Shown piece after piece: positions 1-64,000 of a DNA stretch of 64,000 nucleotides. The notes beneath the pieces are model-generated. The model searched no databases. It saw only the letters and a list, made by a program, of their open reading frames with translations, and had not been told where the DNA came from. The position numbers and the translations under genes are program-made. Origin of the DNA: Eubacteriales bacterium (GTDB lineage Bacteria > Bacillota > Clostridia > Oscillospirales > CAG-382); the NCBI GenBank assembly GCA_045589515.1, contig JAZNPH010000050.1, forward strand, positions 72,880 through 136,879, given 5' to 3'. The stretch's first letter is position 1; each line of letters opens with the position of its first letter.

Positions 1-1
1 C

Positions 2-460
2 GCCAACACGGGCACCAAGGACGATTTCACCGTGGAATCTGTCCTGACCTCTGCCTCCGGCGCAACCTCTACCAACAGCCAGGCCAACGAGTCTGCCGAG
101 GGCAAATTCCCCTTGATGCTGCTGTCCGCCAACGGCGACTACGTCAACCTAGAGGACGAAAACAGCACCAACCAGGTGATGAAGTATCAGTACGTGATGC
201 TGGTAGGCTCCACCGACTTTGCGGGGACGGGCAGTGTTGACGCCGCCGCCTTCGGCAACGGTGCGTTGATGCTTTCCGCGGCACGTACCATGGGTGTGGA
301 GCGGTACTCTCTGGATATCGATTACAAGACCATCAACGACGTGGCTTTGGCCATCGAGACCAACGTAGCCACCCGTTTGGGCATCATCATCTGCGCAGTA
401 TTGCCTTCGCTGATTCTGATCGCCGGCTTGGTGGTCTTCGTTCGCCGCCGTCACCTGTGA
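2..460 (+). CDS. C-terminal part of a GldG-like ABC-transporter-associated surface protein (5' end lies outside the window)
   Basis: The frame is open from the window edge. It ends in a hydrophobic anchor, IIICAVLPSLILIAGLVVFVRRRHL, then TGA. The family call is by resemblance only. Confidence 0.5.
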   Translation, partial: ANTGTKDDFTVESVLTSASGATSTNSQANESAEGKFPLMLLSANGDYVNLEDENSTNQVMKYQYVMLVGSTDFAGTGSVDAAAFGNGALMLSAARTMGVERYSLDIDYKTINDVALAIETNVATRLGIIICAVLPSLILIAGLVVFVRRRHL

Positions 461-479
461 TGCCCGAAAGGAAACGCAC

Positions 480-3104
480 ATGAGCATGGAACAAAAGGAA
501 AACGGGGAAGTTCTGGAGCAAGCGGAGGTTGAATACCCCCGCAACCCCCACGAGCTGACCGAAGAGGAAAAGAAGGAGATCCTCTCCGTCTTTGCCGAAA
601 CCAACGAGAATAAACGCCGCCGCGCCGGCTTTAAGCTCACCATCAAGAACCAGATCATTCTGGTGGGTGTGGTGCTGGCGGTGGCAGCCCTTCTGCTGGG
701 CTCTTACTTCCTGTTCCTAAAGGAAGAAGCGCCCCTGCCTCCCTTCTACGTCCTGGACGAACAGACGGTTACCGTGCTGGACGAACTGGATGCCGATGTG
801 GAGATCATCTTCTGCAACCGCGTAGAGGGTGAGCTTACCGAGGAGGGAGACCCTGACGTCTACCGCATCTATACCTACGCTACCCTGTACGCAAGCCAAA
901 CGGGAGATGTGGACATCTCCTTCAACACCGGAGATACCTTCAACGGTGTGAAGGTGGTCTGCGGCGGGAAGACCTTGGAATATACCTACGCATCCTTCTA
1001 TAAGAGCCGCCCCGTCGACAACGCCGTCTACGGCTTTGACGGGGAAGCTGTCTTCACCAACGCCATTCTGGAGCTGACCGGCAAGGAAAAGCTGGAGCTG
1101 GCTCTCCGCCCTCTGGACGGCTTTGACAAGGACGGCAACACGGTGCTGGTCTCCGGTGGCGTGGTAATGTTCCCCATGGTCAACAGAAGCGATATCGCTT
1201 ATCTGAATGTGGAGAACGAGCACGGCGAGTACTTGATCTATCAGGAACAGAACGGCACCTTCTACTTCGGCGGGTGCGAATATCTCACCTACAACGCCGA
1301 GACCTTTGCTTCTCTGCTGGTAGATTGCCGCTACGTGATCACCGCAGGCAAGCTGGAGGATCGGTTGGATTACTCCGTGTACGGCTTCGGCAAGGAAGAA
1401 AAGCTGACCTGCCGCTACACCCTCATGACCCAGCCCGCATCCGACGGCAGCTTCTACGTTCATCAGATCCAGATCGGCAAGAAGGCCGCATCCGGGGCGT
1501 ATTACTACGCCATGTACTTTGGCATGAAGATGAAGGACGACAAGGTCATCGAGAACTTCCCCAGCGATAAGATCTTCCTGGTTCCCACCACCAACGTGGA
1601 GGGCAACCTGACCAAGCCCGTGGAGACCTTCTTTGAGGCCCAGCTGGTCAACGGCATCCAGGACGTGAACGAGGTCTACGAGATCGAAAAGGTGGAGATG
1701 GATTTCTTCCACGGAGATCCCGAACAAGACGTCCACGCAGTGATACTGAACCTGCCCGTGCTGGATTTCTCCGACAACGCCTCCTCCAACAACACCTCCA
1801 TCGGCGAGTTGTTGAAGGATAAAAAGAAGTACAACAGCTCCGGCTTGACCTATTCCGACTGGACGGGTGAGATCGACGGTGCCTATATGGCGGGTCTGGC
1901 CAGCAGCGACGGAGAAAACTTCTCCGTTCGTGCGGCTGTGACCAACATCGCTGCAGATGGCGTATACGAATGTACCTTCGGCCTGCTGTTGGATTCCGAC
2001 AACAAGAAGTACGCCGCCATCCTTCCCGAGGAGGTCAGCATCCGCTACTCCTACGACGGAGAAAACTTCAAAAAGCTTTCCGACCACGGCCTGGATTTCT
2101 CCGATCATCGGGAGGATACGGTGAAGGAATACACCTTCCGTATCGAAAGCGACGAGCCCGTGGTGATGGTTGAATTGACCTTCCAAATGCCCAATAAGAT
2201 CGGCTATCTGGTCATGGATGAGATCCTGATCACCGCTGATGGAACGGACGCCGTTCCCAACGACGCTCTCACCGGTCTTTGGCGTCTGGTGGCTCCCTCC
2301 TCCTTTATCCCCGTAGGCAAGAACTACGCCTATATGGATAGCACCAACTTCGCCGAGTTCCTCAACGGCCTTGCCACTCTCAAGGGTGACAGCGTTGCCA
2401 AGGTGGGCATCAGCGAGCACAACAAGGATGCTGACGACACAATCAAGACGGAGATGCTGAAGGAGTTCGGGCTGGATAACCCCGCAATGCACTTCGCATA
2501 CACCTACAAGGGCTTCGTAACGGACGTTTACTTCTCCGCCTACGACGAGGAGAACGGATGTTACTACGCCTACTCCACCATCACCGGTGACTTGTACGAG
2601 GACGGCAGAGTGTTAACCTTCTGCACCGGCATTGTGGCAAGAGTTTCCAAGGAGACCGCGCCCTGGCTGGATTGGGATCTGTTGGAATACGTGGATCACT
2701 CTATGGTGGGTATGTATTTCTACGAGATCCGCGAGCTTTCCGTTTCCTACGGCGGCAAGGAATACGTCTTTGGCGTCACTGCCGAGGATAAGACTCTGAC
2801 CTCCGTCCTGTGGGGCGACAAGGAGATGGACGAGGAAAGCTTCCGCTACCTCTACCTCTCCATCGTTCAGCTGTATATGCGTGACGTATATCAGCCCTCC
2901 GAGGGAGATACTGCGGAAGAATATATGCGCATTAAGATCACCACTACCACGGATGCCAAGGAATACGTCTTCTACCGCGTATCCTCTAGCCGTGCCTACT
3001 ACACCATCAACGGCTCCGGCAGTTACTATTGCCGCGTCAGCGACTTGCGTAACGTCCAGAGCAAGCTGGAGCAGTTTATTGCAGGAGAAAAGGTGGGCAG
3101 ATGA
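480..3104 (+). CDS. large membrane-anchored extracytoplasmic protein of unknown function (possibly DUF4340-type partner of the GldG-like protein)
   Basis: 874 aa. It has an N-terminal TM (IILVGVVLAVAALLLGSYFLFL) and an SD-like AAAGGAAA upstream. Coding-like composition throughout, with no catalytic motif recognised. Confidence 0.6.
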   Translation: MSMEQKENGEVLEQAEVEYPRNPHELTEEEKKEILSVFAETNENKRRRAGFKLTIKNQIILVGVVLAVAALLLGSYFLFLKEEAPLPPFYVLDEQTVTVLDELDADVEIIFCNRVEGELTEEGDPDVYRIYTYATLYASQTGDVDISFNTGDTFNGVKVVCGGKTLEYTYASFYKSRPVDNAVYGFDGEAVFTNAILELTGKEKLELALRPLDGFDKDGNTVLVSGGVVMFPMVNRSDIAYLNVENEHGEYLIYQEQNGTFYFGGCEYLTYNAETFASLLVDCRYVITAGKLEDRLDYSVYGFGKEEKLTCRYTLMTQPASDGSFYVHQIQIGKKAASGAYYYAMYFGMKMKDDKVIENFPSDKIFLVPTTNVEGNLTKPVETFFEAQLVNGIQDVNEVYEIEKVEMDFFHGDPEQDVHAVILNLPVLDFSDNASSNNTSIGELLKDKKKYNSSGLTYSDWTGEIDGAYMAGLASSDGENFSVRAAVTNIAADGVYECTFGLLLDSDNKKYAAILPEEVSIRYSYDGENFKKLSDHGLDFSDHREDTVKEYTFRIESDEPVVMVELTFQMPNKIGYLVMDEILITADGTDAVPNDALTGLWRLVAPSSFIPVGKNYAYMDSTNFAEFLNGLATLKGDSVAKVGISEHNKDADDTIKTEMLKEFGLDNPAMHFAYTYKGFVTDVYFSAYDEENGCYYAYSTITGDLYEDGRVLTFCTGIVARVSKETAPWLDWDLLEYVDHSMVGMYFYEIRELSVSYGGKEYVFGVTAEDKTLTSVLWGDKEMDEESFRYLYLSIVQLYMRDVYQPSEGDTAEEYMRIKITTTTDAKEYVFYRVSSSRAYYTINGSGSYYCRVSDLRNVQSKLEQFIAGEKVGR

Positions 3105-3898
3105 TGAAGAAGGCGTATCTGAAGATCGCCTCCTGTATGATCGCAGCAATGCTTTTACTGACCGCTTGTCAGCAGAAGCCTGACGAGGGTGTGTATCACA
3201 CCCTCGTTTCTCTTCATGAGAGCTACAACGAGATACAGCGGGGAGAGATCGGCTTCCTCATGGAGGCTTCCTTTGCGGATGATGACACCGGGGAGGCAGG
3301 GGTTCTCTATTTTATACAGGGAAACGCCTGCTATGACAGAGCCTCGGAGACCGCTTGGCAAAAATACACCGCCACTCTGTTGGCATCAACCTACAGCAGC
3401 GAGGAGTATTACGCAGACGGAGTGAAAAAGCATATTGAAGGCGGCGAGATCTACGACCTGGAGGCTCCGTCGGAGGAATTCTTCGATGCCTTTCCTTATT
3501 GCCGTCTGCCTTTGCCCGGGTTCGACACCATCACAGCCTTGACGGCGGAGGAGACCGACGGAGGGATTCTTTACACCCTGGTGGCAGAAGCGGGGCAAAA
3601 AGAATTGGTGGAGGAGGTCTGGAAGACGGATCTCTACACCCTTGCGGGGATCCGTGTGCCGGATCGGGACAAGGAGTCCTACGGCGACGTGACCTATACC
3701 TTTTCCGTGAAGGACGGCAAGGTACAGTCCATTTCGGTGAAGCTGACGGTCTCTCTCTTCGAGACGGCGGCCTACACCCCCGGGTATACCCCCGACACAG
3801 AGGATCTGCGGCTGGACTTGACCTTGACGGCTAAGGTGACGGTGAAAAATACCGGGGAAACGGTCACCGTCCCTGCATATTCGGAGGAACAGACGTGA
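3101..3898 (+). CDS. lipoprotein, function unknown
   Basis: Signal peptide with lipobox, MMKKAYLKIASCMIAAMLLLTAC. The ATGA overlap with the upstream stop suggests coupling. Confidence 0.75.
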   Translation: MMKKAYLKIASCMIAAMLLLTACQQKPDEGVYHTLVSLHESYNEIQRGEIGFLMEASFADDDTGEAGVLYFIQGNACYDRASETAWQKYTATLLASTYSSEEYYADGVKKHIEGGEIYDLEAPSEEFFDAFPYCRLPLPGFDTITALTAEETDGGILYTLVAEAGQKELVEEVWKTDLYTLAGIRVPDRDKESYGDVTYTFSVKDGKVQSISVKLTVSLFETAAYTPGYTPDTEDLRLDLTLTAKVTVKNTGETVTVPAYSEEQT

Positions 3899-4530
3899 AC
3901 ACTTGCTACATCGTAGGCGCGGGGGAGAATGCTTCCACAGCTTTTTGTCCCGATGAAACGGATCTGGTCATCGCCGCCGACGGTGGACTGGAGATCCTGA
4001 AAAAACGCAAGATCCGTATAGATCTGATCCTGGGAGACTTCGACTCTCTGGGGTACGTTCCCGCAGAGCCCAATCTGATCTGCCACCCCACCCGCAAGGA
4101 CGAGACGGATCTGATGCTTGCCTGCAGGGAAGGCCTTGCCAAAGGCTACAAAACCTTCTGCCTGTATGGCGGATTGGGTGGAGAAAGGATCAGCCACACC
4201 GTGGCAAACCTCCAGCTCTTGGTCTGGCTTGCCGACCAAGGCGGGCGGGGAACTCTCTACGGAAAAGGCTGTGAGCTCTCTCTTCTGCGGGAGGAAGGCG
4301 TCACCTTCACGGCGGAAAACAAAGGCTTCGTTTCCCTTTTCGCTATAGGCGGGGAAGCAGTGGTCACGGTGAAGGGCTTGTCCTACGAGCTGGAGAACGC
4401 TACCTTGACGGATCACTATCCCCTTGGGGTGAGCAATCAGTTCTGCGGCAAGGAGGCCGAGATTACCGTCCGGCGGGGAGACGTCTTGATGGTTTTGGAA
4501 AAAACTCTTGACAAATCCCGATTTTTGTGA
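3895..4530 (+). CDS. thiN: thiamine diphosphokinase
   Basis: GTGA overlap start. Motifs present: ADGG, GDFDS, KDETD and GGLGGERISH..ANL, typical of thiamine pyrophosphokinase. Confidence 0.88.
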   Translation: MNTCYIVGAGENASTAFCPDETDLVIAADGGLEILKKRKIRIDLILGDFDSLGYVPAEPNLICHPTRKDETDLMLACREGLAKGYKTFCLYGGLGGERISHTVANLQLLVWLADQGGRGTLYGKGCELSLLREEGVTFTAENKGFVSLFAIGGEAVVTVKGLSYELENATLTDHYPLGVSNQFCGKEAEITVRRGDVLMVLEKTLDKSRFL

Positions 4531-4536
4531 TATAAC
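4508..4536 (+). promoter_or_regulatory. sigma-A type promoter for the thiT leader, embedded in the 3' end of thiN
   Basis: TTGACA (4508-4513), 17 nt spacer, TATAAC (4531-4536). Confidence 0.55.
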
Positions 4537-4565
4537 TTGTGTCGAACAAAAGAATACGCGTCGAT

Positions 4566-4668
4566 AAACGTGCCGGGGGTGCTGTGTCAAAACGGCTGAG
4601 ATGGCGGGTAACCGCTGAACCCTTTAACCTGATTTGGATAATACCAGCGTAGGGAGATTGTAACTGTT
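4566..4668 (+). promoter_or_regulatory. TPP (THI-box) riboswitch aptamer
   Basis: Conserved THI-box strings are present: GGGGGUGC, CUGAGA, ACCCUUUAACCUGAUUUGGAUAAUACCAGCGUAGGGA. It sits upstream of thiT. Confidence 0.9.
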
Positions 4669-4687
4669 TTTTTGATATTGTGTTATG

Positions 4688-4728
4688 GTCCGCGTGGGTG
4701 TTTCCTCGCGGATCTTTTGTATTCTTTT
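4688..4728 (+). terminator. candidate riboswitch expression-platform terminator
   Basis: Hairpin GTCCGCG / CGCGGAT with a 12-nt loop, followed by the U-rich CTTTTGTATTCTTTT. It lies just before the thiT SD AGGAGG. Confidence 0.45.
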
Positions 4729-4745
4729 ACAAGGAGGTTTTTGCA

Positions 4746-5330
4746 ATGACAAAAACCAAACAGCATCTCTATTCTCTTTGCGAGTGCGGCATTCTGGTTG
4801 CCGCCGCGGTAGTGATCTCCTTCCTCCAGATCCCCTGGTTCTGGGCAAACGGAGGCTCTATCAACTTCGTCGCCGTTCCCCTGGTGCTCATCGGCTACCG
4901 TCATGGTATGGGTTGGGGTTTCGGCGCTTGTATGGTGTACGGCCTGGTGGATTGTATCATCGGCGGCGGCATCGGCTGGGGCATCGTCTCGGTGATCCTG
5001 GATTACGTATTGGCCTACGGTGCCATCGGTGTGGCAGGTCTGTTCCGTGGGAAAGGTCTGCTCAGCCTGGAGCTTGGGGTTCTGGTGGGTAACCTGGCTC
5101 GATTTGCTGTCCACTTTATCGCGGGGATCACCGCCTGGAAGATCGCCGTTGGCTCCACCGAGGAGATCTTCGGTATGAGCTTCGGCGCGGATATGTCCGT
5201 GGTTTATTCCATCCTGTACAACGGCAGTTATATGCTTCCCAACCTGATCCTTTCCCTGATTGCCATGCCGCTTTTGTATCCCGCCATCAAAAAGATTGAA
5301 AAAATGTACCCGATCGGCGGAAAAAATTGA
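4746..5330 (+). CDS. thiT: thiamine transporter, ECF S-component ThiT
   Basis: AGGAGG SD sits 8 nt upstream of the ATG. Multi-TM protein resembling ThiT (..GLFRGKG.., ..FAVHFIAGITAWK..). Controlled by the TPP riboswitch. Confidence 0.85.
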   Translation: MTKTKQHLYSLCECGILVAAAVVISFLQIPWFWANGGSINFVAVPLVLIGYRHGMGWGFGACMVYGLVDCIIGGGIGWGIVSVILDYVLAYGAIGVAGLFRGKGLLSLELGVLVGNLARFAVHFIAGITAWKIAVGSTEEIFGMSFGADMSVVYSILYNGSYMLPNLILSLIAMPLLYPAIKKIEKMYPIGGKN

Positions 5331-5339
5331 AAAAACCTC

Positions 5340-5368
5340 TTGCATTTTCCGAAATTGTGTGTTATAAT
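5340..5368 (+). promoter_or_regulatory. strong sigma-A promoter for rplS (extended -10); an approximately 85-nt leader follows (possible L19 autoregulatory leader, not verified)
   Basis: TTGCAT, 17 nt spacer, TGTGT-TATAAT. Confidence 0.6.
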
Positions 5369-5453
5369 TTGATGTCAATTTGTGTGGACGGTCCTCTGCA
5401 GCTCTGTACGAACGTCTCAAAATTACTATATTACTATAGGAGGATGAGCAATC

Positions 5454-5795
5454 ATGACCGCATTGGAAGCATTTGCAAAACAGCAGCTCAAGTCTGAGGT
5501 TCCTCAGTTCAACGTAGGTGACACCGTTAAGGTTCATCAGCGTATCGTTGAGGGCACCAGAGAGAGAATTCAGCTTTTCGAAGGCACCGTTATCGCTAAG
5601 AAGAACGGTGGTATCTCCGAGACCTTCACCGTAAGACGCGTTTCTTTCGGCGTAGGCACCGAGAAGACCTTCCCTCTGCATTCCCCCAACGTTGTGAAGG
5701 TAGAAGTTACCCGCCAGGGTAAGGTTCGCAGAGCAAAACTGTACTACCTGCGTGACAGAGTGGGCAAGAGCGCAAAGGTAAAAGAAAAAATCTGA
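5454..5795 (+). CDS. rplS: 50S ribosomal protein L19
   Basis: 113 aa, [46 protein letters not shown] upstream. Confidence 0.97.
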
Positions 5796-5806
5796 CTTTG
5801 ATGCAA

Positions 5807-5832
5807 GGCGCCTCTGGAAAGAGGCGTCTTTT
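5807..5832 (+). terminator. intrinsic terminator after rplS
   Basis: Stem GGCGCCTCT / AGAGGCGTC with loop GGAA, followed by TTTT. Confidence 0.6.
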
Positions 5833-5878
5833 GCGTGTTACGCACAGCTTACGAATTCTTGTAAAGGAGAAAAACGGC

Positions 5879-6586
5879 ATGGACGAAAAGGAAACCATGG
5901 AAGAGACCGCGGAAGAGCAGGAAGTACAGCCTGAAGAAACCATTCCCGCGGAAGAGCTTCCCGCCGACGAAGATCCCGCACCCGAGGAAAAACGAGAAGA
6001 CCGCGCTTTTTCCGCGATGCGTACGGTTTTTGAATATATCGAGACGTTCTGTATAGCGCTTTCCGTGATGATCGTGCTGTTTCTGTTCTTCTTCCGCAAC
6101 GTGACGGTGGACGGCGACTCCATGCTTCCCACCCTCCACGGAGGAGATTCCTCCGACCATGCGGACACGCTGATCATCTCCGACTTCCTCTACGAGCCCG
6201 AGACGGGGGACATCGTGGTGCTGAACATTATGGACGATGGCCAGCCCCTGATCAAGCGGGTTATCGCAGCAGGCGGGCAGAGAGTCCGCATTGACTTCAC
6301 CCATTGGACGGTGGAAGTGGACGGTGTTAAGCTGGAGGAGACCTATATCAGGCAGGTCCTGGGTGCTACCATGTACATGGCGGATATGGACCGTATATAC
6401 GGCGTGGACGAGGAAGGGGTCTGCGAGTTCACCGTGAAGGAAGGCAAGGTCTTCGTCATGGGTGACAACCGCAACAACTCCAAGGACAGCCGGTATCTGG
6501 AAGTAGGCGAGCAGGACGTGGAGCACATTCTGGGCAAAGTGGTGCTGAGAGTGTTCCCCCTTTCCGAGTTCGGCACGGTAGATTAA
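5879..6586 (+). CDS. lepB: signal peptidase I
   Basis: GDSMLPTL, IKRVIA and GDNRNNSKDSR boxes. The acidic N-terminal tail precedes the TM. AAAGGAGA SD. The longer 5798 start was rejected. Confidence 0.92.
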   Translation: MDEKETMEETAEEQEVQPEETIPAEELPADEDPAPEEKREDRAFSAMRTVFEYIETFCIALSVMIVLFLFFFRNVTVDGDSMLPTLHGGDSSDHADTLIISDFLYEPETGDIVVLNIMDDGQPLIKRVIAAGGQRVRIDFTHWTVEVDGVKLEETYIRQVLGATMYMADMDRIYGVDEEGVCEFTVKEGKVFVMGDNRNNSKDSRYLEVGEQDVEHILGKVVLRVFPLSEFGTVD

Positions 6587-6601
6587 AGATAAGGAAACGT
6601 T

Positions 6602-7447
6602 ATGGATAAGCAGATCGTTTGGTATCCGGGGCACATGACCCGTGCAAAACGAAAAATACAGGAAGACCTGCCATTGGTGGACATGGTCATTGAGCTTCTG
6701 GACGCCCGTGCGCCCATCTCCAGCCGCAACCCCTCCTTTGCGGAGTTGTTCAAGGGGAAGCCCACTTTGACCCTGCTGACCAAGTGCTCTCTGGCAGACC
6801 GACGGGCTGTGAGCCGCTACGTGAACTTGCTGAAAAGCGAGGAGCATATGGTGATCCCCATCGACTGCAAGACCGGCATGGGGGTGAAGAACGTTGCCCC
6901 CGCTATTCGGGAGCTGATGGCAGAAAAGCTGGCACGCTACGCCGCAAAGGGGATGAAGAAGCCGATCCGCGCCATGGTGGTTGGTATCACCAACGTGGGG
7001 AAGTCCACCTTTATCAACACCTTCGCAGGGGGTAAGCGCGCCAAGGCGGAGGATCGTCCCGGTGTGACCCGCCACAACCAGTGGATCCCCGCACCCGCTA
7101 TGGGTGTGGAGCTTTTGGACACTCCCGGTGTTCTGTGGCATAAGTTTGAGGATCAGACGGTTGCCAAAAAGCTGGCGGCCTTGGGAGCTATTCGAGATGA
7201 GATCTTAGATCAGATCGAGCTTTCCTGCGCTTTGCTGGGGATGCTTCGTGTGAACTATCCCGAGCTGTTGACCGCCAGATACAAGGTGGAATGGACGGAG
7301 GAGGACTCCGATTACGACCTGTTCCAAAAGATCGCCCGCAAGCGCGGCTTCATCCGTGCAGGGGCAGAGGTGGACGACGACCGTACCGCCGCCGTGCTGT
7401 TGGACGAGTTCCGCGCAGGGAAGATCGGCGAGATCACGTTAGACTGA
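6602..7447 (+). CDS. rbgA: ribosome biogenesis GTPase A (YlqF/RbgA)
   Basis: WYPGHMTRAKRKI..DMVIELLDARAP with a circularly permuted GTPase (TKCSLAD, GITNVGKST, DTPG). Confidence 0.93.
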   Translation: MDKQIVWYPGHMTRAKRKIQEDLPLVDMVIELLDARAPISSRNPSFAELFKGKPTLTLLTKCSLADRRAVSRYVNLLKSEEHMVIPIDCKTGMGVKNVAPAIRELMAEKLARYAAKGMKKPIRAMVVGITNVGKSTFINTFAGGKRAKAEDRPGVTRHNQWIPAPAMGVELLDTPGVLWHKFEDQTVAKKLAALGAIRDEILDQIELSCALLGMLRVNYPELLTARYKVEWTEEDSDYDLFQKIARKRGFIRAGAEVDDDRTAAVLLDEFRAGKIGEITLD

Positions 7448-7456
7448 TAAAAGAAG

Positions 7457-8074
7457 GTGTGGAGATTGCTGAATTGGGAGATTGAAAATTCCTTTTGCAC
7501 CGAGAAGCTTCAGGTGTTCTGCGGTTGCGACGAGGCAGGGAGAGGTCCTCTTGCAGGGCCCGTTTATGCCGCCGCCGTGATCCTGCCCAAGGGGCTTGTC
7601 ATCGAAGGGCTGGATGATTCCAAAAAGCTTTCTCCCAAAAAGCGGGATCTTCTTTACGACCGCATCAAGGAGCAGGCCTTGGCCTACGCCATCGCCCGTG
7701 CCGAGGTGGAAGAGATCGAGGAGTATAATATCTTAGCCTGCGCCTTGCTTGCCATGCGCCGCGCTTTGGAGGCTCTGGAGATCGCCCCCGACGCCGCCTT
7801 GATTGACGGCAATATTGCAAGGGGATTTCCCGTCCCCGCCTTCCCCGTTATCGGGGGAGATGCCAAATGTCCCTCCATTGCCGCCGCCTCCGTGCTGGCA
7901 AAGGTGGAGCGTGACAGAGATTGCTTAGAGCTGGACAAGCTGTATCCCCAATACGGCTTTGCCATCCATAAGGGCTACGCCACCAAGGCGCACAGAGAAG
8001 CCATTTTGAAATACGGCCCCTGTCCCGCCCACCGCATGAGCTTTTTGAAAAAGCTTTTGGGGAACAAGGAATGA
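7457..8074 (+). CDS. rnhB: ribonuclease HII
   Basis: CGCDEAGRGPLAGPV..DDSKKLS motifs. The exact start is uncertain (GTG 7457 or TTG 7466). Confidence 0.9.
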   Translation: MWRLLNWEIENSFCTEKLQVFCGCDEAGRGPLAGPVYAAAVILPKGLVIEGLDDSKKLSPKKRDLLYDRIKEQALAYAIARAEVEEIEEYNILACALLAMRRALEALEIAPDAALIDGNIARGFPVPAFPVIGGDAKCPSIAAASVLAKVERDRDCLELDKLYPQYGFAIHKGYATKAHREAILKYGPCPAHRMSFLKKLLGNKE

Positions 8075-8505
8075 GAGGCCACAAGGTCGGCAAGCTGGGC
8101 GAGGACCTTGCTTTGCACTATCTGGAAAAGCAGGGCGTCCGCATTTTAGCCAGAAATTACAGTGTTTACGGCGGAGAAATCGATCTGGTCGGCTTCCGTC
8201 GGGGCGTGTTACTGTTCGTGGAAGTGAAAACCAGAACGGGCACCCAATGGGGTACCGGGGTGGAGGCCATGGACGGAGAGAAGATCCGTCACGTGGAGCG
8301 TGCCGCTAAGGAGTTTTCAAGAGCCCACGAGGAGCGGGGGAAGATCCCCGTATTGTATTGGCCGGGCATTTGGGTGCCGCGGCGCATTCGTCACAGGCGT
8401 GTAGACGGGGTCGAGGTGTATCTCTATCCCGACGGGACGCCAAAGAGCATCAACAGAATCGAGGACATCGGATATGAAATTCGTCAGCACCCGCGCACTG
8501 AATAA
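8071..8505 (+). CDS. yraN: YraN-family (UPF0102) endonuclease-like protein
   Basis: GE..A..YL..G..ILARNY....GEIDLV......LLFVEVKTR pattern. ATGA overlap with rnhB. Its 3' end overlaps the thrC start. Confidence 0.85.
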   Translation: MRGHKVGKLGEDLALHYLEKQGVRILARNYSVYGGEIDLVGFRRGVLLFVEVKTRTGTQWGTGVEAMDGEKIRHVERAAKEFSRAHEERGKIPVLYWPGIWVPRRIRHRRVDGVEVYLYPDGTPKSINRIEDIGYEIRQHPRTE

Positions 8506-9964
8506 CCCCAAGGAATATTCCGCCGCAGAAGTGATCAAGCAGGGACTTGCTCCCGACGGCGGCTTGTTCGTCCCCACGGAGATCCCCGCTCTCGCAGAGG
8601 CGGATCTGGAACGGCTGGCAGGGATGACCTACCCCGAGCGTGCCGCGGAGATCATGGGTCTGTATCTGACGGATTATACCCACGAAGAGCTTCTTTCCGC
8701 CGCCAACGCGGCCTACGGCGCACCGAAATTCCCGGAAGCTACCCCCACGCCCATCACCAAGGTAGGGGACCTGGAGCTTTTGGAGCTGTGGCACGGCCCT
8801 ACTTCCGCCTTCAAGGATATGGCCTTGCAGATCATGCCCCACCTTCTTTCCATGGCGCTGACCAAGACGGGGGAGACCCGTGACGCGCTCATCCTGGTTG
8901 CCACCTCCGGTGATACCGGCAAGGCGGCTTTGGAGGGCTACGCAGACGTCCCCCGTGTGAAGATCCACGTGTTCTATCCCACCGACGGCGTCAGTCGTAT
9001 TCAGAAGAAGCAAATGGCCACCCAGCAGGGAAGCAACGTGAATGTCACCGCCATCTACGGCAACTTTGACGATGCTCAAAACGGCGTGAAGGCGATTTTT
9101 GCCGATGCTGAAATGGCGTCTCTTTTGGACAAGGAGGGGCTGTTCCTTTCTTCCGCAAACTCCATCAACTGGGGCAGATTGGTTCCCCAGGTGGTGTACT
9201 ATATCTCCGCCTACTGCGACCTGATGAACGCGGGCCGCCTGCAGATGGGGGATCCGATGGACGTGGTGGTGCCCACCGGGAACTTTGGCAACATCTTCGC
9301 CTGCTGTCTGGCCAAGCGTATGGGTCTGCCCGTAGGGAAGATGATTTGTGCTTCCAACCAGAACAACGTTCTCACCGATTTCATCAACAACGGTGTGTAT
9401 GACAGACGCCGTACCTTCTACCAGACGGTGTCTCCTTCTATGGATATCCTCATCTCCAGCAACCTGGAGCGCCTCCTGTGGCTGGTGGCAGGGCCCGAGA
9501 AGTGTGCTTCTTACATGGAAGCCCTCCGTTCCGACGGTGTGTACGCCGTAGACAGCACCGTTCTGGAGGCCGTACAGGCTGAATTTGTCGCGTATTTCTG
9601 CGACGAAGCACTCACTAAGAACGTTCTGCGGGAGTTCTACCAGCAAAAAAAGTATCTGGCGGATACTCACACCGCTGTTGCCCTTTCCGCCGCCCTGCGC
9701 CATCGCCGCGCCAACGAGGAGGAGAACCGCACCATTCTGGTGGCTTCCACCGCCTCCCCCTATAAGTTCTCTCCCGCCGTGCTGGAGGCTCTGGGGAAGG
9801 AAGTTCCCGAGGACGGCTTCGAGGCCTTGCGCAATTTGCAGAAGATCAGCGGTGTTCCCGCTCCCGAACGCCTTGCGGCGTTGGAAACTCTGGAGGATCG
9901 CTTCACGGAAGTGATCGCCGCCGGGGATATGAAGGAAGCCGTTTTGGCTTTCGCCCGCCGATAA
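8474..9964 (+). CDS. thrC: threonine synthase (long form)
   Basis: MKFVSTR....APDGGLFVP N-terminus, and the PLP-lysine context GPTSAFKDMALQ. Confidence 0.92.
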   Translation: MKFVSTRALNNPKEYSAAEVIKQGLAPDGGLFVPTEIPALAEADLERLAGMTYPERAAEIMGLYLTDYTHEELLSAANAAYGAPKFPEATPTPITKVGDLELLELWHGPTSAFKDMALQIMPHLLSMALTKTGETRDALILVATSGDTGKAALEGYADVPRVKIHVFYPTDGVSRIQKKQMATQQGSNVNVTAIYGNFDDAQNGVKAIFADAEMASLLDKEGLFLSSANSINWGRLVPQVVYYISAYCDLMNAGRLQMGDPMDVVVPTGNFGNIFACCLAKRMGLPVGKMICASNQNNVLTDFINNGVYDRRRTFYQTVSPSMDILISSNLERLLWLVAGPEKCASYMEALRSDGVYAVDSTVLEAVQAEFVAYFCDEALTKNVLREFYQQKKYLADTHTAVALSAALRHRRANEEENRTILVASTASPYKFSPAVLEALGKEVPEDGFEALRNLQKISGVPAPERLAALETLEDRFTEVIAAGDMKEAVLAFARR

Positions 9965-9975
9965 ACAAAAAAGAC

Positions 9976-10000
9976 GAGGCTGTCTTTCCCGGACAGCCTC
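9976..10000. terminator. bidirectional hairpin terminator between convergent thrC and the DUF1540 gene
   Basis: GAGGCTGTC / GACAGCCTC stem with a 7-nt loop. An A-run on the plus side gives a U-run for the minus-strand transcript. Confidence 0.6.
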
Positions 10001-10014
10001 GCTTTCAAAAGGTG

Positions 10015-10206
10015 TTAATGCTTGTTGCTTTTGCTTTCAAAGGTGGCACAAACGGTATCCCCGCAGCAGCTTGCGGTGCAGGGGCCTACGCTGATTCGCT
10101 TGGCGGTGCAGTAGCACTGGCCGTCGTTGTGGACGCAATTCTGCACACTGCAGGTGATGCCGTTGATATGCTCGGGGACGCGCTTGTCGTGATCTCTGTG
10201 TTCCAT
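10015..10206 (-). CDS. DUF1540-type small cysteine-rich protein (sporulation-associated family)
   Basis: 63 aa with repeated C..C....C.A..I.VG pattern (ITCSVQNCVHNDGQCYCTAKRISVG..CCGDTVCATFE). SD GGAAAGGA. Confidence 0.75.
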   Translation of the reverse strand: MEHRDHDKRVPEHINGITCSVQNCVHNDGQCYCTAKRISVGPCTASCCGDTVCATFESKSNKH

Positions 10207-10278
10207 GCTCTTTCATTCCTTTCCGTGACGCAAGAATCCTTGCGGACGGTAACAGTATTCCCGAAAGGAGGCGTTTTT

Positions 10279-10992
10279 ATGTCCTTGTTCGTCATTGCGG
10301 ATCTTCATTTGGCTCAAACCATGAATAAGCCCATGGATATCTTCGGCAGACGTTGGGAAAACCATACCCAAAGAATTTTTGAAAATTGGCAGAATACCGT
10401 TTCCGAGGAAGATACCGTGGTCATCGCAGGGGATGTTTCCTGGGGAATGCGCATTGAGGAGGCAGAGGCAGACTTCCGTTTTCTTGAATCTCTGCCGGGG
10501 CACAAGATCGTTTTGAAAGGCAACCACGATTATTGGTGGCAGACCATGAAAAAGCTGTTGGAATTCCGCGACCGTGTGGGCGCGTTTTCCGTGGATTTTT
10601 TGTTCAATAACGCCTACGAGACGGAGGATTATATCCTGTGTGGTACCCGGGGCTGGACGCTGGAGCATCAGTACAACCCGGAGGACGAGAAGATCGTCAA
10701 GCGGGAAACGGAGCGGCTGAAGAATACCTTGAAGGCGGGTAAGGCGTTGCAGGAGCAGTCTCCCGAAAAGGAGCTTTTGGTGTTCTTGCATTATCCTCCC
10801 GCTTACGGCAATCTACGCTGTGAGCCCATCTGTGAAGTTCTGCGTGAAAGCGGTGTGAAGCGGATCTTCTACGGCCATATGCATAACGCAGATCCTTCCC
10901 GATTGGTCTATCAGATTGCAGGCGCCAAAGCGGAGTTGATCGCCGCAGACTTTTTGGACTTTTGCCCGAAGAAAATCGAAAAAGAAATATAA
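10279..10992 (+). CDS. metallophosphoesterase (calcineurin-like)
   Basis: MSLFVIADLHL, GDVSWG, GNHDYWW, FLHYPP and YGHMH motifs. AAAGGAGG SD. The 10012 extension was rejected because it is antisense to the DUF1540 gene. Confidence 0.85.
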   Translation: MSLFVIADLHLAQTMNKPMDIFGRRWENHTQRIFENWQNTVSEEDTVVIAGDVSWGMRIEEAEADFRFLESLPGHKIVLKGNHDYWWQTMKKLLEFRDRVGAFSVDFLFNNAYETEDYILCGTRGWTLEHQYNPEDEKIVKRETERLKNTLKAGKALQEQSPEKELLVFLHYPPAYGNLRCEPICEVLRESGVKRIFYGHMHNADPSRLVYQIAGAKAELIAADFLDFCPKKIEKEI

Positions 10993-11056
10993 ACCGCCCA
11001 TGGTGGGTTTGCATACACTTTTATAAAGCAAACCAACGGAAAGGGCGGTTTTTTTT
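10992..11056 (+). terminator. long two-helix intrinsic terminator filling the whole gap up to the next start codon
   Basis: AACCGCCC...GGTTTGC-loop-GCAAACC...GGGCGGTT followed by TTTTTTTT. The next ATG is at 11061. Confidence 0.55.
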
Positions 11057-11060
11057 GAGC

Positions 11061-12179
11061 ATGCATTTTGAGACCCGCGCCTCCCACGGGGGCGGGACAA
11101 AGGGATATGAAGGAGCTATCAGCTTCCCCATCTTCCAAACCTCTACCTATCAGGCGGGGGGAGAGTTTTCCTATTCCCGCTGTGAAAATCCCACGCGGAA
11201 GGAGCTGGAGCATACCGTGGCGGCCTTGGAGGAGGGGACCTACGGCTTTTCTTTTTCCTCGGGGCTTGCAGCTGTCAGCAGCGTGTTTTCTCTGCTCACG
11301 GCGGGGGATCACGTGCTGATCTCCGACGATCTTTACGGCGGGACGTACCGCCTCATTCGGGAGATCTGGTCCCGCTTCGGGATCGACTTCACCTTTACGG
11401 ATCTGCGTGAGATGGATCGCCTGGAGGGGTATTTACGCCCCCGCACCAAGCTGATCTTTGCAGAGACCCCCACCAACCCCATGATGAAAGTGCTTCCTTT
11501 GGCCGGGCTTGCCGCCTTGGCGGCAGATCGGGGGATCTTGTTTGCGGTGGACAACACCTTCCTAACCCCTTATTTCCAAAAGCCCTTGACCTTGGGGGCG
11601 GATATCGTAGTACATTCGGGAACAAAATTTCTTTCGGGACATCACGACACGGTGTGCGGCTTTGCGGTGACCTCCTCGGAGGAGCTGGCAAAGCATTTGG
11701 GGATGATCGGCAGAACCCTGGGTAATGCCGCTTCCCCCTTCGACAGCTGGCTTGCCCTGAGGGGGATCCAGACCTTGCCTTTACGGATGGAAAAGCACGC
11801 CGCCAACGCCATGGCCGCCGCCAAGTATCTGGAAGCTCACCCCCGGGTGGAGCGGGTGTTCTACCCGGGCCTGCCTTCCCATCCTTCCTTTGAACTGATG
11901 AAAAAGCAGACAGCCGGTTCGGGGGGCGTCTTGTCCTTCCTGTTGAAGGATGACGGGGTGGAAAGGGTGCTAAGCGGAGGTAAGCTGATCCGTTTTGCGG
12001 AAAGCCTGGGAGGCACCACCTCACTCATCACTTATCCCCAAACACAAACGCACGCCTCTGTTCCCAAAGACGTGCGTGAAAGGATCGGTATTACGCCCCG
12101 CTTGCTCCGCCTTTCTCTGGGGCTGGAGCACATTGAGGATCTTCTTGAAGATCTGGAGCAAATGCTTAGCAGAAAATAA
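11061..12179 (+). CDS. PLP-dependent trans-sulfuration enzyme (cystathionine beta-lyase / gamma-synthase family)
   Basis: MHFETRASHGG N-terminus and the PLP lysine context HSGTKFLSGHHD. 372 aa. Confidence 0.85.
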   Translation: MHFETRASHGGGTKGYEGAISFPIFQTSTYQAGGEFSYSRCENPTRKELEHTVAALEEGTYGFSFSSGLAAVSSVFSLLTAGDHVLISDDLYGGTYRLIREIWSRFGIDFTFTDLREMDRLEGYLRPRTKLIFAETPTNPMMKVLPLAGLAALAADRGILFAVDNTFLTPYFQKPLTLGADIVVHSGTKFLSGHHDTVCGFAVTSSEELAKHLGMIGRTLGNAASPFDSWLALRGIQTLPLRMEKHAANAMAAAKYLEAHPRVERVFYPGLPSHPSFELMKKQTAGSGGVLSFLLKDDGVERVLSGGKLIRFAESLGGTTSLITYPQTQTHASVPKDVRERIGITPRLLRLSLGLEHIEDLLEDLEQMLSRK

Positions 12180-13338
12180 CGTGATCGGTCTCCATGGCGC
12201 GGGCAACCAGGCCTTCTACGTCCAGCTTGGCTTCCTCCTCCAGCACCGATTCCAGCTTGGGATGGGTGTTGGGGTGCCTGGGAGTGAACATGGCACAACA
12301 ATCCTCGTAGGGCAGGGTGGAGATGTCAAAGGTGCCCATCTGTCTGGCGCGTACCACGATCTCCTCCTTGTCCAGCCCGATACAGGGACGGAAGATAGGG
12401 ATGTTTGCCGCCTGGTCGGTGACCACCATGGAAAGCATGGTCTGTGAAGCCACCTGTCCGATGGATTCCCCGGTGATCAAAGCGGAAGCCTCCGCCTTGA
12501 TGGCCGCCTGCTCGGCACAGCGTACCATGAAACGGCGCAACAGCAAAGTGAACAAACGCTCCTCGCAGTTGGCGGCAATGGCCTCCTGTACCTCGGTGAG
12601 GCTGATACAGTGGAGACGGATCACCCCGGCGTATTCCGCCAGTTTTTTGGCGAGAGCAACCACCTTTTCCTTGGCGGCTTCGGAGGTGTAGGGGGGCGTT
12701 TCAAAGTATACCGCCTCCAGGCGAACCCCTCGCTTGGCGGTCATGTGTCCCGCCACGGGGGAGTCGATGCCGCCGGAAAGCAACAGCATGGCCTTGCCCT
12801 CACATCCAACGGGAATGCCGCCCGCACCCTTCTCCCGCTTGCCGTGGAGAATGGCGGTCTGATCGCGGATCTCAATCATCACCGTGACCTCGGGGTTCTG
12901 CACGTCCACCGTCAGGTAGGGCAGAGTCTCCAGCAGAACGGCGCCGCACTCGGTGCAGATCTGGGGGGAGGTGAGGGGGAACTTCTTGTCGCTTCGTTTG
13001 GCGTCGCACTTGAAGGTCTTTGCACTGCCCACCAGCTCCTCGCCGTGTTCCCGCAAAACGTCGCAGATCACGTCCATATCCTTTTCGCATTCGATGCCGC
13101 GGCAGACGGTGACGATGCCGAACACCTTCTTCAGAAGCTCTGCGGCGATGTCCATGTCACAGCCTTCCTTGCCCCGTACGAACATGATGGACTGGGCGTA
13201 GACCAGCTCGTATTCGCCGGGGGCCCGCTTCAAGGCTCTCCGCACGTTCTTCTCCAGAAGCTGGTTGAAGTAGTTGCGGTTCAATCCCTTCAGCACGATC
13301 TCGCCGTATTTCAAAAGAATGACTTCGTTGGTATTCAT
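12166..13338 (-). CDS. thiI: tRNA 4-thiouridine(8) synthase ThiI
   Basis: ILLKYGEIVLKGLNR (THUMP region) and the PP-loop LLLSGGIDSPVA. ATGA overlap with the upstream cysteine desulfurase. Confidence 0.92.
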   Translation of the reverse strand: MNTNEVILLKYGEIVLKGLNRNYFNQLLEKNVRRALKRAPGEYELVYAQSIMFVRGKEGCDMDIAAELLKKVFGIVTVCRGIECEKDMDVICDVLREHGEELVGSAKTFKCDAKRSDKKFPLTSPQICTECGAVLLETLPYLTVDVQNPEVTVMIEIRDQTAILHGKREKGAGGIPVGCEGKAMLLLSGGIDSPVAGHMTAKRGVRLEAVYFETPPYTSEAAKEKVVALAKKLAEYAGVIRLHCISLTEVQEAIAANCEERLFTLLLRRFMVRCAEQAAIKAEASALITGESIGQVASQTMLSMVVTDQAANIPIFRPCIGLDKEEIVVRARQMGTFDISTLPYEDCCAMFTPRHPNTHPKLESVLEEEAKLDVEGLVARAMETDHVIFC

Positions 13339-14465
13339 CGTTTCAATTTCGCGCATTCCCGCAAAGCATCGCAAAGCAGAGCGCATTCCTCTCCGGTATT
13401 TCTGATATCAAAGCTCAGTCGCAGGGAGGTCTCGATCTCCTCTGCAGGCAACCCGAAGGCAGACAGCACGGGGTTGCCTTTTTTCTTTTCCCTGGCGGAG
13501 CAAGCGCTTCCGGCGGAAACGCAAATTCCTTTTGCCGCAAGGAAGTTTAACGCCCAGGAGCTGAGCACTCCGGGGATGCTGATGTGCAGGATATTGGGCA
13601 GATGCACGGGAGGGATATGCAGGATCACCCCGCTGCCCTCCAGCCCGTTGACCACCTGCTCCCGCAGGGAGGCCAGGTAGGGGAGACGTTCTTTGTCATT
13701 CCACGCCTTTTCCGCCGCTGCGCCGAAGGCGGCAATGGCAGGCACGTTTTCCGTGCCGGAGCGCAGACCGTTTTCCTGTCCGCCCCCCAAAAGATAGGCA
13801 GGCAGATTGCGGATCTTTTCGCTGACATACAATGCTCCCGCGCCCTTCAGTCCGCCGATCTTATGGGCGGAGAGGGTCACCAGGTCGCAAATGCTTGCAA
13901 GACGGTCGTTTTCGATCTTCAAAAAGCCCTGGACCCCGTCGCAATGCAGGGGGGCATCCGTGCCGCAGAGGGTCATGATCTTCCGCACCCTCGCCAGATC
14001 GTACACCGCACCGGTCTCGTTGTTGGCCCGCATGATGGAAAGGAAAGCCACAGGCTCTTGAAGCTCGTTCTTCAACCGATCGAGATCCAATACGCCGCCC
14101 TTGGTGGACAAGCGCACAACGGAAAAGCCTTCCTTCTCCAAGGTCTTCAAAGGCTCTGCCACGGAAGGATGCTCGCTGTCGGTGGTGATGATCTTCTTCG
14201 CCCGCTTGCCCCTGGTCTTTGCCAGACCGAAGATGGCTTGGTTGTTGGCCTCTGTGCCGCAGGACACGAAGGTGATCCGTTCCGGCTGACAGCGCAAAGC
14301 AGTCGCCACCTGCCTGCGGGCGGTATCCACCATCCCCTTGGCGGCAAGACCCGCCCCGTGGAGGGAAGAAGGGTTGCCGTATTCGGTATATGCACGCTCT
14401 GCCGCCTCCAACGCTTCCTTCACGGGAGGCGCCGTGGCCGCAGAATCAAAATAAAGATATGCCAT
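13335..14465 (-). CDS. cysteine desulfurase (NifS/NifZ-like, partner of ThiI)
   Basis: YFDSAATAP, GNPSSLH, SAHKIGG (PLP Lys), and the active-site region SAGSACS. Confidence 0.9.
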   Translation of the reverse strand: MAYLYFDSAATAPPVKEALEAAERAYTEYGNPSSLHGAGLAAKGMVDTARRQVATALRCQPERITFVSCGTEANNQAIFGLAKTRGKRAKKIITTDSEHPSVAEPLKTLEKEGFSVVRLSTKGGVLDLDRLKNELQEPVAFLSIMRANNETGAVYDLARVRKIMTLCGTDAPLHCDGVQGFLKIENDRLASICDLVTLSAHKIGGLKGAGALYVSEKIRNLPAYLLGGGQENGLRSGTENVPAIAAFGAAAEKAWNDKERLPYLASLREQVVNGLEGSGVILHIPPVHLPNILHISIPGVLSSWALNFLAAKGICVSAGSACSAREKKKGNPVLSAFGLPAEEIETSLRLSFDIRNTGEECALLCDALRECAKLKR

Positions 14466-14494
14466 GTTGTTACTCCGTTTTGCGGTATCGTCCT

Positions 14495-14523
14495 ATTGTA
14501 ACACGCAAAAGCGGTTCCGTCAA
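14495..14523 (-). promoter_or_regulatory. sigma-A promoter for the desulfurase-thiI pair
   Basis: On the minus strand: TTGACG, 17 nt spacer, TGT-TACAAT. Confidence 0.5.
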
Positions 14524-14619
14524 CCGTTTTTTGCACCCCTTTTCGGGAAAAGTGGCCGGGATAATCATTAACAATTTGTAAATTTTTGCTTTTCGCTTGC
14601 CTTGTGCCAAAATTTCCTA

Positions 14620-14648
14620 TTTACAGAAAGGAAAAAAAGGAGTATAAT
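14620..14648 (+). promoter_or_regulatory. sigma-A promoter for rny
   Basis: TTTACA, 17 nt spacer, TATAAT. An approximately 125-nt leader follows, containing the hairpin ATCGAA/TTCGAT. Confidence 0.5.
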
Positions 14649-14777
14649 GTGGGTTGATCGAATGCTTTTTCGATTTTATATAGATGTGACATAGATGTAC
14701 AACCCAAAAAGCGCAGAATGCATTCCATATAGAATTCGGGAAAGCATAGGTTTGAATATATATCAGGAGGCAAATCT

Positions 14778-16328
14778 ATGGGACCCTTTGAGATTGCTGT
14801 CACCGTCGGCGCCGCCGCCGTTGCAGCCGTGGTCTTCTTTGTGATCGGTTATTTCCTTCGGAAAGCCACCGCAGAGAAGAAGATCCATTCCGCCGAAGCG
14901 GAATCCAAGAGACTGGTAGACGAGGCGAAGAAAGATGCCGAGGCTGCCAAAAAAGAGATTCTCGTCGAAGCCAAGGACGAGGCATTCAAGATCAAGAACG
15001 AAGCTGAGCGCGAAGCGAAGGAACGCCGTACCGAGGTACAGCGTCAGGAGCGCCGCGTTTCCCAAAAAGAAGAGAACTTAGACCGCAAGCTGGAAAACCT
15101 TGAAAAGAAGGAAGAGCAGCTGAACAACAAGATCAAAGCCAACGAAGAACGTAAGGTGGAGATCGAAAAGTGCATTGCAGAGCAAAGCGAGCTTCTCCAG
15201 CGCATCGCAGAGATGACCATGGAGGAGGCACGCGACGAGCTCATGTCCCGCGCCGAAAGCGAGACCCGCCACGAGCTGGCCATGAAGCTTTCCGAGCTGG
15301 AAGAGGAATACAAAGAGGTGGCAGAGGATAAGGCGAAGAACCTCATCGCCCTGGCCATCCAGCGTTGCGCCGCGGACAGCGTTTCCGAACAGACTGTTTC
15401 CGTGGTTGCCCTGCCCAACGACGAAATGAAGGGCCGTATCATCGGCCGCGAGGGCAGAAATATCCGTGCTATCGAGACCTTGACCGGGGTTGACCTGATC
15501 ATCGACGATACTCCCGAGGCCATTGCCATCTCCACCTTCGATCCCGTACGGAGAGAGGTTGCCCGTCTGGCGCTGGAGAAGCTGGTCTCCGACGGCAGAA
15601 TCCATCCCTCCCGTGTGGAAGATATGGTGGAAAAGTGCCGCAAGGAAGTGGACGTTGCCATCAAGAAGGCAGGCGAGCAGGCCACCTTCGAGACGGGTAT
15701 CCACGGTTTGAACCCCGAGCTGATCAAGCTTCTGGGCAGACTGCGCTACCGTACCAGTTACGGCCAGAACGTACTGCGCCACTCTATCGAGGTATCCTTG
15801 CTTTCCGGCATGATCGCCTCCGAGCTGGGTGTGGACGTGAACATGGCAAAGCGTGCAGGTCTGTTGCATGATATCGGTAAGGCCATGACCCACGAGATCG
15901 ACGGCTCTCACGTACAGATCGGTGTGGACATTGCCCGCAAGTATAAGGAATCCAAGGACGTGATCCACGCCATCGAGGCGCATCACGGCGATGTGGAGCC
16001 TACTACCTACATTGCCATGATCGTCCAGGCGGCAGACGCCATCTCCGCGGCTCGTCCCGGTGCACGTCGCGAGAATCTGGAAAACTACATCAAGCGCTTG
16101 CAGAAGCTGGAGGAGATCGCGAACTCCTTCAAGGGTATCGAGAAGGCCTTCGCCATCCAGGCAGGCCGCGAGATCCGCATTATGGTCAAGCCGGACGAGG
16201 TGTCGGACGACGAGATGATCTTCCTGGCACGGGACATTGCCCGCAAGGTGGAATCCGAGCTGGAGTATCCCGGTCAGATCAAGATCAACGTTGTGCGTGA
16301 GACCCGCCAGAGCGAATACGCAAAGTAA
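14778..16328 (+). CDS. rny: ribonuclease Y
   Basis: N-terminal TM, a long Lys/Glu coiled coil, KH domain ([15 protein letters not shown]), and HD domain (LLHDIGKA). Confidence 0.96.
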
Positions 16329-16353
16329 ACGTAAAAAATCAGAAGTTCAGGGT

Positions 16354-16378
16354 AAGGGGGTAAGATGCTTACCCCCTT
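16354..16378 (+). terminator. hairpin between rny and ymdB (weak terminator / processing stem)
   Basis: AAGGGGGTAAG / CTTACCCCCTT, 11 bp stem with loop ATG. The U-tract is poor. Confidence 0.35.
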
Positions 16379-16405
16379 GCTTCTTAGAAAGAGAGTACCC
16401 AAACC

Positions 16406-17182
16406 ATGAAGATCCTGGCAGTTGGCGACGTATACGGTCTCCCGGGCATTGCCTGTGTGGAACAGCGGTTGCGTGCTGTACGGAATGAGGAAAAGGTCGA
16501 CCTGGTGATCGTGAACGGCGAGAACTGTGCCCCCGGCAACGGCATGGACGTGCGGGGAGCAAAAGCCCTTCAGGACGCAGGCGCGGATATCCTTACCGGC
16601 GGCAATCACAGCTTGCGCCAGCTTTCCTGCCATACCTTTTTGGAGGACGAGCCCTACGTGCTCCGTCCGCTGAATTTCCCGGATATGGCTCCCGGCAAGG
16701 GCTACTGCATCTATTCCGGGCTGTTCGGCTATCGGGTGCTGGTGATCAACGCCCAGGGGCAGATCTATATGAACGCCCCGGTGGACAACCCCTTTGTGGC
16801 TGTGGAACGTCTGCTGAACCGCTTGAAGGGGCAGTACGACTTCGCCCTGTGCGATTTCCATGGGGAAGCCACCAGCGAGAAGGCGGCCTTCGTCGCTTGC
16901 TTCGATGGCAGGATCAGTGCCATCTGGGGTACTCATACCCACGTACAGACCGCAGACGAACGGGTGCTTCAGGGAGGAAGCGGCTTCATCAGCGACTTGG
17001 GCATGTGCGGGGTGGAAAACTCCATCATTGGTACCAAAAGCGAGCAGGTGGTGAAGTACTATAAAACGGGTGTCCACGCCCGTTACGAGACGGCAGAGGG
17101 CAAAACGGTGTTCTGCGGGTGCGTCTTTGAGATCGACCCGTCAAGCGGCAAATGCCTTTCCGTCAAACGGATCAGAATTTGA
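16406..17182 (+). CDS. ymdB: YmdB-family metallophosphoesterase (TIGR00282 type)
   Basis: MKILAVGDVYG..VIVNGEN...GNH motifs, in the conserved position after rny. Confidence 0.9.
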   Translation: MKILAVGDVYGLPGIACVEQRLRAVRNEEKVDLVIVNGENCAPGNGMDVRGAKALQDAGADILTGGNHSLRQLSCHTFLEDEPYVLRPLNFPDMAPGKGYCIYSGLFGYRVLVINAQGQIYMNAPVDNPFVAVERLLNRLKGQYDFALCDFHGEATSEKAAFVACFDGRISAIWGTHTHVQTADERVLQGGSGFISDLGMCGVENSIIGTKSEQVVKYYKTGVHARYETAEGKTVFCGCVFEIDPSSGKCLSVKRIRI

Positions 17183-17218
17183 AAATAACATACCAATCAA
17201 TAGAAAGGAAATCAAACC

Positions 17219-17581
17219 ATGCAGGCTATTTTGAGACCCTTGGACGCGGCCGCCGCGGCAAATACCGCAGGCTCCTCCATCACCATGATCGTGATGATCG
17301 TCGTGATGATCGGCGTGTTCTACTTTTTCCTGTACAGACCCCAGAAGAAGCAGGAGAAAGAGACCCAGGAAATGCGCAACTCCATTGAGATCGGCGACGT
17401 GATCTCCACCGTCGGCGGTATCATCGGCGTGGTCGTTCGTATCAAGGACGATATGCTTCTCATCGAAAGCGGCGCAGACCGTACCCGTATCCAGATCCAG
17501 AAGTGGGCAGTCCGCGGGGTGGAAGAACGTGCTCATCCCCAGGCTCATGAGGACAAGGACGGCAAAAAACTGAAGAAATAA
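17219..17581 (+). CDS. yajC: preprotein translocase subunit YajC
   Basis: Single TM followed by YRPQKKQ, and GDVISTVGGIIGVV. Confidence 0.9.
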   Translation: MQAILRPLDAAAAANTAGSSITMIVMIVVMIGVFYFFLYRPQKKQEKETQEMRNSIEIGDVISTVGGIIGVVVRIKDDMLLIESGADRTRIQIQKWAVRGVEERAHPQAHEDKDGKKLKK

Positions 17582-17588
17582 GTAAGAG

Positions 17589-17630
17589 AAGCATACATTG
17601 AATGATTCATTGTATGCTTCCTTCTTTTAT
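17589..17630 (+). terminator. intrinsic terminator after yajC
   Basis: GAAGCATACA / TGTATGCTTC stem followed by CTTCTTTTATT. Confidence 0.5.
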
Positions 17631-17645
17631 TGAAAGGACAAAACT

Positions 17646-18872
17646 ATGAATAAAACCATGCAGAGAAAATACGCCCGCCTTCTGGTGCGTATGGGTGTCA
17701 ACGTGCAGAAAGGGCAGACCTTGATCATCCGTGCCCAGACGGAGGTATATCCCTTTGTGGAGATCCTTGCCGACGAGGCCTATAAGGCCGGTGCTGGGGA
17801 CGTGCAGATCGAGTGGAGCAACCAGACCCTCACTAAGTTGGACTACCGCCACCGTACCCTCACCTCTCTTTCCAAGGTGGAGGAATGGGAGGAAGCCAAG
17901 ATGAAGTTCCAGGCAGACACCCTGCCCGCCATGATTCGCCTTTGCTCCGAGGATCCCGACGGCTTGAAGGGGATGAACCAGGAGAAGGTGCGCAAGGTAG
18001 GCCAGCGCCGCTATCCCATCTTCCGCCCCTACCGTGAGCAGATGGAAAACCGTTACCAGTGGCTTGTGGCGGCAGTTCCCGGCAAGGCCTGGGCGAAGAA
18101 GGTATTCCCCGGTGAGCGTCCCGCCGCCGCTGTGGAAAAGCTTTGGAATGCCATTCTGGAATGCTGTCTGGTCACCCCCGACAACGATCCCATCGCCGCA
18201 TGGCAGGAAAAGAACCGTATCATGGCGGAAAAGTGCGAAAAACTGAACGCATACCGCTTTGAGTATCTGGAATATAAGAACAGCCTGGGCACGGATTTCC
18301 GTTGCACCCTGATGCCCAAGTCCCTTTGGTGCGCAGGCGGGGAAAAGACCCTGGGCGGCACCTTCTTCAACCCCAATATGCCTACGGAGGAGGTGTTTAC
18401 CACCCCCTGGAAGGGCAAGTGCGACGGTAAGCTGGTAGCGTCCATGCCCCTGTCCCGCCAGGGTACTCTCATCGACGGCTTCTGGATCGAATACAAGGAC
18501 GGCAAGGCTGTGAATTGGGATGCAGCCACCGGCAAGGATGCCTTGGACGCCTTGATGACCTCCGACGAGGGGGCCTTGATGCTGGGCGAATTGGCCCTGG
18601 TGCCCTACGATTCTCCCATCAGCAACCAGAAGATCCTGTATTACAACACCCTGTTTGACGAAAACGCAAGCTGTCACGTTGCCGTGGGCAGAGGGTACAG
18701 CAATTGCGTGGAGGGCTTTGAGAACATGACCAAGGCCGAGCTGGACGAGGTGGGCGTCAACGACTCCCAGGTTCACGTGGACTTTATGATCGGCACCCCC
18801 GATATGTCCATCATCGGCTGGAAGGACGGGAAGGCAACTCCCATCTTCGCAGACGGCAACTGGGCTCTGTAA
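17646..18872 (+). CDS. M29-family aminopeptidase (AmpS/PepS type)
   Basis: 408 aa, YARLLV..GVNVQKGQ.L.I.. N-terminus. Length is typical of aminopeptidase S/T. Confidence 0.85.
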   Translation: MNKTMQRKYARLLVRMGVNVQKGQTLIIRAQTEVYPFVEILADEAYKAGAGDVQIEWSNQTLTKLDYRHRTLTSLSKVEEWEEAKMKFQADTLPAMIRLCSEDPDGLKGMNQEKVRKVGQRRYPIFRPYREQMENRYQWLVAAVPGKAWAKKVFPGERPAAAVEKLWNAILECCLVTPDNDPIAAWQEKNRIMAEKCEKLNAYRFEYLEYKNSLGTDFRCTLMPKSLWCAGGEKTLGGTFFNPNMPTEEVFTTPWKGKCDGKLVASMPLSRQGTLIDGFWIEYKDGKAVNWDAATGKDALDALMTSDEGALMLGELALVPYDSPISNQKILYYNTLFDENASCHVAVGRGYSNCVEGFENMTKAELDEVGVNDSQVHVDFMIGTPDMSIIGWKDGKATPIFADGNWAL

Positions 18873-18877
18873 GCGTT

Positions 18878-19225
18878 ATGGAAGAATTGAAGCAGTTAAA
18901 AGCGGAGTTGGCGGAGGAGATCGAGGCCGCCACCCTTCTGCTGGACGACCGTCTGTATACCATGAAAAGCTATTTCGATCTGGTTTCCGCCATCGGCTAC
19001 GCCAAGGTGGTGATGGCAGAGGAGGCGGCAAAAGAAGCCTTGGAGGAAGCCTTGGCGTCTATTCATGAGGCCTTGGACGAAATGGAACTGCGGGAAGAGG
19101 CTCCCACAGAGGAGAAGCCCGCCCCCAAAAAGAAAAATTACACCCCGCTTCTGGTGGCAGGCGCCTTCTGCGGCGGATTGCTGTTGGGGAAATACGCTTG
19201 GAAGAAAGGAAAAAAGAAAAAATGA
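18878..19225 (+). CDS. tail-anchored coiled-coil protein, unknown function
   Basis: 115 aa. Acidic helical N-terminus, C-terminal TM (LLVAGAFCGGLLLGKYAW) and a KKGKKKK tail. Confidence 0.6.
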   Translation: MEELKQLKAELAEEIEAATLLLDDRLYTMKSYFDLVSAIGYAKVVMAEEAAKEALEEALASIHEALDEMELREEAPTEEKPAPKKKNYTPLLVAGAFCGGLLLGKYAWKKGKKKK

Positions 19226-20049
19226 AAGCATTCAAATTGGGCGTGCAGTTGTACTCCGTGAGAGACGATGCCGCAAAGGATATCGAAGCCACCCTGAAGG
19301 CCGTAAAAGAAATGGGCTACGACGGCGTGGAGCTGGCAGGGCTGTACGGCAAGACTCCCGAGGAGCTGAAGGCTCTGGCGGAATCCGTGGGTCTGGAGAT
19401 CATCTCCGCCCATACCGGCCTTTGGGAGACCCGCGGCATGGGCGCAAAAGCCGTTGCAGAGCAGTATCGCAAGGCGGGATGCCGCTACGTCGCTGTGGCA
19501 AGCATGGCGGACGCAGACAGACCGAACGGTGCAAACTTCGAGAAAGCCGCCGCAGAGGTGGCAGAGCTGGCGGAAGCCTGCAAGGCAGAGGGCATGACTC
19601 TGCTGTACCACAACCACGATTTTGAATTCTTCGTGCTTCCCGACGGCAGATTCTCCCTGGAAGCCATCTACGCCTGTGCCGGCGACGACCTGTTGCAGAC
19701 GGAGATCGACGTTTGCTGGGCAAAGACCGCAGGGAATGATCCCGCCGCCTTGGTGCGTAAGTACGCGGGCAGAGCGCCCCTGGTGCATCTCAAGGACTTC
19801 TCCGGTATTCCCGAGCAAAGTCGATACGACAACTTCGGGCTGAAGTTCACCCGCCCCGCGGATGCAGAGCCCTTCTCTTTGCAGCCCGTGGGCAGAGGAT
19901 GCCAGGATATTCCCTCCATTCTCGCCGCCGCAGAGGAAGCAGGCACGGAATGGCTCATCGTAGAGCAGGACGAGCCTGCCGCAGGGGACACCCCCATGGA
20001 GTCCATCGCATACTCCGCAACCTATATGAACACCCTTTTGGGAAGATAA
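19222..20049 (+). CDS. sugar phosphate isomerase/epimerase (xylose-isomerase-like TIM barrel)
   Basis: ATGA-coupled start MKAFKLGVQLYSVRD, and ..EWLIVEQD near the C-terminus. Its last 69 nt are duplicated at 21805-21873. Confidence 0.8.
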   Translation: MKAFKLGVQLYSVRDDAAKDIEATLKAVKEMGYDGVELAGLYGKTPEELKALAESVGLEIISAHTGLWETRGMGAKAVAEQYRKAGCRYVAVASMADADRPNGANFEKAAAEVAELAEACKAEGMTLLYHNHDFEFFVLPDGRFSLEAIYACAGDDLLQTEIDVCWAKTAGNDPAALVRKYAGRAPLVHLKDFSGIPEQSRYDNFGLKFTRPADAEPFSLQPVGRGCQDIPSILAAAEEAGTEWLIVEQDEPAAGDTPMESIAYSATYMNTLLGR

Positions 20050-20057
20050 GCTATCAA

Positions 20058-20082
20058 GGCTCCGCTTTTGCGGAGCCTTTTT
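20058..20082 (+). terminator. intrinsic terminator after the isomerase gene
   Basis: GGCTCCGC-TTTT-GCGGAGCC followed by TTTTT. Confidence 0.6.
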
Positions 20083-20094
20083 GCGTGAGCGGTT

Positions 20095-20108
20095 TTGTTA
20101 ACAATTGT
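20095..20108. promoter_or_regulatory. conserved overlapping palindromes TTGTTAACAATTGT upstream of cassette promoter 1 (candidate operator)
   Basis: TTGTTAACAA and ACAATTGT are each perfect palindromes. The identical 18-mer GTTTTGTTAACAATTGTA recurs at 21923-21940. Confidence 0.4.
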
Positions 20109-20126
20109 ATTTTTTCATGGTCGCAG

Positions 20127-20155
20127 TTGACATTGTTTTGGGTTTATGGTATAGT
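20127..20155 (+). promoter_or_regulatory. near-consensus sigma-A promoter P1 of cassette 1
   Basis: TTGACA, 17 nt spacer, TATAGT. About 65 nt around it are almost identical to 21960-22020. Confidence 0.6.
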
Positions 20156-20178
20156 GAAACCATAAGGAGGGGAGTCCA

Positions 20179-20217
20179 ATGGCTCATATTTTCGTTTTTT
20201 CATCGGTTACATTGTAA
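20179..20217 (+). promoter_or_regulatory. candidate leader mini-ORF 1 (MAHIFVFSSVTL)
   Basis: AAGGAGG SD (20164-20170), 8 nt, ATG, 12 codons, TAA. It lies about 65 nt upstream of the cassette-1 gene. Confidence 0.35.
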
Positions 20218-20284
20218 ACGACTGCTCGGAAAGGAGCTTCGATCTGCAGATCGGGTAACGCATCTGTCGGATCGTGAGAATCGT

Positions 20285-20707
20285 ATGAAAAAGAGAAACA
20301 TTGTTATCCTGCTTGGCTATTCGGTTCATTTGATCTTTGCTTTGACAATGTGGATTGCCGATATTTATATGGATGGTTGGTATTGGCCGAGAAATGGCCT
20401 TGTCTTGATTTTGGCTTATGCTATGTCATTGCCTTTTGTTACCGGCATCCTGTCTTTGCTGGACTTCGGAGCCTCGTTCCTGCCTTCCATGCGCTATGGC
20501 ACCGTTTGGCGCTGCTTGTTCGGAAGCTTTGGAATGTTGACGCTTTTGCTTTACGCCGACGCCTTTTGGTGGCACCCGCTGACGGAGTTCCACACCCACG
20601 TGGGAGTTGTCTTGACCCTTGCTATCTGGGTCTGCTGGATCGTTCGCTTCGTGAGCGATCGCCGCAAAAATTGCAACCAAACGGTTGCGGAGGGAGTAAT
20701 ACAATGA
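20285..20707 (+). CDS. 4-TM membrane protein, unknown function (cassette 1 cargo)
   Basis: 140 aa starting MKKRNIVILLGY. Hydrophobic segments and Trp-rich. Visibly AT-richer than the flanks. Confidence 0.6.
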   Translation: MKKRNIVILLGYSVHLIFALTMWIADIYMDGWYWPRNGLVLILAYAMSLPFVTGILSLLDFGASFLPSMRYGTVWRCLFGSFGMLTLLLYADAFWWHPLTEFHTHVGVVLTLAIWVCWIVRFVSDRRKNCNQTVAEGVIQ

Positions 20708-21657
20708 AGAAAAGAATATTTTCACTTTGCCTGTGCTTGGCAATAATGCTGGCATTGGGTTTAACTACAGTGGGCGCAGCAACTTCCGAAGAAATGGTGT
20801 ATGCCTCCGAGGATGTTCGGGAGACTTTGTACGCCGCGACGCAGGAGGAATCCTTTGATTGCTTTAATATTCTGGAACTGTATGGTTGGAAGATCGTAAA
20901 GGAGTCCATTACGGTGGTGTATACCATTGATATGGAAGAATTGGCGGATAACGGCAAATTGGTTGTGGAGCCTGGGTTTGACGAAGATACAGATGACGGA
21001 AGAGTATACATCGCTAAGCTCGTTGATGAAGAGGGTGAATACGTCGGTAATCTCGGCCTTAAAATCGAAGATGGGATTGCCTTCGGGCACTTTTATGACG
21101 GTACCCCTGAGACGCAAGCTCAAAACGGGAAATACCGTGCCTCCAGCAGTTACGCAGACCACGCTGTCAGAATTCAAAATATGCTGAAAACATCGGATTT
21201 TGTTTCGGTTTATGACGTGAAATACATACAGGTATCCCGTGTCGGTTGGTTCTTTTATATTGAAAATCAAGACGAGCCTGTTATGATTCCGGTTGGTTAT
21301 GTGAACGTTGAACCGTCGGACAACACAGAAAATTGGTGGACGGTTGAGAAACTGAAAGAACAGGTTGGCATCATCGTAGAGTGGAAGCGAGAGCAGAAGG
21401 CGTTCAAAGAAGCGTGGGAAGCGGAACACCCCGGAGAGGCGTTCAGTTATGCGATAGGAGGGCCGTCGGTTACCACTGCCGGCGGCGGTTGCGGCCCTAT
21501 CGATAATATCCTGAATATTGATGAATACTTAGGCATCGGCAATGAATCGCAATACAAATTGCCTTTGATCTGCGGCGCATTGGCTGTGATCGTTCTTTTG
21601 GCAACCGGAGCGGGGCTGTATTACCGCAAGTGCCGAAAAAGTAAATTGAGCTCATAA
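20704..21657 (+). CDS. secreted, C-terminally membrane-anchored protein, unknown function (cassette 1 cargo)
   Basis: ATGA-coupled. Signal peptide MKKRIFSLCLCLAIMLALGLTTVGAA and C-terminal TM LICGALAVIVLLATGAGLYY followed by RKCRK. Confidence 0.65.
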   Translation: MKKRIFSLCLCLAIMLALGLTTVGAATSEEMVYASEDVRETLYAATQEESFDCFNILELYGWKIVKESITVVYTIDMEELADNGKLVVEPGFDEDTDDGRVYIAKLVDEEGEYVGNLGLKIEDGIAFGHFYDGTPETQAQNGKYRASSSYADHAVRIQNMLKTSDFVSVYDVKYIQVSRVGWFFYIENQDEPVMIPVGYVNVEPSDNTENWWTVEKLKEQVGIIVEWKREQKAFKEAWEAEHPGEAFSYAIGGPSVTTAGGGCGPIDNILNIDEYLGIGNESQYKLPLICGALAVIVLLATGAGLYYRKCRKSKLSS

Positions 21658-21664
21658 AGCATTA

Positions 21665-21692
21665 AAACCACCGAGTTGCCTCGGTGGTTTTT
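21665..21692. terminator. bidirectional terminator at the end of cassette 1
   Basis: ACCACCGAG-TTGC-CTCGGTGGT, flanked by AAAA on one side and TTTT on the other. Confidence 0.6.
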
Positions 21693-21696
21693 CGTC

Positions 21697-21805
21697 TCAA
21701 AACTCCCCTAACAGTTTATACACGGTGCAGATGGGCAGACCCACGATGGAGAAGTAGTCCCCCTGGATCTTTTCCACCAGGATGCACCCCTTGCCCTGAA
21801 TGCCG
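21697..21805 (-). pseudogene. maf 3' fragment (last 36 codons plus stop)
   Basis: 105/109 nt identical to 22482-22590. It encodes [35 protein letters not shown]. There is no 5' part. Confidence 0.85.
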
Positions 21806-21873
21806 CAGGGGACACCCCCATGGAGTCCATCGCATACTCCGCAACCTATATGAACACCCTTTTGGGAAGATAA
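21805..21873 (+). pseudogene. 3' fragment of the sugar phosphate isomerase gene (last 22 codons plus stop)
   Basis: 69/69 nt identical to 19981-20049. It is joined to the maf fragment through the shared TGCCG (21801-21805). Confidence 0.85.
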
Positions 21874-21881
21874 AACAGCAA

Positions 21882-21912
21882 GACTCCGCCTAACAAGCGG
21901 AGTCTTTGTTTG
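21882..21912 (+). terminator. terminator copy after the isomerase fragment
   Basis: GACTCCGC-CTAACAA-GCGGAGTC followed by TTTGTTTG. It differs from the 20058 copy by compensatory stem changes. Confidence 0.5.
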
Positions 21913-21926
21913 TGGGGAAGACTGTT

Positions 21927-21940
21927 TTGTTAACAATTGT
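21927..21940. promoter_or_regulatory. second copy of the TTGTTAACAATTGT palindrome
   Basis: Same sequence and a similar distance (19-20 nt versus 18-19 nt) to the -35 as in copy 1. Confidence 0.4.
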
Positions 21941-21959
21941 AAAGTTTTCATCCCCGCCG

Positions 21960-21988
21960 TTGACATTATTTTGGGTTTATGGTATAGT
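21960..21988 (+). promoter_or_regulatory. near-consensus sigma-A promoter P2 of cassette 2
   Basis: TTGACA, 17 nt spacer, TATAGT. Confidence 0.6.
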
Positions 21989-22011
21989 AAAATCGTAGGG
22001 AGGGGAGTCCA

Positions 22012-22035
22012 ATGGATCATGCATCTGCTTTATAA
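22012..22035 (+). promoter_or_regulatory. candidate leader mini-ORF 2 (MDHASAL)
   Basis: AGGGAGG SD, 8 nt, ATG, 7 codons, TAA. The first three codons are conserved with mini-ORF 1 (ATG GMT CAT). Confidence 0.3.
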
Positions 22036-22105
22036 AGTAAAAATGGTCCTTGTTGCAATCACGATGCGTTGGCGGCATCGGAGCAATATATAGGAAGGAG
22101 CTATT

Positions 22106-22441
22106 ATGTTTATCCTTGAATTCCTTTTTAATGAGCCCATACTTGCATTTGTGGTGGGATCTCTTTTGGCAATTGCTGTTTATAAAATGCAATTGCTTCT
22201 GTGCCGAAAGGTGAAACACCTGCAGATCAAGCTGGTTCCGCTGTATCTCTTTCTGGCACTGTTTGTTTTTCTCGCATTGCTGTACGTGGGCGTTTTCACC
22301 GGTCGATCCGAGGGGTTGGCAAACGTGAATGAACTCGTTGCGTTCATCTTGGCTATTGCATTCGGGATCCCTTTTATAGGCGTTTGCGCCGCTTGGGTGG
22401 TTCATTGGAGAGCAATGCAACAAGCACAAGTCAACTCATAA
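22106..22441 (+). CDS. 3-TM small membrane protein, unknown function (cassette 2 cargo)
   Basis: 111 aa. AGGAAGGAG SD. AT-richer than the flanks. Confidence 0.6.
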   Translation: MFILEFLFNEPILAFVVGSLLAIAVYKMQLLLCRKVKHLQIKLVPLYLFLALFVFLALLYVGVFTGRSEGLANVNELVAFILAIAFGIPFIGVCAAWVVHWRAMQQAQVNS

Positions 22442-22443
22442 AA

Positions 22444-22483
22444 ATCCCCCCGCTGAGGAAAAACTCGGCGGGGGATTTTTTTC
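22444..22483. terminator. bidirectional terminator shared by cassette 2 and maf
   Basis: ATCCCCCCGCTGAG / CTCGGCGGGGGAT stem followed by TTTTTTT. Confidence 0.6.
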
Positions 22484-23042
22484 AAAACTCTTCTAACAGT
22501 TTATACACGGTGCAGATGGGTAGACCCACGATGGAGAAGTAGTCCCCCTGGATCTTTTCCACCAGGATACACCCCTTGCCCTGAATGCCGTAGGCGCCCG
22601 CCTTGTCGTCGCATTCTCCCGTGGCAACGTAGGCATCGATCAGTTCTTCGGAAAGCTTTCGGAAGGTGACCCGGGAGACGGAGACCTCCCCCTTGACCGT
22701 CTTGCCGTCGGTGATGCACACCCCCGTCAACACCCGATGGGTCTTCCCGGAAAGGAAGCGTAGCATCTCTGCGGCGTGGGCACGGTTCTTGGGCTTGCCC
22801 AGCTTTTCGCCGCCGTATTCCACCAAGGTGTCTGCTCCCAGTACCACCCGGCCGGGGAAGCGGGAGGATACCTCCAAAGCCTTGGCGCGGGCGTTTGCCA
22901 AAACCACTTCCTCCACGGAAAGCCCCGCAGGGCAGATCTCCTCCCCAAAGGAAGGCACCACCTCAAAGGGGATTCCTGCGGTCTCCAAGATCTCTCTCCG
23001 CCGCGGGGAGGCGGAAGCCAAAAGGATAGGTTCCTTGATCAT
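22482..23042 (-). CDS. maf: Maf-family nucleoside triphosphate pyrophosphatase
   Basis: ILLASASPRRREIL N-terminus, 186 aa. Confidence 0.92.
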   Translation of the reverse strand: MIKEPILLASASPRRREILETAGIPFEVVPSFGEEICPAGLSVEEVVLANARAKALEVSSRFPGRVVLGADTLVEYGGEKLGKPKNRAHAAEMLRFLSGKTHRVLTGVCITDGKTVKGEVSVSRVTFRKLSEELIDAYVATGECDDKAGAYGIQGKGCILVEKIQGDYFSIVGLPICTVYKLLEEF

Positions 23043-23085
23043 ACGAAAAACTCCCTTTTTCTACTGAAAAAATATGGATTAGCTA

Positions 23086-23114
23086 TTGCAAAAACCTTCT
23101 GATTCTATTATAAT
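23086..23114 (+). promoter_or_regulatory. sigma-A promoter for proBA
   Basis: TTGCAA, 17 nt spacer, TATAAT. Confidence 0.5.
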
Positions 23115-23151
23115 ACCATTAAAGCAAAATAGCAAGAAGAAAGTTTAGCAT

Positions 23152-23946
23152 ATGAAGATAAAAACGGAACATTTTAACCGTATCGTAGTGAAGGTGGGCA
23201 CCTCCACCCTGACCCACGAGGGCGGCAATATGAATTTGCGGAAGATCGAGAAGCTGGTGAGATGCCTTGCGGACATCAAGAATACCGGGAAGCAGGTGAT
23301 CCTGGTTTCCTCGGGTGCGGTGGGGTGCGGCCTTTCCAAGCTCCATTTCGACAGGGAGACCTTGACCTTACAGCAAAAGCAGGCGGCGGCCTCCGTGGGG
23401 CAGTGCGACCTCATCGGTATGTATTCCCGTGAGTTTGCCCAGTACGGCCACGTGGTGGCACAGCTGCTTCTGACCAAGGACGTGGTGGACAGCGAGATCC
23501 GCTACGCCAATGCAAAAAATACCCTAGAGACTCTTTTGGAGGCGGGGGTGATCCCCATCGTCAACGAGAACGACACCGTCTCCGGGGAGCAGATCCGCTT
23601 CGGAAGTAACGATACCCTGGCGGCTGTGGTAGCACTTCTTTCCGATGCCGACCTGCTGGTCAATATGTCGGATATCGACGGTCTTTATACCGCTGACCCT
23701 CGCAAGGATCCTACCGCCACCCGCATCGATTGCGTTCCCGAGATCACGCCCGAGATCGAAGCGGCGGCAGGGGGTGCAGGCTCTGCCCGCGGTACAGGCG
23801 GTATGGTGGCAAAGCTCCAAAGCGCCCGTACGGTGACGGAGGCGGGGATTCCTATGATCATCTGCAACGGCGACGATCCCGCCATGCTGTACGCCATTCT
23901 GGACGGTACCTTCATCGGCACTTATTTTGAAGCGAAAGGAATTTGA
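23152..23946 (+). CDS. proB: glutamate 5-kinase (short form without PUA domain)
   Basis: IVVKVGTSTLT, VILVSSGAV, and NENDTV..E..FGSNDTLAA. Confidence 0.92.
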   Translation: MKIKTEHFNRIVVKVGTSTLTHEGGNMNLRKIEKLVRCLADIKNTGKQVILVSSGAVGCGLSKLHFDRETLTLQQKQAAASVGQCDLIGMYSREFAQYGHVVAQLLLTKDVVDSEIRYANAKNTLETLLEAGVIPIVNENDTVSGEQIRFGSNDTLAAVVALLSDADLLVNMSDIDGLYTADPRKDPTATRIDCVPEITPEIEAAAGGAGSARGTGGMVAKLQSARTVTEAGIPMIICNGDDPAMLYAILDGTFIGTYFEAKGI

Positions 23947-25184
23947 GTATGACCATTCGTGAGATCTGCCTGCGGGGCAGGGAAGCCATCCCCGCGTTAC
24001 AAGCGTCCTCGGGGCAACAGCGGAACGACGCCTTGCTTGCCATGGAAAGGCTGCTTTTGCGGGACGTGGATACTATTTTGGAAGCCAATCAAAAAGACTT
24101 GGCACACGCCTCGGAAAACGGCGTTCCCACCCAAATGCTGGACCGTCTTAAGCTGACGGAGGCCCGCCTGCAGGCCATCGCCTCCGCATTACGGGAGGTC
24201 GCCGCCCTTCCCGACCCCTTGGGGTTGGGCGAGGAATGGGTGCGCCCCAACGGACTTACCGTCCGCCGTCTCACCGTGCCCATCGGGCTGATCGCCATGA
24301 TCTACGAGGCGCGTCCCAACGTGACGGCGGATGCCGCCGCTTTGGCGGTGAAATCCGGCAACTGCGTGGTTCTGAGGGGCGGTAAGGAAGCCTTCCACAC
24401 CAACTGCGCCATGGTGAATTCCCTGCGGGAGGCCATGACCTCCGTGGGTCTGCCTGCCGACTGTATCACCATGCCCGAGGATCCCTCCCGTGAGACCGCA
24501 ACTCAGCTGATGCAGCTGCGGGGGATCGTGGATCTGCTGATCCCCAGAGGGGGCAAGGGGTTGATCCGCTCCGTGGTGGACAACGCCACCGTGCCCGTCA
24601 TCGAGACGGGGGCGGGGAACTGCCACGTCTTCGTGGATGCAAGTGCCGATATGGACATGGCCCTTTCCGTTGTTGACAACGCCAAACGGCAAAGACCCTC
24701 GGTGTGCAACGCCGCAGAGGGACTTTTGGTGCATCGCGACATTGCAAAGACCTTCCTGCCCCTGGTGAAAGCCCGCCTTGCCGACGTGGAGCTGCGGGGG
24801 TGCGGGGAGACCTGCGCCATCCTGCCCGATTGCGTTCCCGCGGCAGAGGAGGAGTTCTACAAGGAATACAACGACCTCATCCTCCACGTGAAGGTGGTGG
24901 GTGACGTAGAGGAGGCCATCGCCTTCATCAACGCCCACAACACCGGGCATTCCGAGGCTATTCTCACGGAAAGCCTTACCAACGCACAAAAATTCACCGC
25001 AGGCATCGATGCCGCGGCGGTATACGTCAACGCCTCCACCCGCTTTACCGACGGCGGGGAGTTCGGCTTTGGAGCGGAGATCGGCATCTCCACCCAGAAA
25101 ATGCACGCCAGAGGCCCCATGGGGCTTTCCGCTCTCACCACGGTGAAGTACGTGGTCTGGGGGAACGGACAGATCCGCGGGTAA
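23943..25184 (+). CDS. proA: glutamate-5-semialdehyde dehydrogenase
   Basis: Overlaps the proB stop. The start is TTG 23943 or ATG 23949. VIYEARPNVT-like IYEARPNV motif and CNAAE active-site region. Confidence 0.92.
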   Translation: MSMTIREICLRGREAIPALQASSGQQRNDALLAMERLLLRDVDTILEANQKDLAHASENGVPTQMLDRLKLTEARLQAIASALREVAALPDPLGLGEEWVRPNGLTVRRLTVPIGLIAMIYEARPNVTADAAALAVKSGNCVVLRGGKEAFHTNCAMVNSLREAMTSVGLPADCITMPEDPSRETATQLMQLRGIVDLLIPRGGKGLIRSVVDNATVPVIETGAGNCHVFVDASADMDMALSVVDNAKRQRPSVCNAAEGLLVHRDIAKTFLPLVKARLADVELRGCGETCAILPDCVPAAEEEFYKEYNDLILHVKVVGDVEEAIAFINAHNTGHSEAILTESLTNAQKFTAGIDAAAVYVNASTRFTDGGEFGFGAEIGISTQKMHARGPMGLSALTTVKYVVWGNGQIRG

Positions 25185-25228
25185 TATTGGACAACCACCC
25201 TCACATACCATTGTGAGGGTGATCGTTC

Positions 25229-25918
25229 ATGTTGCAAACCGTTTTAACCGTTCTTTCCCGCTTCCTTGGGCTGTTCCTTCGTGCGTCGGGGACGAATTCT
25301 TTCCCCCCGCCCCTTTCCAAGGCCAAGGAAAAGGAGCTGTTCCTCAAAGCCAGGGCAGGGGATATGACTGCCCGCAATACCCTCATCGAGCACAACCTCC
25401 GCCTGGTGGCTCACATCGTGAAAAAATACTACCTTTCTCATCGGGAGCAGGAGGATCTCCTTTCCGTGGGGACGGTGGGGCTGATCAAAGCCATCGACAG
25501 CTACGACGTGGAAAACGGGGCAAGGTTTGCCACCTACGCGGGGAAATGCCTGCAAAACGAGATCTTAATGTACTTCCGTGCCCAGAAGAAGCACGCTATG
25601 GAGACCTCCATCAACGAGCCTGTGGACGTGGACAAAGAGGGGAATCCCCTCACCTATCTGGACATTCTTTCCGACGACGAGGATATCGTGGAGACCTTGG
25701 ACACCAAGATCAAGCACTCCAAGGTGTACCGCGCCGTGCGGGAGGTTCTGGACGAACGGGAAAGAGCTGTGATCGTTTTGCGCTACGGCCTGACCGAAAG
25801 CGGCAGGGTGTACGCCCAGCGGGAGGTGGCACAGCGTATGGGGATCTCCCGCTCCTACGTGTCCAGAATCGAAAAAGCGGCTCTTGAAAAGATCAAAAAA
25901 TACCTGGGAAGTCCATAA
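25229..25918 (+). CDS. sigK: sporulation sigma factor SigK, uninterrupted, with an approximately 20-aa pro-sequence
   Basis: SFPPPLS after the pro-peptide, LIEHNLRLVAHIVKKY, and ISRSYVSRIEK, all as in Bacillus pro-sigma-K. GAGGGTGA SD. Confidence 0.88.
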   Translation: MLQTVLTVLSRFLGLFLRASGTNSFPPPLSKAKEKELFLKARAGDMTARNTLIEHNLRLVAHIVKKYYLSHREQEDLLSVGTVGLIKAIDSYDVENGARFATYAGKCLQNEILMYFRAQKKHAMETSINEPVDVDKEGNPLTYLDILSDDEDIVETLDTKIKHSKVYRAVREVLDERERAVIVLRYGLTESGRVYAQREVAQRMGISRSYVSRIEKAALEKIKKYLGSP

Positions 25919-25923
25919 AAGAC

Positions 25924-25952
25924 TTGCCAAAACGGAATTTATATAGTATAAT
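25924..25952 (+). promoter_or_regulatory. sigma-A promoter for the COG2426 gene
   Basis: TTGCCA, 17 nt spacer, TATAAT. Confidence 0.5.
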
Positions 25953-25987
25953 GGGGATGTAAAAAACAAGGAGACCAATCTGCTTTC

Positions 25988-26446
25988 ATGAATTATCTGA
26001 TCACGTTTCTTATCAGCATGCTCCCCATCGTGGAGCTGAGAGGTGCAATCCCCTACGGCATCGGCTTCGGGCTGGATATCCTGCCCGTGATCCTGATCTC
26101 CGTGGTGGGCAATCTGCTTCCTATCCCTTTCCTGATCCTGTTCGGCGGCAAGGTGCTGAATTGGTTCGCGAAATTTCCCAAGCTTGGCAAGCCCTTCCGC
26201 AAGATCCTGGAAATCGGCGAAAAGAAGGTGGCTAAGATGCATAAGACCCTGTTCTGGGGCTTGTTCCTTTTCGTGGCGATTCCTCTCCCCGGTACCGGGG
26301 CATGGACGGGTGCCTTGATCTCCATTCTGCTGGGGTTGAAGCTGCGTAAATGCTTCCCTCCCATCGCCTTGGGTGTTTTGACGGCGGGTGCGATTATGCT
26401 TACCCTGTCCCTCACCGCAAAGGGATTGTTCGAAGCGCTTATTTAA
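25988..26446 (+). CDS. small multidrug-export-like membrane protein (COG2426 family)
   Basis: MLPIVELRGAIPYG signature, 152 aa, 4 TM. Confidence 0.7.
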   Translation: MNYLITFLISMLPIVELRGAIPYGIGFGLDILPVILISVVGNLLPIPFLILFGGKVLNWFAKFPKLGKPFRKILEIGEKKVAKMHKTLFWGLFLFVAIPLPGTGAWTGALISILLGLKLRKCFPPIALGVLTAGAIMLTLSLTAKGLFEALI

Positions 26447-26483
26447 GTCAAAAAATACACATATCATAAAGAGGTAAAAAACT

Positions 26484-28217
26484 ATGGCAAAGTTCAGCAT
26501 CGGCGTTATGACCGACTCCTTCAAGCTTCCCTTTGAGCAGGGCTTGGCAAAGGCCGCTGAGGTAGGTGCTCAGGGCATCCAGCTCTACGTGGTGGACGGC
26601 GAAATGAAGTACGACACCTTTGACGACGCAAAGGTTGCCCGCGTACGCGCTCTGTTGGAGCAGTACGGCCTGGTGATCTCCGCAGTTTGCGGCGATTTCG
26701 GCGGCCATGGCTTCGAGCGTGCAGACGAGAACGCATGGAAGATCCCCGCCTCCAAGGCAGTGGCAGATCTGGCCGTCCGTTTGGGCACCAAGGTGGTTAC
26801 CACCCACATCGGCGTAGTTCCCGAGGATCCCGCAGACCCCGCAAAGGCAGATACCGCCTGCGAGGCTTACCACAACATGGTTGCCGCTTGCCGTGAGATC
26901 GGTGAGTATGCCGCTTCCATCGGTGTGACCTTCGCCATCGAGACCGGTCCCGAGCCTGCAGAGCGTCTGAAGGCCTTCCTGGACGACGTGAACAGCAAGG
27001 GCTTCGGCGTCAACATGGATCCCGCTAACCTTGTTATGTGCACCGGTACCGACCCCGTTGCCGCAGTTTACACCCTGGGCAATTACATCGTTCACACCCA
27101 TGCCAAGGACGGCAAGGGCTTCATCATCGATCCCCGCAAGGTATACACCTTCTTCGCAGAAGGCGGTATCGAGGATCTCCGTCTTTCCGATTACTTCCTG
27201 GAGGTTCCTCTGGGCGAGGGCAACGTACCCTTCGACGCGTATCTGAAGGCTTTGGAGGATATCGGCTTTAACGGCTTCTTGACCGTGGAGCGCGAGTGCG
27301 GCGAGGATCCCTATGCGGACATTCTGAAGGCCGTGAACTTCTTAAAGAGCAAGATCGGCGACAAGAAAGTGAAGAAGATCGGCTTTATCGACTACTTCCT
27401 GGAAGAGTGGCACGCTCTCAACTATCCCCAGTTCATCCGCAATGCAGACCCGGATTGTGAGTTCGTAGTGGCTTACGCCTACGCAGAGCTGGATAAGAAG
27501 CCCGGCGGCAACATGACCACCGACGAGTTCTGCGAAAAGTTCGGCATCCAGAAGTGCGATTCCATCGAAGAAGTGGTGGAAAAGAGTGACTGCCTGGTAG
27601 TTATGAGTCCCGACAACCCCGAAAGACACTGGGATCTCTGCCAGCTTCCTCTCCGTAGCGGCAAGCCCGTTTACGTAGACAAGACCTTCGCCCTCACCAA
27701 GCAGATCGCCATCGACCTGGTGAAGCTGGGTGAAGAGAACAACACCCCCTTCTTCTCCTCCTCTGCTCTCCGCTTTGCAGACGAATTGAAGACCCTTTCC
27801 AAGGAAGGCATCGTATACATCAACTCCCGCGGCCCCGGTAACTTCGACACCTACGCCATCCACCAGCTGGAGCCCATGCTCATGCTGATGGGCAGCAACG
27901 TCAGCCGCGTCATGTCCATCGGCAGCGGCAAGTACGAATCCATGGTGCTGGAGTTTGCCGACGGCAGAAGTGCCGTGATGTCTCACTACGGCTGGAACGG
28001 CGGTATCGACTTTGAGTTCGTGGCAAGCTATGCCGACGGCACCAACGTGAAGATCCCCGCTATGTCCAATACCTTCCCCAACTTCATTGCCTCCATGCTG
28101 GACTTCTTCCGCACCGGCAAGATCTACGCCGCTCACGACGAGACCGTAGCCATCATGGCGGTCATCGAGGCGGGCAACCGCGCCCTCAAGACTCCCGGCG
28201 TCTGGGTTGAGGTTTAA
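26484..28217 (+). CDS. fusion protein: xylose-isomerase-like TIM barrel (aa 1 to about 290) plus a Gfo/Idh/MocA-like domain lacking the GxGxxG loop (aa about 295-577)
   Basis: The N-terminal half has TIM-barrel sugar isomerase/epimerase features (..THIG.., FAIETG, NMDPANL, HAKD, LTVERE). The C-terminal half starts KKIGFIDYFLEEWHALNYP, then ..VVMSPDNPERH..SGKPVYVDKTFA. Confidence 0.7.
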   Translation: MAKFSIGVMTDSFKLPFEQGLAKAAEVGAQGIQLYVVDGEMKYDTFDDAKVARVRALLEQYGLVISAVCGDFGGHGFERADENAWKIPASKAVADLAVRLGTKVVTTHIGVVPEDPADPAKADTACEAYHNMVAACREIGEYAASIGVTFAIETGPEPAERLKAFLDDVNSKGFGVNMDPANLVMCTGTDPVAAVYTLGNYIVHTHAKDGKGFIIDPRKVYTFFAEGGIEDLRLSDYFLEVPLGEGNVPFDAYLKALEDIGFNGFLTVERECGEDPYADILKAVNFLKSKIGDKKVKKIGFIDYFLEEWHALNYPQFIRNADPDCEFVVAYAYAELDKKPGGNMTTDEFCEKFGIQKCDSIEEVVEKSDCLVVMSPDNPERHWDLCQLPLRSGKPVYVDKTFALTKQIAIDLVKLGEENNTPFFSSSALRFADELKTLSKEGIVYINSRGPGNFDTYAIHQLEPMLMLMGSNVSRVMSIGSGKYESMVLEFADGRSAVMSHYGWNGGIDFEFVASYADGTNVKIPAMSNTFPNFIASMLDFFRTGKIYAAHDETVAIMAVIEAGNRALKTPGVWVEV

Positions 28218-28226
28218 GTTCTGACC

Positions 28227-29276
28227 GTGGCCGGTATGCAAAAGGGTATCCTGCTGTACACAAGCTATTGGGGCTACAGCGGAACCAAATATTACGTACC
28301 CACCGATGAGGAGCTGCAAAAGCTCCTCTCTTCCTCCGACGAGATCCTGCTGATCCCCATCGCCGCCTTCAACCGCTACAAGGATGAAGAGGGCAACGAA
28401 AAGCAGGTCTTGGACGAGAATACCCTGTCTTCCATGACTCCCGATATGGTGGGGGATCCCGCCATGCTGGAGACCATCAAGGCCGAGTATGCGCCCCGTG
28501 TGGAGACTTATCTCCGTGCCAACTTCCATATGGACGACTACGTGGAGGACGCCGTGGCCTACGCCAGACGGCTGGTGAAGCTGAACCCCGCTGTAAAGCT
28601 GTGGTTCTCCGTTCCCCACGAGGGCTGTCTCCACGCCCTGACCCATCTGTTTGCAGATGCCTGGGTGTACGCCGTTCACCGTGTGAAGGAAGTTTTAGAG
28701 CCGGAGATCTGGGAAAACAACGTGCAGGGCATCTACTTCTCCTTGGAGGACATCGTCACCGCCTACTACACCAAGTTTGATCCTTCCTGTCCCCAGGAGG
28801 ATTTCCACAGCCCCATGGTGTATTCCATGCGCAGGGTTTCCGATGTGGCCCACAGCTACGGCAAGGAATGCCTGTGGATCCCTTACTATCACGGTGCCGC
28901 CTGCTCCCATACCAATCTGGGGCACGTGGTCAACCGCACGGACATCTTCGACACCGTCATCATCCAGCCCTCCTATTTCTTCCGTGCAGAGCGGACGCCG
29001 GAGCTGGGCATCGTGGCGGAATGCGTGAGACAGCAGCAGGTCATCGATACCGACGGCAGTGTCATCGGCGGGGAAAAGACCTCCAAAACCGTCATCGGCT
29101 TCGAGATGGAGATCGACCACCAGTTCTTCGACAAGGAAGATTACAAGGAGCGTTACTTCGCTTACGAGAAGGCCTTCGGCGAGTTCGTAGGGAAGTATCC
29201 CACCGCCTACTACGCAGGCTGTCCCGACACCGCCGTGAAGGTGGCAGACCTGATGAAGAAGTTTTTACAGCAATAA
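28227..29276 (+). CDS. hypothetical protein, possibly glycosidase-like (resembles DUF4855-type proteins; low certainty)
   Basis: 349 aa with coding-like composition. The start is uncertain (GTG 28227 or ATG 28236). It is in the same frame as the upstream gene, separated only by TAA. Confidence 0.55.
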   Translation: MAGMQKGILLYTSYWGYSGTKYYVPTDEELQKLLSSSDEILLIPIAAFNRYKDEEGNEKQVLDENTLSSMTPDMVGDPAMLETIKAEYAPRVETYLRANFHMDDYVEDAVAYARRLVKLNPAVKLWFSVPHEGCLHALTHLFADAWVYAVHRVKEVLEPEIWENNVQGIYFSLEDIVTAYYTKFDPSCPQEDFHSPMVYSMRRVSDVAHSYGKECLWIPYYHGAACSHTNLGHVVNRTDIFDTVIIQPSYFFRAERTPELGIVAECVRQQQVIDTDGSVIGGEKTSKTVIGFEMEIDHQFFDKEDYKERYFAYEKAFGEFVGKYPTAYYAGCPDTAVKVADLMKKFLQQ

Positions 29277-29286
29277 ATGCAAAGAA

Positions 29287-29313
29287 AGAAGCGTCGTTTC
29301 GGCGCTTCTTTTT
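29287..29313. terminator. bidirectional terminator between convergent genes
   Basis: AGAAGCGTCG-TTT-CGGCGCTTCT flanked by A-rich and T-rich runs. Confidence 0.6.
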
Positions 29314-29320
29314 GCTTCAC

Positions 29321-30790
29321 TTATTTCTTTTTCTTTCTGATCATCCACACCGCAAGGCCTGCCAGAAGGACGACTCCTGCCCCGACGGGGAGCAGAATTT
29401 TCCAAAGTGTACTTTCTTCTGTGGGGAGAGGGGTGGGCGTTGTGCTTTCGGGGAGGCTTTCTGCCTTGCTTTCCCCTTCGCTTTCGGCCTCCGAGGTCTC
29501 GGTCTCAAGGTAGGTTTCCTTGTAATAGGCGCTTTCCGTGTAGGTCTTCAACATTCCCAGCATAGCCCCTGCTTCGGAATTGTAGAAGGGGTAGGGATAG
29601 CCCTTGGTGCCGAAGGTGGTGCGGATCATACGGATATACGTCTCCAGCCGTTCGTAGTCACCCATGGTGGCCGCAACCCCTGCGATGGATGCCCAGGGGA
29701 AGGTGTCTCCCGTTTTCAAGACCTGCCACCCCTTTGCCTTGGTGCCGAAATGGCGGTTGAATTTCTCGTAAAGCGCCTCTGCCCGTTCCCCGGCGGGGTC
29801 GATCACCCCTGCAGAGATGGGAAACAGCTGGGCGGCGGCGTCGGGATAAAAAATATTCCAATCGGGCTTTGCAGGCTTGTTGCCGTCGGCGAAAACGTAG
29901 GGATAGTAAGCTCCGTTCTCTTCGGACCAGAGATGCTTTTCAATGGCGGCCTTCACCGTCTCCGCAAGACCTGCCAGCTCCTCTGCCAAAGCCTTGTCGC
30001 CGTAAAGCTCCTTCATCAGCTTGGAAGCCGCCACAAGCCCGTCGTATACCTCGCAGTTGTCCATCAGGTAGCAGACCATGTAGTTGGGCTTGGCACCCGT
30101 CAGACCCAGGGCGGGAACGTAGGTGGATCTCAAGGCGTTCAGTACCCGCAGAACCTCCTCCTTCTTATCCGCCAGGAAGTCTCCGCCGTAGTTTTTGTGG
30201 TATTCGTACAGCACCCGCAGGAAGCAGGCGGCGTAGGAATCGGTGGAATCGTAATCGTAGGGATTGTCTGCAGGGTTTGCCGGGTATTGATGGGCGTGGA
30301 ACTGACGGACGGTCACCTCCACGATATGATCCTTGTCCTTAGGATCCACAAAGCAATAGTAGTCGTAGACCGTGCCGTCCACGCCGTTGATATCGGCGGC
30401 TTGGTCGTTTAAGTGGGCAAAATACCAGCCGATGAACCGCTCTGCAGGCTCCTTTGCTTGCTCCGGAGAGGCCTTCAGCATCCCCAGAATGGAAAGCTGG
30501 GAAAAATAGGGAACGATCTTGGCAAAAGGCCATTTGGTATACACCTCCGGGGCAACGCCGTCCACCGTCTCCAGATGAGAGGTGTCCGTCACCATCGCGG
30601 AAGTAGGTTTGCTCATGGGAAAAGCCCCGTTTGCCAGCACCAGACCGTCAATGTATTCCGTCAGATCGGAAATCTGTTCTTCTGCCACTTCGTTCACTCC
30701 TTTTTGCGCGCTAACTCCCGTGAGGGGAACCACCGTCAAAAGCAAGACCGCCAATACTCCCACCGTCAGTCGCTTGAACAATCCTTTCAT
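29321..30790 (-). CDS. secreted, membrane-anchored protein, probably an (alpha/alpha)6-type glycoside-hydrolase-like fold
   Basis: Signal peptide MKGLFKRLTVGVLAVLLLTVVPLTGVSA. Aromatic-rich repeats (DSTDSYAACFL, YPYPFYN). A Ser/Glu/Thr/Pro linker, a C-terminal TM, then RKKKK. Confidence 0.6.
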   Translation of the reverse strand: MKGLFKRLTVGVLAVLLLTVVPLTGVSAQKGVNEVAEEQISDLTEYIDGLVLANGAFPMSKPTSAMVTDTSHLETVDGVAPEVYTKWPFAKIVPYFSQLSILGMLKASPEQAKEPAERFIGWYFAHLNDQAADINGVDGTVYDYYCFVDPKDKDHIVEVTVRQFHAHQYPANPADNPYDYDSTDSYAACFLRVLYEYHKNYGGDFLADKKEEVLRVLNALRSTYVPALGLTGAKPNYMVCYLMDNCEVYDGLVAASKLMKELYGDKALAEELAGLAETVKAAIEKHLWSEENGAYYPYVFADGNKPAKPDWNIFYPDAAAQLFPISAGVIDPAGERAEALYEKFNRHFGTKAKGWQVLKTGDTFPWASIAGVAATMGDYERLETYIRMIRTTFGTKGYPYPFYNSEAGAMLGMLKTYTESAYYKETYLETETSEAESEGESKAESLPESTTPTPLPTEESTLWKILLPVGAGVVLLAGLAVWMIRKKKK

Positions 30791-30882
30791 ACGCAGACCT
30801 CCATGTCGTATCTATTTGCATCAATTATAGCATAGTTGGTTTTTTCTGTCAAGAAAAATGCTCTGTGACTTAAAGTCTTTCC

Positions 30883-30911
30883 TTGACAACCCACGCCGTT
30901 TATGCTAAACT
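30883..30911 (+). promoter_or_regulatory. sigma-A promoter for the ADP-ribosylglycohydrolase gene
   Basis: TTGACA, 17 nt spacer, TAAACT. Confidence 0.45.
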
Positions 30912-30946
30912 GAAAAAAATGCTTTGAAAAGAAAGAGGATATCACA

Positions 30947-32278
30947 ATGGCAGGAAGCGGAAAGATTCAATATTTGCTTCACGATGAGCTTGCACAGCTT
31001 TCGGAAGAGGGCAGAGAGATCGACCGTGAGTTTTGGAAAAAAGAGATCGAAAATTGCGGCAGTGACAGGGACCGGCTGATGGCGGTCTACGAAAAACTGC
31101 AAGCTCTCCCCATGCGAGCGGACTACCCCTATGAAGAGCCCAGCGCCCTTGCGGACATCAAAAAGGCAAGCAAGGTGGATACCCTCCCCGTGGATCAATT
31201 TGCCCCTGTGGACCTCACCTACTTTCACGGCGCATGGCTGGGAAGATGCATCGGCTGTGCCTGGGGTCAGCCCTGCGAGGGCTGGGCGATGCCCAACATC
31301 CGCAAGTGGTACAAGGAAGCAGGGAAGTACCCCGTTTCCTATTTCTTCCCTGCGCAGTCCGGGGAGAACCGCAAGGAGCATTTCAGCACCGACGAGAATA
31401 TCAACGGCATGGGTTTGGACGACGATACCCGCTTCACCGTGCTGAACTATCTGCTTTTGAAGGACAAGGGCTTTGCCATGGATGCCTACGACGTGGGCAA
31501 CATGTGGTCCCACAAGCTGCCCTTCCGCTTTGTGTTCACCGCAGAAAGCCAGGCATACCTGAACTTTATCAACTGCGAGGAGATCACTCCCTGGGGCAAG
31601 CCGGAGAATCCCGAGGAAGTGATGAAGGTTGCAAAGACCGCCACCTACTTGAACCCCTACCGTGAGTGGATCGGGGCACAGATCCGTGCCGACGCTTTCG
31701 CCTACGTTTGTGCAGGCATGCCCGTGAAGGCCTCCGAGCTGGCTTTCGTGGACGCTTCCTTCTCCCACGTGAAGAACGGTATCTACGGCGAGATGTTCTT
31801 TGCCGCCATGATCGCCGCCGCCTTTACGGAAAAGGACGTGGAGAAGTGCTTTGACATCGCCATGGCAACCATCCCCGCCAACTGCCGTTTCGCCGAGGAA
31901 ATGAAGTGGGCAAAGAAGCTGGCGGAATCCGATCTGGGCAGGGAGGAGCTGATGGACACCCTGTTCGAAACAGGGAAGAAGTACAATTGGGTACACACCA
32001 TCAACAACGCCACCTTCTGCATCGCCGCCATTATGCGTTACCGAAACGACTTCCGCGGTGCGGTAGCCTTCGCCGTGGAATGCGGCATGGATACCGACTG
32101 CAACGGTGCCACCGTGGGCTCCTTTATGGGTGCTCTGCTGGGCAGAGAGGGCATCCCCGCCGACCTTGCGGACGCCATGAAGGATAAGTTCACCGTGGGC
32201 GTTCCCCCCTACGATAACTACTCCATCAAGGCCTTCGCGGAAGAGGTCAAGGCATTGCACGAAAAACTGAGCGGATAA
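30947..32278 (+). CDS. ADP-ribosylglycohydrolase-family protein (with an approximately 90-aa N-terminal extension)
   Basis: GAWLGRCIGCAWGQP, DDDTRFT and GMDTDCNGATVGS metal-site motifs. Confidence 0.85.
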   Translation: MAGSGKIQYLLHDELAQLSEEGREIDREFWKKEIENCGSDRDRLMAVYEKLQALPMRADYPYEEPSALADIKKASKVDTLPVDQFAPVDLTYFHGAWLGRCIGCAWGQPCEGWAMPNIRKWYKEAGKYPVSYFFPAQSGENRKEHFSTDENINGMGLDDDTRFTVLNYLLLKDKGFAMDAYDVGNMWSHKLPFRFVFTAESQAYLNFINCEEITPWGKPENPEEVMKVAKTATYLNPYREWIGAQIRADAFAYVCAGMPVKASELAFVDASFSHVKNGIYGEMFFAAMIAAAFTEKDVEKCFDIAMATIPANCRFAEEMKWAKKLAESDLGREELMDTLFETGKKYNWVHTINNATFCIAAIMRYRNDFRGAVAFAVECGMDTDCNGATVGSFMGALLGREGIPADLADAMKDKFTVGVPPYDNYSIKAFAEEVKALHEKLSG

Positions 32279-32348
32279 GATTAAAAGGGGACGCTGTCCC
32301 CTTGACCCCTGCTAAAGCGTATATTCTTATCCCCGAAACGGAAACAAG

Positions 32349-32387
32349 CCTCCCCTTAGTAAGGGGAGGGGGACCACCGCAGGTGGT
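32349..32387. repeat. pair of adjacent GC-rich hairpins (REP/MITE-like structured intergenic element)
   Basis: CCTCCCCTT-AGT-AAGGGGAGG, then CCACC-GCAG-GGTGG. Confidence 0.4.
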
Positions 32388-32435
32388 GGAAGGGATTGAC
32401 CGCCCACCGATCCTGTGACTTTCGATATACAACAA

Positions 32436-32468
32436 GAGCGACGCTTTTCACAGCGTCGCTCGTTTTTT
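32436..32468 (+). terminator. intrinsic terminator
   Basis: GAGCGACGC-TTTTCACA-GCGTCGCTC followed by TTTTTT. Confidence 0.65.
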
Positions 32469-32763
32469 ATCGTTCAAACCGTCCGTAGAACAGCAAAAAA
32501 TACAGAATGCTCAAAAAGGCAAGTCCAATGCTGATGACGGATATGCTTATTCCAAGCGTGGGGAATCGTTCGGAGCATCCTGCACGGCGGTTCTTTTTGA
32601 TGCCTGCGGTACATAGTACCAACGAAGCAGCCGCAGAGACCAATGAGACTATCAAAACAGCAAAACGGACGTCGGAAAACAAATACCAAAGGCTCAAACC
32701 CAAAGATAAAATGCTCAGGATCACTCCAAAAGTAGCAGGAAGCTCACGTCTGGGATCCTTCAT
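32467..32763 (-). CDS. small 3-TM membrane protein, unknown function (last gene of the minus-strand gene train)
   Basis: 98 aa. Overlaps the lgt 3' end by 20 nt. AT-richer than its neighbours. Confidence 0.55.
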   Translation of the reverse strand: MKDPRRELPATFGVILSILSLGLSLWYLFSDVRFAVLIVSLVSAAASLVLCTAGIKKNRRAGCSERFPTLGISISVISIGLAFLSILYFLLFYGRFER

Positions 32764-33721
32764 GAGAATTCTCCTCTTCGGAAATCTCCTCGGATACTTC
32801 TTCGGCTTCTTCCTCGGTGGGAATCTCCGATTCCTCCACCGTCTCCACCTTCAGGGAGGCAAACTTGGGCGTGTAGGCTTCCTGTGCCGCCGTCTTCTTG
32901 GACTTGCGGTAAAGGATGGTCATCCCCACGATGCAAGCCACCACGGAGACTGCGCCGATGAACACGGAGATCTTGATGGTCTCGCCCAGCCAGCCCTTGA
33001 AGAGGTACAGGCTGTCGGTACGGAGCATCTCGATCCACATTCTGCCAAAGCCGTACCAGCCAAGGTAAGTAAAGAGGATCTGTCCGTCAAACTTCTTCTT
33101 TTTGTAGAAGATCAGATAGATCAGCAGGATCCCCACGAAATTCCACAGGGATTCATACAGGAAGGTGGGGTGTGCCACGGTCACTCTGCCCAAAGAATCG
33201 GTGATCTCCATGCGCCAGGGCAGGTTTTCCACTCCGGGGGAGTAGCCGTAGGCCTCTGCGTTCATAAAGTTGCCCCATCTGCCGATGGCTTGCCCGATCA
33301 TCACCGCGGGTGCCGCCGCATCCATCAGCTTCAAGGTGCTCAGCTTGGTGATGCGGGAATAGGTATACACGGTGATGATACCGAAGATGATGGCGCCGTA
33401 AATGGCAAGACCGCCCTCACGGATGTTGATCATCTTCAGAAAATCACCTTGATAGCGATCCCATTCTGTCACCACGTACATCACACGGGCACCGACAATG
33501 GAAACAGGCACGGTGATCAACGCCAAATTATACAGATGATCCTCGGGGAGACCTTCTTTATGCTTGGCGTAACGGTAGAACATAAACAGGGCAAGGCAGA
33601 TGCCAATGGTAATGAGAATGCCGTACCACTTGACCTCAATACCCGCAATGGAAAAAGCTACGGAATTGATCTCAAATTCAAGCCCCAAGCCGGGGAATGC
33701 TACGGTATGCATATCATTCAT
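32744..33721 (-). CDS. lgt: prolipoprotein diacylglyceryl transferase with an acidic C-terminal tail
   Basis: YGILITIG, GGLAIYG, GQAIGRWGNFMN(A)E and FLYESLWN motifs. Confidence 0.93.
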   Translation of the reverse strand: MNDMHTVAFPGLGLEFEINSVAFSIAGIEVKWYGILITIGICLALFMFYRYAKHKEGLPEDHLYNLALITVPVSIVGARVMYVVTEWDRYQGDFLKMINIREGGLAIYGAIIFGIITVYTYSRITKLSTLKLMDAAAPAVMIGQAIGRWGNFMNAEAYGYSPGVENLPWRMEITDSLGRVTVAHPTFLYESLWNFVGILLIYLIFYKKKKFDGQILFTYLGWYGFGRMWIEMLRTDSLYLFKGWLGETIKISVFIGAVSVVACIVGMTILYRKSKKTAAQEAYTPKFASLKVETVEESEIPTEEEAEEVSEEISEEENSHEGSQT

Positions 33722-35012
33722 CCTTTCCTTCTTTGGGATATACCACGCTCATGGCACAACGGTCGGTGCGAACGGTATCCTTCAGAACCTTCCACGCCTC
33801 TTCATACCCGATCCTGGAAAGGCAAGCGGAGTAGGACAGATAGTCCCCGCCGTTCTGCCAGAAGGTCATGAAGGTGTTGGCAATGTCGTCGGTGGAATCA
33901 AAATTGAACAGGTTGTTGGCGTAGACCACACGCTTGGCGGTCTCAAACTCCTCGCGGGTGAAGTAGATTTCTCTCCGCTTGTCGATCTCGGCGCATACGG
34001 CATCCTTCAAGGCGTAGGGCTCGTTACAGTAGGCGGATACCTCCGTAAAGGCCGCGGTACGCTCCTGGGCGTATGCCCCGCCGAACTTATCGCTGATGAG
34101 ACCGCTTTCGTACAGACGGTTGTAGAACTCCCCGGATTTCCCAAAGAGCAGCTGCATATTGATGGCGTTGGCCGCGGAAATGCGGATCCGTTCCTCGGGA
34201 TCCTCTGCGGGAACGTCCTTGAAGCCGATCTCTACGATGGGCTGGGAGATCTCAAAGAAGCCTTCCGCATAGGGGCAGTTGATCTCCCCCGGTTCTTCCG
34301 GGAAGACCCGTTCCACCTCCACCACAGGGGCGACCTCGGTGAGCATTTTATCACAGACGGCGTTCACCTGCTCGGGGGTCACGTCGCCGCAAACGATGAG
34401 CACCATGTTTCGCAGGTTATAGAAGGTGTCCGTACAGCGGTACAGCATTTCGGGGGTGATCCGGGCAATGGATTCCCGCGTGCCCACGATACTGCGGCGG
34501 ACGGGATGCTCCTTGTAAAGGCATTTCAGCAAGTTAAAGAACACACACCAGCCGGGGTTATCGTCGTACATGGCGATCTCCTCCCCGATGATGCCCTGCT
34601 CCTTCTGTACCGTCTCCTTGGTGAAGTAAGGATGGGAAACGAAGTCCAACAGGATCTCCAGATTTTCGTCAAAGCCCTCGGTGCAGGAAAACAGGTAGCA
34701 GGTGCGGTCAAAGGAGGTGAAAGCGTTGGCGGAAGCCCCCGTCAAAGCGTAACGGGTAAAGGCATCCACGCCGTTTTCATCCTCAAACATCTTATGCTCT
34801 AAGAAATGTGCCACGCCGTCGGGAAGCTCCAGATACTCCTCGTCATCTGTAGTCTTGAACTTGCAGTCGATGGAGCCGTAGCGGGTGCCGAACATGGCGT
34901 AGGTGGCGGAATGCTTCTTGGGGATCACGTAGATGGGCAGACCGCTTTCATGCACACGGTAGAAATACTGCTCTCCTACGGTGCTGTCGCAAACCTTTTG
35001 GAAGTTACTCAT
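33714..35012 (-). CDS. M16-family zinc peptidase (active subunit)
   Basis: HFLEH zinc motif (GVAHFLEHKMF), 432 aa. Confidence 0.85.
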   Translation of the reverse strand: MSNFQKVCDSTVGEQYFYRVHESGLPIYVIPKKHSATYAMFGTRYGSIDCKFKTTDDEEYLELPDGVAHFLEHKMFEDENGVDAFTRYALTGASANAFTSFDRTCYLFSCTEGFDENLEILLDFVSHPYFTKETVQKEQGIIGEEIAMYDDNPGWCVFFNLLKCLYKEHPVRRSIVGTRESIARITPEMLYRCTDTFYNLRNMVLIVCGDVTPEQVNAVCDKMLTEVAPVVEVERVFPEEPGEINCPYAEGFFEISQPIVEIGFKDVPAEDPEERIRISAANAINMQLLFGKSGEFYNRLYESGLISDKFGGAYAQERTAAFTEVSAYCNEPYALKDAVCAEIDKRREIYFTREEFETAKRVVYANNLFNFDSTDDIANTFMTFWQNGGDYLSYSACLSRIGYEEAWKVLKDTVRTDRCAMSVVYPKEGKDE

Positions 35013-36280
35013 GCGGTGGCACCTCCTTCCAGGAAATATACGGTGTCCAGGCGGATGCTGTTTGCTACCTTGACCACGTCCTCGGCGGTCACCTGCTCCA
35101 TGGCGGCAATAGCCTCCTCAGGGGCGTCGTAACGTCCCGTGGAGATCCTGCCCAGATACCAGGATGCAATGGCGGCGGGACTGTCCGTGATTTCACGGTA
35201 CCCGTTCCGCAAGGAAAGGCGGGCGTTTTCCAGCTCCCTGGGATCGATATGCCCCTGCTTCAGATCCTCCAGCTGCTCCAAAACGGCATCCAGGGTCTTC
35301 TGCTTATTCTTCTGCTCGATACCGCTGACCACCATCAAAAGTCCCTTCAACCCGTCGGGGAAGCTGGAGCAATAGTAGCAAAGGCTTTGCTTTTCCCGCA
35401 CGTTCATAAACAAACGGCTGTTGGGAGAACCGCCGAACACCTCGTTGAACAAGGCCATGGCAGGGAAGTTCCCCTCCTGCAAGGCGTATTCCGTGCGGAA
35501 GCCCAGAGTCATCTTGCATTGGGAGATCCGCATTTGCTCCGTCACGGTGCGGGATTCCTGGGGAAGAGCTCCCAGAGTGGTCTTGGGGAATGCCGCCTCA
35601 CGGGGAGCGAACGGCAAATAGGTCTTGCAAAGGGAGGCAACCTCCTCTTCGCCCTTTCTGCCCACGTAGAACATCTCTACCTTAGCGATGGCCAGCAGGC
35701 TCTTGTAAGCTTCCCAAAGGGTTTGGGGCGTGAGGGCGTTTACGTCCTCAAGATCGCCGCCGTGATCCACGGCGTAGGCTTCTCCCTCGCACATGATCTC
35801 CACACAGCGGGTTCTGGCGTAGGCGGTCTTGTTGTTGATCCGCCCGCGGATATCGTCACACAGGTTCTTCTTTTCCTGCTCTACGTATTCGTTTTTGAAC
35901 ACACCTTTTTCGGTGTAGGGGCGGAAGATCAGCTCCTGCATCAGCTTCATGCCCTCTCCCAGGATCCCCATCCCGTCAAAGGCAAAGCTGTCGTCAATGG
36001 CGGTGAGCTCAAAGGTCACAACCTGGGCTTCCCCCTTCTTCTGTACGAAAGCGCCCAACCCCAGAGAGTACAGGGTATCCTGCTTCTGATTCAGCGCCTG
36101 CATGGTGGGGTAGCTTTCCGTACCCCGCATCAACACGTCGGTCAAAAGGGAGTAGGCGGAAGCCGTTTCCTTCTGCAAGGGAACGAACAGATTCACGGTG
36201 AAGAAGGCCGTCTTGAAGCGGTCCGTGGTCACCGTATTCAGGGCAACGCCCTGCTGTAATTCGGTTCTGCAAAGCTTCAT
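35009..36280 (-). CDS. M16-family peptidase-like protein (no HxxEH motif, probable non-catalytic partner)
   Basis: 423 aa. Overlaps its partner by 4 nt. Insulinase-like length and pattern. Confidence 0.75.
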   Translation of the reverse strand: MKLCRTELQQGVALNTVTTDRFKTAFFTVNLFVPLQKETASAYSLLTDVLMRGTESYPTMQALNQKQDTLYSLGLGAFVQKKGEAQVVTFELTAIDDSFAFDGMGILGEGMKLMQELIFRPYTEKGVFKNEYVEQEKKNLCDDIRGRINNKTAYARTRCVEIMCEGEAYAVDHGGDLEDVNALTPQTLWEAYKSLLAIAKVEMFYVGRKGEEEVASLCKTYLPFAPREAAFPKTTLGALPQESRTVTEQMRISQCKMTLGFRTEYALQEGNFPAMALFNEVFGGSPNSRLFMNVREKQSLCYYCSSFPDGLKGLLMVVSGIEQKNKQKTLDAVLEQLEDLKQGHIDPRELENARLSLRNGYREITDSPAAIASWYLGRISTGRYDAPEEAIAAMEQVTAEDVVKVANSIRLDTVYFLEGGATA

Positions 36281-37470
36281 GAAGCGTCGGTTCCTTCCTT
36301 TTGGTAAATAAACTCGCCGCCCACAACGGTGGCTTCCACATTGATATTTTCGTCAAAGATGGCCAGATCCCCGCGGTAACCTGCCTTGAGTACGCCTCGC
36401 TCCTTGATACCAAAGAGTCTTGCGGGGGTGGCGGTCATCATGCACACGGCGGAGCAAATATCTGCCCCTGCCAGATTCTTCATGTTCCGTACCAGACGGT
36501 CTGCGGTGGCAACGCTTCCTGCAAAGGCCTTGCGGTCGGGCATTTTTGCCACGCCGTCCTCGATAAAGCATTCCTGCCCGTTTTCCAAGGAGCCCAGAAT
36601 GGTCTTGCCCTCCGTCTGCCCTGCACCGCGCATGGCGTCGGTGACCAAAACGGTTCTGTGTACCCCTTTGGAGCGGTAGACCAACTGCAACAGAGTATCG
36701 GGCAGATGCTTGCCGTCGGCAATGATCTCCACGGTGAGGTCGTCGTAGAGATACCCCGCCTCGATGAGACCGGGATGACGGTAGCCGTCGATGCGGACGA
36801 TGGTGCTCATGCCACTGTAAAAATGGGTGAGATGGGTATACCCGTGGGCGAGGGCCTCCTTCGCCACGTCGATGGTGGCGTTGGAATGTCCCATAGAGGG
36901 ATACACACCCCGTTTTCTCAAAGTGTCACCCAGCTCCATGGCGCCGTCAAGCTCGGGAGCCACCGTCCAACGGACGATACAGCCCTCCGCCGCATCCAGC
37001 ACCTTGTTGTAGTGGGCGGGATTGGGAACCTGCAGGTATTTCTCATCCTGGGCGCCCTTCTGGTCGGCGGAGAAATAGGGCCCCTCTAAGTGCATACCGT
37101 AAAGGTAAGCGCCGTTGTAGGGGGTATTCTGCGCCTTTTTCAGGGTGACGAAGGATTCAAACAGCTCCTCGTCAGGGCAGGTCAACGTGGTGGGCAGAAT
37201 GGTGGTGGTGCCGTGCTTTCCGTGAAGCGTAGCCGCCCCGATAAAGGCCTCCAGGGTGCCGTCCATGTAGTCGTAACCGCCGCCGCCGTGCTGATGCACG
37301 TCGATAAAACCGGGAGAGATGTACTTGCCCGTGTAATCGTGGATCACGTGAGAGCCGTCGTCCTTGCGGCGGACTCCCGCGTAGGTGATCACGCCGTTTT
37401 CACAGCAAACCTCGCCGTCCTTGATCACCGCGTTGGGGAAGAGCAGATTGCCGATAAATTTCCGTTTCAT
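36277..37470 (-). CDS. nagA: N-acetylglucosamine-6-phosphate deacetylase-like amidohydrolase
   Basis: PGFIDVHQHGGGGYD, and the later HLEGPY. Confidence 0.8.
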   Translation of the reverse strand: MKRKFIGNLLFPNAVIKDGEVCCENGVITYAGVRRKDDGSHVIHDYTGKYISPGFIDVHQHGGGGYDYMDGTLEAFIGAATLHGKHGTTTILPTTLTCPDEELFESFVTLKKAQNTPYNGAYLYGMHLEGPYFSADQKGAQDEKYLQVPNPAHYNKVLDAAEGCIVRWTVAPELDGAMELGDTLRKRGVYPSMGHSNATIDVAKEALAHGYTHLTHFYSGMSTIVRIDGYRHPGLIEAGYLYDDLTVEIIADGKHLPDTLLQLVYRSKGVHRTVLVTDAMRGAGQTEGKTILGSLENGQECFIEDGVAKMPDRKAFAGSVATADRLVRNMKNLAGADICSAVCMMTATPARLFGIKERGVLKAGYRGDLAIFDENINVEATVVGGEFIYQKEGTDAS

Positions 37471-37485
37471 AAGCTGTTTTTTTCC

Positions 37486-37965
37486 TTATACCTGTTTGAT
37501 AATCAACGCCACGGCGTGGGAGGCAATGCCCTCCTCCCGTCCGGAAAAGCCAAGACGCTCCTCCGTGGTGGCTTTCACGTTCACTTGCTCCGCCGTAATT
37601 CCCAGACAAGCGGCAATGTTTTCCGCCATGGTGGGGATATAGCTTGCCAGCTTGGGCTTCTGGGCGATGACGGTGGCGTCGATATTCCCCACGGTGTAGC
37701 CCTTTTCTGCCAAAAGCTTGCCGCAATGCTTCAAAAGCAAGGTGGAATCAATGCCCTTGTAGGCAGGATCGCTGTCGGGGAAGTGCTTGCCGATATCACC
37801 CAACCCTGCGGCACCCAGCAAGGCGTCGCACACGGCGTGCAAAAGCACGTCCGCATCGGAATGTCCCAAAAGGCCCAGAGCGTGGGGAATCTCCACACCG
37901 CCCAGGATCAGTTTTCTGTCTTCTACCAGGCGGTGAACGTCGTAGCCGTGGCCGATTCGTATCAT
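37486..37965 (-). CDS. ispF: 2-C-methyl-D-erythritol 2,4-cyclodiphosphate synthase
   Basis: [11 protein letters not shown]....LILGGV.I....[14 protein letters not shown]. Confidence 0.96.
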
Positions 37966-38672
37966 ACGCTTTGTTCTTTCGCTTTCTCCACCAGAAGCAT
38001 CGCCTTTGCCAGGATGATGTCCTCCTTGGTGGTCAATTTGATATTGCGGGGATCGGTGTGAACATATTCCACTGTAGCTCCCGCCGCCTCCAGCATGGAG
38101 GTCTCGTCGGTGAAGATCCCGCCCTGTTTGGTGGCCATGGCGTATGCCACGGTGTAGCCGTCTTTTTTGAAGACCTGGGGCGTTTGTACCGCCAGCAGGT
38201 GATCACGATTGGGAGTATACACCGTCTTATGCTCCGTATCCACGAATTTAACGGTATCCGTCACAGGAGAGCAGGCGGTGGCCGCTCCCGTTTTCTTCGC
38301 TCCTTCAATGACGGCGGCAATGATCTCCGGCGTCACGAAAGGACGTGCGCAATCATGCACGCAGGCGTAGGAAACGCCCGGGGACATTTGACACACTCCT
38401 GCAAAAACAGACTCACTGCGGGTCTTACCGCCTTCGCAGAAGCGAAGGGGAACGGAAGGGCTGTAACGCCCTGCCAAAAGCCGTAAACGGGGAAGATTTT
38501 CCCCGCCTACCACTACGATCTCGTCCACGGGGGAGGCGAGAAACGCCTCCAATACCCGCTCGAACAAGGTTTTACCGTTCAGCTTGATCTCCGGCTTGGA
38601 GACCCCGCCCATTCGCGTACCGCTTCCCGCGGCAACGATGATCCCGCAAACGGAATCAGCCTTCATACTCAT
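37962..38672 (-). CDS. ispD: 2-C-methyl-D-erythritol 4-phosphate cytidylyltransferase
   Basis: [13 protein letters not shown]-terminus and VHDCARPF. Confidence 0.93.
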
Positions 38673-39189
38673 AGCCGATGGTGAACGCCTTGGCGTTCAT
38701 TTCCCCCAGCTCGGGCTTCGCCTTGGGGGAGGCGGCGCGAAGGCTTTCGCGGAAGTACTCGCCGTCAAACAGCCCGGTCTCCTTCATCAGCTTGCCCAGC
38801 ATAATGCAGTTTGCCAGCTTGGGGAAGCCGTTCTCGTTTGCCAGCTTGGTAGCGGGCACGCCGCAGGACTTGATGTCTGCGCGGATCTCATCGGGCGTGA
38901 CCAGAGAGGAGTCGTATACCACGGTGCCGCCTTTGGCTACCTTGGAAACGAACTTATCGTAAGAGGGCTTGTTCATAGCCAACAGAATGTCGGGGGTGGT
39001 GACCAGGGGAGAGCCGATGGGCTCTTCGTCTATGTTCACCGAGCAGTTGCAGGTACCGCCGCGCATTTCGGGGCCGTAGGAGGGAAGCCAGCTGACTTCC
39101 TTGCCGTTCTTCATGCCTGCCACGATCAACTGCTTGCCGGCAAACAGAATACCCTGTCCGCCGAAGCCTGCCAAAAGAATGCCTGCCAT
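38656..39189 (-). CDS. 2-oxoacid:ferredoxin oxidoreductase, gamma subunit
   Basis: ILLAGFGGQGILFAGK N-terminus. Confidence 0.9.
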   Translation of the reverse strand: MAGILLAGFGGQGILFAGKQLIVAGMKNGKEVSWLPSYGPEMRGGTCNCSVNIDEEPIGSPLVTTPDILLAMNKPSYDKFVSKVAKGGTVVYDSSLVTPDEIRADIKSCGVPATKLANENGFPKLANCIMLGKLMKETGLFDGEYFRESLRAASPKAKPELGEMNAKAFTIGYEYEG

Positions 39190-39938
39190 CAGTTCTGTTC
39201 CTCCTTTGTGATATCCTTATAAACACCCAAGGGGTAGTGGGGCATCATGTTCTCTCTCAGCCACTCCAGAGCCTTCTCGGGAGAGAGACCCCAGTTGGTG
39301 GGACAGGTGGAAAGCACTTCCACGATGGAAAGCCCCTTCTTTTCCTGCTGGAGGGTGAATGCCTTCTTGATGGCCGCCTTGGCCTTGCGCACGTTCTGCA
39401 CGGTGTCCACCGCAACGCGCTCTGCGTAAGCGGTGCCGTCCAGCGTGGCCATCATCTCGCAAACGCGGATGGGGTTGCCCTGAAGCTTCTGATCTCTGCC
39501 GTAGGGAGAGGTGGTGGTTACCTGTCCCAGCAGAGTGGTGGGAGCCATCTGACCGCCGGTCATACCGTAGATGGCGTTGTTGATAAAAATGATGGTAATG
39601 TTTTCCCCTCTTGCGCCCACGTGGACGGTCTCAGCCGTACCGATGGCCGCCAGGTCACCGTCACCCTGGTAGGTGAACACGGTGAGGTCGGGGTTGGAGC
39701 GCTTCACACCGGTAGCCACTGCGGGGGCTCTGCCGTGTGCCGCTTCGATCATATCACAGTTGAAATAGTTGTAAGCAAAAACGGAGCATCCTACGGGAGC
39801 AACGCCAACGGTGGTGCCCTCCACGCCCAGCTCGTCGATGACCTCTGCCACCAGACGATGCACGATACCGTGGGTACAGCCGGGGCAGTAATGGAAGGGA
39901 ACGTCCGTCAATGCATGGGGCTTTTCAAAAACGATCAT
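39189..39938 (-). CDS. 2-oxoacid:ferredoxin oxidoreductase, beta (TPP-binding) subunit
   Basis: YCPGCTHG and GDGD..AIG motifs. Confidence 0.9.
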   Translation of the reverse strand: MIVFEKPHALTDVPFHYCPGCTHGIVHRLVAEVIDELGVEGTTVGVAPVGCSVFAYNYFNCDMIEAAHGRAPAVATGVKRSNPDLTVFTYQGDGDLAAIGTAETVHVGARGENITIIFINNAIYGMTGGQMAPTTLLGQVTTTSPYGRDQKLQGNPIRVCEMMATLDGTAYAERVAVDTVQNVRKAKAAIKKAFTLQQEKKGLSIVEVLSTCPTNWGLSPEKALEWLRENMMPHYPLGVYKDITKEEQN

Positions 39939-41002
39939 CAGTTGTCACCTCCAACTGCTTTCTTGATGTGGACGAGAATTTCGTCCGGGGTGGGGATCAT
40001 GCCGCCGGTTCTGCCGAAGTGGGAAACGGGCTTTGCGCAATCGATGGCCAGCTTCACGTCGCCCAGCATCTGGCCCATGTTCATTTCCACAGACAGGAAC
40101 GCCTTTGCGGTTGCGGAAAGAGCCTTCAGTTCCTTGGAGGGGAAGGGCCACAGGGTAATGGGACGGAACAAGCCCGCCTTGATGCCCTGCTCTCTCGCCA
40201 TACGTACGGCGGTCTTTGCGATTCTTGCGGTGATGCCGTAGGCTACCACCACGATGTCTGCGTCCTCGGTGAGATAGGTATCGTACTTGACTTCCTTCTC
40301 CTCGATCTCCGCATAGCGCTCAAAGCGATCCAGAACGGTCTGCTCCAATTCCTCGGGCGCGATGTACAAAGAGTTTACCACGTTGTGCTTTCTTGCATTC
40401 TTGTGGCCGTTGGTTGCCCAGGTCTTTGCGGGGATCTCTCTGGGGGTATGTGCGCCGAAGTCCACAGGCTCCATCATCTGTCCCAAAGCGCCGTCTGCCA
40501 GAATCATACAGGGCATACGGTAGATATCCGCCAGGTCAAAAGCTTCCCCGGTGAGGGATGCCATCTCCTGCACGGAGTTGGGTGCCAGGACGATGACGTG
40601 CTGGTCGCCGTGACCCAAGCCGCGGATGGCCTGGTTATAGTCGGACTGAGCAGGCTGAATACCGCCCAGACCGGGACCGCCTCGCTGGACGTTTACCAGA
40701 ACGCAGGGCAGGTCACTGCCGATGATGTAGGAAATACCCTCGCTCATCAGGGACACGCCGGGAGAGGAGGTGGAGGTGATGCAACGGCTGCCGGTTGCGG
40801 CGGCACCGTAGATCATATTAATGGCGGAGACTTCACTCTCTGCCTGCAAGCACATGCCGTCTCTCTTGGGCAGCTGCTTTGCCATATATTCCGCAAGCTC
40901 GGTTTGCGGGGTGATGGGGTAGCCGAAGAACAGCTTACAGCCTGCACGGATGGCGGCTTCTGCCAGGGCTTCGTTACCCTTCATTAACAATTTCTCGCTC
41001 AT
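39938..41002 (-). CDS. 2-oxoacid:ferredoxin oxidoreductase, alpha subunit
   Basis: MKGNEALAEAAIRAGC..FFGYPITPQTE. Confidence 0.9.
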   Translation of the reverse strand: MSEKLLMKGNEALAEAAIRAGCKLFFGYPITPQTELAEYMAKQLPKRDGMCLQAESEVSAINMIYGAAATGSRCITSTSSPGVSLMSEGISYIIGSDLPCVLVNVQRGGPGLGGIQPAQSDYNQAIRGLGHGDQHVIVLAPNSVQEMASLTGEAFDLADIYRMPCMILADGALGQMMEPVDFGAHTPREIPAKTWATNGHKNARKHNVVNSLYIAPEELEQTVLDRFERYAEIEEKEVKYDTYLTEDADIVVVAYGITARIAKTAVRMAREQGIKAGLFRPITLWPFPSKELKALSATAKAFLSVEMNMGQMLGDVKLAIDCAKPVSHFGRTGGMIPTPDEILVHIKKAVGGDN

Positions 41003-41026
41003 GATGGTTCCTCTTTTCTGTGGGTT

Positions 41027-41239
41027 TTACACGTTTTTCTCAACGGTGATCACCAGGTCGGGGCACATGGTTGCGCACATGGCACAGCCTAAGCACTTAT
41101 CCATTTCCTGCACACCTGCGGGGTGATACCCCTTGGCATTGAGAAGCTTTTCTTCCAATGCAATGATCTTCTTGGGGCAAGCCAGGACACAAAGTCCGCA
41201 ACCCTTGCAAAGATCGGTTTTGAACGATACTCTGTTCAT
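41027..41239 (-). CDS. 2-oxoacid:ferredoxin oxidoreductase, delta subunit (2x[4Fe-4S] ferredoxin)
   Basis: CKGCGLCVLACP and CLGCAMCATMCP. Confidence 0.9.
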   Translation of the reverse strand: MNRVSFKTDLCKGCGLCVLACPKKIIALEEKLLNAKGYHPAGVQEMDKCLGCAMCATMCPDLVITVEKNV

Positions 41240-41285
41240 AACAAAGGCCTTTCTTGGGTTTCTCTATGTTTTTGTTTTTTTTTCT

Positions 41286-41936
41286 TCAAAATAATTTCCT
41301 GGTCACGTCCCGAATGGGAACGCCGCCTTCGGGCAGGTTCTCGGGGAAGGCGGTGACCGCCGCCAGGGGAAGCCCCGTAAGACGGCAAAGCTCTTCGCAG
41401 GAAGCGAAGGAAGCCTCCACGTCCTCTCTCGTGGTCTCCGCCCCCAAATTGGAGTTGTTGATGATGCCGCAGAACCGCATACGGGAGGACTTTTCGATCT
41501 CCCGCAGCATTTCTGCCGCGGCACGGGGGTCGGAGATATAGGGGCGGTAATAGTTATACACGTAGTACATGGAATAGCCGCAGCTTTCGTACTTGTCGCG
41601 GTGTACGCCCAGAGCCGTGGCACCGTCCCCGTCGCCCCCCACGTCGATAACGGCGCATTCGTCGGTGACGAATACCGAGCCGTATTCTTTAGGCAGGGAG
41701 GGGATGTCCACGTTGGTATTGGCAAATTCCGGGAGGATGGGGCGCACCCCCGCCTCCTTCAGCTGTTTTTCGTTGTCTGCGGAGCGGAAGTAGGGGTTCA
41801 CGATGTCCAGATCCACCAGACAGCATTTTTTGCCCTCTTCTGCCAGGGCAAGGGCCAGGTTTACGGCAATATTGGTCTTGCCGCAACCGAAATGTCCCGC
41901 AATCACGGTGATGCGGTTTTGCAAAAGTCGTTTCAT
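41286..41936 (-). CDS. MinD/ParA/CooC-like P-loop ATPase, function unknown
   Basis: Deviant Walker A VIAGHFGCGKTN, then CCLVDLDIVNP and VIDVGGD. Confidence 0.7.
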   Translation of the reverse strand: MKRLLQNRITVIAGHFGCGKTNIAVNLALALAEEGKKCCLVDLDIVNPYFRSADNEKQLKEAGVRPILPEFANTNVDIPSLPKEYGSVFVTDECAVIDVGGDGDGATALGVHRDKYESCGYSMYYVYNYYRPYISDPRAAAEMLREIEKSSRMRFCGIINNSNLGAETTREDVEASFASCEELCRLTGLPLAAVTAFPENLPEGGVPIRDVTRKLF

Positions 41937-41941
41937 GGGTC

Positions 41942-43159
41942 TTACAGTCCTCGGATGAGATCCCCGGCCTTGGCGTTTTCCACCCGCAGATAGAAGGCCA
42001 TGCGGGGATGCTTGGTGTCGTTTATGGGGTTTCCGTCCTTGTCAAACAGCTCCGTCACGGTGATGTCTCGCCCGGTGGTGCCGGGGGAAAGGAGATTTGC
42101 TATGTCTCCAATCTGCATTTTGTTGAACTGCTCGCAAAGGGCAAGCCCCGTTTCGGGGTTATAGTCTTTGACCACTGCCAAAAAGGCACGGTCCTTCAGA
42201 TATACGTTGTTCCCCACGATGTTGGCGTTTTCGTGAGGGTTGCCGTAGAAGTAGCCGGTGGCGTACTCCCTGTGGGAGACGCTTTCCACCTCCGCCATGT
42301 AAGCGGGGTCAAAGGGCTTACCGTCGTAGTAATCGTCCAGCGCCATACGGTAGGCGTTGGTCACCGCGGCGGTATAATAGGCGCTTTTCACTCTGCCCTC
42401 GATCTTCAAGGAATCCAATCCCGCCTCGGCCAGCTCTCCGATATGGTCGATCATACACAGATCCTTGGAGGAGAAGAGATAGGTTCCGTATTCATCCTGC
42501 TCCGCAGAGATCACGTCCTCGGGACGCTTTTCCTCGTGGACGTAATACTTCCAGCGGCAGGGCTGGGCGCAGGCGCCTCCGTTGGCGTCTCTCCCCGCAA
42601 AGTAGTTGGAAAGCAGGCATCTTCCGGAATAGGAAACGCACATGGCGCCGTGAACGAAGGCCTCCAGCTCCAATTCCGCGGGAATGTTCTTGCGGATGGC
42701 CTTGATCTCCGCCAGAGAAAGCTCTCTTGCCAGCACGATACGCTTCACCCCCTGGCGGTGCCAGAATCGGCAGGCGGCGGCGTTTACCGTGCTTGCTTGG
42801 GTGGAGAGATGCAATTCGGGGTCTTGGGCGTTGGCCTTGATGCAATCCATCACCCCGGGGTCGGAGACGATGTAAGCGTCCGGCTTCAATTCGTCCGCTT
42901 CTGCGATGAAGCGGGGAAGATCACCGAACTCCCCTTCGTGGGGCATGACGTTCACCGTCAGGTAGACCTTTTTGCCTTTGCTGTGGGCGTAGTCGATGGC
43001 GGAGGCGAGAGATTCTTTTGTAAAGTTATCCGCCGCACGGCGCATTCCGAACCGCTCCAGGGCGCAATATACCGCATCGGCGCCGTAATCCACGGCGAAG
43101 CGGAGCTTTTCGGGATTCCCCGCAGGGGAAAGAATCTCGGGTTTTCTTCTCTCAGTCAT
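41942..43159 (-). CDS. U32-family peptidase-like protein
   Basis: PEILSPAGN.EKL..A...GADAVY N-terminus, 405 aa. Confidence 0.88.
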   Translation of the reverse strand: MTERRKPEILSPAGNPEKLRFAVDYGADAVYCALERFGMRRAADNFTKESLASAIDYAHSKGKKVYLTVNVMPHEGEFGDLPRFIAEADELKPDAYIVSDPGVMDCIKANAQDPELHLSTQASTVNAAACRFWHRQGVKRIVLARELSLAEIKAIRKNIPAELELEAFVHGAMCVSYSGRCLLSNYFAGRDANGGACAQPCRWKYYVHEEKRPEDVISAEQDEYGTYLFSSKDLCMIDHIGELAEAGLDSLKIEGRVKSAYYTAAVTNAYRMALDDYYDGKPFDPAYMAEVESVSHREYATGYFYGNPHENANIVGNNVYLKDRAFLAVVKDYNPETGLALCEQFNKMQIGDIANLLSPGTTGRDITVTELFDKDGNPINDTKHPRMAFYLRVENAKAGDLIRGL

Positions 43160-44732
43160 TTTCTTCTTTTCCTGCCTTCAAGGCCTCGTTTTCCTGCCGT
43201 ACACGCTCCACGTTCTTCAGATGCCCCGGAAGGGTAGAGGCGTAATAGGTCTGCCCCAGGTCGTTGCTGACGAAGAAGAAGACGTCCATATATTCGCCGT
43301 CCTCATCGTAGGGAGGGGAGGGGTAGATGGCAGCAAGGATGGCATCCAGACCCGCGTTGCAGATGGCTCCGGGAGGCAGTCCTTCATTGGTATAGGTGTT
43401 ATAGGGGCTGGGGAAGCTCTTGTCGATCTGGGAGGCGTCTTGAATACGGTCCATTCCCGCCAGCTCCAATGCGTACTGAATGGTGGCATCGCTTTCCAAC
43501 AGGGGGAAGGACTCCTTGTGGGTGAGTCGGTTGTGGAACACGTAGGAGATATACTCGAAATCCTCCGCCGTTTTTCCTTCCGCCTCCACCATGGAGGAAA
43601 TGGTCACGATGTCGTCCAGGGTGTAGCCCTTCTCCTCGCAGAAGGATGCGTAAGTGGTCTTCCAGTCGATCCATACCTTGGCGTTAAAGTTATTGAGCAG
43701 CTTATTGATGGCCAGGTATTCCTCGGTATCGGTATAGAAATCGTAGGTGTCGGGATACAAATACCCCTCCAGACGGTAAACGCGGTTTTCGTTCCAGCCG
43801 CTTTCGTCCAGAATTTTCACAAACTCATGCTTGTAGGGATAGTTGTTGATGGCTTCCACAAACCCTTCCTTGGTGCCCACGCCGTTCTTGACAAACAGCT
43901 CGATGATATCGTCCACCGTAAAGCCCTCGGGAATGGTGAGGGTCACAACCTCCCGCACTCGTACGGGAGTGGTCAGGGCAGCCAACAGCTGGATATAGTT
44001 CATGGATACGTTCAAAGTGTGTTCTCCGGGGATGAAGGTAATCTCTTCGCCGTCGCCGGAATATTTCAAATAAACGGAGAACGCCCAGTCGTATTCGATG
44101 AGTCCGTTTTCATACAGGATCTGCGCAACCTCTTCATTGGTGGCGTTTGCCGGTAGCGTGACGGTGATCTCCGCATCCCCCTTGACCAACGCAAATACGT
44201 CGTTGCCAACGGTGAGCACGTAATAGGAAAGATATGCAGCGATGATCAGCACGATGGCGATATACAAAGCGGCCTTCAAAAGGAAGCTCATCCCGGCAAC
44301 ACCGCGCCAAAGCTTCCGCAAGGCTCTCAGGGGCAGAGGCAGACGGAGGTCGTCCTCTTCCTCCTCTTCATCTTCCTCTTCTTCCTCCTCTTCTGCGGGA
44401 AGAGCTTGCTCCTCCTCGGGCAGGGGAGGCTCATCTCCCAAGCTTTCGGAAAAATGAGAGGAAATGCCCATATCCTCTTCCGAGACTGAGTCTGCGAAAT
44501 GGTTTTTCACGGCACTTTCGGAGATGCCGATGGAGTCTTCGTCTCCGGTGGGTGTTGCTCTTCCGGAAGCGGAATCCGAAGGAAGCTCTACCCGGGTTTT
44601 GGCCTCTACCACCCGGGTATCGGCGGGGAGAGTGGGCTCTTCCCCATGGGAAGGCTTTTCTTTTTTCTTCTTGCGGTATTCCGCAAGAATCTCTTCCAGC
44701 TCTTCATTTTTTGAGAAACGTCCGTCTTCCAT
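43152..44732 (-). CDS. mltG: endolytic murein transglycosylase MltG (YceG-like) with a long acidic N-terminal region
   Basis: C-terminal YceG core (LEGYLYPDTY, ASMVEAE-like SSMVEAE, NTY...GLPPG). The N-terminus contains a poly-Glu tract. Confidence 0.88.
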   Translation of the reverse strand: MEDGRFSKNEELEEILAEYRKKKKEKPSHGEEPTLPADTRVVEAKTRVELPSDSASGRATPTGDEDSIGISESAVKNHFADSVSEEDMGISSHFSESLGDEPPLPEEEQALPAEEEEEEEDEEEEEDDLRLPLPLRALRKLWRGVAGMSFLLKAALYIAIVLIIAAYLSYYVLTVGNDVFALVKGDAEITVTLPANATNEEVAQILYENGLIEYDWAFSVYLKYSGDGEEITFIPGEHTLNVSMNYIQLLAALTTPVRVREVVTLTIPEGFTVDDIIELFVKNGVGTKEGFVEAINNYPYKHEFVKILDESGWNENRVYRLEGYLYPDTYDFYTDTEEYLAINKLLNNFNAKVWIDWKTTYASFCEEKGYTLDDIVTISSMVEAEGKTAEDFEYISYVFHNRLTHKESFPLLESDATIQYALELAGMDRIQDASQIDKSFPSPYNTYTNEGLPPGAICNAGLDAILAAIYPSPPYDEDGEYMDVFFFVSNDLGQTYYASTLPGHLKNVERVRQENEALKAGKEEND

Positions 44733-44744
44733 TGGAATACCTCC

Positions 44745-45680
44745 TTATTGGATGACCGTGATCAAAAAGAACACGGCGATTAACACGAGAAAACAGGGGG
44801 ACAGGAACACCTTTGCCATGTGAAGGCGATTCTTGGGCGGCAAGGCTTGATCCGGGGGCTCTTGAGCGAATCTCAGATACTGCAGCTCCACGCAGTACAA
44901 GAACAGGAATAATGCCGTGCCGAACAGGATCGCCAGCAAGAAGCCTACGAAGAAGGCGCCGTTCTTCTGCATGATGATGTTCAGAAACTGATCGGAGGTG
45001 AACACGCTGAGGGCGTTGTTCAAAAGATGCAGGAGCATGGCAGGGATCACCGAGCGGGAGGCGGAGGTGATCACACCCAGCAGAATGCCCACGAACAGGT
45101 ATACGGGGAAGTTGGTCACGGAAAAATGGAGCATGGCGAAGCAAACAGCAGAGATCACGATGGCGTTGCCCTGCCCGAGAGAACGGTATTCCGCCAGGAT
45201 CACGCCGCGGAACAGCAATTCCTCGCATACGGCGGGGATGACCACCATGGAAAGCAGAACTCCCGCAAAAGGAAGCTCCCCTTCTCCCACGGAAAGGCCC
45301 TCAAAGAAGGCAGGGGTGGAAACGGACTGCTCCGCCACGGCTCTGTAGAAATACTTGATCAGCAAATTGCCCAAAATCAGTACGCACCCGCCGAACAGCG
45401 TCAACGGGATATGGCGCATCTTCATGGGGGAAACAGGCATGGGGGTGGCCAGCTTCCGCTTCTTTAAAAGGTAATACAGCATACAAGGCACCAAAAGCAC
45501 CAGGATCTGTACCAGCGAAATGCTCATAAACAGATCTGCCGCGTCGGTGGCGCTCGTCAGCAAAAAGCGGGAAAAATGCATAGCGGCAAGGACAAAAAGC
45601 ACCAGTATGGGCGCCGTGAGATGGGGCTGATTCCAGCGCACTTTTTTGTCTGCAGAGGGAATGCTTGCCATAATGCTCAT
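44745..45680 (-). CDS. CPBP-family intramembrane glutamic endopeptidase
   Basis: EELLFRG and FAMLH motifs, multi-TM. Confidence 0.85.
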   Translation of the reverse strand: MSIMASIPSADKKVRWNQPHLTAPILVLFVLAAMHFSRFLLTSATDAADLFMSISLVQILVLLVPCMLYYLLKKRKLATPMPVSPMKMRHIPLTLFGGCVLILGNLLIKYFYRAVAEQSVSTPAFFEGLSVGEGELPFAGVLLSMVVIPAVCEELLFRGVILAEYRSLGQGNAIVISAVCFAMLHFSVTNFPVYLFVGILLGVITSASRSVIPAMLLHLLNNALSVFTSDQFLNIIMQKNGAFFVGFLLAILFGTALFLFLYCVELQYLRFAQEPPDQALPPKNRLHMAKVFLSPCFLVLIAVFFLITVIQ

Positions 45681-45710
45681 GTCCTTTCCGTCTTTTTGAA
45701 AAATAATACT

Positions 45711-46259
45711 TTACTCGTAACGGGTCTGCTCCTTCAGTACGGTTGCCGTTTCAAAGCCGAACAGCAATTCCACCAAGCGGAAACCGAATTCAAAGGAAAC
45801 GCCCATGCCCTCGGCGGTGACGAAGATGTCGTCGTGCTCCACCTTCTTGCCGGTGCGGGTGCCTCCGGAGATCTCCTTCTCAAAGCCGGGATAGCAGGCG
45901 TACCGTCTGCCCTCCAAAAGGCCCATCTTCCCCAGAATGGAGGGAGCGGCACAGATGGCGGCAACGTAAATACCGTTTTCCACGGCGTATTGCACCAGAG
46001 CACGTACGGCAAAGCTGTCGCGAAGGGCTTCCGTACCCTTCAGCCCGCCGGGGAGCATCACACAGTTCAAGGAAGTCTTGTCCAGACGATCCAAAGGAAT
46101 ATCCGTGCGGAAGGTGATGCCGTGGGCACCGGTGACGTATTCCTTGCCGTTTGCGGAAACCAAAAGCACGTCTCCACCTGCACGGCGCAACAGGTCTGCA
46201 GGGACCAGTGCCTCTGCTTCTTCAAAACCGTCTGCCAATAAGATCGCAATGTTTACCAT
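45711..46259 (-). CDS. DJ-1/PfpI-family protein
   Basis: MVNIAILLADGFEE and nucleophile elbow AAICAAP. The longer 46361 start was rejected. Confidence 0.88.
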   Translation of the reverse strand: MVNIAILLADGFEEAEALVPADLLRRAGGDVLLVSANGKEYVTGAHGITFRTDIPLDRLDKTSLNCVMLPGGLKGTEALRDSFAVRALVQYAVENGIYVAAICAAPSILGKMGLLEGRRYACYPGFEKEISGGTRTGKKVEHDDIFVTAEGMGVSFEFGFRLVELLFGFETATVLKEQTRYE

Positions 46260-46278
46260 GGGGTTACCTCGTTTCTTT

Positions 46279-46965
46279 TTAGTGGGAGAGCAAGGCTTCC
46301 ACCGCACGGAGGATCTCTTCGTGGATGTCCTCCCGGGTGCGCAGCTCCGTACCTCTTGCACAGTCTATCTTTTTCCAACCCAGCTTTTCGGCGGAATACA
46401 GCGCCGCCTTGTAGCTGTCGGACAAATGTCGTTTGTCGTTTTCGTGGATATCCGTCTCCCGCCCGGTCCGGGAGGAGCGGCTTTTGATAAGAGATTCCGA
46501 GACCTCCGGCGGCACGCACAGGTACAGCACCAGATCGGGTACAGGCAGGCCCATTTTCCCGTATTCCAGGTCGAACAGCCACTCCAGGAAGCCGTCGTAA
46601 TCCTCTGCGGGAAGCTTGGAGAGCTGATGCACCGCGTTGGCGGTGGTGTAGCGGTTGGCAAGGATCACGGTTCCCGCTTCATAATCCTTTTTCCAATCCA
46701 GCATATAGGAGCAGTAGCGGTCCACCCCATAGAACACCGAGGCAGCGTAGCCGTTCACCGCGTGGGGATCGTTGCCGAAGGCGCCGCCCAAATACAGCTT
46801 CACCGCGGCGCTCATCTTCTCGTCGTAGGTGGGGAAGGACACGGAACGGCAGGGGATGCCCTTTGCCTTCAAAGCCTCCTCCAGCAAACGGGTCTGGGTC
46901 TCTTTACCAGATCCGTCCAACCCGTCCAGAGCGATGAGGATGCCTTTTTTTGCCTGATTATCCAT
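46279..46965 (-). CDS. tmk: thymidylate kinase-like nucleotide kinase
   Basis: P-loop LDGLDGSGKETQ. 228 aa. Confidence 0.8.
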   Translation of the reverse strand: MDNQAKKGILIALDGLDGSGKETQTRLLEEALKAKGIPCRSVSFPTYDEKMSAAVKLYLGGAFGNDPHAVNGYAASVFYGVDRYCSYMLDWKKDYEAGTVILANRYTTANAVHQLSKLPAEDYDGFLEWLFDLEYGKMGLPVPDLVLYLCVPPEVSESLIKSRSSRTGRETDIHENDKRHLSDSYKAALYSAEKLGWKKIDCARGTELRTREDIHEEILRAVEALLSH

Positions 46966-47008
46966 GGACTTTTTCCGCCTCCGAAAGAAAACACTTCTTT
47001 AGTATAGT

Positions 47009-47037
47009 ATTATACCACTTTACGGTGGAGATTGCAA
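47009..47037 (-). promoter_or_regulatory. strong sigma-A promoter heading the tmk-to-lgt gene train
   Basis: On the minus strand: TTGCAA, 17 nt spacer, TGG-TATAAT (extended -10). Confidence 0.55.
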
Positions 47038-47068
47038 GGGTTTGATAGAAAAATTCAAAATACCGCAA

Positions 47069-47098
47069 CAAAAAACAGCGCCGCATTTTGCGACGCTG
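47069..47098 (-). terminator. intrinsic terminator after the CapA-family gene
   Basis: On the minus strand: CAGCGTCGC-AAAAT-GCGGCGCTG followed by TTTTTTG. Confidence 0.65.
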
Positions 47099-47105
47099 TC
47101 TGTCT

Positions 47106-48521
47106 TTAACGGTATTCCTCGGGTAAGAACTCTGCGGGGATGACGGACTGAACGGTTTTGTAAAGGTTCTCAATGGAGAACTTACCGCCCTTCAGAGTGG
47201 CAGTCCCCTTCTTCTTTTCGTACCAGGTCACTCCGCTGGCCTTTACCAGCTCCTCGGTGTAATCCTTCAGCTCGTAGATCTTAAAGTTGCGGTAGCCCGT
47301 ATCCTTTTCACCGTCTGCGCTTTCCTTGGTGTAATGAAGTACCAAAGGGGTCAGCATGGGATTTTCAATGGTGATCTCCCCGGTCTTGGCGCTCTTTCGT
47401 ACGTCAAAGGAGAGCATACCCTCCAGCACGTTCAGTGCGTTCTGCATTCCGGAAACGAAGTTGCCCAAAGAGTAGGTCAACAGCATTTTGTGGCCGGTGA
47501 TGTCGTTGGTCACCCATTTCATAGGCTGCAAGCAATGGGAATGGGTACCGATGACCACGTCTACCTCCAATTCGCAGAACAGCTCGGCGTAGTTTCTCTG
47601 CTCCTGGTTCTGGGTGTAGCTGTCCTCGTATCCCCAGTGAGCGGAAACCACCACCACGTCTGCCAAGGCGTGGGCCAGACCCACCTGACGGCGGATCAGC
47701 TCCTCGTCCAGATAGGGAATGTAGGTCTCGGAATAGCATTGAATGCCGTTGGTGGCGTAGGTGTAGGTGAGAAGAGCGAAGGTAATACCCTCTTTCTCGT
47801 AAATCACGATATTGTTGGTGTTCGCTTCGTCCTTGTAATAGCCCAGAGGGGTCATCCCCAAGGACTTGTAATAGGGGTCGGAATACTTCAACAGCTTATC
47901 GTTGCCGGAATCCAGCATATGGTTGTGGGCCATGTTGATGATGTCCACGCCCAGGGTTGCCAGATCTCTCGCCACCGCGATGGGGGTGTTGAACTGGGGA
48001 TATCCGTCGATCTTGGAGCCGGGACCCCCGGAGAGGGTCTCCTGGTTGATGAAGCAGATGTCCGCGTTCTTCATGGTATCCGCCACGTATTCGTAAATAG
48101 GCAGGAAATCATAGCCCATATCGTTGGTGGGCCAGGTCTTGTAATCCACCTTGGTGCCGTGGGCGGCGGCGTAATACTCCATCCCCGCGTAATACACGGA
48201 GGGGTGGATCAGGTTGTCCCCGCAGGCCACGAAGCTGACTACCTTGTCCACGGGATCCTCGGGCAGGACGATGATATCGGGGGCGCTGGATTCTCCCTGG
48301 CTTTCCTCCGGCAGAGAGATCTCCTCGGGTGCGGAGCTTTCTTCATCGGGCAGGGAGACGGTCTCGGAGCTTTCGGGAGAGACGTCCTCCGAGGAAGCGG
48401 TGCTTTCCGCAAAGGATTCGGCGGATTCTCCCCCCAGGGGATCTACGAAGGAACAGCCGCAGCAAAGCACCAGAATGCAAAGCAGGCAGGCGGTCAGACG
48501 CTTAAAAGGGAACATAATCAA
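47106..48521 (-). CDS. CapA-family (PGA_cap) metallophosphatase-like exported protein
   Basis: Signal/lipoprotein-like N-terminus, Ser/Glu-rich linker, FVACGDNLIH, AHNH and SAHWG motifs. Confidence 0.82.
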   Translation of the reverse strand: MIMFPFKRLTACLLCILVLCCGCSFVDPLGGESAESFAESTASSEDVSPESSETVSLPDEESSAPEEISLPEESQGESSAPDIIVLPEDPVDKVVSFVACGDNLIHPSVYYAGMEYYAAAHGTKVDYKTWPTNDMGYDFLPIYEYVADTMKNADICFINQETLSGGPGSKIDGYPQFNTPIAVARDLATLGVDIINMAHNHMLDSGNDKLLKYSDPYYKSLGMTPLGYYKDEANTNNIVIYEKEGITFALLTYTYATNGIQCYSETYIPYLDEELIRRQVGLAHALADVVVVSAHWGYEDSYTQNQEQRNYAELFCELEVDVVIGTHSHCLQPMKWVTNDITGHKMLLTYSLGNFVSGMQNALNVLEGMLSFDVRKSAKTGEITIENPMLTPLVLHYTKESADGEKDTGYRNFKIYELKDYTEELVKASGVTWYEKKKGTATLKGGKFSIENLYKTVQSVIPAEFLPEEYR

Positions 48522-48590
48522 AACCTCAAAATGCAGGGTAATTTTACTTGGAAAAACAGTATACCAGTATTTCTATGGAAAGTCAAGGGA

Positions 48591-49862
48591 TTATTCTTGG
48601 ACAAATAGTGAAAACATTCCCTGGGCGCGGCTGTCGCAAAGGGCGGTGATCACCGTGCCGTTTTCCGTGTATTCCGTGTTGTGGACCGTGGCAAAGCGAT
48701 ACACCTCCGCCGCCTTCCCCGCTTGAGCGTGGGAGAAGAACAGCTTCAAGATCTTTTTGCCCCCGTTCACCGTTTCCTCCAGCTTGTCCATTAAAGCCTC
48801 GATCCCCGTGCCCGTGGCGGCGGAGATTTCTAGGGCGTTCCCGGGGAACAACCCCTTGTCGGTGTCGGAGACCAGGTCGGTTTTGTTATATACTTCAAGA
48901 ATGGGCTTGTCTCCTGCACCCAATTCGCCGATGAGCTTTTCCGTCACGGCACGCTTACGGGTGCGTTCGCCCGCCTCCTCGCTGCCGTCGGTGAGGCAGA
49001 GGATCACGTCGCAGTAGGTCAGCTCTTCCAAGGTGGAGCGGAAGGCTCTTACCAGATGGGTGGGCAGACGGTCGATGAAGCCTACGGTGTCTGTCAACAG
49101 CACCTCCGTGCCCCCGGGCAGGGTGAGCCTGCGGGTGGTGGGATCCAGGGTGGCAAACAGCTTGTCCTCTGCCAGAATGCCTGCGTCGGTGAGCCTGTTC
49201 AGCAGGGTGGATTTCCCCGCGTTGGTGTAGCCGATGATGGCCACGGTAGCAAGCCCCGACCGCATTCTTTGGGAGCGCTTGATGCCTCTGGTGCGTTCCA
49301 GCTCGTCCAGCTCCGCCTCCAAGGCCTCGATACGGCGGCGGATGTGACGTCGGTCGCTTTCCAGCTTGCTTTCACCGGGGCCTCTGCTGCCGATGCCGCC
49401 TCCCTGACGGGAAAGCATCTTGCCCTTGCCCACCAGACGGGGCGCGGTATACCGCAGACAGGCGATCTCTACCTGGAGCTTTCCTTCCCCCGTGACGGCG
49501 TGCAGGGCGAAAATATCCAAAATCAGCATGGTGCGGTCGATAACGCGGATGCCCACGATCTCCTCCACCGCGGCGATCTGGGAGGGAGAAAGCTCGTTGT
49601 CAAACACCGCAAGGGTGATGGTGGGGTCAGCCTTCACCAGCTCCGCAACCTCTTCGCATTTACCGCTTCCGATATAGGTAGCCTTATCGGGATGGGGTCT
49701 GTTCTGGATCACCGTGGCGGCTACCTCACCTCCCGCGGTATCCAACAGCCGCTCCAATTCCGCCAGGGAGTTTTCGCATTCCGCGTCCTCTCTCCCCAGG
49801 GAAACGGCGATGAGTACCGCGCGGGTGATCTCTTCTTTTTGTATGATGTTGGGTTCTGCCAT
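48591..49862 (-). CDS. hflX: GTPase HflX
   Basis: Characteristic N-terminal domain, G-domain GYTNAGKSTL / DTVGF / NKTD. AAAGGAG SD. The longer 49919 start was rejected because it runs through the rpmE terminator. Confidence 0.92.
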   Translation of the reverse strand: MAEPNIIQKEEITRAVLIAVSLGREDAECENSLAELERLLDTAGGEVAATVIQNRPHPDKATYIGSGKCEEVAELVKADPTITLAVFDNELSPSQIAAVEEIVGIRVIDRTMLILDIFALHAVTGEGKLQVEIACLRYTAPRLVGKGKMLSRQGGGIGSRGPGESKLESDRRHIRRRIEALEAELDELERTRGIKRSQRMRSGLATVAIIGYTNAGKSTLLNRLTDAGILAEDKLFATLDPTTRRLTLPGGTEVLLTDTVGFIDRLPTHLVRAFRSTLEELTYCDVILCLTDGSEEAGERTRKRAVTEKLIGELGAGDKPILEVYNKTDLVSDTDKGLFPGNALEISAATGTGIEALMDKLEETVNGGKKILKLFFSHAQAGKAAEVYRFATVHNTEYTENGTVITALCDSRAQGMFSLFVQE

Positions 49863-49883
49863 AAGGAACTCCTTTCGTCTTGG

Positions 49884-49915
49884 CAAAAAATAACGGCGCA
49901 CAAATCCTGTGCGCC
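49884..49915 (-). terminator. intrinsic terminator after rpmE, ending 22 nt before the hflX start
   Basis: On the minus strand: GGCGCACA-GGATT-TGTGCGCC followed by GTTATTTTTT. Confidence 0.65.
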
Positions 49916-49945
49916 GCAATCTTGTTGCTACTGTAATGGGGGAAC

Positions 49946-50146
49946 TTACTTCAGGTTAAACTTCTTCTTGAACTTGTCAACACGTCCGCCGGCGTCAACA
50001 AACTTCTGCTTACCGGTGAAGAACGGATGGCACTTAGAGCAGATATCAACCTTCAGGTTCTCCTTAACGGACTTGGTGGCGTACACCGCACCGCAAGCGC
50101 AAGTGATGGTCGTGTTCTTGTAATCGGGATGGATGCCCTGCTTCAT
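49946..50146 (-). CDS. rpmE: 50S ribosomal protein L31 (Zn-ribbon type)
   Basis: MKQGIHPDY....C.CG..........[16 protein letters not shown]. Confidence 0.96.
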
Positions 50147-50218
50147 GATGGAATTCCTCGCTTTCTTCTGGGACCCGACATTTCCGGCGCCGGATCGATC
50201 AAATTTCATACGGGCGTC

Positions 50219-50247
50219 ATTATAACACACATTTTTTTAAAAATCAA
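50219..50247 (-). promoter_or_regulatory. sigma-A promoter for rpmE
   Basis: On the minus strand: TTGATT, 17 nt spacer, TGTGT-TATAAT. This is the same extended -10 string as the rplS promoter. Confidence 0.55.
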
Positions 50248-50338
50248 TACCTTTTTTTGATTTTTTTGAAATTTTGCTTGCTTTTTTTCTCCCGATGGAG
50301 TATGATGAAGAAAACCGATTGAAAAGGAAGTGTATTTT

Positions 50339-51175
50339 ATGAAATTGACATACTTGGGTACCGCCGCCGCAGAGGGCTGGCCCGCATTGTTCTGCCGTTG
50401 CGAATACTGCGTAAAGGCGCTGGAAAGAGGGGGCAAGAACCTCCGCAGCCGTTCCCAGGCTTTGGTGAACGACGATCTGCTCATCGATTTCCCCGCAGAT
50501 TCCTTCTCCCATATGCAGCAGAACGGGCTGAACTTCTCCGCCGTGAAGGATCTGCTCATCACCCATTCCCATATGGACCATTTTTCTCCCACGGATCTCC
50601 ATCTCCGTTCCACCAGCTACTACGCCCACAACCTCACCACCCCTCATCTGACCTTGCACGGCAACGAGCGGGTAATGAAGCTGTTGGAAAGAGAACGGAT
50701 CACCCGTGAGGAGGAGCCCAACGATACCGGCATCACCGCCGTGTTGGTGGAGGCCTACAAGCCCTTCACCGCAGGGAAGTATCGTGTCACCGCCCTGCCC
50801 GCCTTCCACGCCATGAACGAGAAGGCCTTCGTCTACCTCATCGAGGACGGGGAAAAGACCTTGCTGTACCTCCACGACACCGGGGAGCTGTTTGACGAGG
50901 TGTATGAGTATCTGGCCGCAAACAAGGTGAAGGCGGATCTCATTTCCTACGACTGCACCTACGTGGCTCTGCCCTCCGGCGGCGGCCACATGGGGTTGGA
51001 TTCCTGCCCCAAGGTACGGGCAAGATTGGCATCCATCGGCGTTGCCCACGAGAACACCGTCCACGTCATCAACCACTTCTCCCATAACGGCAAGCTGATC
51101 CACGACGAGCTGGAGCCTGCCGCAAAGGAGCTGGGCTTCTTGACCTCCTACGACGGCATGGTGGTGGAATTCTGA
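50339..51175 (+). CDS. MBL-fold metallo-hydrolase (PhnP-like)
   Basis: MKLTYLGTAAAEG.P, HSHMDH motif. Confidence 0.82.
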   Translation: MKLTYLGTAAAEGWPALFCRCEYCVKALERGGKNLRSRSQALVNDDLLIDFPADSFSHMQQNGLNFSAVKDLLITHSHMDHFSPTDLHLRSTSYYAHNLTTPHLTLHGNERVMKLLERERITREEEPNDTGITAVLVEAYKPFTAGKYRVTALPAFHAMNEKAFVYLIEDGEKTLLYLHDTGELFDEVYEYLAANKVKADLISYDCTYVALPSGGGHMGLDSCPKVRARLASIGVAHENTVHVINHFSHNGKLIHDELEPAAKELGFLTSYDGMVVEF

Positions 51176-51177
51176 AG

Positions 51178-52233
51178 ATGGCGACGGGAAACATCGATCT
51201 TCTGAAAAGATCCAGTTATTATTACGACCTTCCCGAGGAGCTCATCGCCCAGACACCCTCGGAAAAGCGGGACAGATCCCGTCTTTTGGTGCTGAACCGC
51301 GCAAGCGGGGAGGTCACCCAGGGGCATTTCTCCGACGTGCTTTCCTATTTCAAGAAAGGGGATTGCCTGGTAATCAACGACACCCGCGTCATCCCTGCCC
51401 GTATCTTCGGAACGGCCAAGGGGAGAACGGGAGAGATCGAAACAGTGCTCCTTTCCCGGGTGGAAAGCGAGGAGGGCGAGGTCTGGGAAGCCCTGACCAA
51501 GCCCGGCAAGAAGACCCGCATCGGGCAGATCGTGGAATATCCGGAAGGACTTTCCGGGGAGGTCATCGGCATCCGGGAGGACGGCGTGCGGGTGATCCGC
51601 TTTACCTACCAAGGGGTGTTTTTGGAGGTGTTGGAGCGTATCGGTCTCATGCCTCTGCCTCCTTACATCAAAGCCCGCTTGGAGGACAAGAACCGTTACC
51701 AGACGGTGTACGCCCGTACCAACGGCTCCGCCGCCGCACCCACCGCGGGGCTGCATTTTACCCCCGAATTGCTTGCGGAATTGGAGGCCAAGGGCGTGGA
51801 GATCGTCCGCGTGCTTTTGCACGTAGGGCTTGGCACCTTCCGCCCCGTCAAAGAGGACGATATCTTAGCCCACAAAATGCATTCGGAATATATCAAGGTC
51901 ACCCCCGAGGCGGCGGAAGCTATTAACCGTACCAAGCAGAATGGGGGCAGAGTCTTCGCCGTGGGCACCACCAGCGTACGTACGCTGGAGTCCGTTACCG
52001 GGGAGGACGGGGTGGTGAAGCCCTTCGAGGGACACACCGAGATCTTCCTGTATCCCGGCAAAAAATTTCACGCCGTGGACGGGCTGATCACCAATTTTCA
52101 CCTGCCGGAAAGCACCCTGATCATGCTGGTCTCCGCCTTCGCGGGGTATGAAAACACCATGAACGCCTACCGCTTCGCCGTGGAGGAGCGCTTTCGCTTC
52201 TTCTCCTTCGGGGATGCCATGTTGATTGTGTGA
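51178..52233 (+). CDS. queA: S-adenosylmethionine:tRNA ribosyltransferase-isomerase
   Basis: Y.YDLPEELIAQ.P...RD.SRLLV and AAPTAGLHFT. Confidence 0.95.
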   Translation: MATGNIDLLKRSSYYYDLPEELIAQTPSEKRDRSRLLVLNRASGEVTQGHFSDVLSYFKKGDCLVINDTRVIPARIFGTAKGRTGEIETVLLSRVESEEGEVWEALTKPGKKTRIGQIVEYPEGLSGEVIGIREDGVRVIRFTYQGVFLEVLERIGLMPLPPYIKARLEDKNRYQTVYARTNGSAAAPTAGLHFTPELLAELEAKGVEIVRVLLHVGLGTFRPVKEDDILAHKMHSEYIKVTPEAAEAINRTKQNGGRVFAVGTTSVRTLESVTGEDGVVKPFEGHTEIFLYPGKKFHAVDGLITNFHLPESTLIMLVSAFAGYENTMNAYRFAVEERFRFFSFGDAMLIV

Positions 52234-52237
52234 AACT

Positions 52238-53320
52238 ATGAAAGAAGTTCCTAAGCTGCAATACCACTACCGCCCGAAGAAGGGGTGGATCAATGACCCC
52301 AACGGGCTGGTGTACTTCAAGGGCTATTACCACGTGTTTTATCAGCACGCCCCCGATCATGAGATCCCCTGGAAGCAGCCCATGCATTGGGGACACGCCC
52401 GTACCAAGGATTTCCTGCGCTGGGAGGAGCTTCCCGTGGCTCTCACCCCCGACCGTCCCTACGATACAGGCGGTTGCTGGTCGGGAACTGCCATCGTCAA
52501 GGACGATAAGCTGTACCTGTTCTACGCCGGCATTACGGAGGTCTCCACGGTGGCGGTGGCCGTCTCCGAGGACGGGATCCACTTTGAAAAACACGAAAAG
52601 AACCCCGTAATCGCCACCTTCCCGCCTGAGGGAGGACCGGATTTCCGCGACCCTGCCGTTTGCTGTATCGACGGCGTGTATTACTGCGTGGTGGCTTCGG
52701 GACATCCCGCCACCAAGACGGCAAGACTGCTGTTGTACCGCAGTGAAGACCTGCTGGATTGGACGTTCTGCTCCGTGATGGCGGAGTGGGAAGAATCCAA
52801 GTATGCGGAATGTCCCTCGTTCATGCCCGCGGAAGAAGGGTGTCTCCTCACCGCCTCCGTCTGCCCCTTGGAAAAGGAACATTTCTTCTCCGTGATGTAC
52901 GGAGAATTGCGGGACGGCCGCTTCACCGTGAAGAACCGCGGTCAGGTGGACAAGGGGCCCGATCAGTACGCAGGGCAGGCCTTTCGGGATCATTTGGGGC
53001 GAAATCTCTTGATCGCCTGGATCCCCGGCTGGAAGTACAGCGGCTATGCTTCTTCGGATATCGGCTGTATGTCTGTTCCCAGAGAATTGAAGCTGGAAAA
53101 CGGGCGGATCACCGCTTATCCCATCTCGGAGCTTCAATATCTTTTGAAGGACGAGGACCCCTGCCTGCAAAGGACGGAGAACGGCTTTATCGTGGCGCGG
53201 GAGGGCAGAGAGCCTTTGGTGTACGAGGGCGAGATCCGCAGTCTGAAGATCCTGCGGGACGCTTATATTGCCGAGATCTTCGTCAACGGCGGGGAAGAGG
53301 TCTTTTCCGTTTTGCTGTAA
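52238..53320 (+). CDS. GH32-family beta-fructofuranosidase-like protein, short form (C-terminal beta-sandwich largely missing)
   Basis: WINDPNG, FRDP and ECP catalytic motifs. Only about 360 aa. No SD; the start is 5 nt after the queA stop. Confidence 0.8.
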   Translation: MKEVPKLQYHYRPKKGWINDPNGLVYFKGYYHVFYQHAPDHEIPWKQPMHWGHARTKDFLRWEELPVALTPDRPYDTGGCWSGTAIVKDDKLYLFYAGITEVSTVAVAVSEDGIHFEKHEKNPVIATFPPEGGPDFRDPAVCCIDGVYYCVVASGHPATKTARLLLYRSEDLLDWTFCSVMAEWEESKYAECPSFMPAEEGCLLTASVCPLEKEHFFSVMYGELRDGRFTVKNRGQVDKGPDQYAGQAFRDHLGRNLLIAWIPGWKYSGYASSDIGCMSVPRELKLENGRITAYPISELQYLLKDEDPCLQRTENGFIVAREGREPLVYEGEIRSLKILRDAYIAEIFVNGGEEVFSVLL

Positions 53321-53346
53321 AAAAACAAAATTCTCTCCTTTTCCTC

Positions 53347-53377
53347 TTGACATTGACCTTGGGTCAAGTGTTATACT
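53347..53377 (+). promoter_or_regulatory. MerR-type promoter with a 19-bp spacer and internal dyad operator
   Basis: TTGACA (53347-52), 19 nt spacer, TATACT (53372-77). Dyad TTGACC-TTG-GGTCAA at 53353-53367. Confidence 0.6.
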
Positions 53378-53404
53378 GAGGGCGGAAAGGAGAGGTTTTC
53401 TTTT

Positions 53405-54097
53405 ATGGAGCAAAAGCTTTGGGATATCAATACGGTGTGCCGTATGCTGGGCACCACCTCTCGCACCCTGCGCTTTTACGAGGAAAAAGGCATCGTCCAA
53501 AGCACGGTCAGCCCCTTTTCCAGCCGCAGACAGTACAGTATGGAGCAATTGGAGCAGATCAAAAAGGTGCTGGTATTGCGCTCCTTGGGTTTGCCCGTGG
53601 CAGAGATCAGAAAACTGCAGCAGGAAAAGGGAGATCTGGGAAAAGCCATCTTAGAACGGCGTGCCAAGGTGATGGCTTCCATCACCACCAAGACCCGTGA
53701 GATCGCGTTGTTGAACGAGGCGTTGCAGATCATCGAGCGGGGCGGGGACGTGTTTGCCCCAAGGAAATCTGCGGAGGTGCAACGGAAGGAGCGGCTGAAG
53801 ACCGTGGAGGCGTTTACCGACGCCTTTCTGGCAGGAGAGCTGGAGACCTGTTATAGCTTTTTTGATGAAATCTTGCAGAAGGCGTTGCCCTTTGAGGACT
53901 TTGCCGCAGGGGCGAAGGAGACCTTGCGTCCGGTGGGAAGCTATGTCTCCCGCGGGGTACGGTGGACGGGATATCTGCCCGACACCGTCTACATCGAGCT
54001 GGAATACGAGAACGTGGGCGTTTACATTCAGCTTGTCTTTAGGGAACAATGGGTCCAGGGGATCTGGATGAGCTATTACGAACCGAAGGAGAAGTGA
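53405..54097 (+). CDS. MerR-family transcriptional regulator with an uncharacterised approximately 150-aa C-terminal domain
   Basis: HTH INTVCRMLGTTSRTLRFYEEKGIV, followed by a coiled-coil dimerisation helix. Confidence 0.85.
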   Translation: MEQKLWDINTVCRMLGTTSRTLRFYEEKGIVQSTVSPFSSRRQYSMEQLEQIKKVLVLRSLGLPVAEIRKLQQEKGDLGKAILERRAKVMASITTKTREIALLNEALQIIERGGDVFAPRKSAEVQRKERLKTVEAFTDAFLAGELETCYSFFDEILQKALPFEDFAAGAKETLRPVGSYVSRGVRWTGYLPDTVYIELEYENVGVYIQLVFREQWVQGIWMSYYEPKEK

Positions 54098-54099
54098 TT

Positions 54100-54351
54100 A
54101 TGGTTTTTTTATACGCTTTGGCCGCACAGACGAGACACTTTACCATGCCTTGGTGGATAGGCGCTGTCCTTGTGGGACTCGTGTTTCTGATCGCCCATCT
54201 TTACTGCGTGACGCGGAAATACCATTGCCCCAAATGCGGCAACACCTTTCGCGTAAAATGGTATGCCTTCTCTACTTGGTATCACACCGAGGATCGCAGA
54301 GTGGCAAAATGCCCACATTGCAAACGGAAGGGATTCTGCAAGTATGATTAA
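54100..54351 (+). CDS. small membrane protein with a C-terminal zinc ribbon
   Basis: 83 aa. TM WWIGAVLVGLVFLIAHLY, then CPKCG....CPHCK. The start is 3 nt after the merR stop. Confidence 0.55.
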   Translation: MVFLYALAAQTRHFTMPWWIGAVLVGLVFLIAHLYCVTRKYHCPKCGNTFRVKWYAFSTWYHTEDRRVAKCPHCKRKGFCKYD

Positions 54352-54799
54352 GAAAGAACGGCTTTTGATCCTGTGTTCTTGCTTGACCGTAGCGTTGCTT
54401 GTTGCCGTTTTTCATGGGTATTGGTGCTTGACAGCCGGTTCCCTTTTGCCGTTGTTCTTTGTGCTTCTTTCTTTGGCTTTGGCGGTTTCTTTTCGGAAAG
54501 CGACGCCCCGGGAGGAGCAAACTGCCTACGGAAGCGATCTGACGCCTGAGGAGCAGGGCTTGCTGGGAAAGTATACGTCTTTCGGCTTTGGCCTTTTGGT
54601 GCCTTGGCAGGGGATCTTTCTGTTCTTCTTTCCCACTGCTGTGAAGATGCTTTCCGTGTTGCTGTTTTTGGCAAGCTTTTTCGTGGGCCCCGGCCTGTTC
54701 CGTGTGCGTCACGGCAAGGAGCTGAAGTCCCGCTTCCTCCGGGAACGACTGGAATTGGAGGAGCAACGCAGGAAAGAAGAATCCGGCAAATGGAAATGA
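54344..54799 (+). CDS. 4-TM membrane protein, unknown function
   Basis: 151 aa. Overlaps the upstream stop. The C-terminus is basic/acidic (LELEEQRRKEESGKWK). Confidence 0.55.
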   Translation: MIKKERLLILCSCLTVALLVAVFHGYWCLTAGSLLPLFFVLLSLALAVSFRKATPREEQTAYGSDLTPEEQGLLGKYTSFGFGLLVPWQGIFLFFFPTAVKMLSVLLFLASFFVGPGLFRVRHGKELKSRFLRERLELEEQRRKEESGKWK

Positions 54800-54847
54800 T
54801 CCCTCCCGAAAACGACAGTTTTCGGCAATCAAGTTTCTTTGAGGATT

Positions 54848-54885
54848 CTTAAGGGGCTTTCTTTTTCGAAAGAAAGCCCCTTAAG
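54848..54885. repeat. perfect 17-bp hairpin with a UUCG tetraloop
   Basis: CTTAAGGGGCTTTCTTT-TTCG-AAAGAAAGCCCCTTAAG. No U-tract on either side. Confidence 0.6.
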
Positions 54886-54902
54886 CGTTCTCCCGTCCCC
54901 CC

Positions 54903-54942
54903 AAACGTCCGTGAAAAAAGCGGGCGTTTTCTTTTTCTTCCA
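54903..54942 (+). terminator. intrinsic terminator upstream of the miaA promoter
   Basis: AAACGTCCG / CGGGCGTTT stem followed by TCTTTTTCTT. Confidence 0.55.
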
Positions 54943-54943
54943 C

Positions 54944-54972
54944 TTGCTTTTTGGAAAGAGTTGTGATATAAT
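54944..54972 (+). promoter_or_regulatory. sigma-A promoter for miaA
   Basis: TTGCTT, 17 nt spacer, TGA-TATAAT (extended -10). Confidence 0.55.
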
Positions 54973-55004
54973 ATGGTACTTATTATTGGATCGTGTGGAA
55001 AGTC

Positions 55005-55883
55005 ATGAAAAAAATACCCGTTTACGCCGTGGTGGGCCCCACCGCCTCGGGAAAAAGTGCATACGCCATCCGTCTGGCAAAGGAGCTGGATGGGGAAGTG
55101 ATCAGCGGGGATTCCATGCAGATCTACCGCGGCATGGATATCGGCACCGCCAAGGCAAGTACGGAGGAACAGCAGGGTATCCCACACCATTTGCTGGACG
55201 TGGCTGAGATCACCGAGGGCTTTTCTGCAGGTCGGTTTATGGAGCTGGCAAGGGAAAAGATTGCCGAGATCTACGGAAGGGGGAAGACCCCCATCCTCTG
55301 CGGCGGCACGGGGCTGTATATCGAGCTGCTGCTCACCGGGAAACAGCTTTCCGAGAACACCGCCGATGAAAAGCTGCGTGAGGAGCTGTTGCAGTTTGCA
55401 AATGAACAGGGCAACGAGGCACTCCACGCAAGGCTTGCGGAAATGGATCCCAAGTCTGCGGAAAATATCCACCCCAACAACGTAAAGCGGGTGGTGAGAG
55501 CCTTGGAGATCGCCCTGACCACGGGAAGCACCAAAAGCGAGGCGGACGAAAAGAGCAGAGAAGGGGAAAACCCCTTTGCGCCCACCATCATCCGCCTGAC
55601 CTACGCAGACCGTGAGGAGCTTTACAAAAAGATCAACCTGCGGGTGCGCAAAATGTTTGAGGAAGGTCTGGAAAAAGAGGTGCGCACCCTTTGCGAAAAG
55701 GGCCTGCGGGAAACGCCTACCGCCTCCCAGGCCATCGGATACAAGGAGTTTTACCCCTATTTTGACGGTGAAATATCCTTAGAGCAGGTGGAAGAAGACA
55801 TCTGCCGCAACACCAGACGGTACGCCAAACGGCAGGAGACCTGGTTCTCCAGAATGCATTACGACCAATTGATCACACTTTGA
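55005..55883 (+). CDS. miaA: tRNA dimethylallyltransferase
   Basis: VVGPTASGKS P-loop and DSMQIYRGMDIGTAK. Confidence 0.95.
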   Translation: MKKIPVYAVVGPTASGKSAYAIRLAKELDGEVISGDSMQIYRGMDIGTAKASTEEQQGIPHHLLDVAEITEGFSAGRFMELAREKIAEIYGRGKTPILCGGTGLYIELLLTGKQLSENTADEKLREELLQFANEQGNEALHARLAEMDPKSAENIHPNNVKRVVRALEIALTTGSTKSEADEKSREGENPFAPTIIRLTYADREELYKKINLRVRKMFEEGLEKEVRTLCEKGLRETPTASQAIGYKEFYPYFDGEISLEQVEEDICRNTRRYAKRQETWFSRMHYDQLITL

Positions 55884-55905
55884 TTTCAAGACAAGGAGGG
55901 TTTTT

Positions 55906-57174
55906 ATGGCAAGGATCAAACGTTTCTTTTCCCAATTCGGCGTGACCGTGCTGTTGGTGACCCTCTGCGTCTATCTGGTCTTACAGCTGACCTTCGGCAT
56001 CGGCGAGGTGGCTGAAGTGGAGCATACCACCTACGTCACCGTGCGGGATACCGTCCAGCTGGAGGCTTACCTCTTCCGTGACGAGACTCCGCTTTACAGC
56101 GGTACGGAGGGGATCGACTGCTTCTTGGTGGACAACGGCGCAAGAGTGGCCAAGAGCACCAAGGTGGCCGTGACCTATACCGATGAAAACGATGCCTCCG
56201 TCCAGGAACGGATTACCCGTATTAACCGTATGATCCGCATTCTGGAGCTTTCCAACCTTACCGAGGGCGCCCAGACCACCGACCTTGCCATTTTGGATAA
56301 ACGGATCCTGGCGCTGACGGTGGAGCACCTGCGGGATATTGCCGACGGCGACCTTACCGCCGCCTTGCGGGGGGAGGAGGCCTTATGGGTGGAGATGAAC
56401 CGCCGACAGGCGCTGTTGGAGGATAATTTCGATTATTCTGCCCAGATCAACCTGCTTAAGCAGGAAAAGGCGGATTTGGAGGCTTCCCTTGCAGGGAGAT
56501 CTGTCACCGTTTCAGCCCCCTCTGCGGGGTACTATTACCAGTCTGCGGACGGCTATGAAAAGGTGTTCACCATGGATTCTTTGCGAAACTTGACGGTGGA
56601 CAGCTTTGACGAGCTGCTGAAATCTTCTGCGGACGGGGAGATCCTGACCCGCTCTTGTGGAAAAATGGTCCATTCCGCCGATTGGTACGTGGCGGTGTCT
56701 TTGGACAAGCGTTCTGCCAGCGGGTACACGGAAGGGAAGACCTACGAGATGGTGTTCCCCTTCTCTACGGGAATGCGGCTGACCATGACCTTGGATAAAA
56801 AAACGGTGCAGACCAACCGGGATCACGCTGTGCTGGTGTTCCGCTCCAACCAATTGCCCGAGGGCTTCGATTTCACCCGCCGCCAAACGGTTCAGCTGGT
56901 AGCGGGTACCTATTCCGGCATCCGTGTCAGCACCGATGCTTTGCGTATGCAGGACGGGGTGCTGGGCTGTTACGTGCTGGACGGTAACCACGTGATCTTC
57001 AAAAAGGCGGATGTTATCTACCGGGAGGAGGAGTTTGCCGTTTGCCGCGTGCCTTACAACAGCGTGAAGGGGAATCGGGACGACAAGGCCTTTATATCCG
57101 ACGAATTTGTTTCCTTGTACGACACGGTGGTGATCTCTGCCGATGATCTGTACGAGGGAAAAGTGTTGCAGTAA
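55906..57174 (+). CDS. membrane-anchored HlyD-like (membrane-fusion-type) protein, function unknown
   Basis: N-terminal TM, central coiled-coil region, beta-rich C-terminus. The family call is tentative. Confidence 0.5.
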   Translation: MARIKRFFSQFGVTVLLVTLCVYLVLQLTFGIGEVAEVEHTTYVTVRDTVQLEAYLFRDETPLYSGTEGIDCFLVDNGARVAKSTKVAVTYTDENDASVQERITRINRMIRILELSNLTEGAQTTDLAILDKRILALTVEHLRDIADGDLTAALRGEEALWVEMNRRQALLEDNFDYSAQINLLKQEKADLEASLAGRSVTVSAPSAGYYYQSADGYEKVFTMDSLRNLTVDSFDELLKSSADGEILTRSCGKMVHSADWYVAVSLDKRSASGYTEGKTYEMVFPFSTGMRLTMTLDKKTVQTNRDHAVLVFRSNQLPEGFDFTRRQTVQLVAGTYSGIRVSTDALRMQDGVLGCYVLDGNHVIFKKADVIYREEEFAVCRVPYNSVKGNRDDKAFISDEFVSLYDTVVISADDLYEGKVLQ

Positions 57175-57187
57175 CGGAGGGTTCCTT

Positions 57188-57868
57188 TTGAACACCAAAG
57201 CAGAGATCAAAGAGAATATCGAAAAAGCCTTGCAGGCGGTGGATGGCAGAGCGAGGGTGCTTCTGGCCACCAAGACCGTTCCTGCGGAGCTGATCAATTA
57301 CGCCGTCACCTGCGGCACCAACCTCATCGGAGAAAACCGTGTTCAGGAGCTGTTGGAAAAATACGACGCTTTGGACAAGGACAGGATGGAGATCCACTTT
57401 ATCGGACATCTTCAGACCAATAAGGTGAAATATATCATCGATAAGGTCTCTATGATCCACTCGGTGGACAGCATCTCCCTGGCGAAGGAGATCGAAAAGC
57501 AGGCCGCAAAGCATGACATGACGATGAAGATCCTCGTGGAGGTGAACATCGGAAACGAGCCGGGTAAGTCGGGCATTCCTTTGGAGGAAACGGAGACTTT
57601 TTTGGAAACTCTTTCGGCTTTTCCCCATCTTCTGCCCTGCGGACTGATGGTGATTCCGCCCAAAAGGGAGTTTCCCGAAGAAAATTTGCATTTTTTTGAA
57701 AAAATCTATCAAAAATTCATTGACATTCGGATAAAAAAAGAAGATAATAAGAATTGGGCAGTTTTGTCCGCCGGGATGAGCGGCGATTATTTGGAAGCCG
57801 TGTCCTGCGGGGCGAATTTGGTCCGTTTGGGCAGCTTGGTGTTTGGCGCACGGAGCTACCCCGTTTGA
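57188..57868 (+). CDS. yggS: YggS-family pyridoxal-phosphate homeostasis protein
   Basis: LLATKTV (PLP Lys), HFIGHLQTNK and SAGMSGDY. Probable TTG start after a GGAGGG SD. Confidence 0.88.
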   Translation: MNTKAEIKENIEKALQAVDGRARVLLATKTVPAELINYAVTCGTNLIGENRVQELLEKYDALDKDRMEIHFIGHLQTNKVKYIIDKVSMIHSVDSISLAKEIEKQAAKHDMTMKILVEVNIGNEPGKSGIPLEETETFLETLSAFPHLLPCGLMVIPPKREFPEENLHFFEKIYQKFIDIRIKKEDNKNWAVLSAGMSGDYLEAVSCGANLVRLGSLVFGARSYPV

Positions 57869-57918
57869 CTTTCATTAAAGAAAAGAATTTGTTATAAAAA
57901 CCATCATGGAGGTATATC

Positions 57919-58359
57919 ATGGGATTTTTAGGCCGTATCAACGAAATGTTTAAGGAAGACGACAGCTACCTGGAAGAAGAGGAAAACTTCAACGTAGCCG
58001 ACGAGAACGCAGAGGAGACCTTTGAGGAAAAGCCTGCTCCCGCAGCAGCTCCCAAGTCTACCGGCGTAGGCTCTGCCGCATCTTTGGAGATGAAGGTAGT
58101 GAAGCCCGAGCGTATGGATGCCGCTTTCGGCATCGGTGAGCATCTTCTCGCCAAACGTACCGTAGTGCTGAACTTTGAGGACACCAACAAGGAAACCGTT
58201 CGCCGTATTCTGGACTTCCTGGGCGGCGTTGTATTCGCCATTGAGGGCAACATTAAGAAGGTGTCCGATGCTACTTACATCGTCACCCCCAAGCACGTTG
58301 ACGTTACCGCTGACGTTCCTCCCCAGGCAGAGGCGCCCAAGTCCAGAGAACTGTTCTGA
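57919..58359 (+). CDS. sepF: cell division protein SepF
   Basis: C-terminal core VVLNFED....RRILDFLGG...A..G...KV....Y...P. Confidence 0.9.
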   Translation: MGFLGRINEMFKEDDSYLEEEENFNVADENAEETFEEKPAPAAAPKSTGVGSAASLEMKVVKPERMDAAFGIGEHLLAKRTVVLNFEDTNKETVRRILDFLGGVVFAIEGNIKKVSDATYIVTPKHVDVTADVPPQAEAPKSRELF

Positions 58360-58400
58360 GAGCTTCTTCTCTCCGTTTTTGCCAAGGAAAGTGAACCGAG

Positions 58401-58673
58401 TTGGAAGTTATTGAAGTTATCAAGTTTGCCGTATTGCTGTTCATAGAGGTCTTGGGTTACGCCATGCTGATCCGAGCGATATTACCCCTCCTCGGATTTG
58501 AGGAATCCATGGTCAACGTGGTCTGCTATGCGGTATCGGAGCCTGTGGTGGCACCTGTCCGAAGTCTTTTGGACCGTGTCACCGGCCTCCGGGAAACCGG
58601 GATCGATTTCTCCTTTATGGTCACCTTTTTGCTGTTGGAGATCGTCCGGATCTTTCTGCTGTCCTTTGCCTGA
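58401..58673 (+). CDS. yggT: YggT-family membrane protein
   Basis: 90 aa, YAMLIRAILPLL, in the conserved position after sepF. TTG start. Confidence 0.8.
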   Translation: MEVIEVIKFAVLLFIEVLGYAMLIRAILPLLGFEESMVNVVCYAVSEPVVAPVRSLLDRVTGLRETGIDFSFMVTFLLLEIVRIFLLSFA

Positions 58674-58768
58674 AAAGCAGGCGGGGAGAGCAGTTTTGCG
58701 GCGCAATTTTTCTCTTCGCGGAGAGACGCCGTTCCGTTTATAATTAACATTGAAAGGAACTTTGCAGG

Positions 58769-59437
58769 ATGCTTGCACCACACGAACTGAAAAACAAGCC
58801 CTTCTCCAAATCCATCAAGGGGTACAACCCCGCAGAGGTGGATGAGTACATCGAGTTTCTCATCGGAAAATACACCGAGGTATATCGTGAGAACAACGAG
58901 CTGGAACGGAAGCTCCACGTGGTCGTCACCAATCTGGACGAGATCAAGGACGAGGAGGAATCCATTCGAAGCACGCTGATCTCTGCGCAGAAGATGGCGG
59001 ACAAGATCGTCAAGGACGCAACCGACCGTGCGGACGTGATCACAGGCGCCATCAAGGAGCGTTGTGATGCGGTGATCGCAGAGTTCAAGGAGCAGCTGAA
59101 GGCCGAGAAGGAAGAAATGTGGGAGCTTCGCGCCCGCATTGTGGACTTCAAGAAGCAGTTGTTCGATCTGTACCGCGGTCATATCGAATCCATCAAGAAC
59201 GTGTCCGTCAACGAGATTGACGAGATCGTTTTGCCCGAGGAGGACGCTGTGGTTGCCCGTATCTTTACCGATGTGAAGCAGGGCATTGAGGAAAGCGATA
59301 CCGAGGCCAAGAAGGCTGCTAAGGACGAGCTGGAGGAGGAAAAGAGCTTTGTTCTCTCCCCCGAAGCTCCCGCCGAAAAACAGCCCACCGCTCAGGAGGC
59401 GGAGGATGATTTTCTTCGCTTCATGATGGAAGAGTAA
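58769..59437 (+). CDS. divIVA: DivIVA-domain protein
   Basis: L.P.EL.NK.F.K...GYN..EVDE(Y/F)I N-terminal DivIVA motif, followed by a coiled coil. Confidence 0.88.
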   Translation: MLAPHELKNKPFSKSIKGYNPAEVDEYIEFLIGKYTEVYRENNELERKLHVVVTNLDEIKDEEESIRSTLISAQKMADKIVKDATDRADVITGAIKERCDAVIAEFKEQLKAEKEEMWELRARIVDFKKQLFDLYRGHIESIKNVSVNEIDEIVLPEEDAVVARIFTDVKQGIEESDTEAKKAAKDELEEEKSFVLSPEAPAEKQPTAQEAEDDFLRFMMEE

Positions 59438-59490
59438 AGCCAAGTCAGCAGGAAAGGAAACGGCAAACCCTTGCCGTTAGGAATAGACAC

Positions 59491-62298
59491 ATGAAAGATT
59501 ACAAAGATACGTTGAATCTTCCCGTCACAGCCTTCCCCATGCGAGGGAATCTCCCCGCCAGAGAGCCGGAGTTCAAAAAGCGCTGGGACGAGATGGATCT
59601 TTACAAAAAGATGCTGGAGGTCAACGAGGGTAAGCCCTCCTTCATCCTCCACGACGGCCCTCCCTTCTCCAACGGTAACATCCACATGGGCCACGTGATG
59701 AATAAGGTGCTGAAGGACATGGTAAATAAATCCAAGTCCATGGCAGGCTACCGTACCCCCTTCGTTCCCGGCTGGGACAACCACGGTATGCCCATCGAAA
59801 GCGCCATCATCAAGCAGTCCAAGCTGGATCGCAAGCGTATGTCCATCCCCGAGTTCCGCTCTGCCTGCAAGGATTTCGCCATGAAGTTCGTGAAGCTGCA
59901 GAGAGAATCCTTCGAGCGTCTGGGCATCGTGGGGGATTGGGACGAGCCTTACCTCACCATGAACCCCTCCTTCGAGGCAAAGGAAGTCCGCGTTTTCGGC
60001 AAGATGTTCGAAAACGGTTATATCTATAAGGGCTTAAAACCCGTTTATTGGTGCGCCCACGACGAGACTGCTCTCGCTGAGGCGGAGATCGAGTACAAGG
60101 ACGCTCCCTGTACCTCTATCTACGTCAAATTCCGCGTTGCGGACGACCGGGGCAAGCTGGCAGACAGAGTGGATCTTTCCAAGACCTATTTCGTGATCTG
60201 GACCACCACCCCCTGGACTCTGCCCGGTAACGTTGCCATTGCCGTTCACCCCCGTGAATCCTATTGCATCGTCCGTGTAGGCGAGGAGAATTACATCATC
60301 GCCGAGGCGTTGGTAAACGACACCATGGCAAACGCAGGGATCGAAAATTACGAGATCCTTTGCAACGACCTCATCGGCTCCGACCTGGAGTACATGACCG
60401 CACAGCACCCCTTCCTGGACCGTACCAGCCAGCTTTGCGTGGCAGACTACGTTACCATGGACAGCGGTACCGGCTGTGTTCACACCGCTCCCGGCTACGG
60501 TGCGGAGGACTACCTCACCGGTATGAAGTACAAGTTGGAGATTTTGGTTCCCGTGGACGACAAGGGTTACCAGGGTGAGGCGGCAGGTAAGTTTGCAGGT
60601 CTGCGCTACGATGAGTCCAATCAGGCAATTCTGGAGGATATGAAGGAGTCCGGCGCTCTGCTGGCTTCCAAGGAGATCATCCACCCCTATCCCCATTGCT
60701 GGAGATGTAAGCATCCCATCATCTTCCGTGCCACTCCCCAGTGGTTCTGCTCCGTTGAGGCCTTCCGCGAGGACGCGGCAAAGGCTTGCGACAGCGTGAC
60801 CTGGATGCCCGCATGGGGCGGAGAACGCATGGTTTCCATGATCAACGAGCGCGCAGACTGGTGTATCTCCCGTCAGCGTCATTGGGGTCTGCCCATTCCC
60901 GTTCTTTATTGTAAGGATTGCGGCAAGCCCATCTGTACCGAAGAGACCATCAACCATATCTCTGCCGTGTTTGAGGCCGAAGGCTCCAACGCATGGTTCG
61001 AGAGAGAGGCAACCGGGCTTCTTCCCGAGGGCTTTGCTTGCCCCGATTGCGGATGCAAGTCCTTCGAGAAGGAGACCGATACTCTGGACGGCTGGTTCGA
61101 TTCCGGCTCCACCCACTTCGACGTGCTGGATGGCAGAGACGGTCATTCCCGTCCCGCAGATCTGTATTTGGAGGGCGGCGACCAGTACCGCGGTTGGTTC
61201 CAGGCATCTCTGTTGACCGCCATCGGCTCGGGTCTGGGAGAGGCACCCTATAAGGCAGTTCTCACCCATGGCTGGACGGTGGACGGCGAGGGTAAGGCAA
61301 TGCACAAATCCTTGGGCAACGGCGTAGAGCCCGAGTCCATCATCAAGGTCTACGGCGCGGATATCCTCCGTCTGTGGGTGGCTTCCAGCGATTACCGCGT
61401 AGACGTTCGCTGCTCCGACGCCATCTTCAAGCAGCTTGCGGAAAGCTACCGTAAGATCCGTAACACCTGCCGTATCCTGCTGGCAAATCTGGGGACTCCC
61501 GATACCGACTTCGATCCCGCAAAGCATATGATCCCCGTGGATCAAATGGAAGAGATCGACCGTTGGGCGCTCTCCCGCCTGAATGCACTGGTGGCTTCTG
61601 CCCGCAAGGCATACGACAATTACGAATTCCACGTCATCTGCCATGACGTATTGAATTTCTGTGCCATCGATATGTCCAAGCTGTATATCGATATCACCAA
61701 GGATCGTCTGTACTGCAACCGCAAGGACGCTCCCGAGCGCCGCAGTGCCCAGACGGCGATGTATCTCATCGTCAAGTCTCTGGCCAAGCTGTTGGCACCC
61801 ATCCTCTCCTTCACCGCAGAGGAGTTGTGGAGCTTTATGGCTCTCTCTGAGGGGGACAATACCGACTCCGTTCTTTGTAACGAGCTGCCCTCCGTCAACG
61901 AGACTTATTACAACCCCGAGCTGGAGGCCAAGTACGAGGGTCTGTTCCGTTACCGTGACGACGTGATGAAGGCTTTAGAGATTGCCCGTGCCGCTAAGGT
62001 CATCGGTAAGTCTCTGGAGGCCAAGGTCACCCTCTACGGAAAGGCAGATAACGAGGCTATGAAGCTGTTCTCCGCTCATCTTGACGAGCTGGAGGAGCTA
62101 TTCATCGTCAGCAAGGTGGCGCTTTCCGGTGAGGACGCTCCCGCAGAAGCCTTTGCCGAGACCGAAAGCGGCGTTGCCGTTCTGGTGGAAGAGGCAGAAG
62201 GGGAGAAGTGCGTCCGTTGTTGGGCGTATCGCGACGATTGTACCCACGATGAGGAAGGGCAGTGCCTCTGCGCACGTTGCCGTGAGGCTGTATGCTGA
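59491..62298 (+). CDS. ileS: isoleucine--tRNA ligase
   Basis: 935 aa. HMGH (PFSNGNIHMGH), KMHKS (KAMHKSLGN), and a C-terminal Cys cluster. Confidence 0.97.
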   Translation: MKDYKDTLNLPVTAFPMRGNLPAREPEFKKRWDEMDLYKKMLEVNEGKPSFILHDGPPFSNGNIHMGHVMNKVLKDMVNKSKSMAGYRTPFVPGWDNHGMPIESAIIKQSKLDRKRMSIPEFRSACKDFAMKFVKLQRESFERLGIVGDWDEPYLTMNPSFEAKEVRVFGKMFENGYIYKGLKPVYWCAHDETALAEAEIEYKDAPCTSIYVKFRVADDRGKLADRVDLSKTYFVIWTTTPWTLPGNVAIAVHPRESYCIVRVGEENYIIAEALVNDTMANAGIENYEILCNDLIGSDLEYMTAQHPFLDRTSQLCVADYVTMDSGTGCVHTAPGYGAEDYLTGMKYKLEILVPVDDKGYQGEAAGKFAGLRYDESNQAILEDMKESGALLASKEIIHPYPHCWRCKHPIIFRATPQWFCSVEAFREDAAKACDSVTWMPAWGGERMVSMINERADWCISRQRHWGLPIPVLYCKDCGKPICTEETINHISAVFEAEGSNAWFEREATGLLPEGFACPDCGCKSFEKETDTLDGWFDSGSTHFDVLDGRDGHSRPADLYLEGGDQYRGWFQASLLTAIGSGLGEAPYKAVLTHGWTVDGEGKAMHKSLGNGVEPESIIKVYGADILRLWVASSDYRVDVRCSDAIFKQLAESYRKIRNTCRILLANLGTPDTDFDPAKHMIPVDQMEEIDRWALSRLNALVASARKAYDNYEFHVICHDVLNFCAIDMSKLYIDITKDRLYCNRKDAPERRSAQTAMYLIVKSLAKLLAPILSFTAEELWSFMALSEGDNTDSVLCNELPSVNETYYNPELEAKYEGLFRYRDDVMKALEIARAAKVIGKSLEAKVTLYGKADNEAMKLFSAHLDELEELFIVSKVALSGEDAPAEAFAETESGVAVLVEEAEGEKCVRCWAYRDDCTHDEEGQCLCARCREAVC

Positions 62299-62825
62299 TC
62301 GCAGTCCTTTCCGTCCTCTTTGGCTCGGTGATCTTGGATCAGGTTACCAAGGCCATCGTGGTCTCCCAGATGGAGCTGTATGAGGAAGCGGCGTTTCTGC
62401 CCGGACTTGTACGGTTCTACCACACCCGCAACACCGGCGCGGCCTTCAGTATGTTCTCCGACAACCGTTGGGTGTTCATGGTGTTCTCTTTGATCGCCAT
62501 GGTGCTGATGACCTATTTGCTGGTAAAGTTCCACGGAAGACATTGGATGCTTTCCGTTTCCCTGGCGGCTGTGCTGGGGGGCGGCATCGGCAACATGATC
62601 GACCGTGTGCTTTGCGGCTACGTAGTGGATTTTCTGGATTTTCAGTTTATGAAGTTTGCCGTGTTCAACGTGGCGGACATCTTTGTCACCTGTGGCTCCG
62701 TGGCTTTGGCGGTGTATATCATCTTTATTGAACCCAAGGTGGAGCGCCGTCTGCAGGAGCAAAAGACGGCAAATACCGTCCCGGAGGAGGCTCCCTGTGA
62801 AGGAAACGACGACGGTGACAAGTGA
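62292..62825 (+). CDS. lspA: signal peptidase II
   Basis: DQVTK, NTGAAFS and FNVADIFVTCG motifs. Confidence 0.93.
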   Translation: MLIAVLSVLFGSVILDQVTKAIVVSQMELYEEAAFLPGLVRFYHTRNTGAAFSMFSDNRWVFMVFSLIAMVLMTYLLVKFHGRHWMLSVSLAAVLGGGIGNMIDRVLCGYVVDFLDFQFMKFAVFNVADIFVTCGSVALAVYIIFIEPKVERRLQEQKTANTVPEEAPCEGNDDGDK

Positions 62826-63717
62826 CCTGTCCGGCAAACGGCTGGACGTTTGGCTTGCGGAAGCGGCGGAGATCAGCCGCTCCAGAGCTCAACAGCTTAT
62901 CGAAGGCGGGGAAGTTCTGCTGAATGGCAAGGTCGCCAAAAAGCGAGATACGGTCTTCCAAGGGGACGAGGTGACTTACGAGATCCCCGAGCCTGAGGAG
63001 ATCGAGGCTGTTCCCCAGGATCTTCCCATTACCATCGTATACGAGGACGACCATTTGCTGGTGGTGGACAAGCCCCAGGGAATGGTGGTACATCCTGCTC
63101 CGGGGAATCCCGACGGCACTTTGGTAAACGCCTTGCTGTACCATTGCAAGGGAAGGCTTTCTTCCATCAACGGCATGGTGCGGCCGGGTATCGTCCACCG
63201 CATCGATTAGGATACCTCGGGTCTGCTCATCGTGGCCAAAACCGATGAAGCCCATCGGGGTCTGGCAGAGCAGATCGCCGTCCACAGCTTTGTCCGCCGC
63301 TACGAGGCGGTGTGCGTGGGTAGCTTCCGCGAGGAGGCGGGGACGGTGAACGCCCCCATCGGCAGGAGTAAAACCGACCGCAAGAAAATGGCGGTGACAC
63401 AGGAAAACTCCAAGCCCGCCGTCACCCATTATCGGGTGTTGGGGGAAACGAAAAACAAGATGTATTCGCATCTGGAGCTCACTCTGGAAACAGGGCGTAC
63501 CCACCAGATCCGCGTGCATATGGCCTATATGGGGCACCCCGTGGCGGGAGATCCCGTGTACGGCACCGAAAAGCACCGTTTGGGGCTTTCGGGACAATGT
63601 CTGTTTGCAAAATTTATTCAATTTACTCATCCCGTTACCGGTGCGGTTTTGGCTTTTGAAGCGGATCGCCCACAGTTTCTCAGGGAAACTCTGCAGAAGC
63701 TCGGGATCGGAGGCTAA
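62797..63717 (+). pseudogene. rluD: 23S rRNA pseudouridine synthase RluD, interrupted by one in-frame TAG (63208-63210)
   Basis: GTG start after a GGAGGAGG SD. S4 domain (RLDVWLAE..SRS). Then RPGIVHRID-TAG-DTSGLLIVAKTDEAH. Both halves are in the same frame with no other lesion. Confidence 0.85.
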
Positions 63718-63748
63718 ACTCTAAAACATAGAGTTGGAAAGGCTTATT

Positions 63749-64000
63749 ATGCAAAAGCAGGAACTCTTGATGCTTGCCGAAAAGGCGGCGGAAATCAGAA
63801 AACTGGCGGTAGACGCTATCTACCACGCCAAGTCCGGTCATCCCGGCGGCTCTCTGTCCATCGCAGAGATCATGGCGTACCTTTATTTCAAGGAACTGAA
63901 GGTGGATGCGAAAAACCCTGCAGACCCGGAGCGTGACCGCTTCGTGCTGTCCAAGGGTCATTGCTGTCCCGCACTTTACGCCGCTCTGGCCATGAAGGGC
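63749..64000 (+). CDS. tkt: transketolase, N-terminal subunit (3' end lies outside the window)
   Basis: AKSGHPGGSLS and DRFVLSKGH motifs. GGAAAGG SD. The frame is open to the window edge. Confidence 0.88.
   Translation, partial: MQKQELLMLAEKAAEIRKLAVDAIYHAKSGHPGGSLSIAEIMAYLYFKELKVDAKNPADPERDRFVLSKGHCCPALYAALAMKG

Follow-up and report, generated by a model that had tools for sequence, protein, structure and literature searches.

Does a single in-frame TAG in a conserved ribosome-modification gene reflect a change in the meaning of that codon, or has the gene simply been broken, either in the cell or during sequencing and assembly? This question is raised by a Clostridia chromosome fragment of 64,000 nt (hereafter the window, i.e. 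the whole stretch of DNA that was analysed), in which a gene for an RluD-like 23S rRNA pseudouridine synthase is interrupted by TAG at a position otherwise occupied by lysine, and in which no gene ends in TAG. The features relevant to this question are as follows.

59491–62298, + strand: ileS, isoleucyl-tRNA synthetase gene, intact (orthologue of 935 aa, tRNA-synt_1 family)
62292–62825, + strand: lspA, signal peptidase II gene (Peptidase_A8), intact (177-aa orthologue in the related locus L082, PF01252)
62783–62799, + strand: Shine-Dalgarno sequence GGAGGAGG (62783–62790), 6-nt spacer and GTG start codon (62797–62799), read from the sequence
62797–63717, + strand: RluD-like 23S rRNA pseudouridine synthase gene (RluA family, S4 plus PseudoU_synth_2 domains), from translation and profile matches
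62797–63210, + strand: N-terminal fragment of 137 aa, the expected translation product, with the S4 domain (aa 15–59) and the first third of the catalytic domain
63205–63207, + strand: GAT, encoding Asp137, the catalytic Asp of the HRxD motif (Asp139 of Escherichia coli RluD), from the alignment to 7bl5, profile NF008385 and PMC5449589
63208–63210, + strand: in-frame premature TAG, codon 138, which encodes Lys (AAG/AAA) in relatives
63232–63717, + strand: downstream ORF of 161 aa, starting at an internal GTG in the same frame, with the rest of the catalytic domain and without the catalytic Asp

Inspection of the sequence and its translation confirmed that a TAG at 63208–63210 breaks rluD, as the initial annotation had reported, and that the two ORFs which it had noted on either side (62656–63210 and 63232–63717) share one frame. 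Translated in that frame, the gene consists of 306 sense codons followed by a TAA stop (63715–63717), with one internal TAG in the codon context CAC CGC ATC GAT TAG GAT ACC TCG (about 63199–63221). Reading through from the GTG at 62797 yields MVRPGIVHRID, then the stop, then DTSGLLIVAKTDEAHRGLAEQ, so that the stretch ID-stop-DTSGLLIVAK spans the lesion. The remaining parts that had been described as intact, namely the Shine-Dalgarno sequence, the GTG start, the S4 domain and the RTHQIRVH block (within GRTHQIRVH of the read-through protein), were all recovered by sequence, translation and domain matches, and the gene contains no frameshift. The same GTG is used as the start in the gene calls of relatives, all of 306 aa (e.g. 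protein P0013, which begins VKETTT). The two strands of the window contain 601 TAG trinucleotides, only one of which, that in rluD, is preceded by 60 stop-free, coding-like codons; it is also the only within-gene stop of any type in the window, all others being located at gene boundaries. Being unique both among the 601 TAGs and among all stop types, its occurrence inside a gene is more than a chance observation.

The gene lies in a compact cluster. The order ileS-lspA-rluD, with rluD placed straight after lspA, is found in the window and in relatives; the first 29 nt of rluD (62797–62825) are shared with the 3' end of lspA, and ileS and lspA overlap by 7 nt (62292–62298). This overlap arrangement is common to all relatives, and such tight packing of the three genes probably results in their translational coupling. 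Downstream of rluD the relatives carry transketolase genes and genes for NIF3, NFACT (RqcH-like), a flavin reductase and a SPOUT methyltransferase (RlmH family). In L082 the NFACT/RqcH-like and SPOUT_MTase (RlmH-family) genes are located at 13529–16296, about 3–6 kb past rluD, which in our case corresponds to a region beyond the window end.

Elsewhere in the window, about 50 other genes compared with Pfam either belonged to the housekeeping set of a Clostridia chromosome or had no match. Three ORFs (20105–20707 and 20350–21657 on the + strand, and 21977–22429 on the − strand) have a third-position GC of 0.46–0.56, compared with about 0.72, and no Pfam match, and the ORFs of 20105–22429 were not accepted by a codon-usage gene caller; this segment may have been acquired as a small island, or it may not be coding at all. 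Three further large genes are confidently coding and match no Pfam family at E <= 1e-5 (480–3104, + strand, 874 aa; 3101–3898, + strand, 265 aa; 29321–30790, − strand, 489 aa). At 26484–29276 a 577-aa AP_endonuc_2 gene and a 349-aa DUF4855 gene lie in the same frame, separated by TAA and 9 nt, and this pair was treated as an ordinary gene boundary.

The identity of the interrupted gene was established by profile searches. An S4 domain (PF01479) is present at aa 15–59 with 39.9 bits (cut-off 22.8), and the catalytic domain (PF00849) is recognised with 122.8 bits in the public protein P0001, which has the sequence of the read-through product, with Lys at the position of the stop. The RluA-subfamily profile TIGR00005 was passed with 308.1 bits (cut-off 192.7), and the NCBIfam RluD equivalog NF008385 gave 269.4 bits, below its cut-off of 351; strictly speaking, the gene product is therefore an RluA-family, RluD-like enzyme. 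RluD is still the best-scoring specific model, RluC reaching a lower score of 134 bits. Bacillus subtilis YlyB/RluD is presumably among the closest known systems; among solved structures, the best match is E. coli RluD (E = 3.5e-66, residues 4–300 aligned; PDB 1V9F, 2IST, 1QYU, 1PRZ, 7BL5). The window gene and E. coli RluD share the architecture of S4 followed by PseudoU_synth_2, the GRTHQIRVH block, and the HRxDKDTSG motif including its catalytic Asp; the window gene differs in scoring below the RluD equivalog cut-off and in being cut by TAG after the catalytic Asp.

The position of this Asp requires a correction, since the initial annotation had placed it after the interrupted Lys codon. In the alignment to chain 7 of 7bl5 (native numbering), residues H134-R135-I136-D137-K138-D139 correspond to H136-R137-L138-D139-K140-D141 of E. 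coli RluD, whose catalytic residue is Asp139 (PMC5449589). The catalytic Asp of the HRxD motif is thus D137, which precedes Lys138, and in agreement with this the NF008385 profile match reaches position 139 at the final residue of the 137-aa fragment. It follows that the stop falls directly after the catalytic Asp137, with which the truncated product ends.

Under the standard bacterial code, translation would end at this point, and the 137-aa product, comprising the S4 domain and about one third of the catalytic domain, would be unable to form an active site. When the fragment was compared with Pfam, S4 was matched and PF00849 scored just 19.8 bits, under the cut-off; owing to the TAG at codon 138, no uninterrupted frame in this gene copy covers both domains. 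The 161-aa downstream ORF would hardly compensate for the loss. It lacks the catalytic Asp, and the AGGA nearest to its GTG at 63232 is located at 63209–63212, 19 nt upstream, which leaves it without a well-spaced ribosome-binding site. Judging from its domain content the truncated protein is predicted to be inactive, and this prediction is unaffected by the correction of the catalytic residue.

Comparison of rluD in the closest genomes, which had been put forward as a means of judging the stop, revealed the TAG in none of them. In eight related DNA loci, whose identity ranges from 99.4% down to about 94%, codon 138 is AAG (6 loci) or AAA (2 loci). The closest of them, L001 (SRA run SRR13390173), differs by 9 mismatches over 1445 nt without gaps (99.4% identity) and has a Lys codon. 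Given AAG or AAA in the related DNA, the change AAG to TAG amounts to one A-to-T transversion, as originally proposed. At the protein level, a homologue search covering 5.8 billion proteins yielded about 38 public proteins that are 93–100% identical over nearly the full length (37 of 306 aa and one of 299 aa), and Lys occupies position 138 in all 12 of these close homologues that were read. More broadly, the residue following HRxD is K in 127 and R in 2 of the 129 motif-matching sequences among 135 fetched homologues. In an exact look-up, the 137-aa and the 161-aa fragment each gave a single record, both from the same NCBI contig (241,815 bp), from which the window evidently derives. The TAG is confined to a single assembly. 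The named relatives are metagenome-assembled genomes (MAGs) labelled Clostridia, Ruminococcaceae or Oscillospiraceae, originating from ruminant and other animal guts. The exact TAG allele was not found in JGI metagenome contigs, and the Lys allele was found there in one contig, which is not from a close relative; as this species is barely represented in the collection, the JGI allele scan is uninformative.

Some members of the homologue cluster are 123–133 aa long, and recurrent loss of rluD was considered as an explanation of their length. This was rejected, as both examined cases proved to be artefacts. In L089 (1236–2158) a scaffold gap of 10 N puts the two parts of rluD out of frame and so creates the apparent split, and L090 (1–1563) is a chimeric 1.5-kb contig with 0.68x coverage that mimics a truncated rluD.

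The pattern of substitutions provides an estimate of the age of the lesion. Within rluD there are 7 differences from L001, comprising 6 synonymous changes and the nonsense; of the changes private to the window with respect to all eight relatives, 4 are synonymous third-position substitutions and the fifth is the A-to-T at 63208. No private missense or indel was found in rluD in the comparison with the eight related loci. Since the private changes are synonymous apart from the nonsense, either purifying selection acted on this gene until very recently or the stop is not real. Such a pattern, together with the restriction of the TAG to one assembly, bears out the suggestion of the initial annotation that either a nonsense mutation of very recent date or an error in base calling is involved. 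The two same-frame ORFs, which are called separately, might also be taken for an old pseudogene or for a natural two-part split enzyme of this lineage. We regard this as so improbable as to be negligible: a decayed gene is at odds with the lack of private missense changes and frameshifts in the window copy, all relatives have a single 306-aa gene, and the second ORF is devoid of both the catalytic Asp and a properly spaced ribosome-binding site.

It is also necessary to consider that the TAG might be decoded, with full-length RluD being produced by means of a suppressor tRNA, pyrrolysine insertion, loss or weakening of RF1, or near-cognate read-through. Pyrrolysine (UAG) decoding occurs in Bacillota, e.g. 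in Desulfitobacterium and Acetohalobium, and there is a likeness to such systems in the in-frame TAG and the rarity of TAG stops; moreover, the TAG replaces Lys, and pyrrolysine is a derivative of this amino acid. The stop codon usage of the window appears at first sight to point in the same direction. According to the codon-usage gene caller, its 62–63 genes end in TAA (30–31) or TGA (32) and never in TAG, an outcome with P = 0.0016 if the TAG rate of 9.7% observed in 61 loci of related families is applied.

The window thus indeed lacks genes ending in TAG, as had been claimed, yet this lends little weight to read-through. Genomes of the order differ strongly in how often they use TAG: in the same 61 loci, taken from a genome contig scan whose listed matches have at most 71% protein identity, 22 have no TAG stops, compared with 10.9 expected under a uniform rate, and from this over-dispersion it follows that genomes with few TAG stops are common in the order. 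In relatives that are about 94% identical, about 1 gene in 21 ends in TAG (a small sample), and at this rate the probability of finding none among 63 genes is about 0.045. The zero count in the window is thus probably a consequence of infrequent TAG use in the lineage and not of recoding. Furthermore, these relatives end a conserved 239-aa gene in TAG, with a TAA located 3 codons further on in L082 and L084 and 8 codons further on in L087. A TAG-ended gene with a backup TAA suggests that TAG terminates translation in this lineage.

Other features expected of a reassigned or pyrrolysine-encoding TAG were likewise not observed. Reassignment would place many in-frame TAGs at conserved positions, and the TAG in rluD is the only one within the 63 window genes (about 19,000 codons). 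A pyrrolysine codon would be conserved among relatives and would typically reside in mtmB, mtbB or mttB; the rluD TAG is not conserved, AAG being present instead even in the 99.4%-identical strain, and lies outside any methylamine methyltransferase gene. When about 50 genes of the window were compared with Pfam, neither a Pyl family nor a methylamine methyltransferase was matched. The window shows no pylT or pylSBCD, and tRNA genes are absent from it and from 11 fetched loci (10 of close relatives). The gene for RF1, prfA, is not among the genes of the 64-kb window. There is no indication of a read-through-stimulating RNA element 3' of the TAG, as the downstream sequence folds no better than shuffled sequences (z = −0.65). 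A literature search for natural UAG reassignment in cellular bacteria retrieved only UGA cases, engineered strains and eukaryotes.

One route to partial read-through deserves mention. Loss of the helix-69 pseudouridines impairs termination in E. coli K-12, so that an rluD nonsense allele could partly promote its own read-through. Taken together, these observations leave the proposal that the TAG is read through or suppressed unsupported, and we consider production of full-length RluD from this gene to be very unlikely. Less probable still is the broader notion that the strain tolerates or decodes UAG (the rluD TAG then standing for Lys, Gln or Tyr) and that the lineage is moving towards a TAG-free or reassigned code. 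The lack of the TAG in every related genome examined speaks for a recent knockout or a sequence error and not for a code change.

It remains to weigh these two possibilities. The substitution itself, its restriction to one assembly and the intactness of the remainder of the gene are matters of observation, and on balance we favour a recent, strain-private nonsense variant, in which an A-to-T substitution would have converted Lys138 (AAG) to TAG in one strain or population. That the variant is genuinely in the DNA is suggested by the quality of the assembly: in a window of such clean appearance, a real variant is more likely than a noisy consensus. No frameshift or other internal stop was detected in the 63 window genes, the Pfam matches of the scanned genes are largely complete, and in the 10 kb shared with relatives 6 of 8 genes have the same length, the other two differing just in the predicted start.

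The alternative is that the T at 63208 is an artefact: the base was miscalled, the consensus is wrong at this position, or the assembler picked a rare allele, and the dominant rluD is intact with AAG. This is a substantial possibility, which we nevertheless judge not to be the probable one. The TAG allele is recorded in a single assembly, every other copy of the gene has Lys, rluD shows no further damage, and when a broadly conserved housekeeping gene carries a nonsense in one assembly only, the pattern is also that expected of an error. In addition, the breaks in L089 and L090 demonstrate that artefactual interruptions of rluD do occur in such data. Against an error stand the otherwise accurate-looking window and the gap-free match to L001. 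The rluD differences from that locus, all synonymous except the nonsense, resemble real divergence rather than noise. The length of the contig (241.8 kb) suggests adequate coverage, and there is no homopolymer at 63208.

The favoured nonsense variant resembles the ordinary nonsense pseudogenes of bacterial genomes and MAGs, which likewise arise by a single substitution in an otherwise intact gene, are absent from the closest relatives, and are split into two ORFs by annotation. The sole distinction is that a widely conserved ribosome-modification enzyme has been hit. We regard the rluD TAG as an ordinary, assembly-private nonsense substitution and not as a feature of the genetic code.

If the mutation is real, the strain would be expected to lack the helix-69 pseudouridines (positions 1911, 1915 and 1917 in E. 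coli), bar traces resulting from near-cognate read-through; tblastn found no rluD paralogue in the 64,000-nt window. By analogy with laboratory mutants, loss of rluD may be tolerated, one of the possibilities listed in the initial annotation. As summarised in PMC5373646 (citing O'Connor and Gregory 2011), the severe phenotype of E. coli rluD mutants is specific to the K-12 variant of RF2, and rluD knock-outs of E. coli and Salmonella with wild-type RF2 are viable with minimal effects. The dispensability described there makes a natural null allele plausible. These knock-outs differ from the present case in being engineered deletions in Proteobacteria, whereas here a natural allele in Clostridia is concerned.

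The overall significance of this finding is small, and lies chiefly in a useful negative result on apparent recoding. An in-frame TAG at a conserved residue, combined with a lack of TAG terminators, mimics a recoded genome, and it is the near-identical strains that reveal a private nonsense. For annotation, we recommend either marking this rluD as a pseudogene that contains an internal stop or verifying the base in the reads. If real, the allele would mean that an uncultured Clostridia strain of the ruminant gut carries a natural null of a conserved enzyme of ribosome modification, in agreement with the laboratory finding that RluD is dispensable under normal RF2. RlmH methylates pseudouridine 1915, which is made by RluD; should the null be real, the RlmH-family enzyme of this strain would thus be deprived of its substrate.
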